The translations under genes and the position numbers were made by a program. Below the pieces are notes generated by a model, which worked only from the letters and a program-made list of their open reading frames with translations, was not told the DNA's origin and made no database searches. A stretch of DNA of 40,740 bases from Microcoleaceae cyanobacterium (GTDB taxonomy: Bacteria > Cyanobacteriota > Cyanobacteriia > Cyanobacteriales > Microcoleaceae), in the NCBI GenBank assembly GCA_051652765.1, contig JBOFUV010000042.1:1-40740 (forward strand), given 5' to 3'. This document shows, piece by piece, positions 1 through 40,740 of the stretch (positions are counted from its first letter, which is position 1; each line of letters opens with the position of its first letter).

Positions 1-241
1 ATATGATGATTGATGAGATATCTGTGATGTAGGCAAGATGCCCACTCCAGGTTTACACTGCAAGTCAGATCGCCATGTCAACAACATTAACAAGTTAGTT
101 TAAGGAATTTTGGAAATCCGCTCTGTAGTTCTCCCTAACCTCCAATTCTGACCGGAGGAGTAACTCACTAATCTTTGCATAACCGACAATTTGTCAGAGA
201 TAAGTAGAGTTAGGAACTAATCACATCAGGAGTGGAAATTG

Positions 242-643
242 ATGAAGCTAAACAGCACAAAATCCCTAAATCTACCGCATTCCCCAAGTCAACACCCACA
301 AATTCAACATCTGCACATTCAACAAGCAATAGAAACCTATCAGCAAGCCGTGGAGATATTGGAGTCCTTGGGCGATCGCTTCTCTATCGGTATCATGCTG
401 TACCACATTGGGTTCCTCAATAGTCAATTGGGCAAATCTCAAGCCGCACTTCAGGCTTACCAACAAGCCTTAGTCATCTTTCAAGACTTGGGCGATCGCT
501 CACGGGAGGCGATCACATACTATGGCTTGGCCTTAATCTACAGTCAGCTCGGTCAAACTCAACGAGAGTTAGACCTCTACACACAAGCTCAACTCCTGGG
601 AATTGACCAAAATCGGAACAGCGCTGTCGCCAAAACTGCATAA
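242..643 (+). CDS. Short tetratricopeptide repeat (TPR) protein
   Basis: About 3 TPR-like helical repeats (AIETYQQAVEILESLGDR, ALQAYQQALVIFQDLGDRSREA..Y.GLA.IY). AGGAG at 228-232 favours the ATG at 242. Confidence 0.8.
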   Translation: MKLNSTKSLNLPHSPSQHPQIQHLHIQQAIETYQQAVEILESLGDRFSIGIMLYHIGFLNSQLGKSQAALQAYQQALVIFQDLGDRSREAITYYGLALIYSQLGQTQRELDLYTQAQLLGIDQNRNSAVAKTA

Positions 644-722
644 GCCGCTTCATGCTGGACATATATACAGTTAAGGATCTTAGTTGACTTTACTTTGGGT
701 ACTCTCACTAGAGGTTATGACC

Positions 723-896
723 ATGCAACTCTCTCCTACCCTCATTGAACGGGTTATTCTGAGCGCTTTAATCACTGTGCTGGCATCTATTCCGCTCACT
801 CAAACCAAGACTCAAGCTGAAGTTGCGCCAAGTCACGAGAGTCATTTGACCGCCTATCACGCTGGCACTCTCAGCTTGCCCTTGCTCAAGTTTTAA
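723..896 (+). CDS. Small putative secreted peptide (57 aa)
   Basis: GAGG at 711-714 precedes ATGs at 717 and 723. Hydrophobic core VILSALITVLASIPL, then a TQA|E signal peptidase-like site and a 25-aa His-rich mature part. Confidence 0.55.
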   Translation: MQLSPTLIERVILSALITVLASIPLTQTKTQAEVAPSHESHLTAYHAGTLSLPLLKF

Positions 897-921
897 CGTC
901 CTCTGGTTTAACGTCTTCTGG
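892..921. repeat. 15-bp tandem duplication TTTAACGTC(C/T)TCTGG x2
   Basis: Read directly at 892-906 and 907-921. Confidence 0.85.
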
Positions 922-946
922 TTTTCCTTTAGTTAGAGTCATCTTT

Positions 947-2014
947 ATGGAACCTCAACCCCCCCTCCAATCCCGTTTAGAAACCCTCCATCAAACTGGC
1001 CAACAGTACCTGCAGCAGGGTGAGTTCCTAGCTGCTTTAAAGCTCTTTCAACAACTGTTGGCGATCGCTGAGGAAACAGCCAATACTGCTCTGCAAGCAG
1101 AAGGATTAATTCAGATTGGTACTATTCACTATCATTTAGAGCATTCTGCTTGGGCAATTAAGTGTTTTGAGCGAGCGTTGATCTTTGCTCAACAGCTTCA
1201 GAGTTCCCAGAAAATTGCTGAAATTTACCAAGGAATCGGTCGAGTTTACTTTTCCTCAAAACAGTATTCTCAAGCCCTCAGATTTTACGTCAATGCCTTA
1301 GAAACTTTACAGGATCAGTCGGATTTGCTGGGCATGAGTTCTACCTTAAATTGTTTAGGTGAAGTTTACAACACAATTGGTTTGTTTGAAGAAGCCCGTC
1401 GGTGTTGTCGAAAAGCGTTACTGATTGTTGAGGAACTGGAGAAATCCTCTGAAGCTCAAGACCTTAATCTTCAGAAGCCTTTCAAAGCTTTGATTTTGCA
1501 CAATCTCGGTGTCGCTGAATATCATAGAGGTCGGATTCATCAAGCTTTAGCCTATTTGCTCCAAGCTTTAGCAGTTCAGCAAAAACTTAATCATTGTCAG
1601 TCTGAAAATCCAGATGCGTGTCATTTTTCATCTCGAAAAGTAGCACTGCAGTCTGCCAAAACCCTCCAACAAATTGGTACTGTTTACCTGGCACTTGAGA
1701 AATTCAATAAAGCCTTTGATGCTTATCAAAAAGCCGAAAAAATCTATCAAGTGTATGAACAACCCGAAGTCTATGCCCAAGTCCTGAACTTTTTAGGACT
1801 TAGCTGTTATCAGCAGGGAAATACTTCACAATCGCTGTGGTACCATGTTAAGGCTTTGGAACAATTTAACCAGCTAGAGCGTGTGACATCAGAGCTTGGA
1901 AAGTTGCCCCATATACTCACTATTTACCGTGAGTTTGATCTCTTAGATGAGGGAGTGAAACTCTATCGTCGCACCCAAGAACTCCTAAAAATGCTAGGTT
2001 CGGAGGTGAGCTAA
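947..2014 (+). CDS. TPR protein (about 7 repeats)
   Basis: Repeated TPR motifs (TLNCLGEVYNTIG, ILHNLGVAEYHRG, TLQQIGTVYLALE, VLNFLGLSCYQQG). Confidence 0.88.
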   Translation: MEPQPPLQSRLETLHQTGQQYLQQGEFLAALKLFQQLLAIAEETANTALQAEGLIQIGTIHYHLEHSAWAIKCFERALIFAQQLQSSQKIAEIYQGIGRVYFSSKQYSQALRFYVNALETLQDQSDLLGMSSTLNCLGEVYNTIGLFEEARRCCRKALLIVEELEKSSEAQDLNLQKPFKALILHNLGVAEYHRGRIHQALAYLLQALAVQQKLNHCQSENPDACHFSSRKVALQSAKTLQQIGTVYLALEKFNKAFDAYQKAEKIYQVYEQPEVYAQVLNFLGLSCYQQGNTSQSLWYHVKALEQFNQLERVTSELGKLPHILTIYREFDLLDEGVKLYRRTQELLKMLGSEVS

Positions 2015-2049
2015 AATCAGGCTGAATCATGGGGCTTAACCATTTCCTT

Positions 2050-2084
2050 AATAGCCATTTTCTCAATAGCCATTTTCTCAATAG
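2050..2084. repeat. 15-bp tandem repeat AATAGCCATTTTCTC x2.3
   Basis: Exact copies at 2050-2064 and 2065-2079, plus a partial copy. Confidence 0.9.
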
Positions 2085-2101
2085 ATAGTGAAGGATGGAT
2101 A

Positions 2102-4660
2102 GTGAAAGGCTTGACTCACAAAGATGTACAACCGATTCGTTCTTCGACAGACCCTATCTTTCACTTAACTGCTCAACAGGTTGATAGCGTCTGTTTGTTT
2201 GAGCTGTCTTGGGGGCGGGGTCAACGTTTGGGGGTCAGAATTCCCTACCCTGAGCTGATGACTCAACTCTATCAAGAGTGGCAACAGATGTACCTGAGCT
2301 TCTACAAGCAGGCATTGCGGGGTCGAGTGGATCGATCGGGAAAGATTCCCCTAGCTCCTACAGATCCTAATGTTGCGATAGACTGGCATTCAAAGTTAGT
2401 CCAGGCTGAGGCCAAGCTGCTCTACCAATTTCATCGTTGGTTGCGCCATGAGGACTTATTTGAAATTCGCGCTACGATTGCCAAGGCGGTTTCCAAGTCA
2501 GTTCCCCAGTCCTCAAGTCAATGGCCGAGTTTTCCATCCCAGGTTGATGTGTTTCTCACGGCTAGCCCCCTTGATTTGGCGCGTCTACCTTGGGAAGCCT
2601 GGGAAATTGGCACTGAATTCACCGCCACTGGCAAAATTCGGATTGTCCGCAAGCCGCTCAATATTCGCAGTGAAACCCAGTTATCGTGCCACTCAAGTCG
2701 AACGCGTCGGATGAGAGTGCTGGCCATTTTAGGGGATGAAACGGGGTTGGATTTTAAGGCGGATAAGGATGCGGTGCGATCGCTCTCTCCCCTAGCTGAA
2801 ATTTGTTTTGTGGGATGGCAACCGGGCAAAGGAGCCGGAGAACTTCGAACTGAGATTGCTGAAGCGATCGCGGATCGCCAGGGATGGGATGTATTATTCT
2901 TTGCTGGACATAGCAACGAAGCCGAACTCGTGGGCGGCGAATTGGCCGTTGGCCCCAAGATCTCACTTTACTTGAATGAGTTGATTCAACCTCTCACCAT
3001 TGCCAAGGAACGAGGTTTGCAATTTGCCATGTTTAACTCTTGTAAGGGTTTAAGCTTGGCGAATGCTCTGATTGATTTGGGGTTGTGTCAAGTGGCGGTG
3101 ATGCGAGAGCCGATTCATAATCAGGTTGCCCAGGAATTTTTGTTGCATTTTCTCCGGAGTCTAGGGGCCTATCAGGATGCCCATGATGCCTTGTTGTCTG
3201 CCTGTCAATTTCTCAAATTGGAGAAGCAATTGACCTATCCCAGTGCCTACTTGATTCCTTCTCTATTTCGCCATCCTGACGCTCCAGTATTTCGCCTAAG
3301 ACATACTTATTGGCTCGATCGGGTCAAACAATGGCTGCCCCGCAAGCGGGAGGCGATCGCCCTCAGTGCTGTATTAGTTGCCAGTTGGCAGTTGAGTTTA
3401 CAGGAAGTTCTGCTGGATCAGCGAATGTTAGTTCAGACTCTCTATCGTCAGTTGACCCATCAAGTGTCCAGAACCGCCTCACCACCGATTTTGCTGGTTG
3501 GAGTGGATGAAGAGTTTATCATGCGTAATAAAATCTCCAATCCCAAACCCTTTGATCGTCAGTTGCTCGCTCAGATCATCGATCGATTGGTGGCGGCAAA
3601 TGTTACGGTCATCGGCCTTGATTATCTGCTGGATCGATACCAACCGGGGAACGATGAACGCTTGGCTGTGTCCATTCGAGGGGCCGTTCAAGACCAAGCC
3701 ACCTGGTTTACCTTTGTGAGTAAGTTTAAGGAACGGAACTGTTTTGTGGATACGATTCCAGAGTTGGCTGATCCGAGCTGGAGCTTGAGTGGGGATTTAA
3801 GTATTTTGGGGGAGATTCCGCTGTACATGGCCTTATTGTCTCAACCTCAGGAACAGTCCCCCGATGCCTCCTGTCCTGCACGTTTGCCCTTTTCCTACCT
3901 TGTAGCCTTGAGTCACTGGATGCAGGTTGAGCAATCGAACCCGCCCCAGCCCAAGTTAACGGCTTCGAACCAGTGGCTGAATCAGATTAGAGTCAGCTTG
4001 ACTGACGAGACCGGAGAAGACTATCAAACGCTATTTTCTCCTCGCTCTACCCAGCACCCTGTTACCCTACTGGCGTATCGGCTGAACCAATGGTGGTTGC
4101 ATCCCGTGATTGATTATTCCATTGCACCCCAACACGTGTATCAACTGCTCCCAGCTTGGCAACTCTTGCAGGAACCAATCGCTACTTTAGACTTGCCTCC
4201 AGAACCCTTTATCGCGTTAATTGCTCCATGGGGCTACGGCGAAGCAGGCATTGACCAGGATGGAGAGGATAACTTTCCAGTTCCCTTGGCCCTAGATTAC
4301 TGGCGATCGCAGGCAACGACCGAGACACAAGCCTCCATGCCAGAGAAAATGCCAGGGGCCGAGGTTCATGCCTACATGACCTATCATTTTCTCCATCAAC
4401 GGTTTGTGGTTCCGATTCCTGATCTCTGGATGATTTTAGTCTTTGCTTTGATTGGCAAAGGGGCAACCCTGGCAATTCGTCAAGCTCCCGCTCAACGGGC
4501 AAGGTGGATACTGCTGTTGATTGGGGCAACGGGACTTTATGGACTGATCAGTTTACAACTCTACATTACTGGAGCCATTCTGCTGCCGTGGAGTTTACCC
4601 GTGATCACCTTGTGGATTTATAGTCTGTTTGCTCTGCTGGAGAGAGAGTCTTATGGCTAA
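2102..4660 (+). CDS. CHAT (caspase-HetF-like protease) domain fused to a CHASE2 sensor with C-terminal TM helices
   Basis: LARLPWE, FFAGHS (His270) and FNSCKG (Cys314) mark CHAT. ILLVGVDE, IGLDYLLD and PGAEVHA mark CHASE2. Three C-terminal hydrophobic helices. GTG start is uncertain. Confidence 0.88.
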   Translation: MKGLTHKDVQPIRSSTDPIFHLTAQQVDSVCLFELSWGRGQRLGVRIPYPELMTQLYQEWQQMYLSFYKQALRGRVDRSGKIPLAPTDPNVAIDWHSKLVQAEAKLLYQFHRWLRHEDLFEIRATIAKAVSKSVPQSSSQWPSFPSQVDVFLTASPLDLARLPWEAWEIGTEFTATGKIRIVRKPLNIRSETQLSCHSSRTRRMRVLAILGDETGLDFKADKDAVRSLSPLAEICFVGWQPGKGAGELRTEIAEAIADRQGWDVLFFAGHSNEAELVGGELAVGPKISLYLNELIQPLTIAKERGLQFAMFNSCKGLSLANALIDLGLCQVAVMREPIHNQVAQEFLLHFLRSLGAYQDAHDALLSACQFLKLEKQLTYPSAYLIPSLFRHPDAPVFRLRHTYWLDRVKQWLPRKREAIALSAVLVASWQLSLQEVLLDQRMLVQTLYRQLTHQVSRTASPPILLVGVDEEFIMRNKISNPKPFDRQLLAQIIDRLVAANVTVIGLDYLLDRYQPGNDERLAVSIRGAVQDQATWFTFVSKFKERNCFVDTIPELADPSWSLSGDLSILGEIPLYMALLSQPQEQSPDASCPARLPFSYLVALSHWMQVEQSNPPQPKLTASNQWLNQIRVSLTDETGEDYQTLFSPRSTQHPVTLLAYRLNQWWLHPVIDYSIAPQHVYQLLPAWQLLQEPIATLDLPPEPFIALIAPWGYGEAGIDQDGEDNFPVPLALDYWRSQATTETQASMPEKMPGAEVHAYMTYHFLHQRFVVPIPDLWMILVFALIGKGATLAIRQAPAQRARWILLLIGATGLYGLISLQLYITGAILLPWSLPVITLWIYSLFALLERESYG

Positions 4661-4677
4661 GTTGATTGAGTCGTCAT

Positions 4678-5199
4678 CTATGCCGTTTGCGCTGATTGCA
4701 ATTCTAGGCTAGCAACTTCCAATAAGGCCCAAACCGTCACAACAGCATGAGGGTCATCGCCCCAGGCATCTGGAAGCAACGCTTGAGCAGCTTCAGCATC
4801 AGCCAATGTGAGCAAACCATACTGATTGACCCGTTGAGCAATGGGAGCTAACGTTCCCTCCCACCGCCCACAATTCAACAGGGAAGATGTCCAAGTCTCG
4901 TCAGAGAGATCGTATCCCAGCAAACTCAACCGGGGATGATCCCTTGGCACTGTTTCTTGGAGCGCATCGGCAAAAAGCAAGTAATACTCTCGATCGGAAC
5001 GGGGAGCAGGTAAACATTGAAGGGTTGCCGATAATTCGTCCAAAGATTGCAACAGATAATCCCCTGATTCCTCAACATAGGGATTGGCCCAACTATCAAT
5101 CGTTCGGACTTGTTGGAGATGGGGCAACCCTAGAAAGTTGAGATAACCTTCCCATTCTGGATCGCCCACACCACGAATTGCTCTGGTGCTTAACCACAT
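4678..5199 (-). CDS. Hypothetical protein (173 aa)
   Basis: Natural-looking ORF 31 bp downstream of moaD/thiS on the same strand. LGYDLSD..SSLLNCG motif. No family recognised. Confidence 0.7.
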   Translation of the reverse strand: MWLSTRAIRGVGDPEWEGYLNFLGLPHLQQVRTIDSWANPYVEESGDYLLQSLDELSATLQCLPAPRSDREYYLLFADALQETVPRDHPRLSLLGYDLSDETWTSSLLNCGRWEGTLAPIAQRVNQYGLLTLADAEAAQALLPDAWGDDPHAVVTVWALLEVASLELQSAQTA

Positions 5200-5230
5200 T
5201 GGTCTAGAAGCTACTGAGGAGCAAAATTAA

Positions 5231-5512
5231 TTAACCTCCAGCTACAGCGGGAACGATACTGACTTCGTCGCCATCACTCAGGACGGTTTGAGTTCCTTCT
5301 AGGAACCGAATATCTTCGCTATTGACGTAGAAGTTCAGAAATCGACGGGGCTGACCACTGTCGTCACAGAGACTATTCTTGATACCGGGACAGGCTGTCT
5401 CTAAAGAATCAATCAGCTCTAGGATGCTCGCCCCTTCGCAGTCTAGGGTGGCTTGATTATTGGTGAACTTTTGCAGAGGGGTTGGAATCAAAACTTTAAC
5501 AGTCATAGTCAA
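5231..5512 (-). CDS. MoaD/ThiS/CysO family ubiquitin-like sulfur carrier
   Basis: [25 protein letters not shown] and C-terminal IVPAVAGG di-glycine. Confidence 0.92.
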
Positions 5513-5576
5513 GTCGTTAGTGATTTAAGAGTTATCTGAGCACTATAGCAATCAAAAATGATTCATAAGAGGTCTA

Positions 5577-5618
5577 TAGAGTGGGCATCTAGCCTGCGTG
5601 AGCTAGATGCCCACTCTA
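5577..5618. repeat. Perfect 17-bp inverted repeat (REP-like hairpin) between thrC-like and moaD-like genes
   Basis: TAGAGTGGGCATCTAGC-N8-GCTAGATGCCCACTCTA. A similar right arm (GGCAAGATGCCCACTCCA) is at 32-49. Confidence 0.8.
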
Positions 5619-5727
5619 CATTCACACTACAAATCAGATTGCTATAATAGCTTTGCAATCTTGATATTAGGTAGGTTGGTGTTACGTTACTTGGCACCCA
5701 ACCTACAAACTTTGTCTAGGCAAACTC

Positions 5728-7026
5728 CTAAACCAAAACCTGCTGCCACTCCAATCGCTCCAGGGTGCGGGCTCGCTCTAGGGCCTGCTCGAAGCATTCG
5801 AGTTTAGCATCAATAGTCAGGGGTTCACCGACATATCCTTGAACCGCTTCCTGAGTCTTGAGACCATTGCCCGTAATATAAGCAACGGTGGTTTCTTCAG
5901 GGTCAATCTTGCCTGCTTCGACCAGTTTCTTCAGGACAGCAATGGTGGTTCCTCCAGCGGTTTCGGTAAAGATGCCTTCAGTTTCTGCCAAGAGCTGAAT
6001 CCCTTCAATAATTTCGGCATCGGTGACTGATTCAATGTGACCATTGGTTTTTTTAGCCAGTTCTACCGCATAGATGCCATCCGCAGGGTTCCCAATCGCA
6101 ATCGACTTGGCAATGGTGTTGGGCTTGACGGGGGTAATAAAGTCCCGCCCTTCTCTGAAGGCTTGAGCCACAGGGGAGCAGCCTTCTGCCTGAGCCCCGC
6201 TGAACCGAACCGCTTTGTCTTCGACAAGGCCGACCTTGATAAATTCTTGGAAGCCTTTATAAATTTTGTTGTAGAGAGAACCGGAGGCAATAGGAGCAAC
6301 AATGTGATCGGGAAGCTTCCAACCCAACTGTTCTGCAACTTCAAAGCCCAGGGTTTTTGAACCTTCGGAGTAGTAGGGTCGCAGGTTAATATTAACAAAG
6401 CCCCAACCGTGGGTATTCGCAACTTCACAACAGAGGCGGTTGACTTGGTCATAATTGCCTTTGACCGCCATCAGAATGGGATTGTAAATCAACGTGCCCA
6501 GAATTTTCCCAGCTTCTAAATCGGCTGGAATAAACACGCAACAATCCAGTCCAGCTTTGGCCGCGATCGCTGCCGTTGAGTTCGCTAAGTTCCCCGTACT
6601 CGCACAGGAGACCGTAGAAAAGCCTAGTTCTCGTGCTCGGCTCAGGGCCACCGACACCACCCGATCCTTGAAACTCAGGGTAGGCATGTTGACCGCATCA
6701 TTTTTAATATACAAATTCTTTAGACCCAGACGACGGGCGAGGCGCTGAGATTGCACCAAGGGAGTCATGCCTGTACCCACATCAATCACATCTTCAGTTG
6801 CAACCGGGAGGAAATTGCGATAGCGCCAGATCGAGTTTGGCCCCGCTTCAATCGTGGCACGGCTAACCTTCTGGCGGAGTAAGTCGTAGTTATACTGAAC
6901 TTCGAGGGGGCCAAAACAGACTTCACAAACGTGCTTTGCCTCGAGGGCATAATCAGCACCGCACTCTTTGCAAGTCAGCTTTTCAAAGGTTGCTCCCGTC
7001 AGAGAAGTTGTGGTTGCCTGGGTCAT
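5728..7026 (-). CDS. thrC: Threonine synthase-like PLP enzyme (long form with N-terminal Cys cluster); may be a sulfur-carrier-dependent sulfhydrylase
   Basis: PTLSFKDR PLP lysine, CASTGNLANS, EGSKTLGFEVAEQLGW, ITGNGLK, and N-terminal CKEC..CEVC. Confidence 0.85.
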   Translation of the reverse strand: MTQATTTSLTGATFEKLTCKECGADYALEAKHVCEVCFGPLEVQYNYDLLRQKVSRATIEAGPNSIWRYRNFLPVATEDVIDVGTGMTPLVQSQRLARRLGLKNLYIKNDAVNMPTLSFKDRVVSVALSRARELGFSTVSCASTGNLANSTAAIAAKAGLDCCVFIPADLEAGKILGTLIYNPILMAVKGNYDQVNRLCCEVANTHGWGFVNINLRPYYSEGSKTLGFEVAEQLGWKLPDHIVAPIASGSLYNKIYKGFQEFIKVGLVEDKAVRFSGAQAEGCSPVAQAFREGRDFITPVKPNTIAKSIAIGNPADGIYAVELAKKTNGHIESVTDAEIIEGIQLLAETEGIFTETAGGTTIAVLKKLVEAGKIDPEETTVAYITGNGLKTQEAVQGYVGEPLTIDAKLECFEQALERARTLERLEWQQVLV

Positions 7027-7094
7027 GGGTTGAGCCTCCTGAATCTGTCGTTACTGTAGATGAATACTAAGCTGAATTAAATCTAATTGTTGAA

Positions 7095-7124
7095 AGCGTA
7101 TCACGGCCTCAAAATCCTCGTCAA
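7095..7124 (-). promoter_or_regulatory. Putative sigma70 promoter for the thrC-like operon
   Basis: Minus strand TTGACG (7124-7119), 18-nt spacer, extended -10 TGnTACGCT (7103-7095). Confidence 0.55.
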
Positions 7125-7126
7125 CA

Positions 7127-7151
7127 ATACCCGACTTTTTTTGTCGGGATT
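7127..7151. promoter_or_regulatory. Rrf2-family (IscR type-1/CymR-like) operator
   Basis: 25-bp ATACCCGACTTTTTTTGTCGGGATT closely follows the IscR type-1 consensus ATASYYGACTRWWWYAGTCRRSTAT and abuts the -35 element. Confidence 0.65.
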
Positions 7152-7299
7152 AAAATTTTCCTTGGAAAATGGCTGATATCCCGATTCATCTGTTCCTGAA
7201 CCTTGAAAACGATGCTATTCTTTTAGGAACCTGAGAAGAAATTTATAATTCTTAACGTTGGGGGCCAAAATTGCTGTTTGATTCGGACTAAGTAGAGCC

Positions 7300-7773
7300 A
7301 TGACGGACGACAACCCTTACGTAAAGCTATTACTGCAAAACCTAAAAAGCCATGACTCAGATCTTCGCAAGCGCGCAACTCAAGAGCTTTGGCGGCTGTG
7401 GTTTGAGCAAAAGGGCGAGGCTGCTCTTGAACAAATCCGCAAAGCAGAAGTATGGTTACAGATGGGAGAAGTGACCGAGGCTGAAGCTATTCTGAACCAG
7501 CTCATTGTCGATTTACCCGATTTTGTGGAGGCTTGGAACCGGCGGGCTGTCCTCTACTACGTGACTCATCGGTACGGCAAGGCTTTGGAAGATTGTAAAG
7601 TGGTCATCACCCTCAATCCAGTTCATTTTGGAGCCCTGCATGGTATGGGACTCTGCTATGTCGCTCTGGAAAATTACCCCGCTGCAATTCACGCTTTCCG
7701 TCAAGCCCTGGAAGTTCAACCCTATTCCCTCGAAAACCAACGGTTAATCTTGGAATGTACAGCCAAGCTTTAA
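7300..7773 (+). CDS. TPR protein
   Basis: PDFVEAWNRRAVLYY and NPVHFGALHGMGLCY TPR motifs. Confidence 0.88.
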   Translation: MTDDNPYVKLLLQNLKSHDSDLRKRATQELWRLWFEQKGEAALEQIRKAEVWLQMGEVTEAEAILNQLIVDLPDFVEAWNRRAVLYYVTHRYGKALEDCKVVITLNPVHFGALHGMGLCYVALENYPAAIHAFRQALEVQPYSLENQRLILECTAKL

Positions 7774-7910
7774 TTTTTATGGCAATCCTATAGAAGCTTG
7801 CTTGATAGAGTCCCTTACGTTTTGCTCCATGGCTCATTTTCTGTAGAGTCGCTACACTGTTGAATGAAAAAGATCAATCGTGAGTCAAGCACATTGTCAA
7901 GCAAATTTTT

Positions 7911-8792
7911 ATGGCAACTCGCAGAGACACAATCTTTGAACAATTCCTGGCTCCAATGTTTAAATTCCTGGTGAACCAGGAGGAAATGGATCGCTTTTAC
8001 CGCAGTATTGACTGGGAACGGGAGCGCGATCGCCTGACCGATCCAAATGTGACCTATCCAGAGTATTACAAGTCCCAGAATTTTCACGGCATTGAAGGGG
8101 GCTATCTCACAATTGGAGCCGCCGTTTCCTACGATCCGATTACCCAGTACGCCCTGCCCCCGAACGAAACCTGGGTGCGGCAAGGCTTAATCCAAGCCAT
8201 TCAGGGAAAACCTCGGAGAATTTTGGACTTGGGCTGTGGTACAGGCTCCACCACACTCTTGCTCAAGAAAGCATTTCCCGATGCCGAAGTGATCGGTCTT
8301 GATCTGTCTCCCTATCTGTTGATTGTGGCCGAGACCAAAGCTCAGCAAGCAGGGCTGAACATTCAATTCCGCCAGGGTCAAGCCGAACACACCCCTTTTC
8401 CGGATGGCGCTTTTGATCTGGTTACTGCTGCGTTGCTGTTTCATGAAACTCCGCCCCATATTTCCCAGGCCATCTTGCAGGAAGGATTTCGACTGTTACA
8501 ATCGGGGGGCGAACTGTTAGTCCTAGATGGGAATCAGAAAACCCTGCGCCAAACCGAATGGCTCACCAATATTTTCGAGGAGCCCTATATTCAAGACTAT
8601 GCCGAGGGCAGCGTGGATGCCTGGATGGGAACAGCTTGTTTCGGAGCAATTCGGACTGAGGAATGGTGGTGGCTGCATCAGATTAGCCGAGGCGTTAAAC
8701 CCTTGCTCAGTCATCACCCTAGAGCAACTCCTCAAGTGAGTGTAAAGTTCAACTCTCCTGACTTGGGCAATGGATGGCCTGAACCTGCTTAG
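7911..8792 (+). CDS. Class I SAM-dependent methyltransferase (UbiE-like)
   Basis: ILDLGCGTG, VIGLDLS, FDLVTAALLFHE. Confidence 0.92.
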   Translation: MATRRDTIFEQFLAPMFKFLVNQEEMDRFYRSIDWERERDRLTDPNVTYPEYYKSQNFHGIEGGYLTIGAAVSYDPITQYALPPNETWVRQGLIQAIQGKPRRILDLGCGTGSTTLLLKKAFPDAEVIGLDLSPYLLIVAETKAQQAGLNIQFRQGQAEHTPFPDGAFDLVTAALLFHETPPHISQAILQEGFRLLQSGGELLVLDGNQKTLRQTEWLTNIFEEPYIQDYAEGSVDAWMGTACFGAIRTEEWWWLHQISRGVKPLLSHHPRATPQVSVKFNSPDLGNGWPEPA

Positions 8793-10240
8793 TCCTTGGC
8801 CCATCTGACCATTTTTGTTCTAAGATAAATCTGTCGGGGGGTCATCTGTTGACTGCCCTCACTGTTGCTCTTAGCACAGCGGAACCCCGAAAGGATTTGT
8901 CGCACCTGGGGATAATACCAGTTACGAAAGCTATTCCGCATTGCCCAAGGGCGAGTCGCCCAACTCCCCCCTTTTAACACTCGATGGGGGTCGTCAAAAT
9001 AGACCTGGGAGTAGCCCGGATAGGGATAGACCTGAAAGCCTGGGTAACCCTGGAACCAACTGTTTGTCCATTCCCAGACATTTCCTAAGAGATCCCACAC
9101 GCCATAAGCACTCGCTCCCTCAGGAAAAGCGTAGACTGGGGTTGTTCGGACTTGATAGTGCTGAAGTTGGCGTTGCCGAAGTTGGCGTTCCTGAGTCCCT
9201 TGAAGGGTGTCGTGCATCGCGCAATTGCATTGGCTGCCATTGAGTTCGGCTGCGCCCCAGGGATAGGCCCTTTTTTGCGGAGTGCCGTTGTCCCAACTCG
9301 CTGCCTTTTCCCACTCTGCCTCAGTCGGCAACCGTTTTCCCAAAAAGTTGCAGTAGGCTTCGGCCTCGTACCAGCTCACCCCACAAACCGGATGGTCAGC
9401 AAATTGATCCTCCTCTAGCCAATAGCAGGGTTGCTGAATGGGAGCGTTTACAGACTCTTGCTGCAGCCAGTTCCAGCCTGCCGTCGACCACCACTGAGGG
9501 GTTTGATAGCCTCCTGCTGACATAAACTGGCGATATTGACCGCAAGTGACTGGGTAACGATCAATCCAATAGGTATCAAGCTGAACCCGATGGGCGGGTT
9601 TTTCGTTGTCCATGGCTTCAATCCCATTATGGCCCATCCAGAACTCCCCAGCGGGAATTTGAACCATGTCAGACAAATCATGGGGGGATGAGGGCACGAG
9701 ATCTTGTTGTTTACGACTCCAAGTGCTTGTCGTCCGGTTTGGGGAGGGTGCAGATCGTCCCTGCTGTGAGCTTTGCTGTTGGCTCCTGAGTTGCAGAATG
9801 AACGCAATCGTTTCGGTATGCTGACTTTCATGCTGAAGCAGAAACCGCCCCAGCCGTTCTTGGTGGTCAAGGGGAACACCCGCTAAATGACTCCAAACTT
9901 GCTGCCGAACGGCATCCAGGTAACCCTTCACCTCATCTAGTGCAGGCAGACAAACCCGTTCGGTCTTGGGTAAGCCATCGGCTCGAAACACCGAATGATA
10001 GTCTGGAAACACAGGGGGCAATCCAGCAAACTGCTCTAACCACCAATAGGCTTCTGTATAAGCAATATGTCCCAGATGCCAGCCTACGGGACTAAAGTCA
10101 GGATGGGGTTGGGCACAGAACGTCTCGGCATCGATCCCTTCAAATAACTTCAACGTTCCCAGACGACAGTGATGCAAAGCGTAGTAAAGCTGTTCTCTAA
10201 GGAAGCTTGTAGAAGTCGATTTCACGGTCTTCTCCAACAT
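8789..10240 (-). CDS. egtB: Ergothioneine sulfoxide synthase EgtB-like (DinB + FGE-sulfatase domains)
   Basis: SPVGWHLGH and QHESQHTE iron ligands, RLPTEAEWEKAA, GNVWEWT, PGYSQVYF (catalytic Tyr region) and RNWYYP..RQI. Directly downstream of egtC. Start uncertain (10240 chosen). Confidence 0.82.
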   Translation of the reverse strand: MLEKTVKSTSTSFLREQLYYALHHCRLGTLKLFEGIDAETFCAQPHPDFSPVGWHLGHIAYTEAYWWLEQFAGLPPVFPDYHSVFRADGLPKTERVCLPALDEVKGYLDAVRQQVWSHLAGVPLDHQERLGRFLLQHESQHTETIAFILQLRSQQQSSQQGRSAPSPNRTTSTWSRKQQDLVPSSPHDLSDMVQIPAGEFWMGHNGIEAMDNEKPAHRVQLDTYWIDRYPVTCGQYRQFMSAGGYQTPQWWSTAGWNWLQQESVNAPIQQPCYWLEEDQFADHPVCGVSWYEAEAYCNFLGKRLPTEAEWEKAASWDNGTPQKRAYPWGAAELNGSQCNCAMHDTLQGTQERQLRQRQLQHYQVRTTPVYAFPEGASAYGVWDLLGNVWEWTNSWFQGYPGFQVYPYPGYSQVYFDDPHRVLKGGSWATRPWAMRNSFRNWYYPQVRQILSGFRCAKSNSEGSQQMTPRQIYLRTKMVRWAKD

Positions 10241-10988
10241 GGATGAGGGTTTGTTCGGGACACAGATGCCAATTGCCAGAAAACAGCGGCTCTGAGGCAA
10301 GAATCACTGAGCCTGGGAACTGGGGGTCATCTTTTACCCAGTAAAGCGTTGGGGCAATCCCTGAAACTGCAAAACGACTGGCAACCATCTGAGCACCGTT
10401 GCTAACGATGATAGTGGCTAGCACTTTAACCTGATGAAGCTCTGCTAGTTCTGCCAGGATTTTGAGAGTTGTATGCAGGGCTTGTTCCAGAGTCGGGGAA
10501 TGGGCTGAAGTCAGTTCATCCAGCAACAGACCAAAGATGTGCTCGGAATCTGTCGTTCCTTCAATTCTTGCATAAATTGAATCCCGCAGGCGATCGCGCA
10601 TTGGACGGTGCAAGGTCTGGCGAAATTGATCAATATAGCCATTATGAGTAAAGAGTAAGTGCTCAAACTGAAACGGCTGACAGTTTGTCAGGGTAACGGC
10701 TTGTCCGGGTGTTGCACTCCGAACATAGGCGAGAATGCTTCCCGACTCCACATAGCGACCCAGACTCGGTAAATTCCGGTCACTCCAAATTGGCAACACA
10801 CTTTTGTACGTGAACGGTTCAGTGTGACGCAGAGGGTGATACCATCCCACTCCATAGCCATCTGCATTTAGCAGGGCTTCCTGCATTTCCAGGGGTTGAT
10901 AACTTTGAACGATGAGGGAATGTTTGGGCTTGCAGAGGATGTCTTCTAGTTGGACTGTAGGGCCGAGATAACTCAGTAAGCGACACAT
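10197..10988 (-). CDS. egtC: Class II glutamine amidotransferase-like EgtC
   Basis: N-terminal MCRLL (Cys2 nucleophile), NADGYGVGWY, VRSATPG, FTHNG, GTTDSE. Confidence 0.88.
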   Translation of the reverse strand: MCRLLSYLGPTVQLEDILCKPKHSLIVQSYQPLEMQEALLNADGYGVGWYHPLRHTEPFTYKSVLPIWSDRNLPSLGRYVESGSILAYVRSATPGQAVTLTNCQPFQFEHLLFTHNGYIDQFRQTLHRPMRDRLRDSIYARIEGTTDSEHIFGLLLDELTSAHSPTLEQALHTTLKILAELAELHQVKVLATIIVSNGAQMVASRFAVSGIAPTLYWVKDDPQFPGSVILASEPLFSGNWHLCPEQTLIHVGEDREIDFYKLP

Positions 10989-11084
10989 GATTTAGCAATT
11001 GTTTACAAACATCCTATCGCAGCTTTAGAGATTTCTTAACTCTAGCTCTAACTTTAAGCCTTAACTTTAGTCCTAGCTTTGACC

Positions 11085-11684
11085 CTAACGTTCAGAGCTG
11101 GAACCAATATATTTCAGCTTCCACAAACATCCAGAGACAAAATTAGTGCAGACATGGGCAATGATCGGCACCAATAAGTTACCAGTCGCGATGCCCGCAT
11201 ACCCCAACGCCAACCCCACAACGGTAGCCCAAATTACATAAGGCCACTGTTGTGAACCACTAAAATGCAGTATGCCAAAACACAAGCTAGAAATAATCAG
11301 CCCAACGTCATCAAAGCCAATAGCCCCCAACATCACTCCGCGAAATAGCAGTTCTTCACTCAGACCAGGAAGCAGCCCTAACCAAATCAAATCTGGCCAC
11401 AGTAACGGAGTTAGCACCAATTTCAAATAGGCATTTGCACTTCGATTGTAGGCAGGCCATAGGCGATAGATGACCGCACTCACTAATGTGATGATTAACC
11501 CAATGGCGAACCCCAACCAGAGTTCCAAAAAATCAACTTCTAAGGGCAGCATCGAGACCCGACCCACGTAAAGCCAGACTTTTGAGAGTGAGAGGAGGAG
11601 AATCGCTGTTCCCCCCATGGCAACTAACACCTGGGTGCGGGTTAGAGGCTCAAAGTCCAAATTGTTAGGTGTTTGCTCAACCAC
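11085..11684 (-). CDS. CPBP/Abi (CAAX protease-like) intramembrane metalloprotease
   Basis: EELLFRG, FGILH and AH..TN motifs with multiple TM segments. Confidence 0.9.
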   Translation of the reverse strand: MVEQTPNNLDFEPLTRTQVLVAMGGTAILLLSLSKVWLYVGRVSMLPLEVDFLELWLGFAIGLIITLVSAVIYRLWPAYNRSANAYLKLVLTPLLWPDLIWLGLLPGLSEELLFRGVMLGAIGFDDVGLIISSLCFGILHFSGSQQWPYVIWATVVGLALGYAGIATGNLLVPIIAHVCTNFVSGCLWKLKYIGSSSER

Positions 11685-11762
11685 AGTGAGTTTGGAGTTT
11701 AAGAGATTTTGTCAGTGAACACATCTCGTTATCTTAACAACTATCCTTCTCCCCCTCACGCT

Positions 11763-12914
11763 TCACGATGAATCACTGCGAACTTGAACTTGAGCAATGG
11801 ATAACAGATCAGATTGCAACGCGGTCAGGCTCACCCCAGCTTTGTTCGCGACCAAGACTCCCAACGCCTCCAAGTAAGACTTCACGGGAATGGCCTTAAT
11901 CCCCAACGCATCGGGTGGAACTGCCATTTGAGTTTGATTATCCTGCACGGCAATGATCTGGGCTTGAGTTCGACTGAAGTTTAACACGGCGCTCCCGCCA
12001 AAAGCCGTTGCTGGAGCGACTACAGCATCAACATGATGGTTGAGAACCAAGTTTGGGGAACCCATTCTAGAGTGAGCCGGAACTAATTGGGGAGCCCGAC
12101 TCAGCCCAACCAGCACGCAAGGCAAGAACGTATAGCCCAATTCTTCCGCCGCAGAACGGGGAGACAGATCAGGGTCTAGGGGCAGGGGAGACAGGGCGGG
12201 TGCATGGGCACAGGGAACTTGAAAGGTTCGAACGATCAGGTGACTAATGACGGCCTCCGCTCCTGCCAAGGGATCAACGCCCTGCCCCCGTCGGTAGTTG
12301 GCTAATGCTGGGCTCTCGAGATCGTCAGGGAATCGAGTCACCACCGCGATCGCTTCAGCTTGAGCCTGATGAATTAATATTTCAGATCCTCGCAACAAAC
12401 TATCTGGATTGCCAAGGGTTCCCCAGGAAGCCCCAGAAGCGGAGGTTCGGAGTTCTACATTCAGGGGAGCGTCTGTGATCACATAGTCTGTCAACTCTAA
12501 CCCCAAGGTGGCCCGAGCAGCATCAGCAACCTGCAGGTGACGCGATCGCAGTTCCGGTTCAATGGCTTGATCCAGCAGTAACCCTACCCGGTTTTGACGA
12601 ACAGGAGCCAGTCCCCAGTGTCCTGCAGCAAACCGATCCAGGGCGTACCCCTCAACATACAAGGCGTTTGGTAAGGGCCAATAAAGCTGAGCCCCATTCA
12701 GGACATTGGGGTGAGTAATCAAGGTATCTGCCACAGATGCCATCGCCCGAGCCACAGGCAAAGCATCCCCAGCATACCCCCCAATCGCCGCTCCGATCCC
12801 AGTTGGAACAATTAAAACAACAGTGTATGGCGGTGATCTCACGGGTGATCCCACGGGTGATCCTACAGTTGGCGAGCTATGGGCTTGGGTGAGTTGTAAT
12901 AACCTTTGTAACAA
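11763..12914 (-). CDS. DUF3326 family protein (true start may be near 12842)
   Basis: IVPTGIGAAIGGYAGDA, LITHPNVLNGA, GVDPLAGAEAVISH, AAEELGYTFLPCVL. The ORF-track N-terminus overlaps the upstream gene and is repeat-derived. Confidence 0.85.
   Translation of the reverse strand: MLQRLLQLTQAHSSPTVGSPVGSPVRSPPYTVVLIVPTGIGAAIGGYAGDALPVARAMASVADTLITHPNVLNGAQLYWPLPNALYVEGYALDRFAAGHWGLAPVRQNRVGLLLDQAIEPELRSRHLQVADAARATLGLELTDYVITDAPLNVELRTSASGASWGTLGNPDSLLRGSEILIHQAQAEAIAVVTRFPDDLESPALANYRRGQGVDPLAGAEAVISHLIVRTFQVPCAHAPALSPLPLDPDLSPRSAAEELGYTFLPCVLVGLSRAPQLVPAHSRMGSPNLVLNHHVDAVVAPATAFGGSAVLNFSRTQAQIIAVQDNQTQMAVPPDALGIKAIPVKSYLEALGVLVANKAGVSLTALQSDLLSIAQVQVRSDSS
12832..12866. repeat. 12-bp tandem repeat GGTGATC(T/C)CACG x~3
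   Basis: Read directly. Encodes VGSP/VGSP/VRSP on the minus strand. Confidence 0.8.
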
Positions 12915-13083
12915 CCGTTGTTACAACAGCTTCAACTTTGGCAGTTCCTTGACTAGAGTCTACGGCAGTAATTGCCCAACGCAGCGGTTCTCCCCGTTTT
13001 TGTAGCTCGGCCTCAATAGCTTGATGCAGATGCTGGGGAGAATCCTGCAAATTGACTTCTGCGATGATGAAGTGGGTTGTCAT
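12877..13083 (-). CDS. Small hypothetical protein (68 aa)
   Basis: GEPLRWAIT motif. Lies in the ferredoxin-DUF3326 gene order. The C-terminus is extended by 12-bp repeats (VVTT VVTK VITT). Confidence 0.75.
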   Translation of the reverse strand: MTTHFIIAEVNLQDSPQHLHQAIEAELQKRGEPLRWAITAVDSSQGTAKVEAVVTTVVTKVITTHPSP

Positions 13084-13153
13084 AGGGTGTTGAGTTCGGG
13101 TGACTAAGGATATTGGCGGTAGGCATGAAGCCGAGGTTTAAAGGAGAGAAGCA

Positions 13154-13474
13154 TTAGGCGATTTGCCCAAACTGACGATCATAAACTTCGTCCTCTTTCT
13201 CCGTTTCAACGTTTAGGTCAGATCGCGGATGGGCAACACAAAGTAAAACATATCCCTCTGCTTGTAGTCCGGGGCTTAGGCCCATGCCTTCCTGTTGGTC
13301 AACCTCTCCGGTGAGGATTTTGGCGGCACAGGTTGTGCAAACCCCAGCATTACAGGAATTGGGTAGGTTTAAACCCGCCGCCTCAGCCACGGTTAAGATT
13401 GTTTGGTCTTCAGGGACTTCCAGACTGTAAGTTTGCCCCTGATGCTGGAATTCAACTGTATATACTTTGGACAT
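13154..13474 (-). CDS. Plant-type 2Fe-2S ferredoxin (minor paralogue)
   Basis: LPNSCNAGVCTTCAA...VLLCVA cluster motif. Confidence 0.93.
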   Translation of the reverse strand: MSKVYTVEFQHQGQTYSLEVPEDQTILTVAEAAGLNLPNSCNAGVCTTCAAKILTGEVDQQEGMGLSPGLQAEGYVLLCVAHPRSDLNVETEKEDEVYDRQFGQIA

Positions 13475-13509
13475 GGCTTCTTTCGAAATCTTGCAGTATC
13501 CTAGATCAA

Positions 13510-13561
13510 TCCTACCGAAAAAAGGTAGAGAGTCCTACCGAAAAAAGGTAGAGAGTCCTAC
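13510..13561. repeat. 23-bp tandem repeat with an internal palindrome (TCCTACCGAAAAAAGGTAGAGAG x2.3)
   Basis: Exact copies at 13510-13532 and 13533-13555. Each has CTACC-N7-GGTAG. Confidence 0.9.
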
Positions 13562-13741
13562 GGGATTTAACCTTCTTTTCTGCCTGTAGCTCAAGATTCT
13601 CCCAAGCTACAGTTAAGAGAGGTAAATCAGACAATACCTTGTATTGATTTCCTATGGATCGATTTTATTAGGTCAGGGCTAGCATCTGTACAGAGCTTTA
13701 GAATAATATCGTCTAGTTTCAGGGTTAAGCTTGGAAACTCA

Positions 13742-14626
13742 ATGATGGACTTAATCAACTGGATTCGTTCAGCGGGGCAGCTTGTCCTCTCTAATGTGGG
13801 TTGGATGTCTTGGAATTTGTTTCTGGCTTTGATTCCAGCCGCCCTTAGTTTTTGGCTATTCCAGCATACATCCAGCGTCAGAGTCCGATTGGGAAGGTCG
13901 TCCAGTTTATCTTGGATGATTTGGCTGCTGTTGGGAGTGACCGTGTTGCCAAATGTCCGTCCGCTCATGTGGCGACTGACCCATCTGTTCAAACTCCTAA
14001 ACGAACCTTATTTTCTCCTAATAACCTGGATCACTTCTGCCCTCATGGTCTGGGAACTTTGGCAATGGCGGAATCGCAGACACACTAGATCCAGAACTCA
14101 CTCTTTATTTTGGTGGCTAGGATCTCTGACGTTTATTTTCTTCTTACCGAATGCACCTTATGTTTTAACAGATGTTATCCATTTAATCCAGCAAATCCGC
14201 CAAGATTACTCTGTGTGGGTGATTACCCTTGCTTTAATTCCTCAGTACCTGCTGTTTATGGGGATTGGGTTTGGAGCATATGTTCTGTCATTGATTAACT
14301 TGAACTGTTATCTAAAAGAACAAGGTTGGAGTCAACCCCAGTGGCTAGTTGAATGGATTATCCATGGGTTGTGTGCCATTGGCATCTATTTGGGACGCTT
14401 TCAACGCTTCAATAGCTGGGATATTCTGACTCAGCCCAGGATTGTGCTTGATTCTGTGCAGGAGAATTTCTTAAATGAACGCCCGCTTGTTGTAATTACA
14501 GTAACTTTTATTGTTTTACTGGTACTCTACGGCATCCTGAAACCCTTGACATTGGCAATGTTACCCACTAATTTAATGCAACTCTCGCACAATCCTGAGA
14601 CCTCTGATGTTGGCGATGTTACCTAG
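13742..14626 (+). CDS. DUF1361 family membrane protein
   Basis: WNLFLALIP, FLPNAPYVLTDVIHL, GIYLGRFQRFNSWD. Confidence 0.85.
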   Translation: MMDLINWIRSAGQLVLSNVGWMSWNLFLALIPAALSFWLFQHTSSVRVRLGRSSSLSWMIWLLLGVTVLPNVRPLMWRLTHLFKLLNEPYFLLITWITSALMVWELWQWRNRRHTRSRTHSLFWWLGSLTFIFFLPNAPYVLTDVIHLIQQIRQDYSVWVITLALIPQYLLFMGIGFGAYVLSLINLNCYLKEQGWSQPQWLVEWIIHGLCAIGIYLGRFQRFNSWDILTQPRIVLDSVQENFLNERPLVVITVTFIVLLVLYGILKPLTLAMLPTNLMQLSHNPETSDVGDVT

Positions 14627-14832
14627 TTTCTAATACAGCTTCCCACAAAGCTTTTCCTTGAATCCCTTGAGAATTCTGTTTGCTTCTGAAATCGATCCTC
14701 AGACTCTCAGGAAAGCTGAGATCAGGGGGAAAATCGAGGTTGGGATTCTAATATAGTCCAGAGAAAAACGATCGAATTTGTCCTCAGACTTTGTAATATA
14801 CAAAGCCTGCGATTTTTTGGAATTTAATTACC

Positions 14833-14871
14833 AAACCTAACTTGCTAAACCTAACTTGCTAAACCTAACTT
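14833..14871. repeat. 14-bp tandem repeat AAACCTAACTTGCT x2.8
   Basis: Read directly, just upstream of the ABC gene. Confidence 0.9.
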
Positions 14872-14905
14872 CTGAAATCCGACTAGATTTTATTTCTCAT
14901 TGAGC

Positions 14906-16873
14906 ATGAACCGATTTAACCGTGAGCTTTGGCAGCGATTTTTAAACATCTCTCAGCCTTTTTTCTATCCTTTAGAGTCAGGGAGTAGTAAAGTCTTTTT
15001 GGGACTGTTATTTCTCCTGTTAATTTCGCTGTTTGCCGTTGTTTTTGTCTTAGTCAGTGGAGTTGTTTTGGGTAGCCAGTTTTTGTTTCCAGAGCTTTTC
15101 AGTCAGATTGCTCCAGGACTAACAGAAGCTGTCATGGGGATTTCAGCATCTCACTGGATTTTTGTGGTGGGATTAGCCTTGATTCTACCGATATTGGCAA
15201 TCTCAAAGTATCGAGATCAACTGCAGGTTCGTTGGCGGGCTTGGATGTCCCTTGCCATACTGCTTTTACTCTCAATTACGGTGAGTGGATTAAATGTTGT
15301 CATTAGTTATGTCATCAAGTTCTTCACAACAGCTCTAACTGAAAAAAATGCACCGGAGTTTTGGCGATTCATTTCGATTTATGCGGTCTCTTTTTTGCTG
15401 GGAACACCTTTAGTTGCAGGCTATTGGTACACTCAAGATAAACTTGCTAATCAGTGGCGCAATTGGCTCACTGGAAAGTTCTTAACACAATATTTCACTG
15501 ATCGAGCTTACTATCGATTGCAGTCAGAAGGTCAAATTGATAATCCTGACCAACGAATTTCAGAAGATATTAAGTCCTTTACTGCAATCAGCTTGGAGTT
15601 TCTTCTGATCATCGTCTCTTCCATCATTGACACGCTCATGTTTGGCAGCATTCTTTGGATGATCTCTAAAAAGATTTCATTCATTTTATTGCTCTACACC
15701 TCCTTTGGAACCCTAGTCACATTCTTTCTGGGACAAAAATTAATCCAGTTAAACTCTAATCAACTCAAATATGAAGCTGACTTCCGTTACGGCTTAGTAC
15801 ATGTTCGAGATCATGCTGAATCAATTGCTTTTTATCAAGGAGAAAAGCTGGAAAATGTTCAAGTTGAACAACGTTTCTTAAAAGTTTTTAGCAATTTTAA
15901 TCGGCTCATTAGCTGGCAGCGGAACGTCGCTTACTTTACGCGGGGATATCGCTATTTGATTGTGGCAATTCCTTATCTCGTGCTTGCTCCTAACTATTTT
16001 GCAGGGGAAATTCGATACGGAGATATTGCTCAGGCGCACTTTGCATTTCGCCATATTTTTGAAGCATTTTCAATTGCAGTATTAGAAATTGAGAAACTGA
16101 GTCAATTTGCTGCTGGCATCAATCGCCTATCGGTCTTTTCTGATCTCTTAGAATCGAAGATAGAAATTCCTCAACCGCAGCAACCCAAAATTAGTATGAT
16201 CCTGAATCCGATACTCAGCTTGGATCGAGTTACCCTGCAGACTCCCAACTATCAAAAGACCTTGATTCAAGACTTATCTATCTCTGTTCCGCTAGGAAAA
16301 GGACTGCTAATTGTGGGGGCAAGTGGGGTGGGGAAAAGTTCCTTATTGCGGGCAATTGCTGGACTTTGGCAATCTGGAACAGGACGTTTATTGCGACCAG
16401 AATCACGGGAGATGTTGTTTTTACCTCAGCGCCCTTATATGTTGCTGGGGAACTTACGAACACAATTGCTTTATCCCGATATCGAAAAAGACATCAGTGA
16501 AATACTATTTCACAAGGTTTTGCAATGCGTTAATCTCTCACATCTACCCGAACAAATCGGTGGATTTACAACTGAAATTGATTGGGAAAATGTCCTCTCA
16601 TTTGGAGAACAGCAACGATTGGCATTTGCTCGGTTGCTCCTAGCTCGACCCAAATATGCAATCCTGGATGAGGCAACAAGTGCCCTAGATATCAATAATG
16701 AAGAGCGGCTTTATCAAATGTTGTGCCAGTCTAATATGACCTATGTGAGTGTAGGACATCGTCTGAGTTTACTACAATATCATGATCAAGTTCTAGAACT
16801 ATTTGAAGATGCCAAATGGCGGCTCGTGCCGACTGAAAACTATCAAGCAAACCTGAATTTGGTAACGCTTTAA
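14906..16873 (+). CDS. Fused ABC permease/ATPase of the ABCD/YddA/BacA-like group
   Basis: IDNPDQRISED, EADFRYGLVHVRDHAESIAFY, Walker A GASGVGKS, LSFGEQQR, ILDEATSALD, SVGHR. Confidence 0.9.
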   Translation: MNRFNRELWQRFLNISQPFFYPLESGSSKVFLGLLFLLLISLFAVVFVLVSGVVLGSQFLFPELFSQIAPGLTEAVMGISASHWIFVVGLALILPILAISKYRDQLQVRWRAWMSLAILLLLSITVSGLNVVISYVIKFFTTALTEKNAPEFWRFISIYAVSFLLGTPLVAGYWYTQDKLANQWRNWLTGKFLTQYFTDRAYYRLQSEGQIDNPDQRISEDIKSFTAISLEFLLIIVSSIIDTLMFGSILWMISKKISFILLLYTSFGTLVTFFLGQKLIQLNSNQLKYEADFRYGLVHVRDHAESIAFYQGEKLENVQVEQRFLKVFSNFNRLISWQRNVAYFTRGYRYLIVAIPYLVLAPNYFAGEIRYGDIAQAHFAFRHIFEAFSIAVLEIEKLSQFAAGINRLSVFSDLLESKIEIPQPQQPKISMILNPILSLDRVTLQTPNYQKTLIQDLSISVPLGKGLLIVGASGVGKSSLLRAIAGLWQSGTGRLLRPESREMLFLPQRPYMLLGNLRTQLLYPDIEKDISEILFHKVLQCVNLSHLPEQIGGFTTEIDWENVLSFGEQQRLAFARLLLARPKYAILDEATSALDINNEERLYQMLCQSNMTYVSVGHRLSLLQYHDQVLELFEDAKWRLVPTENYQANLNLVTL

Positions 16874-16916
16874 TCGTTGGCCCCATTCATCTTGTGGGTA
16901 GGAACGATTTGAGCTC

Positions 16917-17273
16917 CTAATGAATTGCATTATAATCAGAACAGCCAACACAAGGGCCTTTAGGATTAACGGCACAGCGAATCAGCTCAGATTGAGCGCT
17001 ATAGCGACAACTTGCATTTCCTAGCACCCAGCGCCCCTCTAGCCAATAGCTCTCCTCCGGGCGAGAGGCAGACTGAACATAGAGGGCAACCTCGGAGAGA
17101 CGATATCGACCGAGCTTGAGTTGATAGCGATGACGACGCTCCAGAACAACATAGGTTTGATCTTCTAAGTCCAGATAGTGACCGGGCTGTGGTGTCCAAT
17201 CAAGGTCAATACTACCAAGAGATTGGCGAGGATGGGTTAAAATAATTTCTGTTGGGAGGGAAAACTGCTCCAT
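16917..17273 (-). CDS. Conserved cyanobacterial protein (DUF6464-like, Cys-rich C-terminus)
   Basis: VLERRHRYQL and GNASCRYSAQSELIRCAVNPKGPCVGC. Confidence 0.78.
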   Translation of the reverse strand: MEQFSLPTEIILTHPRQSLGSIDLDWTPQPGHYLDLEDQTYVVLERRHRYQLKLGRYRLSEVALYVQSASRPEESYWLEGRWVLGNASCRYSAQSELIRCAVNPKGPCVGCSDYNAIH

Positions 17274-17488
17274 GTTGGCCCGTAACTCTTCGCTAGTTCA
17301 ATGCAGTTTCTATTATGTCTAATGCCCTGAGATTATGTCAAATCCTGCTTAATTTCTATCAAGATAAATTATTTTTCTGTTAGGTTTTTTATCAGTTTCT
17401 AGTTGGTATTTTCTTTTCTATAAAATCTATTAATTGCCATAAAAGTTATCCAATACTTTACAGCCATACATAAGCTCAACTTTAAGGA

Positions 17489-18316
17489 ATGGAACTGATC
17501 GCGCAGTGGCTTGCTAACTTCATTGTTTTTGTTCTGGGAGCCTCCATTGGGAGCTTTCTCAACGTTGTAATCTATCGAGTCCCAGCGGGAGTGTCGATTC
17601 TTCATCCCCCCTCCCGTTGTCCTCAATGTTTGACTCGACTGGGGTTGTCAGAAAATGTCCCCATTTTGGGCTGGTTCTGGCTCCGGGGGCGCTGTAAGCA
17701 TTGTGGAGTTTCAATTTCACCTCGGTATCCCTTGGTGGAATTTATCATGGGGCTGATCTTTCTCCTGGTATTCTGGCTGACCCAGACTCGGGCTGAAACC
17801 GTAGGGTACTGGACACTATTCAGTTGGTTGTTGACTTTGGCCCTAATCGACCTAGACACCCTCACCCTACCCAATGCTTTGACACAACCGGGTCTCCTCG
17901 CAGGTTTGGGATTTCAAGTGGTGATGGGAATTGAGCGATCGCCCTTGCCCAACCTCTCCATAGGATGTCAAGCTTTAATGGCGGGAATTTTGGGAGCTGT
18001 GATCGGCATTTGGTTGCTCGATAGCATTGCCCTAGTGGGTTCCGTTATTTTGGGAAAAACCGCCATGGGCGCTGGAGACAGTAAACTAGTAGCCATGATG
18101 GGAGCTTGGCTGGGCTGGAAATTGTTGCTAGTGGCTGGATTTATTGCCTGTGCTCTGGGAGCGTTTGTTGGAGGGGGTGCGATCGCCCTGAAATGGATTG
18201 ACCGCCAACAACCCATTCCTTTTGGCCCTTTTTTGGCTTTGGGCGCAGGGATTGCGGCTCTCTGGGGAGAATCACTCCTGACAGCTTACTTCAATTTCTT
18301 TTTTCCACTACCCTGA
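17489..18316 (+). CDS. pilD: Type IV prepilin peptidase
   Basis: GSFLNVVIYR, CPQC..CKHC zinc site, IDLD, MGAGDSKL, IPFGPFL. Confidence 0.95.
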   Translation: MELIAQWLANFIVFVLGASIGSFLNVVIYRVPAGVSILHPPSRCPQCLTRLGLSENVPILGWFWLRGRCKHCGVSISPRYPLVEFIMGLIFLLVFWLTQTRAETVGYWTLFSWLLTLALIDLDTLTLPNALTQPGLLAGLGFQVVMGIERSPLPNLSIGCQALMAGILGAVIGIWLLDSIALVGSVILGKTAMGAGDSKLVAMMGAWLGWKLLLVAGFIACALGAFVGGGAIALKWIDRQQPIPFGPFLALGAGIAALWGESLLTAYFNFFFPLP

Positions 18317-18405
18317 ACCGAGGATGGATCTTAATGATCCCCGAAGCGAAGTTTAACGTAAAGTTCCAAAATAACAACCTGAATAATTTCTAGTGTTTAG
18401 TTTTT

Positions 18406-18636
18406 ATGGATTGGGTCACGATCAGAACAACGGCTACTCGCTGGGAGGCAGAGTTCATGCAACAGATTCTGCTCGATCATGAGATTGCGGCCCGAATTAT
18501 TGATTTGGGTGCTAGTGCTTATTTAGGCATGGGCAGTCCAACGGCATTGCAGGTTCCCACTGATCAAGCGTGGACAGCCCGATTATTGACTAGTCCAATC
18601 GAGAAAGGATCAGAGCCTTTGGAGGAAGAAACTTGA
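18406..18636 (+). CDS. DUF2007-like putative signal-transducing small protein
   Basis: RWEAEFMQQILLDHEI..YLGMGSPTALQV. Lies between pilD and accD. Confidence 0.7.
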   Translation: MDWVTIRTTATRWEAEFMQQILLDHEIAARIIDLGASAYLGMGSPTALQVPTDQAWTARLLTSPIEKGSEPLEEET

Positions 18637-18783
18637 AAAATTGCCAGGAAAATCATTAAGAAATATTGCAATATTGGTGTAGAAAAATGAAGGAAATGAA
18701 GTTCCTGATATGGCCACCAATTCAGTATTAATTTAGTTGTAATCTGGTAAGGAGTTCAGAATTTTTCAATATAAACACTTTAA

Positions 18784-19752
18784 ATGTCTCTGTTTGATTG
18801 GTTTGCAAATCGGCGAAAATCCATTGCCATGAGCCCAGAACGTCAGGAACGAGAAATTGCTGACGGCCTCTGGGTAAAGTGTGAACAGTGCAGCGCTCTA
18901 ACCTATGCAAAAGACCTCCGAACAAATTTAAATGTTTGTCTAGAGTGTGGTCATCATATGCGGGTGGATAGCCAAGAACGAATTCAACAACTGATCGACC
19001 CCAACTCGTGGGTACCGATCAATGCCCAACTTCAACCGGTTGATCCTCTCAAGTTTCGCGATCGCAAGTCCTACAGTGACCGGATTCGAGACTACCAGGA
19101 AAAAACAGGTCAACTGGATGCTGTACACACAGGGATTGCCTTACTGGAAGGAGAACCCATCGCCCTCGGCGTGATGGACTTTCAGTTTATGGGTGGCAGT
19201 ATGGGGTCTGTGGTTGGAGAAAAACTCACCCGTTTAATTGAACAGGCGACCCAAGACCGTTACCCCGTGGTGATTATTTGTGCTTCTGGGGGAGCCCGGA
19301 TGCAAGAAGGAATGTTAAGCCTGATGCAGATGGCCAAAATTTCGGGGGCCTTGGAACATCACCGCAATGCTTGCTTGCTCTATGTTCCTGTACTGACCCA
19401 TCCAACCACTGGCGGGGTGACGGCTAGTTTTGCTATGTTGGGCGACGTGATTCTGGCAGAACCGAAAGCAACCATCGGATTTGCCGGTCGAAGAGTCATA
19501 GAACAAACCCTGCGAGAGAAGCTCCCAGAGGATTTCCAAACCTCTGAATATTTATTGGGTCATGGGTTTATTGATGCAATTGTTCCCCGGACTCAACTAA
19601 AGAAAACCCTAGGACAATTAATTCGACTGCATGGGTCTCAAACCAAACATCTTCCGGTGTTAAATCAATCTGAGAACAGACAGCTGCATCTTGCCCATCG
19701 GGACTCCCATTTGACTCATCCCCTGGGCAAACGGGATGGGGATCAACTGTAG
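18784..19752 (+). CDS. accD: Acetyl-CoA carboxylase carboxyltransferase beta subunit
   Basis: GLWVKC..C..C..C zinc finger, [32 protein letters not shown]. Confidence 0.97.
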
Positions 19753-19914
19753 AGCTAGAATCTGGTTGCCAATTATTCCGATCTACAATAATTCGTTTGG
19801 AAATATAGGTTCGGAAAATGGGCTCAGAAAAATTAGTCAAGTCCAACCCTTTGACTGATGAACAAATCATGAAAGATAATTGGGATTGACAAAAACCTGT
19901 AGGAACTAACTCAG

Positions 19915-20100
19915 ATGGGTTTTGCAGATATGTCCATTGCAGAAATTGCAGAGGATCACAAGGTATCAATTGAAACCGTGCTCAGTCTGTGTACCGAGTT
20001 GGGGATTGCCTACAAGCATCCTCAAACTCGTTTGGCCTTGGAAGATGCTAAAGCGATTATGTCGAGAATCATTGCTGATCAGCAGCTAGATTCACCCTAA
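19915..20100 (+). CDS. Small IF-2 N-terminal-like domain protein
   Basis: MGFADMSIAEIA...LGIAYK.PQTRLALEDAK, the gene typically found between accD and psbV. Confidence 0.75.
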   Translation: MGFADMSIAEIAEDHKVSIETVLSLCTELGIAYKHPQTRLALEDAKAIMSRIIADQQLDSP

Positions 20101-20313
20101 CTGGACTAAACCCAGTTAGAGCGAGTTCAGGCTCTGAAATTGGCAGTCGCAGTTATAAATCATAAATCTTTAGTGATGAATTTTTAGCGCTGTGACCGAT
20201 TCTTGCACAGGAGTAAAAGCAGATTTTTGACAAACAACAGATTCAGCACCATCAATTGAACCCTGATACTAACTCTAGTGTGATTAAATCCCGATGCTGT
20301 GGCATTCAGCTAA

Positions 20314-20358
20314 AACAGCACCATGAACAATAGCATCCTGAACAATGGCACCATAAAC
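20314..20358. repeat. Imperfect 15-bp tandem repeat x3 upstream of psbV
   Basis: AACAGCACCATGAAC / AATAGCATCCTGAAC / AATGGCACCATAAAC. Confidence 0.7.
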
Positions 20359-20412
20359 TGAGTGTACTTGTCCTGAATGTTTCGTCATTCACCTAAACCT
20401 TTAAGGAGAACC

Positions 20413-20904
20413 ATGCTAAAACGATGGATTGGGCTAGCAGTAGCTACTCTACTCTTCACTGTTCAACTGTTTGTTGGGGGAGCCTATGCTCTAGAACTGA
20501 CTGAAGAACTACGCACCTTGCCCCTCAATGAACAGGGAGAAACGACTCTGCTCAGTTTGAAAGAAGTCAAACAAGGGAAGAAACTGTTTAACTATGCCTG
20601 TGCCCAATGTCATGCTTTGGGAGTGACTAAAACTAACCCTGACGTGAATCTCAGCCCAGAGGCTCTTGCCAATGCGGTTCCAGCGCGAGACAATGTCGCG
20701 TCCATCATTGACTACATGAAAAATCCCACAACCTATGATGGCGTTGCTGAGATTTCAGAACTGCATCCCAGCACTAAAAGCTCTGATATTTTCCCCAAGA
20801 TGAGAAACTTGACGGAAGATGATCTCTATGCGATCGCAGGCTATGTTCTGCTGGAGCCAAAGATTCGGGGCGATCAGTGGGGCGGTGGTAAGTACCTCCG
20901 TTAA
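20413..20904 (+). CDS. psbV: Photosystem II cytochrome c550
   Basis: AAGGAG RBS before ATG 20413, signal peptide, CAQCH, KNPTTYDG..I.ELHPS, WGGGK. Confidence 0.96.
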   Translation: MLKRWIGLAVATLLFTVQLFVGGAYALELTEELRTLPLNEQGETTLLSLKEVKQGKKLFNYACAQCHALGVTKTNPDVNLSPEALANAVPARDNVASIIDYMKNPTTYDGVAEISELHPSTKSSDIFPKMRNLTEDDLYAIAGYVLLEPKIRGDQWGGGKYLR

Positions 20905-21088
20905 CCCTTGCTCAGCTAGTTTCAGCTAAGCAAATCTTAAATGTATGCAAAGGACTTTAGATTTTAAGGGTTCAGATCGGATGTGCGTGATTTGCCAGTC
21001 ATTCCTGAGGCAAAAAATGTTCCCCCGACTAAATTCAAGAATCTAAAGTCCAAATTTTTTACTTCATGCTCAAGACTGAGAACTCAAT

Positions 21089-21613
21089 ATGCTGCGTCAA
21101 AAATTACGTCAAAAATTACGTCAAAAATTTTGTTTGCTTCTATCCTTATTTCTATTCGGCAGTTTGATCTGGGTACTCCCTGCTCAAGCGGAGGGTGTGG
21201 ATATCTTTGTCCGTCGTTACTTAGCCATTGAACCTGTAGAAATCAAGGCAGATTCTCAGGGCAATACTAAAGTCTTTTCTCCAGAAGAATTAACCTCAGG
21301 AAAAGCCTTGTTTGATCAGAGTTGCCTGAACTGTCATGCCAGGGGTCGAACGATTCCCTATCCCCAGGTTCCCTTATCATTAACGGCCTTACAAGGGGCA
21401 ATGCCCCCACGGGATAATGTTGAAAATTTAGTGGCTTACTTTAGGCATCCCATGAGTTACGATGGCAGCGATACGAACTATTGGTGTCGCGAAATCCCTG
21501 AAGCTTGGATGATTCAAGAGCAGGCTGAACAGTTAGCTGCTTACTTGATTCGTGCGGCTGAAAAAGCTCCCAATTGGGGGAAAGATCTGGAGACAAATCC
21601 ATTTGCCATGTAA
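21089..21613 (+). CDS. psbV2: Cytochrome c550-like PsbV2
   Basis: Tandem with psbV. Signal peptide AQA|E, CLNCH, HPMSYDG, WCREIPEAW with Cys in place of the distal His. Confidence 0.88.
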   Translation: MLRQKLRQKLRQKFCLLLSLFLFGSLIWVLPAQAEGVDIFVRRYLAIEPVEIKADSQGNTKVFSPEELTSGKALFDQSCLNCHARGRTIPYPQVPLSLTALQGAMPPRDNVENLVAYFRHPMSYDGSDTNYWCREIPEAWMIQEQAEQLAAYLIRAAEKAPNWGKDLETNPFAM

Positions 21614-21656
21614 CAGTTCTCTTTGGGCTACCGACAGCTCAAACTTTTTTAGCGCG

Positions 21657-21690
21657 AGTTTTGAGGGCAAGTAATCTTGCCCTCAAAACT
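21657..21690. terminator. Bidirectional terminator between psbV2 and hemB
   Basis: Perfect 15-bp stem AGTTTTGAGGGCAAG-TAAT-CTTGCCCTCAAAACT between convergent genes. Confidence 0.8.
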
Positions 21691-21709
21691 TCACAGGATT
21701 CAAGTGGGT

Positions 21710-22705
<996 letters not shown>

Positions 22706-22964
22706 TCAGTAACGTTGGGGAAGCTGAAAGGAATAGATTTAAGGTAAACTCTGACGAACAAATCACAAACTCCAGCTAGTATCGCTACTGCAGGAGTGGT
22801 TAGGACAGAGACACCTCTATGGGCACACAGTGCGCCCACAAAAATATCCTAACCATAATGGCAACTGCTATACATTACAAGTTTGTTACAAACGTGAGAC
22901 ATAATTCAATACACCTTTGCCAAAAAATGTAAACGCTACACCAACTTAAGCAGCAATTCTCAGT

Positions 22965-22981
22965 ATGAGAATGATTCTCAT
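22965..22981. promoter_or_regulatory. Fur-family box upstream of hemB
   Basis: Perfect 8-1-8 palindrome ATGAGAAT-G-ATTCTCAT, with an extra ATTCTCA just upstream. Confidence 0.55.
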
Positions 22982-23104
22982 GGAAACCTGCTATTTTGCA
23001 AAATGTAGGTGTTTAAAACCCGCAACTTGCATCGTTCACTTGCACAAATGTGAGGCGATTCGATTGACTTTAAAGTATTGAAACTCCCCGACTTTGTATT
23101 TTGT

Positions 23105-23278
23105 CAAGTGCTCTACCTGGCATTGGATGAGATTTCACAGAAATGGACGATGCCAATTCGTGATTGGAAGGCTGCACTGTCACGATTTGCCTACGCCTTC
23201 GGCGGCGCGAAGCTCTATGAATTCCCAGACCGTTTTCCCGTTGACTAATTCGGCTTACACAAAGCATTTGACAATCTC
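23105..23278 (+). mobile_element. IS256-family relic: transposase C-terminus plus right terminal IR
   Basis: Translates QVLYLALDEISQKWTMPIRDWKAALSRFA...EFPDRF (IS256 C-terminal signature), stop at 23246-23248, then TTACACAAAGCATTTGACAATCTC IR-like end. Confidence 0.8.
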
Positions 23279-23473
23279 CTGCGTCTGGTTGTTATTCATC
23301 GTAAAGTGACTGGAGGAGCCAGAAGTCATTGGCGTGGGCAGATCGTTTCCCTCATGTTCAGTTTTCTGGAAACTGTTCGCTTACAAGACAAGAATGCTGT
23401 GGAAGAGTTATTCTCCTTGTTGGCAGATACCACTTCTCCTTCTCTGTTCCTTCAAACCTCTTCATCTGAGTAG
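23279..23473 (+). mobile_element. IS66-family transposase C-terminal relic
   Basis: Translates LRLVVIHRKVTGGARSHWRGQIVSLMFSFLETVRLQDKNAVEELFSLL...*, matching the IS66 TnpC C-terminus. No start codon. Confidence 0.75.
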
Positions 23474-23535
23474 GCTTGACAAAAACTTCATTCTCAATAA
23501 CCTCATCTCTTGTAGTGACCAAATACAATAAAAGT

Positions 23536-23889
23536 TTAGTCACCGTACAGTTGCCGATCAAATTCCCGCATAGCTTTATAATCGTAAACATTGGGTGCAG
23601 TTGGATAAGACACCCGATTGATTGGATCTTTATTGATATCACCTGTAATTGGCGGAAGTGTAAGCTGAGAACGAGGAACTACAGGTCGATTTTGAGCCGG
23701 GACTTTGGGCTGCACTTGCTGACATAGACCACTCAGATCCACCCTTCTGCCATCTTCAGTTTGCATGTAGCAAATTGAATCGGAATTTCTAGTCTGGGCG
23801 ATCGCTACTACCGGGACTAAGCTGAACCAAAATATTGCAATCAGGCAAGGAAATAGAATGACTCGAACTAAAGTTTTCATTGGATTCAC
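23536..23889 (-). CDS. Small secreted hypothetical protein
   Basis: Signal peptide AIA|Q and ICYMQTEDGRRVDLSGLC Cys-pair motif seen in cyanobacterial secreted proteins. Confidence 0.78.
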   Translation of the reverse strand: MNPMKTLVRVILFPCLIAIFWFSLVPVVAIAQTRNSDSICYMQTEDGRRVDLSGLCQQVQPKVPAQNRPVVPRSQLTLPPITGDINKDPINRVSYPTAPNVYDYKAMREFDRQLYGD

Positions 23890-23971
23890 CAGAATTAAGA
23901 CGATTATCTACAGGAGTTGCTGATCAAAACGTTGAGTTAGTTCATCTCTAACCGCGAGAATAGTTTCAGTG

Positions 23972-24775
23972 CTAATTAAAACTATCACTCAGTGCTTTAA
24001 CGTCTTGAACAACAGTTTGAAGCTGATTTTGAAGCTGCTGGTAAGTTTTCATATCGTTTTGCTCTAGCATCTGTTCCGATTGTTCGTGCAAGAGGGCAGC
24101 AGCTATCTTGTAATCTGCGATAGCGCCTTGAGCGCTATCTAGAGCTTTCCGAACTTTCCCCCGAATGATGTGAGCTTCAGCAGAGGTGCTGTCAATCCGA
24201 ATTGCATCCCACAGGTCATAAATTGCTTGGGGATAACGTTTCAAGTCATAGTAAGCATGACCTCGGTTATAGTAACCAATCGGATCTTCTGGATAGACTT
24301 CAATTGCTTTGGTAAAGTCAGCGATCGCTTGGTCGTAGTCCTGTGAAGCTAGGTAAACCTCTCCTCGACTGTTATATAGACGGGAAAAGAAGGGGTTATA
24401 TTCTAGAGCATGGGAATAAGCTGCGATCGCTGCATCCGAATCTCCAACCTGGCAATAAATATCTCCAAGATAACGATAAGCAGCCTCATAGGTTGGATCA
24501 ATCTCAGTTGCTCGAGTCAAGGAGGCGATCGCTCCTAAAAAATCCTGCTGATGCACCTTGCTCAATCCCTCATTCAAAAATTGCTCCGACTCAATCCGTT
24601 CCAGCGGAATCAGATAGGGATAATCAAACGCAGGTACTCGGTGATGATCATGGGTTAGGGTCTCTGCAATAGCACCTAGCTGCACACCAACAGTTAGCAT
24701 CAGAATCAGGAGCAAAGTTGTTGTAATCGACCGCATCCAATACAAATGAAAAATATGCATAATATAAAACCTCAA
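23972..24775 (-). CDS. Exported TPR protein
   Basis: N-terminal hydrophobic signal and 4-5 TPRs (YNSRGEVY, YYNRGHAY). Exact start uncertain. Confidence 0.85.
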   Translation of the reverse strand: MRFYIMHIFHLYWMRSITTTLLLILMLTVGVQLGAIAETLTHDHHRVPAFDYPYLIPLERIESEQFLNEGLSKVHQQDFLGAIASLTRATEIDPTYEAAYRYLGDIYCQVGDSDAAIAAYSHALEYNPFFSRLYNSRGEVYLASQDYDQAIADFTKAIEVYPEDPIGYYNRGHAYYDLKRYPQAIYDLWDAIRIDSTSAEAHIIRGKVRKALDSAQGAIADYKIAAALLHEQSEQMLEQNDMKTYQQLQNQLQTVVQDVKALSDSFN

Positions 24776-24777
24776 CT

Positions 24778-26328
24778 TTAGTAATAACGCTGGGGTGGTG
24801 CAGTGGTTACTGGATCTGGCCCGCCCTGTCCCACTTCAAAAGCCCGCATCATATCGTGATCCTCATGGACTAAGTTGTGGCAGTGAATCATATATTTGCC
24901 TTTATGGGGGCCAAACTTGGTAATTACATCAATCTCTTGACCCTCACCCAGATAGAACACATCTTTCCAGCCCTTTTCATAAGACTGAATGTTGCCTTTC
25001 AAACGACGAATCATCAAAAAATCCACCAAGTGAATATGAATCGGATGGTTCCATCCACCGCCGTTATTGACCAGTCGCCAGACTTCTACATCTCCCAAAC
25101 CTGGATTCGCCTCAACTCCACCATCACCCCAAAAGCGACCATTGATTGCCCACTGACCATTGTGGCGTTCAAATACAATCTCACGAGTTCGTGTAGCCTG
25201 AGATTTCAACTCAGCAACTTTGTCCGCGTACCTGAAGCCATCTGTCCGCAGGTTTTGGGGAAGTGGTGGATTTTCGGAGACTGCCCCACCTACAACATCA
25301 AACCGCATGATTTTCCTAGTGCTAGGAAATTGATCGTGATTTTTAAGTTCTCCACTGAGGAGTTCAATCTTAGTTCCGGCTGGATACTTAGCAAAGTCCA
25401 CCACAAACTCGTAGCGCTCGGCTACACCAACCACTAAAGTCTTGGTTTCAACTGGAGATTCCAGCAGACCAGCATCTGTACCAATCACGGTTAGAGAATC
25501 ACCGTTCTGCAGACTGAGTCTATAGGCTCGAGTAATCCCGGTATTACAGAGCCGAAAACGATATTTAGTTCTTTGGACTGCCATCCTAGGCCAGGGAACA
25601 CCATTCACCAAAATGACATCCCCAAACAGATTTTTTTGATCGTTATCGTCGTAAACCAGTTGACCATTACGGTCTAAGAGCTTATCACCCAGAGTTATGG
25701 CAATATCAAATTCTCCTTTAGGAATATCAGGATGCTCGTTAGGATCTTCGATAATGTACTGTCCTGCTAAACCCATATAAGCGTTAAGGGCAGTACGATG
25801 AACTCCATGGTCGTGATACCAGATAGAGGCCGCTCGGTTATTCGGATAGTTATAGTCCTTGTAATATCGGGGTCGAGTAATGTCATCGGCCCATCCATCA
25901 TACTGGGGTAGGGAAGCTGAACCATGCAGATGAACTGAAGTGTAAATCTCTGCGTTCTTGCTATCCGTACCCAGATCATTGATAAAGCGAATTACAGACT
26001 GACGATTCAGTCGTTGCCGGATCATTGGGCCAGGGGTAATGCCGTTATAGCCCCAAATTTCAGTCTGAATCCCAGGCAAGATCTCCACTGAGCCCTTTTT
26101 CATCGTGATTTCGTAATAGTCAGTGCCTCCATCAGACCGACCAATTATTGCTTGAGGGGCTTGACGGAAATCCTGAGCATAGAATTCCGGTTTACGAGGA
26201 GAAGTATAGCCACCCTCATCTTTAAAGACTTGAGCGTAACCAGTCTTCTGGAGAGCAGCAGGTAAAAGAGCTGATCCGCTAACCGCTAAACCTAACTGAA
26301 TTGCCTTGCGGCGACTAAATTTGAGCAT
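24778..26328 (-). CDS. Tat-exported three-domain multicopper oxidase (bilirubin oxidase/CotA-like)
   Basis: SRRKAIQLG Tat motif. All four Cu motifs present: HLHG, WYHDH, HPIHIH, HCHNLVHEDHDMM. Confidence 0.94.
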   Translation of the reverse strand: MLKFSRRKAIQLGLAVSGSALLPAALQKTGYAQVFKDEGGYTSPRKPEFYAQDFRQAPQAIIGRSDGGTDYYEITMKKGSVEILPGIQTEIWGYNGITPGPMIRQRLNRQSVIRFINDLGTDSKNAEIYTSVHLHGSASLPQYDGWADDITRPRYYKDYNYPNNRAASIWYHDHGVHRTALNAYMGLAGQYIIEDPNEHPDIPKGEFDIAITLGDKLLDRNGQLVYDDNDQKNLFGDVILVNGVPWPRMAVQRTKYRFRLCNTGITRAYRLSLQNGDSLTVIGTDAGLLESPVETKTLVVGVAERYEFVVDFAKYPAGTKIELLSGELKNHDQFPSTRKIMRFDVVGGAVSENPPLPQNLRTDGFRYADKVAELKSQATRTREIVFERHNGQWAINGRFWGDGGVEANPGLGDVEVWRLVNNGGGWNHPIHIHLVDFLMIRRLKGNIQSYEKGWKDVFYLGEGQEIDVITKFGPHKGKYMIHCHNLVHEDHDMMRAFEVGQGGPDPVTTAPPQRYY

Positions 26329-26742
26329 GATAGATCAACCTTTAAGTAAGCTAAAAGATGGACAGCAAAAACTGCGCGACCCTCAAAAAGGGGACAACCT
26401 AATCAGAGCTGAAAAACTACTCAAACAGACGCATGGGCACTTGACATGCCAACTATCTGAGAAAAATCACCCCCCAGAGCTGTAGAAACATAAGATTCCA
26501 CATCAGAATGCTGACGAATACCTGTCAGTAAAAACTCAGTTCTACAGTTTTAAAATGCAGTAGATAGGGGTATAGAGGCAATAAGTAATCCCCAAAATTA
26601 GCTGAACAAAACCATATAAAAATTATGATAAGTCAGCTCTAAGGGCATACTTATGACGTAGATGCACTTCAAAAGCCCTGCAAATGTGTTCGAGCTGAAA
26701 CTTTAACACGGGAAGAAAAACCTTCCCTTATTGGACTTGAGA

Positions 26743-26772
26743 TCTAAAACAATGACACTCTATTGTTTTAGA
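26743..26772. promoter_or_regulatory. 11-bp inverted repeat, candidate operator in the divergent MCO/di-heme region
   Basis: TCTAAAACAAT-N8-ATTGTTTTAGA. Confidence 0.45.
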
Positions 26773-26905
26773 AGTCATGTAAGTTAAGACTCATTGATTT
26801 CGATGTATAACCTAAGTGTAATGACTTTATTAATTTTTGTAAACCCTCACCTCTCATTTTAAACCCCTCTTATTGATTGAGGGCTCACAGGACGACAACA
26901 CCCTT

Positions 26906-27238
26906 CAATTGGCTGAGGTGAAATGCATTGTGGCGAGGGCAGAGTGAGCCTGTGCAAGATGCGTTTGTGGGTAGGAGAGAGCCCGAGTCGGGAACTTTTT
27001 GAGCTATCTATCCAAGCACGACCGGCGAATTGTGAAGTATTAAAGCTATCAGCGAGCAGGGATTTGTCGCGGTTCTGGGGCAGTCGAGTCAACTGTCAAG
27101 CGGATTGGACTACGCTTGCAGCGATCTGGAGCACAGTGGAAATAAGAGAATGTGGCTCAAGTTCTCAAGCAACGGTGCGCCTATCTCAACCTGGCAATTG
27201 CCTGAGCATTTATATTCATTGCTTTAATGAGATGCTCC
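26906..27238 (+). mobile_element. ISKra4-family transposase relic with right end
   Basis: Translates NFLSYLSKHDRRIVKY*SYQRAGICRGSGAVESTVKRIGLRLQRSGAQWK*ENVAQVLKQRCAYLN. In-frame stops at 27041 and 27143. End AATGAGATGCTCC. Confidence 0.8.
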
Positions 27239-27680
27239 TCATGCCCTCTAGAAGCTAATCCAGTCAAGCCACAAATCACAACAAAATATAGTGGTTGGAA
27301 CATAAAGATTTTGTAAAGTAAATATATTCAACTTTTCTTAAGTTAGAATAACGTTGTAGTTTTGTTAAGAACTTTAGTTAAGTGACAGGATAGGCTTAGC
27401 TCCTTTAGTTGATAGTCTTTTCCAAGGTATTCGATGTCTGATTTCTTCTGAGTGAACTCTAGTCAGCTAACTACAGGAAGACCTGTTGAACACTCAGTTA
27501 ATAAAAAAATTGCATCAGGGCATTTGCATTAGTTTTTGCGCTTTACCAGTCAGCTTTTAATAGATTGCTGGCTCTACTTTTGGCAGATTGTTTTGACTCC
27601 TTGCGAAAAAATTCATGAGTTACCTGAAGTAATTTGCTGCTTGCCTGTTCAACGTTAACGTTAGTCAGTTTCACGTAGCT

Positions 27681-29927
27681 ATGAATAACTTTTTAGGTAT
27701 GGTGCTAGCCGTTACGGCTGTCATTATGATATTGATTGTGGGTCTTTCCAAGACTGGTTTCTGGAAGTTTTTTTGGGTCTCAAAGAAACTCTCGAACCTT
27801 TCGGAAAGGGTGTCAGGTTTGGCTGGATCTCGACGGTTCAAAAAGTCGCGCCTGATGGCTTTTGCAACTATGATCTCCGTTGTAATTATTGTGGGTCAAC
27901 TGGTTTCCACTGAACTGGTTCAGGGTGCTGGTTCGATTGCCTCCCTCAAGGGACAATCAGTTCCCAAACCTAGTAATTTGGGAGAATTTGTTAAAGATGA
28001 AGCGGCTCTTGTCCAACTGGGCAAGGCATTGTTCTGGGATATTCAGATTGGATCTGACAGGAATACTTCCTGTGCCACCTGTCACTTTCATTCTGGAGCG
28101 GACAACCGCTATAGAAACCAGATCAGTCCTGGTTTGTTGCGGATGAATCTTTACAGCAATGGAGAGTTCGAACCCAATCCCGATACTACCTTTACTAACC
28201 CTCACGCCCCTGACTATAATCTCCAGACAGGGGATTTCCCCTTGGGCAAGGATGACAACGATGTTATCTCTTCTCAGGGGGTTCATTTTGCGAAGTATGA
28301 TCAGGCAACCGGGACATCTACCCCAGAACCCGACGCTGTATTTAATGTCAACGGCTTGAACACCCGTCGGGTAGAACCCCGAAACACTCCGAGTGTAATC
28401 AATGCGGTGTTCAACTTCCGAAATTTTTGGGATGGTCGAGCCCAGAACGACTTTAATGGCGTTAACCCCTTTGGTTCCCGCGATCCAAATGCAGTGGTTC
28501 TGAAAGCCAAAAATAATGACAATGGCGGTAAGCTATCAACCGTTAAGATTAGTCTAGATAATTCTTCCCTGGCCTCTCAAGCGGTTGGGCCTCCAACTAG
28601 TGCCTTTGAGATGTCGGCTGATGGTCGAATCTTTCCCGATATTTCTCGGAACCTGAGACGCAACCGCAAACCCGAGTCTCAAGTAGCTAAGCGCAAACTT
28701 AGTATGCGGGCCCTGGCAAACCAAACTGTTCACCCTGATGATAGTGTCTTAGGGTCACTCCGTGATAGTTCTAAGAAGGGCCTGACCAAAACCTACCGCC
28801 AGATGGTGAAGGAAGCCTTCAAGAACCGCTGGTGGAGAAATAGTAATCAACTGGTCACCATCGACGAGGCTGGAAACTTTACTTTCATTACCAAGCCCGA
28901 AGACCAGGCTGGGCTAAATGAGTTTACACAAATGGAAGTTAACTTCCCATTGTTCTTTGGTCTGGCAGTACAAGCCTATGAAGCCACCCTGGTTTCTGAC
29001 GATACTCCTATGGATCGGTATCTGTCTGGCGATCAAGGGGCGTTAACTGCTCAGGAAGTTCGAGGCATGGATGTGTTCTTGAATCAGGGCAAGTGTGTCA
29101 GCTGTCATGCTGGAGCCGAACTGACTAAAGCCTCAGTCTCCAATGTTCGCAATGAACCGATTGAGCGCATGGTTATGGGTGATGGCAACGTTGCTGTTTA
29201 CGATAATGGCTTCTACAACATTGGGGTACGACCCACTGAGGATGATTTGGGCGTTGGCGGCAAGGATCCATTTGGCAATCCTCTGTCCTTCAGCAAGCTC
29301 TTCCAACGGCAAGGGAAAGACATCAACGTTCAAGCAGAGCCCCCGGCTGAGTCTGGCTCCTTACAATCCAATGAGCGAGTTGCTGTCAATGGTGCCTTCA
29401 AAACACCGGGGTTGAGAAACGTGGCCCTGACCCCGCCTTACTTCCATAACGGTGGTAAGCTCACCCTGGAACAGGTGGTTGAGTTCTATAACAGAGGCGG
29501 TGATTTTGCCAACCAGACAGACAAAGATGCTGACATTGAAAATCTTGACTTGAGCCAAAAGGAGCAAGCCGATTTGGTGGCATTTCTCAAATCAATGACG
29601 GATGAGCGGGTGGTATATGACAAAGCACCGTTCGATCACCCAGAATTGCCAATTCCAGATGGTCACAAAGGAAATACTAACGCCGCTATGGATAAGAATA
29701 GCGATCGATTTGCGGATGACAAGCAAATCGTGATTCCAGCGGTTGGAACTTCGGGATGGCAGGGAAGTCCAAATTTCCTGAATGTATCCTTTACTCGGTC
29801 GGCTGCGACAGACTCTTCAGGATCGACGGCTCCTTTGGGAGGGGGCCTGACTGCTGAAGATGCCAACTGTCCAGTTGGAACAACCTATGTTCCAGCACCG
29901 GGCGGCTTCCTGTGTCAGCAACAATAG
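27681..29927 (+). CDS. Large di-heme cytochrome c peroxidase-superfamily enzyme (MauG/BthA/MbnH-like)
   Basis: LGKALFWD, CATCH (131-135), RNTPSVINA, FWDGRA, CVSCH (472-476), FKTPGLRNV.LT.PYFHNG, VVEFYNRGG. Confidence 0.9.
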   Translation: MNNFLGMVLAVTAVIMILIVGLSKTGFWKFFWVSKKLSNLSERVSGLAGSRRFKKSRLMAFATMISVVIIVGQLVSTELVQGAGSIASLKGQSVPKPSNLGEFVKDEAALVQLGKALFWDIQIGSDRNTSCATCHFHSGADNRYRNQISPGLLRMNLYSNGEFEPNPDTTFTNPHAPDYNLQTGDFPLGKDDNDVISSQGVHFAKYDQATGTSTPEPDAVFNVNGLNTRRVEPRNTPSVINAVFNFRNFWDGRAQNDFNGVNPFGSRDPNAVVLKAKNNDNGGKLSTVKISLDNSSLASQAVGPPTSAFEMSADGRIFPDISRNLRRNRKPESQVAKRKLSMRALANQTVHPDDSVLGSLRDSSKKGLTKTYRQMVKEAFKNRWWRNSNQLVTIDEAGNFTFITKPEDQAGLNEFTQMEVNFPLFFGLAVQAYEATLVSDDTPMDRYLSGDQGALTAQEVRGMDVFLNQGKCVSCHAGAELTKASVSNVRNEPIERMVMGDGNVAVYDNGFYNIGVRPTEDDLGVGGKDPFGNPLSFSKLFQRQGKDINVQAEPPAESGSLQSNERVAVNGAFKTPGLRNVALTPPYFHNGGKLTLEQVVEFYNRGGDFANQTDKDADIENLDLSQKEQADLVAFLKSMTDERVVYDKAPFDHPELPIPDGHKGNTNAAMDKNSDRFADDKQIVIPAVGTSGWQGSPNFLNVSFTRSAATDSSGSTAPLGGGLTAEDANCPVGTTYVPAPGGFLCQQQ

Positions 29928-29980
29928 AGATGGAATCCTCGGAGAGGCGTTCACAGTAATTCTCTTGTAAAGTATCACTA

Positions 29981-30020
29981 GGCAGTTTTCTCCCCAGGAT
30001 GGAGAAAGCTGCCTCAGTTT
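29981..30020 (+). terminator. Intrinsic terminator after the di-heme gene
   Basis: GGCAGTTTTCTCC-N7-GGAGAAAGCTGCC followed by TCAGTTTTT. Confidence 0.65.
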
Positions 30021-30360
30021 TTGAACAAACAAGAATTTTGGTTTAAAGTTCGGGTTTGTATAGTAATGGAGACAAAATGGTCACTCAGGCTGAAACTATT
30101 TCACAGTAAGGCTTTGGGCTTCAAGTATTTTTACTCAGCCAGAAACTAATATAATCTTTGGCAAAATCTGAAACCATTGATCTGTACCTGTATTTCAACA
30201 ATTGGGATCACCTGCTTACCTTCATGCTTGAGGGTTTAGAGCTAGAAATTCCATCCAACACCAGTTGAATTTCCATACTGAGAACTGCTGTAACTTAAGG
30301 ATACAATCAGAGTTTATAAACCCGTTGAGGTCGCCTAGTGCATTGGCACATAATTGAACA

Positions 30361-31890
30361 GTGACTCATCATATGTCAAAGAAAATCCAAACCCTGAAAC
30401 ACACCCTAACTCACCAACTACGTCACATTAACGGCATAGAACACCTCTCAATATTTTTTGTTTTATTGGGCATCCTGATTCGTTCAGTTCAATATATTAA
30501 TAATCGATCTCTGTGGTTTGACGAAGCAAGTTTAGCTTTAAATATTGTTCAACGTTCCTATCAAGACCTACTCAAACCTTTAGACTATAATCAAGCCGCA
30601 CCCCCTGGATTTCTCTGGATTGAAAAGTTAGCGATTCAGCTTTTTGACAATCATGAATATGCCCTCCGCTGCTTCCCATTTATTTCCGGCTTGATTTCCC
30701 TAGTTGTCTTTTACAAACTAGCAACTCGCTACAGCTCAAAACAGGCTGCTCCAGTTGCGATCGCCCTATTTGCCTGTTTGCCCTACACGATCTACTACAC
30801 CACAGAAGTCAAGCAATACTCTAGCGATATCATGATCGCGTTAATCTTTACCCTGTGGCTGATCAATTGGCGCAATCAGCAGTTAAACCAAGGTCAAATT
30901 ATGGCCTTAAGTTTAGTGGGAATGATCGCAATTTGGCTGTCCCATCCAGCAATTTTTACCCTGGGAGGAATTGAGCTAACATATCTTCTCATTGCAAAAA
31001 ATCGGAGGTTGATTTTTCGCAATCGTTTGCCAATTTATCTAAGTTGGCTGCTGAGCTTTGGCTTGTTGTATTACCTGACGATCAGTCCAACTTTGGGCAA
31101 TGAAAACTTAATTGAGTCTTGGAGTTCTCGGTATCCAGATTCCATCTTAGATATTGTTTGGCTATTGGATACCTTGGGTCGTTTTTTCTACAGACCCCTT
31201 GGGTTTTTTAGCCTCGCCGATGGGGTGGCCATGATGACATTTGGGATCGGATGTTGGGCATTTTTTCACCGCGATCGCATCACTTTTCTCGCCCTCACTG
31301 CTCCATTTCTAGCAACTCTAATCGCCAGTTATCTGCATCAATACCCGTTTAGAGAGCGGTTGGTGCTTTTTCTCACCCCTTGGGCAATTTTGATGATTGC
31401 TGAAGGTCTGATTTTTCTGATCCAACAACCTCGTCAATCAGTTCAGGGGTTGGGGGTGTTACTCCTGTTAATTTTACTGATTCCTCCGGTTGTTCAATCT
31501 GGAGGGTTAATCTTGCGGCCTACCTTGAAAGAGGAATTTAGACCTGTTCTGGCTTACGTTAAAAATCATCAACGACCGGGCGATCGCCTTTATATTTATC
31601 TCAAAGGGAGAAATCACTTTGCTTACTATGGCAACAGATATGGATACACTGAGGGTGATTATATCTTGGGGCAAATTGAACTGAATGATGAAGGCAAGAT
31701 TTCGCCTGAAGAACAGGCCCAATATCAACAGGACATTCAACAATTCCAGGGTCAAGATCGGGTGTGGCTAGTATTTCGCGCTGCTAATTCCGAAGAGTCT
31801 AATCTATTAAACTACCCCAACCAAATCGGTCAACCTGTTGACTGTTTTCGGCAACTCGATGCCTTTACTTGCCTGTACAACTTTGAGTAA
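30361..31890 (+). CDS. GT-C fold glycosyltransferase (GT39/PMT-like)
   Basis: RSLWFDEA, QAAPPGF, EYALR, TEVKQYS and about 11 TM segments. Start may be the ATG at 30373. Confidence 0.85.
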   Translation: MTHHMSKKIQTLKHTLTHQLRHINGIEHLSIFFVLLGILIRSVQYINNRSLWFDEASLALNIVQRSYQDLLKPLDYNQAAPPGFLWIEKLAIQLFDNHEYALRCFPFISGLISLVVFYKLATRYSSKQAAPVAIALFACLPYTIYYTTEVKQYSSDIMIALIFTLWLINWRNQQLNQGQIMALSLVGMIAIWLSHPAIFTLGGIELTYLLIAKNRRLIFRNRLPIYLSWLLSFGLLYYLTISPTLGNENLIESWSSRYPDSILDIVWLLDTLGRFFYRPLGFFSLADGVAMMTFGIGCWAFFHRDRITFLALTAPFLATLIASYLHQYPFRERLVLFLTPWAILMIAEGLIFLIQQPRQSVQGLGVLLLLILLIPPVVQSGGLILRPTLKEEFRPVLAYVKNHQRPGDRLYIYLKGRNHFAYYGNRYGYTEGDYILGQIELNDEGKISPEEQAQYQQDIQQFQGQDRVWLVFRAANSEESNLLNYPNQIGQPVDCFRQLDAFTCLYNFE

Positions 31891-33760
31891 TTTCAACAGT
31901 TGGCATGACAATCGTTTGTTCTCCAGACAACTTGAAAGCAGCATGAACAGCTTGCAGAGCCTTCACGCCGTCGGCCTCATCCACCACACAACTGATTTTG
32001 ATTTCAGAGGTGGCAATCATAGAAATGTTGATTCCTTCCTTGGCCAAGGCATCAAACATGCGGGCCGCTACTCCCGGAGAATTGACCATCCCTGCCCCCA
32101 CAGCACTGACCTTAGCGATCGCTCGATTCACCACAACTTCCCCAACGTTGAGTTCCACAGTGGCTTGTTCGAGGGTAGCTTGGGCTTCGTCAGCATCGGT
32201 TTGAGCCAAGGTGAAGGCAATATCACGGGTCAGAATCCCATTGACCGCATGACAGCGTTGAGACTGAATAATCATATCAATACTGATATTCCGTTCAGCC
32301 AAGAGGGCAAAGATCCGGGCAGCCATTCCGGGCTGATCAGGAACATGCCGAATTGCCAATCGCGCTTGATTGCGATCGAGGGCAACCCCTCGAATTGGTG
32401 GAAGAGTTAAGTTCAACGGTTGGGATTCAGAAGTTGGACTCAAATTTACCCGGTCTAGGCTAGGTTCTAGACTCCCGGTCGTCTCCATCTCAAAAGACTC
32501 CAGCTCAAAGGACTGGCAGAGAGCAGTCACCGCGCGATCGCAATCTTTTGCCGCAATCACACAGCTCACTTTCACCTCGGAAGTGGAAATCATCTGAATA
32601 TTAATCCCTGCATTGGCCAGGGTTGTGAACATTTGGGCCGCCACCCGAGGACGACCAATCATGCCAGCGCCCATAATACTGACTTTGGCAATTGGGGTGT
32701 CATCTCCCCTGACTTCGGTGTGTCCTAACTTCAGGTCTTCTGGTTGACCCAAGGTAGGAAGAATCGCATCTGCCACGGCGATCGCTTGCTGGAAGGATTC
32801 CTGGGTAACGGTGAAGGTGATGTCGTTGATATTAGCATCGTGGATGGACTGAATAATCAGATCCACATTCAGGCTTTGTAACGCAATTCCCCCAAATAGA
32901 CTGGCGGCAATGCCGGGGCGATCAGGAATTCTCAACAGGGAGATGGCGGCTTGATTCGTGTCAAACTCAACGGCATCAACAGGATGAGTTAGTTCCAGCC
33001 CTTCTAAAGGTCGCGGCTGGCGCTGGGCGGAAACCACCCGTGTTCCTGGTTGATCACTCCAACTGGAACGAACCACGAGGGGAATGCCGTAGTTGCGGGC
33101 AATTTCAACCGCTCGTGGGTGTAAAACCTTGGCTCCCAAACTCGCCAGTTCCAACATCTCATCGCAGGTGATCTCCTCCATGAGCTGAGCATTGGGCACG
33201 ATCCGGGGATCGGTTGTTAGAATGCCAGGAACATCGGTATAAATTTCACACTGATCTGCTCGTAATGCTGCCGCCAAGGCAACGGCAGAAGTATCTGACC
33301 CTCCGCGACCCAAGGTGGTGATTTCTAGGTCTTCTCCTTCAGTAATTCCCTGAAACCCAGCAACGACAATGACTTTGCCTTCTCTCAGGTGGCGCTCTAA
33401 TCGTTCGGTCTGAATATGCAAAATCCGGGCCCGAGTATGATCGGCTTCGGTAACAATGCCAACTTGGGCTCCGGTCATGGAAATGGCAGGTTGTCCCAGT
33501 TCCTGGAGGGCCATACTCATCAGGGCAATGCTCACCTGTTCTCCAGTGGAAAGCAACATATCCATCTCGCGGCGGTTGGGAGTGCTGGAGACTTCATGGG
33601 CCAATTTAACCAGGCCATCGGTTGTTTTGCCCATAGCTGAAACAACAACAACGACCGAATGATTCCGGGCTGTTTCAATCACTCGTCGAGCTACAGCCTG
33701 AATTCGTTCGGCAGACCCAACTGAGCTACCGCCATATTTCTGCACAATCAGCATACTCAC
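31865..33760 (-). CDS. lysC: Aspartate kinase (cyanobacterial four-ACT type)
   Basis: VQKYGGSS, TTLGRGGSDTSA, YTDVPGILTTDPR, GAKVLHPR, and two ACT pairs. Confidence 0.96.
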   Translation of the reverse strand: MSMLIVQKYGGSSVGSAERIQAVARRVIETARNHSVVVVVSAMGKTTDGLVKLAHEVSSTPNRREMDMLLSTGEQVSIALMSMALQELGQPAISMTGAQVGIVTEADHTRARILHIQTERLERHLREGKVIVVAGFQGITEGEDLEITTLGRGGSDTSAVALAAALRADQCEIYTDVPGILTTDPRIVPNAQLMEEITCDEMLELASLGAKVLHPRAVEIARNYGIPLVVRSSWSDQPGTRVVSAQRQPRPLEGLELTHPVDAVEFDTNQAAISLLRIPDRPGIAASLFGGIALQSLNVDLIIQSIHDANINDITFTVTQESFQQAIAVADAILPTLGQPEDLKLGHTEVRGDDTPIAKVSIMGAGMIGRPRVAAQMFTTLANAGINIQMISTSEVKVSCVIAAKDCDRAVTALCQSFELESFEMETTGSLEPSLDRVNLSPTSESQPLNLTLPPIRGVALDRNQARLAIRHVPDQPGMAARIFALLAERNISIDMIIQSQRCHAVNGILTRDIAFTLAQTDADEAQATLEQATVELNVGEVVVNRAIAKVSAVGAGMVNSPGVAARMFDALAKEGINISMIATSEIKISCVVDEADGVKALQAVHAAFKLSGEQTIVMPTVEITQSCTGK

Positions 33761-34137
33761 TTAACCGATAAAACGCCTGAATCAAAAGGTTTGAACATAC
33801 CTCAATTCAGCTTGACAAACCACTGACTTTAGTCTTCTAGTGTAGAAGATTGTCCAGTATTGTGACATTCTCTCAACTTGACAGCAAGCCTTTCAGCAGG
33901 ATCAATCCTGATTATTTTTGATCTCAGTAGATAGGACTGACGCAGTTGCAATATCTCTGCCCCAACCCCCAGCAGTATCAGAATTGGGGGTATTTTTCAA
34001 GAAACCCTGCGGTCTATTGGTGCAGCAAATTAAGCAAATTAAAAATTGTGTCAGGGACAAAGAGGCTTTGCCCCCAAGCCCCCATGTTTCAGAACTTTAT
34101 CTGTAGATACTCTTGGCCATAAGACTCAAGTCAGAGT

Positions 34138-36177
34138 CTAAACGTAGCTGAATGTTCTAGCGTCATTCAAGTTTAGCCCGATCACCCCGGTGATAACCCC
34201 AATCAAATCCGTGTTTAAGCGAATTTGGGTGTTGTTGCTGACCGTTTGGAGTTGATAGGGTTCGCCCTGGTGGAGCTGGATTTTATCGGTACTGACTGTG
34301 AAGTCTGAAATTCGGGCCACATCAGCCGTTCCTGCGCCCAAATAATAAACTTTAGTCGCATCTCCCAAGACAAACAGATCGGCATTGCCCTGTCCCTGAA
34401 GAATATCCTGTTCCCCAACACCAGCCGCCGCAGAATTTGTCCCGGTCAGCGTGTCTGCCCCATTACCCCCTGCAAGTTGATCGTTTCCGGTATCTCCTAA
34501 CACTCGATCATTGCCATCATTGCCGTTGACGGTGTCGTTGCCAGTCCCGCCCCACAGGAAATCATTGCCAGTCCCGCCGTCCAGTCGATCATTTCCTGCG
34601 TTGCCTGAGAGTCGGTCATTGCCATCCTGTCCATACACGGTATCATTGTGGTTCTCACCGCTGAGAGTGTCATTCCCAGCCTGTCCTTGAAGGGTATCGT
34701 TGCCGTCACCTCCCCGAATGCTATCGTTGCCCGCCAATCCCCGCATCAAGTTATGGTCAGTATTGCCCTGCAAAGTATCGTTGTTATCGGTCTCTGGAGT
34801 AGGAACCAGTTTTCGGACTGTGCCATCTTGCTTGGAGGTAACATAGATTTCTCCGGCAGCATCCACGCCAAATCGCACGTCAGAACGGGGAAATCCTAAG
34901 AAATCTAGAAATGATCCTTGTAAATTGCCGTCGTAGAGTCGTAATTCCCGTAGAGTTGCCTGAGAACCCTCAACCAGTTCATTGACTGGAACATGAAAGA
35001 ATCGCCCATCGTTGGCAAAGTCAGCAAACACATACTGACCTCGCAATTGGGGAATTGCCGTGCCCCGATATACAAACCCGCCAGCGATCGCAAACCCAAA
35101 AAATCCCGATGTCTCAGGTGGAAGATCATGGTCATATTGGGCAACGGGATAGGTATAGCCAAAATCGGCATCATTAGGCGGCAGTTCAAATAAAGCATTT
35201 TCGTTATTTTCTTCAATCACAAATGTGCCTTCCCGTTCCCCCCAACCGTAGTTTGCCCCAGGAACACCCAGATTGACTTCTTCGATAAAAGCCTGACCGA
35301 CATCGACAATTAACATCTTGCCCTCGCCCCCCGTATCCCAACTGAAGCGATGGGAATTCCGCAGTCCATAAGCCCAAACTTCTCCTAGAGTATTAGGATC
35401 GCCGTCAGTGGCAAAGGGATTGTCTGCTGGGATGCCGTACTCCCCGCTAGCACTGTTATTGCCTAGGGGATCAATCCGCAAAATTTTACCGAGAGGAACG
35501 TTCAAATCCTGGCCGTTATCGAGGGGATCGGTGTTGCTGACCGGGAAGCCGTCACTCCCGCCATCTGCAACGGCCAGATACAACATTCCGTAATCAGCAT
35601 CCCCGGGTTCAGCATTAGGATTGAAGGCGAGTTCCCCCATATTGTGATCTCCATAGGGTTGTTCAACCCGCATGATCTCTCGCACAGTTCCGGCAAAGAG
35701 ATTGGCTGAGGGGTTAGTTGCTGTCCACTCCCGGACGACTTCATGATGGGAACTGGCGATGATATTACCATTGCGATCGAAGATAGGTTTTGTGACTGGA
35801 AAATCGGGTGTTCCTGTCGTTTTGCTTTCCGAGTTGATGGTGTAAAAAATGCCATTGTTGGCAAAATCTGGGTGAAAAGTAAAATAAGAAAAGCCCTGCT
35901 GATTCGTATTGCTCAGAAATCCACTTCCCACTTGACTTTTTAGATTAAGGTAGGAACTAATGGTTCCGTTATCAATAACGTATAATTTCCCGCGCATATC
36001 ATTCACGAAGAGGCGATCGCTGCCATCGGGGGCATCCGTGATCTGATTTAATCGCGCTGCTGGGCTGCTGCCACTGCCGCTGTTTGGAATTTGAGCAATC
36101 TCTTCCAATTGAACAGAAAGGTTGGAAAGGGCAATTGGGGTGGGAATCGGATTATTGGTGATTGGTAGGCTTGGCAT
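34138..36177 (-). CDS. PQQ-dependent glucose/sorbosone dehydrogenase family beta-propeller with C-terminal RTX Ca-binding repeats
   Basis: FHPDFANNG, HNMGEL, LGKILRIDP, WAYGLRNSHRFSWD, GANYGW, followed by more than 10 GGxGxDxL-type nonapeptides. No N-terminal signal peptide. Confidence 0.9.
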   Translation of the reverse strand: MPSLPITNNPIPTPIALSNLSVQLEEIAQIPNSGSGSSPAARLNQITDAPDGSDRLFVNDMRGKLYVIDNGTISSYLNLKSQVGSGFLSNTNQQGFSYFTFHPDFANNGIFYTINSESKTTGTPDFPVTKPIFDRNGNIIASSHHEVVREWTATNPSANLFAGTVREIMRVEQPYGDHNMGELAFNPNAEPGDADYGMLYLAVADGGSDGFPVSNTDPLDNGQDLNVPLGKILRIDPLGNNSASGEYGIPADNPFATDGDPNTLGEVWAYGLRNSHRFSWDTGGEGKMLIVDVGQAFIEEVNLGVPGANYGWGEREGTFVIEENNENALFELPPNDADFGYTYPVAQYDHDLPPETSGFFGFAIAGGFVYRGTAIPQLRGQYVFADFANDGRFFHVPVNELVEGSQATLRELRLYDGNLQGSFLDFLGFPRSDVRFGVDAAGEIYVTSKQDGTVRKLVPTPETDNNDTLQGNTDHNLMRGLAGNDSIRGGDGNDTLQGQAGNDTLSGENHNDTVYGQDGNDRLSGNAGNDRLDGGTGNDFLWGGTGNDTVNGNDGNDRVLGDTGNDQLAGGNGADTLTGTNSAAAGVGEQDILQGQGNADLFVLGDATKVYYLGAGTADVARISDFTVSTDKIQLHQGEPYQLQTVSNNTQIRLNTDLIGVITGVIGLNLNDARTFSYV

Positions 36178-36702
36178 GAGTCATACTTGAGGTTAAATGA
36201 TTCAAATCTAGCTTAATCTTGATGCAATTTCGTCATGCTTTAGATTAAATCTCTAAGTCGCCGACTTCAGTCTTAGGCTAGCAGGGCAGACAGTATTTTC
36301 TGGGGCCGAGAAGATACATCAGCATTGAGATTTTCAAGGATAAAAAATCCTTGAAATCAGAATATTTTGGATTCATTTAAGTTGGTCTCACCCTGAATCC
36401 AATCAAGTCACCTGAAACTACTTGAAATTAATACTACTGAGCAAAAGAAATTGAAAGAAAGTAACATCTAATAAATTTAAAGCTCGAGTTTGAATTCCAA
36501 GCTTGAACTAGTGTCAACGAATCTCAACACTCAGAAATATTTGGTTACAGATGTTCTTCTTAAAAAGAATTCTTGAAAATTGCCAACACTGGATCGTTAA
36601 CCTTCTATAATTCTCTACCTTGGATTGTAAGATCCTAAAATGATCTCAAAATAAATTTTTATTGCAATTATTTTTTTCCTAGAGTTGAAATTGTAGAATC
36701 CT

Positions 36703-36746
36703 ACTGTTAATTTTCAACTGTTAATTTTCAGTTTAAAACCTATAGT
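36703..36746 (+). promoter_or_regulatory. Candidate glk promoter with a 14-bp direct repeat
   Basis: ACTGTTAATTTTCA x2 (36703-36730) followed by the -10-like TATAGT at 36741-36746. Confidence 0.45.
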
Positions 36747-37000
36747 ATCCACTTGAGTCAGCAGTAAAATCCCTGTAGTGTGTATTTCCATTGGCCTCTT
36801 CTGGACTGAATCGGACTACAGCGGTTTTTCAATCAGTGAGGGACATCTCAGCTACTCAAGTCCCCCTTTTCTAGATGCGAAGCTTCTCGTTAGAGTAGGG
36901 GATTCAAGGGGGATCGCTCTGCATCACATCTGAGCAAAAGCGGCTGTATATTCCTCATTAATTTTTAATTTTTATGACTTACTCTAGGAGTATTCACACT

Positions 37001-38101
37001 ATGGCAACTTTGCTAGCTGGAGATATCGGTGGAACCAAGACTATTCTACGGTTAGTCAAGGCTGAACCCGCCTATCCTCCCAAGAGAGTACCCAATTTGA
37101 CGGCGCTGCATGAGGTAACTTACCCGAGCCAGGACTATTCTGACCTCGTGCCAATTGTGCTGAACTTTATGCAAGCAGCCCGAACCGCCTTGGGCCGAGA
37201 GGATTTGGCTCCTGAAACGGCCTGTTTTGGGATTGCTGGCCCCGTGGTGAACAATACCTGTAACTTGACAAACCTGAGTTGGTTTTTGCAGGCGGACACC
37301 TTAGAACGAGAACTTAAAATCCCCCAGGTGAATCTGATCAATGACTTTGCAGCCATCGGCTATGGGGTGCTAGCTCTAGCTCCTGAAGACTTACAGACTT
37401 TGCAACCTGGGGAACCGGATGATCGGGCTCCCATTGGCGTGATTGGGGCCGGAACAGGATTGGGTGAGGGATTTGTCATTCCCTGTGGCAGTGGCTACCG
37501 AGTCTTTGCAACTGAGGGAGGTCATGTAGATTTTGCCCCGCGCTCAGAGGTGGAATTTCAACTCCTGGGTTATGTCAAAGATCTGTACAAAATTGATCGG
37601 GTTTCTGTAGAGCGGATTGTCTCTGGTATGGGAATTACAGCGATTTATCAATTTCTGCGCGATCGCAATCCTTCCCTCGAAAGTGCCGCAATGGGAAAAA
37701 TTTTCCACCAATGGAAACGGGAAATTGGCAAGGAACAGAAAACCATTGATCTCTCTGCAGAAGTCTCTAAAGCCGCTACAACCAACGATGACTATTTGTC
37801 TACCCAGACCATGAACCTGTTCGTCGAAGCCTATGGGACTGAGGCTGGAAACCTGGCCTTGAAATTAATGCCCTACGGCGGGATGTACATTGCTGGAGGC
37901 ATTGCAGCTAAGAACCTGCCGCTGATGATTCAAGATGTTTTTCTAAATGCTTTTACCTCTAAAGGTCGGATGGGTGTCTTGATGAAAAAGGTTCCTATTC
38001 ACCTTGTCTTGAATCCTAAAGTCGGGCTACTGGGGGCAGCATTGTGTGCGGCCCAGAGTATTCAGAGCCTCTCAAGTCCTGATGCTTCAGCTACAGGTTG
38101 A
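37001..38101 (+). CDS. glk: Glucokinase
   Basis: AGDIGGTKT, FGIAGPV, LINDF, GAGTGLG, EGGHVDF, GGMYIAGGI. AGGAG precedes ATG 37001. Confidence 0.95.
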   Translation: MATLLAGDIGGTKTILRLVKAEPAYPPKRVPNLTALHEVTYPSQDYSDLVPIVLNFMQAARTALGREDLAPETACFGIAGPVVNNTCNLTNLSWFLQADTLERELKIPQVNLINDFAAIGYGVLALAPEDLQTLQPGEPDDRAPIGVIGAGTGLGEGFVIPCGSGYRVFATEGGHVDFAPRSEVEFQLLGYVKDLYKIDRVSVERIVSGMGITAIYQFLRDRNPSLESAAMGKIFHQWKREIGKEQKTIDLSAEVSKAATTNDDYLSTQTMNLFVEAYGTEAGNLALKLMPYGGMYIAGGIAAKNLPLMIQDVFLNAFTSKGRMGVLMKKVPIHLVLNPKVGLLGAALCAAQSIQSLSSPDASATG

Positions 38102-38176
38102 GCCATTTCTTGCAACTAACCCCATTTCACCCCTATTTTACCCGTAAAACTTCACCCGTAAAGAAGACAAAAAATT

Positions 38177-39586
38177 ATGACTGCTCAAAAGGAACCCATT
38201 GCATCTCACTCCTCTGCCACAAGCTATCTGATCCTGATTGCTGGGGTTGCAGCCCTAGGCGGATTTTTATTTGGATTTGATACTGCTGTCATTAATGGTG
38301 CTGTCGTTGCCCTGCAAAACCACTTTACTACCTCATCCACTGTCACGGGATTAGCGGTCTCTTTGGCCCTCCTCGGATCAGCACTGGGAGCCTTTTTTGC
38401 AGGCCCAATTGCCGATCGGAGTGGCCGGGTAAAATCGATGGTGGCGGCGGCTGGATTGTTTATCATCAGTGCCATTGGTTCCGGTTTGCCAATTACCATT
38501 TGGGACTTTATTTTCTGGCGGTCGGTGGGGGGAGTGGCAGTCGGAGTGGCGAGCGTAATTGCTCCGGCTTATATTGCGGAGATTTCCCCGAGCCACCTGC
38601 GGGGACGGTTAGGGTCTCTGCAACAGTTGGCCATTGTGACTGGGATTTTTGTAGCTCTGCTGGCTGCAGATTTGATTGTCCGGCTTGCAGGTTCAGCAGA
38701 AAATCCCTTTTGGTTTGGTATTGATGCTTGGCGCTGGATGTTTTGGCTAGAAGTGATTCCAGCGGTGATCTATGGCTTAGGAGCGTTGCGGATTCCCGAA
38801 TCTCCCCGTTACTTGGTTGCTCAAGGACGTGAGCAGGAAGCTGCGGTTGTTCTGGAAAAGGTTATAGGGGGAGATGTCCAGACCAAAGTGCGCGAAATTC
38901 GAGACACGATTCAGCTTGAACACAAACCTCAACTGTCTGATTTGATCAGCCGTAGCGGGGGATTGCTGCCCATTGTTTGGGTTGGCATAGGTCTATCCGT
39001 CTTTCAACAGTTTGTCGGCATCAACGTCATCTTCTACTACAGCAGCCTCCTCTGGCGCTCTGTGGGCTTTAATGAATCTGACTCCCTGCTAATAACGGTC
39101 ATCACTAGCGCAACGAATATTGTGACTACGTTGATTGCGATCGCCTTTGTGGACAAGTTTGGTCGGAAGCCCTTACTGTTGTTTGGTTCTATTGGTATGA
39201 CAATTACCCTAGGAACGATGGCCTGGGTCTTTGGCAATGCGGCTCTTGATGCCCAGGAAAATCCTGTATTAACCGGTTCAGCAGGAATCATTGCTCTGAT
39301 TGCTGCCAACGCCTATGTGCTGTTCTTTGGGTGTTCTTGGGGGCCTGTGGTCTGGGTAATGCTGGGTGAAATGTTTAATAACAAAATTCGAGCGATGGCA
39401 TTGTCGGTTGCGGCGGCTGTTCAGTGGGTTGCAAATTTCCTGGTTTCTACCTCCTTCCCACCGATCTTGGATAAATTTGGCCTAGGTTCTGCCTATGGGC
39501 TTTACACCATCGCTGCTGCGAGTTCTATCTTTTTTGTCTGGTTCTTCATCAAAGAAACAAAGGGCCGCGAGCTAGAGGACATGTAA
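38177..39586 (+). CDS. glcP: MFS sugar porter, glucose:H+ symporter
   Basis: GGFLFGFDTAVINGA, YIAEISP..RGRLGSLQQ, PESPRYL, QQFVGINVIFYY, ETKGRELE. Co-oriented with glk. Confidence 0.92.
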   Translation: MTAQKEPIASHSSATSYLILIAGVAALGGFLFGFDTAVINGAVVALQNHFTTSSTVTGLAVSLALLGSALGAFFAGPIADRSGRVKSMVAAAGLFIISAIGSGLPITIWDFIFWRSVGGVAVGVASVIAPAYIAEISPSHLRGRLGSLQQLAIVTGIFVALLAADLIVRLAGSAENPFWFGIDAWRWMFWLEVIPAVIYGLGALRIPESPRYLVAQGREQEAAVVLEKVIGGDVQTKVREIRDTIQLEHKPQLSDLISRSGGLLPIVWVGIGLSVFQQFVGINVIFYYSSLLWRSVGFNESDSLLITVITSATNIVTTLIAIAFVDKFGRKPLLLFGSIGMTITLGTMAWVFGNAALDAQENPVLTGSAGIIALIAANAYVLFFGCSWGPVVWVMLGEMFNNKIRAMALSVAAAVQWVANFLVSTSFPPILDKFGLGSAYGLYTIAAASSIFFVWFFIKETKGRELEDM

Positions 39587-39661
39587 GACTGTGCTGGTTG
39601 GCGGTTGCTTGATCAACTAATCCGGCTCCTGACCGAGGTTTCTCAATGAGGAGACAAAACC

Positions 39662-40740
39662 ATGAACATTGCTGAATTAGGGACTTGGCTGCAAGAACGA
39701 ACGGCGCTCAGCTCACTGAGTCGAACTATCCTGGGGGAAATTGCCGCCCATTTGGAAAACCGTTCCATCGCTGCACATCAAACCGTTGTAATCGAGGGCA
39801 ATTCTCCAGAGGGCCTGTATATCCTGGAAACGGGTCGGATTGAGATCCAAACCTACCGTCTGCAAGCTTACAGTTTACTCCCCGGAGCTGTGATTAATCT
39901 CCAGGAGTTGCTGCTAGAACAGCCTGTTCGCCAAACCCTGATTACCCTGGGCCCTTGCCAACTGTGGTTTATCGCTGCCGAACCGTTTCAACACTTGATT
40001 CAACGTCACCCAGAAATTAATCAAGCGTTTTCCCAACAACTGGTTCAAGAAGTCGAAGTTCTCACCTCCCAACTCGCCTACGAACAGGAACGACTGACGA
40101 CGTTACAGCCCTATCTTGTGCCCAAAGTCAAACGGGGAGTTGTGGGCAAAAGTCGCTATGCGGTTAAACTGCGATCGCAAATTATTCAAGCAGCTCAAAA
40201 CCAGAATCCGGTCATGATTTTTGGAGAACCGGGCTTGGAAAAAGATAACCTAGCGGCCCTAATTCACTTTAGCTCCTCCGATCGGAGAAAGCCGATGATT
40301 AAAGTGGATTGCAGCAAGTTACAGACTAGTGGAGCGGAGCTATTTGGCCGAATGGGTGGGAAAGCCGGACTGATTGAGGTTCTGGGAGAAGGAACCTTAT
40401 TCCTGAACAATGTAGAACAAATTCCCCAAACTGTAATTGCGCCGCTGATCCAGTTAATTCAAACGAGCCTCTACACTCCAATCAGTGGGCCGGGAGAGCT
40501 GATTGCCGAGCCAAGGCATTGCAACGTTAGACTGATTCTAGTCTCGGAAAAAATAGTTCCAAAATTAGCAAAGGTGATTTCCACTGCAATTAAAGTCGTG
40601 CCATTGCGGGTGCGGAAAGCAGACATTGAAGACTGGGTCAACTACTTTATCAGCTTAATCTGCCGAGACCAACGAATTCGGAAAGTTCGGATCACTCCAG
40701 AGGCTCTGAGACGACTGCAAGCCTATGATTTCCCCAACAA
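39662..40740 (+). CDS. cNMP-binding plus sigma54-activator-like AAA+ domain protein (runs off the window end)
   Basis: Not in the ORF track. GAGGAG RBS, then MNIAELGTWLQERTAL..GLYILETG (cNMP fold), GVVGKSRYA, IFGEPGLEKDNLAALIHF, ELFG, GTLFLNNVE. No stop seen before the window end. Confidence 0.85.
   Translation, partial: MNIAELGTWLQERTALSSLSRTILGEIAAHLENRSIAAHQTVVIEGNSPEGLYILETGRIEIQTYRLQAYSLLPGAVINLQELLLEQPVRQTLITLGPCQLWFIAAEPFQHLIQRHPEINQAFSQQLVQEVEVLTSQLAYEQERLTTLQPYLVPKVKRGVVGKSRYAVKLRSQIIQAAQNQNPVMIFGEPGLEKDNLAALIHFSSSDRRKPMIKVDCSKLQTSGAELFGRMGGKAGLIEVLGEGTLFLNNVEQIPQTVIAPLIQLIQTSLYTPISGPGELIAEPRHCNVRLILVSEKIVPKLAKVISTAIKVVPLRVRKADIEDWVNYFISLICRDQRIRKVRITPEALRRLQAYDFPN

Follow-up and report, generated by a model that had tools for sequence, protein, structure and literature searches.

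Genes and features of the locus

The window analyzed here is a 40,740-nucleotide stretch of a Microcoleaceae cyanobacterium genome (contig JBOFUV010000042.1). Between positions 242 and 4660 it harbors four co-oriented ORFs on the forward strand (242-643, 723-896, 947-2014, and 2102-4660), all of which had been anticipated in the original prediction made from the letters of the window. The features of the locus are as follows.

177..205, + strand: bipartite motif copy 1, promoter-like, 65 nt before the TPR1 ATG
242..643, + strand: TPR1, 133 aa; Pfam TPR_12, E 1e-17
638..666, + strand: bipartite motif copy 2, GCATAAG-N13-GACATATAT; overlaps the stop codon of TPR1 and lies 85 nt upstream of the small ORF
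723..896, + strand: small ORF, 57 aa; one conserved hydrophobic helix and a variable C-terminus
947..2014, + strand: TPR2, 355 aa, TPR-only
2102..4660, + strand: CHAT-CHASE2 receptor-protease, 852 aa (Pfam, alignment, AlphaFold model)

The four genes probably form two transcription units, given that motif copy 2 overlaps the TPR1 stop codon. The remainder of the window consists of housekeeping genes; no cas genes were found among the window ORFs scanned, and neither a sigma-like nor a DUF1822 gene lies within the window. The DUF928-like gene that is the usual downstream neighbor of the protease is not present at this locus.

The last gene encodes a CHAT-CHASE2 protein

A Pfam scan places CHASE2 at residues 423-783 of the last gene product (62 bits) and returns CHAT (PF12770) at 22.2 bits (E 1e-4), just below the Pfam gathering cut-off of 24 bits; a paralog 43% identical to the window protease scores 34.8 for CHAT. 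The His270/Cys314 pair previously called intact is found at codons 2909-2911 and 3041-3043, respectively, and is invariant in 32/32 aligned homologs. An AlphaFold model (pLDDT 83.5) features an alpha+beta N-terminal region that precedes the caspase-fold domain, and Foldseek matches this model to SAVED-CHAT, Csx29, and separase at E 3e-9 to 2e-8 over ~410 aligned columns, which correspond to the pre-catalytic region plus the CHAT domain. The predicted parts are a separase-like N-terminal region with CHAT (~1-410), a weak TM helix (415-429), CHASE2 (423-783), and three TM helices. No kinase or cyclase domain was found in the protease, as the original prediction had it. We identify the last gene as a CHAT-CHASE2 receptor-protease with a separase/Csx29-like fold. 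Of the membrane topology proposed earlier, the three C-terminal helices are hydrophobic in 26-31 of 32 homologs, and the helix joining CHAT to CHASE2 is only weakly so (KD19 1.46; >1.5 in 11/32 homologs); a cytoplasmic CHAT domain and an extracytoplasmic CHASE2 domain are plausible from the sequence. Orthologs of the protease (E ≤ 1e-215) are found in 37/144 family genomes, with single-copy, tree-like inheritance across several genera and a patchy distribution that includes 0/79 genomes in genus g5.

The four genes are one half of a split cassette

A cassette of sigma-like, DUF1822, CHAT-CHASE2, and DUF928-like genes was catalogued by Kaur et al. (2021, eLife, PMC8195603, in its section on these systems), and by sequence similarity the window protease is the third gene of this cassette. 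Our literature search found no experimental study of the cassette or of any of its members. The cassette is split here, with the sigma-like/DUF1822 pair located on another contig, C106 (C106:34570-37828), and two paralogs in the same genome occupying intact cassettes. A sigma-like or DUF1822 gene lies within up to 7 kb in 39/80 related loci, and such genes are found in cis beside the sister protease orthologs of G009, G144, G149, and L222. For the sigma-like and DUF1822 genes of the intact G009, G144, and G149 cassettes, the C106 pair gives the best match (43-53%); in the protease tree, the window clade has the G009 and G144 proteins as its sisters (support 100/99). Sigma orthologs (E < 1e-120) are present in 37/144 genomes; of the 38 genomes that have a sigma or a protease ortholog, 36 have both, at E thresholds chosen for both proteins after the score gaps had been seen. 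Related genomes are not independent, so these co-occurrence counts are overstated. We conclude from these comparisons that the four genes are the detached sensor-protease half of the cassette, here in a split variant.

Companion genes of the protease

The claim of linkage on which the original prediction depended holds in other genomes, where the order small ORF-TPR2-CHAT-CHASE2 occurs in 10 and small ORF-CHAT-CHASE2 in 4 more; TPR2 orthologs remain with the CHAT-CHASE2 system in other families too. The small ORF and TPR2 are thus assigned, from gene order and homology, as genuine conserved companions of the protease. Of the two stand-alone TPR proteins originally described, TPR2 is an intact TPR-only protein and TPR1 is a fragment of a longer gene. 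Residues 28-131 of TPR1 (counted from the TTG at 239) share 50% identity with the C-terminus of a 472-aa TPR protein encoded at the same position in G045; no matching remainder was found in window positions 1-300, the maximum KD19 of TPR1 is 0.89, with no signal peptide left, and a TPR gene of this kind is absent upstream in 7/7 other genomes checked. TPR1 thus reads as what truncation has left of an exported TPR gene of 400-470 aa.

TPR2 carries no signal peptide, and no HTH or other output domain was found in it by Pfam. It is present in 25/144 family genomes: in 11 it stands before the protease, and in 10 it belongs to a tandem pair that immediately follows the sigma-like and DUF1822 genes; in L222, L228, and L248, TPR2 orthologs lie between DUF1822 and the protease. 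The small protein accompanies it in 10/25 TPR2-positive genomes, the other 15/25 having no peptide match, and 4/14 peptide-positive genomes have no TPR2 match. This distribution identifies TPR2 as an optional fifth gene of the cassette.

The 57-aa ORF matches no family in a Pfam scan. The family it represents occurs in 14/144 family genomes (6 of which were in the query alignment), with one copy each and always before this protease, and a search of 1.84 billion database representatives returned 9 full-length small-protein clusters among 11 matches. No peptide match was found in 24/37 genomes with an intact protease match; G001 has lost the small ORF and kept the motif, TPR2, and protease, and the protease tree accommodates the family with one gain and one loss. 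The hydrophobic N-terminal helix conserves the pattern E[RK]xILSxL, and the invariant residues M1, E9, and L13 all fall within the first 16 positions. Codons 2-21 give pN/pS values of 0.15, 0.24, and 0.46 within three genera and 0.42 overall; the tail is variable yet moderately constrained (pN/pS 0.44-0.51), with a loose L-x-x-L-x-P-L pattern discernible by eye. The ORF originally called a secreted peptide therefore belongs to a real family, and its export is putative: the helix is signal-like (maximum KD15 2.0-2.8), with a net n-region charge of 0 in 14/19 members. An RG(S/T)GR motif is absent from all 19 aligned small proteins.

A bipartite promoter-like motif

The motif GCATAA[GC]-N13-GANATA begins at window positions 177 and 638 and is also found upstream of the sigma gene; these 2 matches in the window compare with 0 in 100 shuffles, for a pattern that was relaxed after the copy at 177 had been seen. 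With the same spacing, the motif lies 67-85 nt upstream of 14/14 small-ORF homologs, and it precedes TPR2 in G001, the genome without the small ORF; in G018 and G045, the full-length TPR relatives likewise have a copy, 70-78 nt upstream. The exact motif is present in 32/37 sigma-positive genomes vs 5/107 sigma-negative genomes, and thus is absent from 5/37 of the former; beyond the three genera used for its derivation, it occurs in 17/22 sigma-positive genomes. The reversed pattern is found in 0/144 genomes. A weight matrix gives 9 matches in the window genome vs 1 in one shuffle, with one match 92 nt before the C106 sigma ORF. Among 35 fetched motif loci, 25 have a co-oriented ORF of at least 100 aa starting within 330 nt and 1 has a convergent ORF only; most genes behind the motif serve the surface, export, or secondary metabolism. 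In genera g9, g11, and g12, the 11 loci that surround detached protease genes showed no motif.

The sigma-like and DUF1822 proteins

Three weak signals, each below threshold alone, agree in suggesting, weakly, that the C106 protein is a sigma factor: TIGR02937 matches it below cut-off (E 0.004), the Foldseek list, without a match at E ≤ 0.001, is headed by sigma-70 chains (best E 0.11), and its language-model neighbors bear Sigma70_r4. In Anabaena, HetF cleaves PatU3 between R117 and S118, YR↓SP (PMC9457339), and DUF1822 harbors an Arg-Ser linker resembling this site, present as a motif from which cleavage is predicted. R[SG] occurs in this linker in 15/20 sequences (random windows: mean 1.8, maximum 7), in a window picked after the consensus had been seen, and RSP occurs in 7/20. 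In those 15/20 sequences, R[SG] sits 130-153 residues from the C-terminus; the PatU family has an invariant R 138-154 residues from the C-terminus (30/30). The genome has its own hetZ-patU at C3, and comparison of the sigma-like and DUF1822 proteins with its HetZ and PatU gave HHalign probabilities of 2% and 0.2% (0.5% for the C-terminal domains alone), i.e., no detectable homology. The HetF model is an analogy for this reason.

Discussion

We consider it fairly probable that the locus encodes the membrane arm of a protease-gated sigma switch, in which CHAT-CHASE2 frees the C106 sigma by cutting DUF1822. An outside cue on CHASE2 would activate the cytoplasmic protease, which would cut DUF1822 after Arg336 (AMR↓ST), as HetF does PatU3; the freed sigma would then transcribe from GCATAA-N13-GANATA promoters, including those of its own gene and the window operon, giving positive feedback, and of genes whose products are exported or sit at the surface. 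Induced by the sigma, the small protein and TPR2 would serve as accessory modulators; the cytoplasmic target of TPR2 would be the protease or DUF1822. As the cassette came apart, the protease probably fell under control of the promoter of the small ORF.

The small protein might instead be exported and processed, its mature part serving as an activating or inhibiting ligand of CHASE2 or TPR2 in cell-to-cell signaling. Its place before the protease in 14/14 genomes, retained where TPR2 is lost, its signal-like helix, its constrained tail with the loose leucine-proline pattern, and its position as first gene behind the motif, like the sigma-HetZ targets patS and patX (PMC13342950), all speak for this, but the linkage amounts to one gain and one loss rather than 14 events, most protease genomes have no peptide match, G001 lost the peptide alone, invariant residues are confined to the N-terminus, RG(S/T)GR is absent, and the DUF928-like exported protein is the more general neighbor of this CHASE2. 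We regard a ligand role as unlikely. Slightly less credence goes to a small protein that stays in the membrane, with its helix binding the protease TM bundle as a feedback brake or activator: the conserved residues cluster within the hydrophobic helix and immediately ahead of it, most n-regions do not carry the net positive charge that a Sec signal has, and the protein is tied to the protease (14/14) more than to TPR2 (10/14), but it is missing from most orthologous systems and promoter capture accounts for the linkage without contact.

Lastly, the protease could act as an effector in cell death or against invaders, cleaving itself or general targets in the cell, with the sigma link secondary. 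Kaur et al. (section 9 of PMC8195603) place EACC2-caspase systems among conflict systems and suggest activation through autopeptidase activity, the closest folds are CRISPR-linked CHAT proteases, and the distribution is patchy; tree-like single-copy inheritance, the housekeeping surroundings, and the surface, export, and secondary-metabolism character of motif-led genes argue against this effector role, which we judge improbable.

Returning to the sigma switch, the nearest described systems are the EACC2-caspase systems, which share a caspase joined to a constant N-terminal module, count a CHASE2/TM C-terminus among their named variants, and have sigma and DUF1822 genes nearby; here, the cassette is split, with the pair on C106. 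Section 9 of Kaur et al. (PMC8195603) makes no mention of TPR2 as a stand-alone gene, of the small protein, or of a promoter motif or cleavage site, although its source data may list these neighborhoods, and proposes autopeptidase activation, vs the predicted cutting of DUF1822 here. The HetF-PatU3-sigma-HetZ system of Anabaena PCC 7120 likewise has a membrane CHAT protease and, as outlined in PMC9457339 and PMC13342950, a divergent sigma (HetZ) whose bipartite promoter controls small peptides as well; in contrast, HetF has periplasmic TPRs where the window protease has CHASE2, the HetZ promoter is TCCGGA-N16/17-TGNA rather than GCATAA-N13-GANATA, and HetZ/PatU3 show no detectable homology to the C106 pair. 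Craspase Csx29, SAVED-CHAT, separase, and DdvA match in fold over the pre-catalytic region and CHAT, but the window protease has no fused TPR or SAVED, its sensor being CHASE2.

RRNPP (Rap/Phr) signaling pairs a small hydrophobic ORF with an adjacent gene for a cytoplasmic TPR protein, and the window small ORF likewise adjoins one. The RRNPP-like reading of the original prediction is nevertheless not supported, since the peptide and TPR2 are not co-inherited, TPR2 has no Pfam HTH or output domain, and the conserved part of the small protein is its N-terminal helix, not a C-terminal mature peptide.

A broader scheme, for which we see only a slim chance, places a second activator-inhibitor circuit, running in parallel with HetZ-PatU3-HetF-PatS, in filamentous cyanobacteria that have no known cell differentiation. 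The sigma would induce itself, the receptor-protease, and a small exported peptide as the first gene of the protease operon, and the peptide would gate CHASE2 in neighboring cells, turning on surface-protein and metabolite genes in a cell-to-cell pattern; if true, this would provide a ligand for CHASE2.

The cassette has a wide distribution among filamentous cyanobacteria, and its split form shows that the two halves stay together as a regulon. It also supplies a consensus for the promoter, a predicted position of cleavage in DUF1822 (Arg336), and, in TPR2 and the small protein, two accessory families. If the sigma switch is correct, HetF-type protease-gated sigma release would be a general cyanobacterial envelope-signaling device and not a heterocyst specialty.

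Receptor-protease and layout of the locus

The window comprises the whole of contig C42 of a cyanobacterial genome. All four ORFs of the original prediction are present at their assigned positions, and the CHASE2 sensor is borne out as a domain of the last product.

242..643, + strand, TPR1, 133 aa
723..896, + strand, small ORF, 57 aa
947..2014, + strand, TPR2, 355 aa
2102..4660, + strand, CHAT–CHASE2 receptor-protease, 852 aa (CHASE2 at residues 423–783)
4678–40738, remainder of the window, mostly housekeeping genes: threonine-synthase-like and MoaD-like genes (called by eye), EgtB/EgtC-like pair, prepilin peptidase, accD-like carboxyl transferase, two cytochrome c550 genes, ALA dehydratase, aspartokinase, glucokinase, sugar transporter, RTX-repeat sugar dehydrogenase, and cNMP/sigma-54-interaction protein (interrupted by the contig end)

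The predicted CHAT domain does match Pfam CHAT, but with a score slightly below the cut-off; its His270 and Cys314 are unchanged in an alignment of 32/32 homologues, and the structure model (pLDDT 83.5) resembles SAVED-CHAT, Csx29, separase, and DdvA across ~300 to 480 columns. The three C-terminal helices are clear, but the one between CHAT and CHASE2 is short, and its hydrophobicity is weak (KD >1.5 in 11/32 homologues). Named loci related to this one come from filamentous cyanobacteria, for example, Limnoraphis, Lyngbya, and Capilliphycus.

TPR1 matches just the C-terminal hundred residues of a TPR protein of 472 aa that has a signal peptide and occupies the same position in genome G045, and G018 carries a 399-aa counterpart there; the predicted four-gene order therefore recurs in both, with a full-length first gene. 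In G013 and G024, relatives of 391 aa lie before the protease, and seven other genomes checked have no TPR of this kind upstream. In G001, G002, and genera g4 and g6, the protease is followed by a DUF928-like gene. The window locus has no such gene and, given this absence and the truncation of TPR1, may be somewhat eroded. Between TPR2 and the protease start, an imperfect 17- to 18-nt repeat (2037–2084) carries a CCATTT core three times.

A probable detached sigma-like/DUF1822 half

The core of the cassette to which such proteases belong is already known from comparative genomics, and Kaur et al. 2021 (PMC8195603) describe their association with sigma and DUF1822 genes. The window's own genome (G000) has two protease paralogues (43% identical), and the cassette around each also contains a sigma-like gene (450 aa), a DUF1822 gene, and a DUF928-like gene (260 aa); within the stretches of DNA examined, 39/80 related loci carry a sigma-like or DUF1822 gene. 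Contig C106 of the same genome carries a pair that lacks a protease.

C106:34570-37828, orphan sigma-like/DUF1822 pair; C106:34478-37828 (L136:4479-7829) with its upstream motif copy

This pair is the best match of the sigma-like/DUF1822 genes in the intact G009, G144, and G149 cassettes, and the G009 and G144 proteases form the sister group of the window protease clade (tree support 100/99). It is probably the half of the cassette that belongs with the window's protease. Among 144 family genomes, protease and sigma orthologues each occur in 37 and together in 36, with thresholds placed at gaps visible in the scores and related genomes counted though not independent; of the two exceptions, G049 has a protease gene interrupted where its contig ends, and G150 gave no sigma match. 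Three weak signals hint that the C106 sigma-like protein is a sigma factor. G000 also encodes seven DUF1822 and three HetZ-family genes, and further CHAT cassettes (L011, L013, and L015 on C74, C54, and C115), some with short sigma-like genes of 224 to 280 aa.

TPR2 orthologues occur in 25/144 genomes: 11 have TPR2 5′ of the protease, 13 have a tandem pair, and one has a fragment. The tandem pairs lie directly 3′ of the sigma/DUF1822 pair in all 10 genomes where the contig extends far enough. Outside the family, orthologues in one clade (FastTree 1.000) take several positions: between DUF1822 and protease in L222 (an intact sigma-DUF1822-TPR2-protease order), L228, and L248; 5′ of the protease in L246; and 3′ of DUF1822 in G038. 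TPR2 thus accompanies both cassette halves, and the best reading makes it an optional gene of the cassette. A search of the main texts of papers turned up no description of the split form of the cassette, of the TPR2 family or the small-protein family, of the letters of the motif described below, or of the DUF1822 cut site predicted here.

A promoter-like motif upstream of both halves

Upstream of 14/14 small-ORF homologues, 67 to 85 nt from the ATG, lies GCATAAG, 13 free bases, and GA(C/A/T)ATAT. The window has two copies, at 177–205 before TPR1 and 638–666 before the small ORF (0 in 100 shuffles), using a pattern loosened so that the former was admitted. A matrix scan of G000 gave nine matches, one of them 5′ of the C106 sigma gene, versus one in one shuffle. 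Another of the nine heads an operon with a paralogous sigma/DUF1822/CHAT–CHASE2 cassette (C113:32853; L010:16854, minus strand), which suggests cross-regulation between paralogous switches.

The exact motif occurs in 32/37 sigma-positive genomes (17/22 when training genera are excluded) and in 5/107 others; of these five, one is G150, and the site is identical in the remaining four. The reversed pattern occurs in 0/144. The motif lies 5′ of the sigma gene in G002, G005, G007, G045, G009, and genera g9, g11, and g12; G144 and G149 carry a relaxed form there. The detached protease genes of g9, g11, and g12 had no copy nearby, which counts against the motif model. We infer that the motif is a promoter read by the cassette sigma.

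At 25/35 motif loci from seven genomes, an ORF of 100 aa or longer follows in the same orientation within 330 nt. The 22 downstream proteins scanned include RTX calcium-binding repeats (four), polyketide or acyl-AMP-ligase (two), pentapeptide (two), and one each of two-partner-secretion exoprotein, long TPR protein, M48 peptidase, flotillin, kinase, hydrolase, TPM protein, and LuxR regulator; six gave no family match. Other G000 sites (C37:30538, C17:27652, C136:4949, C7:5694, and C55:11616) precede a 555-aa enzyme-like gene, short ORFs, and a 1447-aa repeat-rich protein. Tandem copies (two to four, ~90–450 nt apart) occur at L201:108-522 (G136), L200, L175, G150 C64, and G152 C936 and C1225; in L201, which has four, a short ORF and a two-partner-secretion exoprotein lie downstream of them. 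Two near-identical extra copies of the small-ORF promoter motif in G046, outside the operon (L106:2462 and G046:C9:414), are perhaps a partial duplication.

DUF1822 as candidate substrate

According to PMC9457339, HetF cuts PatU3 after R117, at the bond to S118; P119 and E120 come next. An Arg lying 138 to 154 residues from the end is invariant among PatU homologues. At a similar distance from the C terminus (130–153 residues), a variable-length linker of the cassette DUF1822 proteins carries Arg followed by Ser or Gly in 15/20 sequences (including 11 of the 12 closest), versus a mean of 1.8 in random windows, the linker window having been picked after the fact. Profile comparisons of DUF1822 with PatU families and of sigma-like proteins with HetZ found no homology, and the likeness to HetF is therefore one of functional analogy. 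By that analogy, the cut site in the C106 DUF1822 protein would be Arg336.

The small protein and the proposed mechanism

The small ORF represents a real, narrow family: it occurs in 14/144 genomes, spread over three genera, forms nine small-protein clusters among 1.84 billion representatives, and has a pN/pS of 0.42 over codons 2 to 21. It precedes TPR2 and then the protease in 10 genomes and the protease directly in four; the protease tree implies one gain and one loss (G001) within a clade of support 99/97, which is also separated from its sigma pair. Genera g4 and g6 have a second small-protein family (47–52 aa, starting MQV(R/K)WK), which lies 92 to 125 nt 3′ of the promoter-like motif; two members scanned matched no Pfam family.

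L188:277-420, second-family member
L195:2812-2955, second-family member
L180:212-370, second-family member

The original prediction took the peptide for a possible ligand of CHASE2 or TPR. Its tail varies in length and sequence, and the invariant residues all fall in the first 16 positions, a pattern that a membrane helix or conserved export signal would fit better than a conserved diffusible motif. We regard a role as ligand, perhaps a fast-evolving one, as unlikely, and it is quite doubtful that the small protein is a membrane modulator of the protease. That the protease is a death effector seems very improbable.

The mechanism that we consider most likely, and hold to be reasonably probable, is a signaling cascade whose every biochemical step we infer. 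A cue received at CHASE2 would activate the cytoplasmic CHAT protease, which would cut DUF1822 and so release sigma; the released sigma would then transcribe the motif regulon, including the sigma gene and the window operon.
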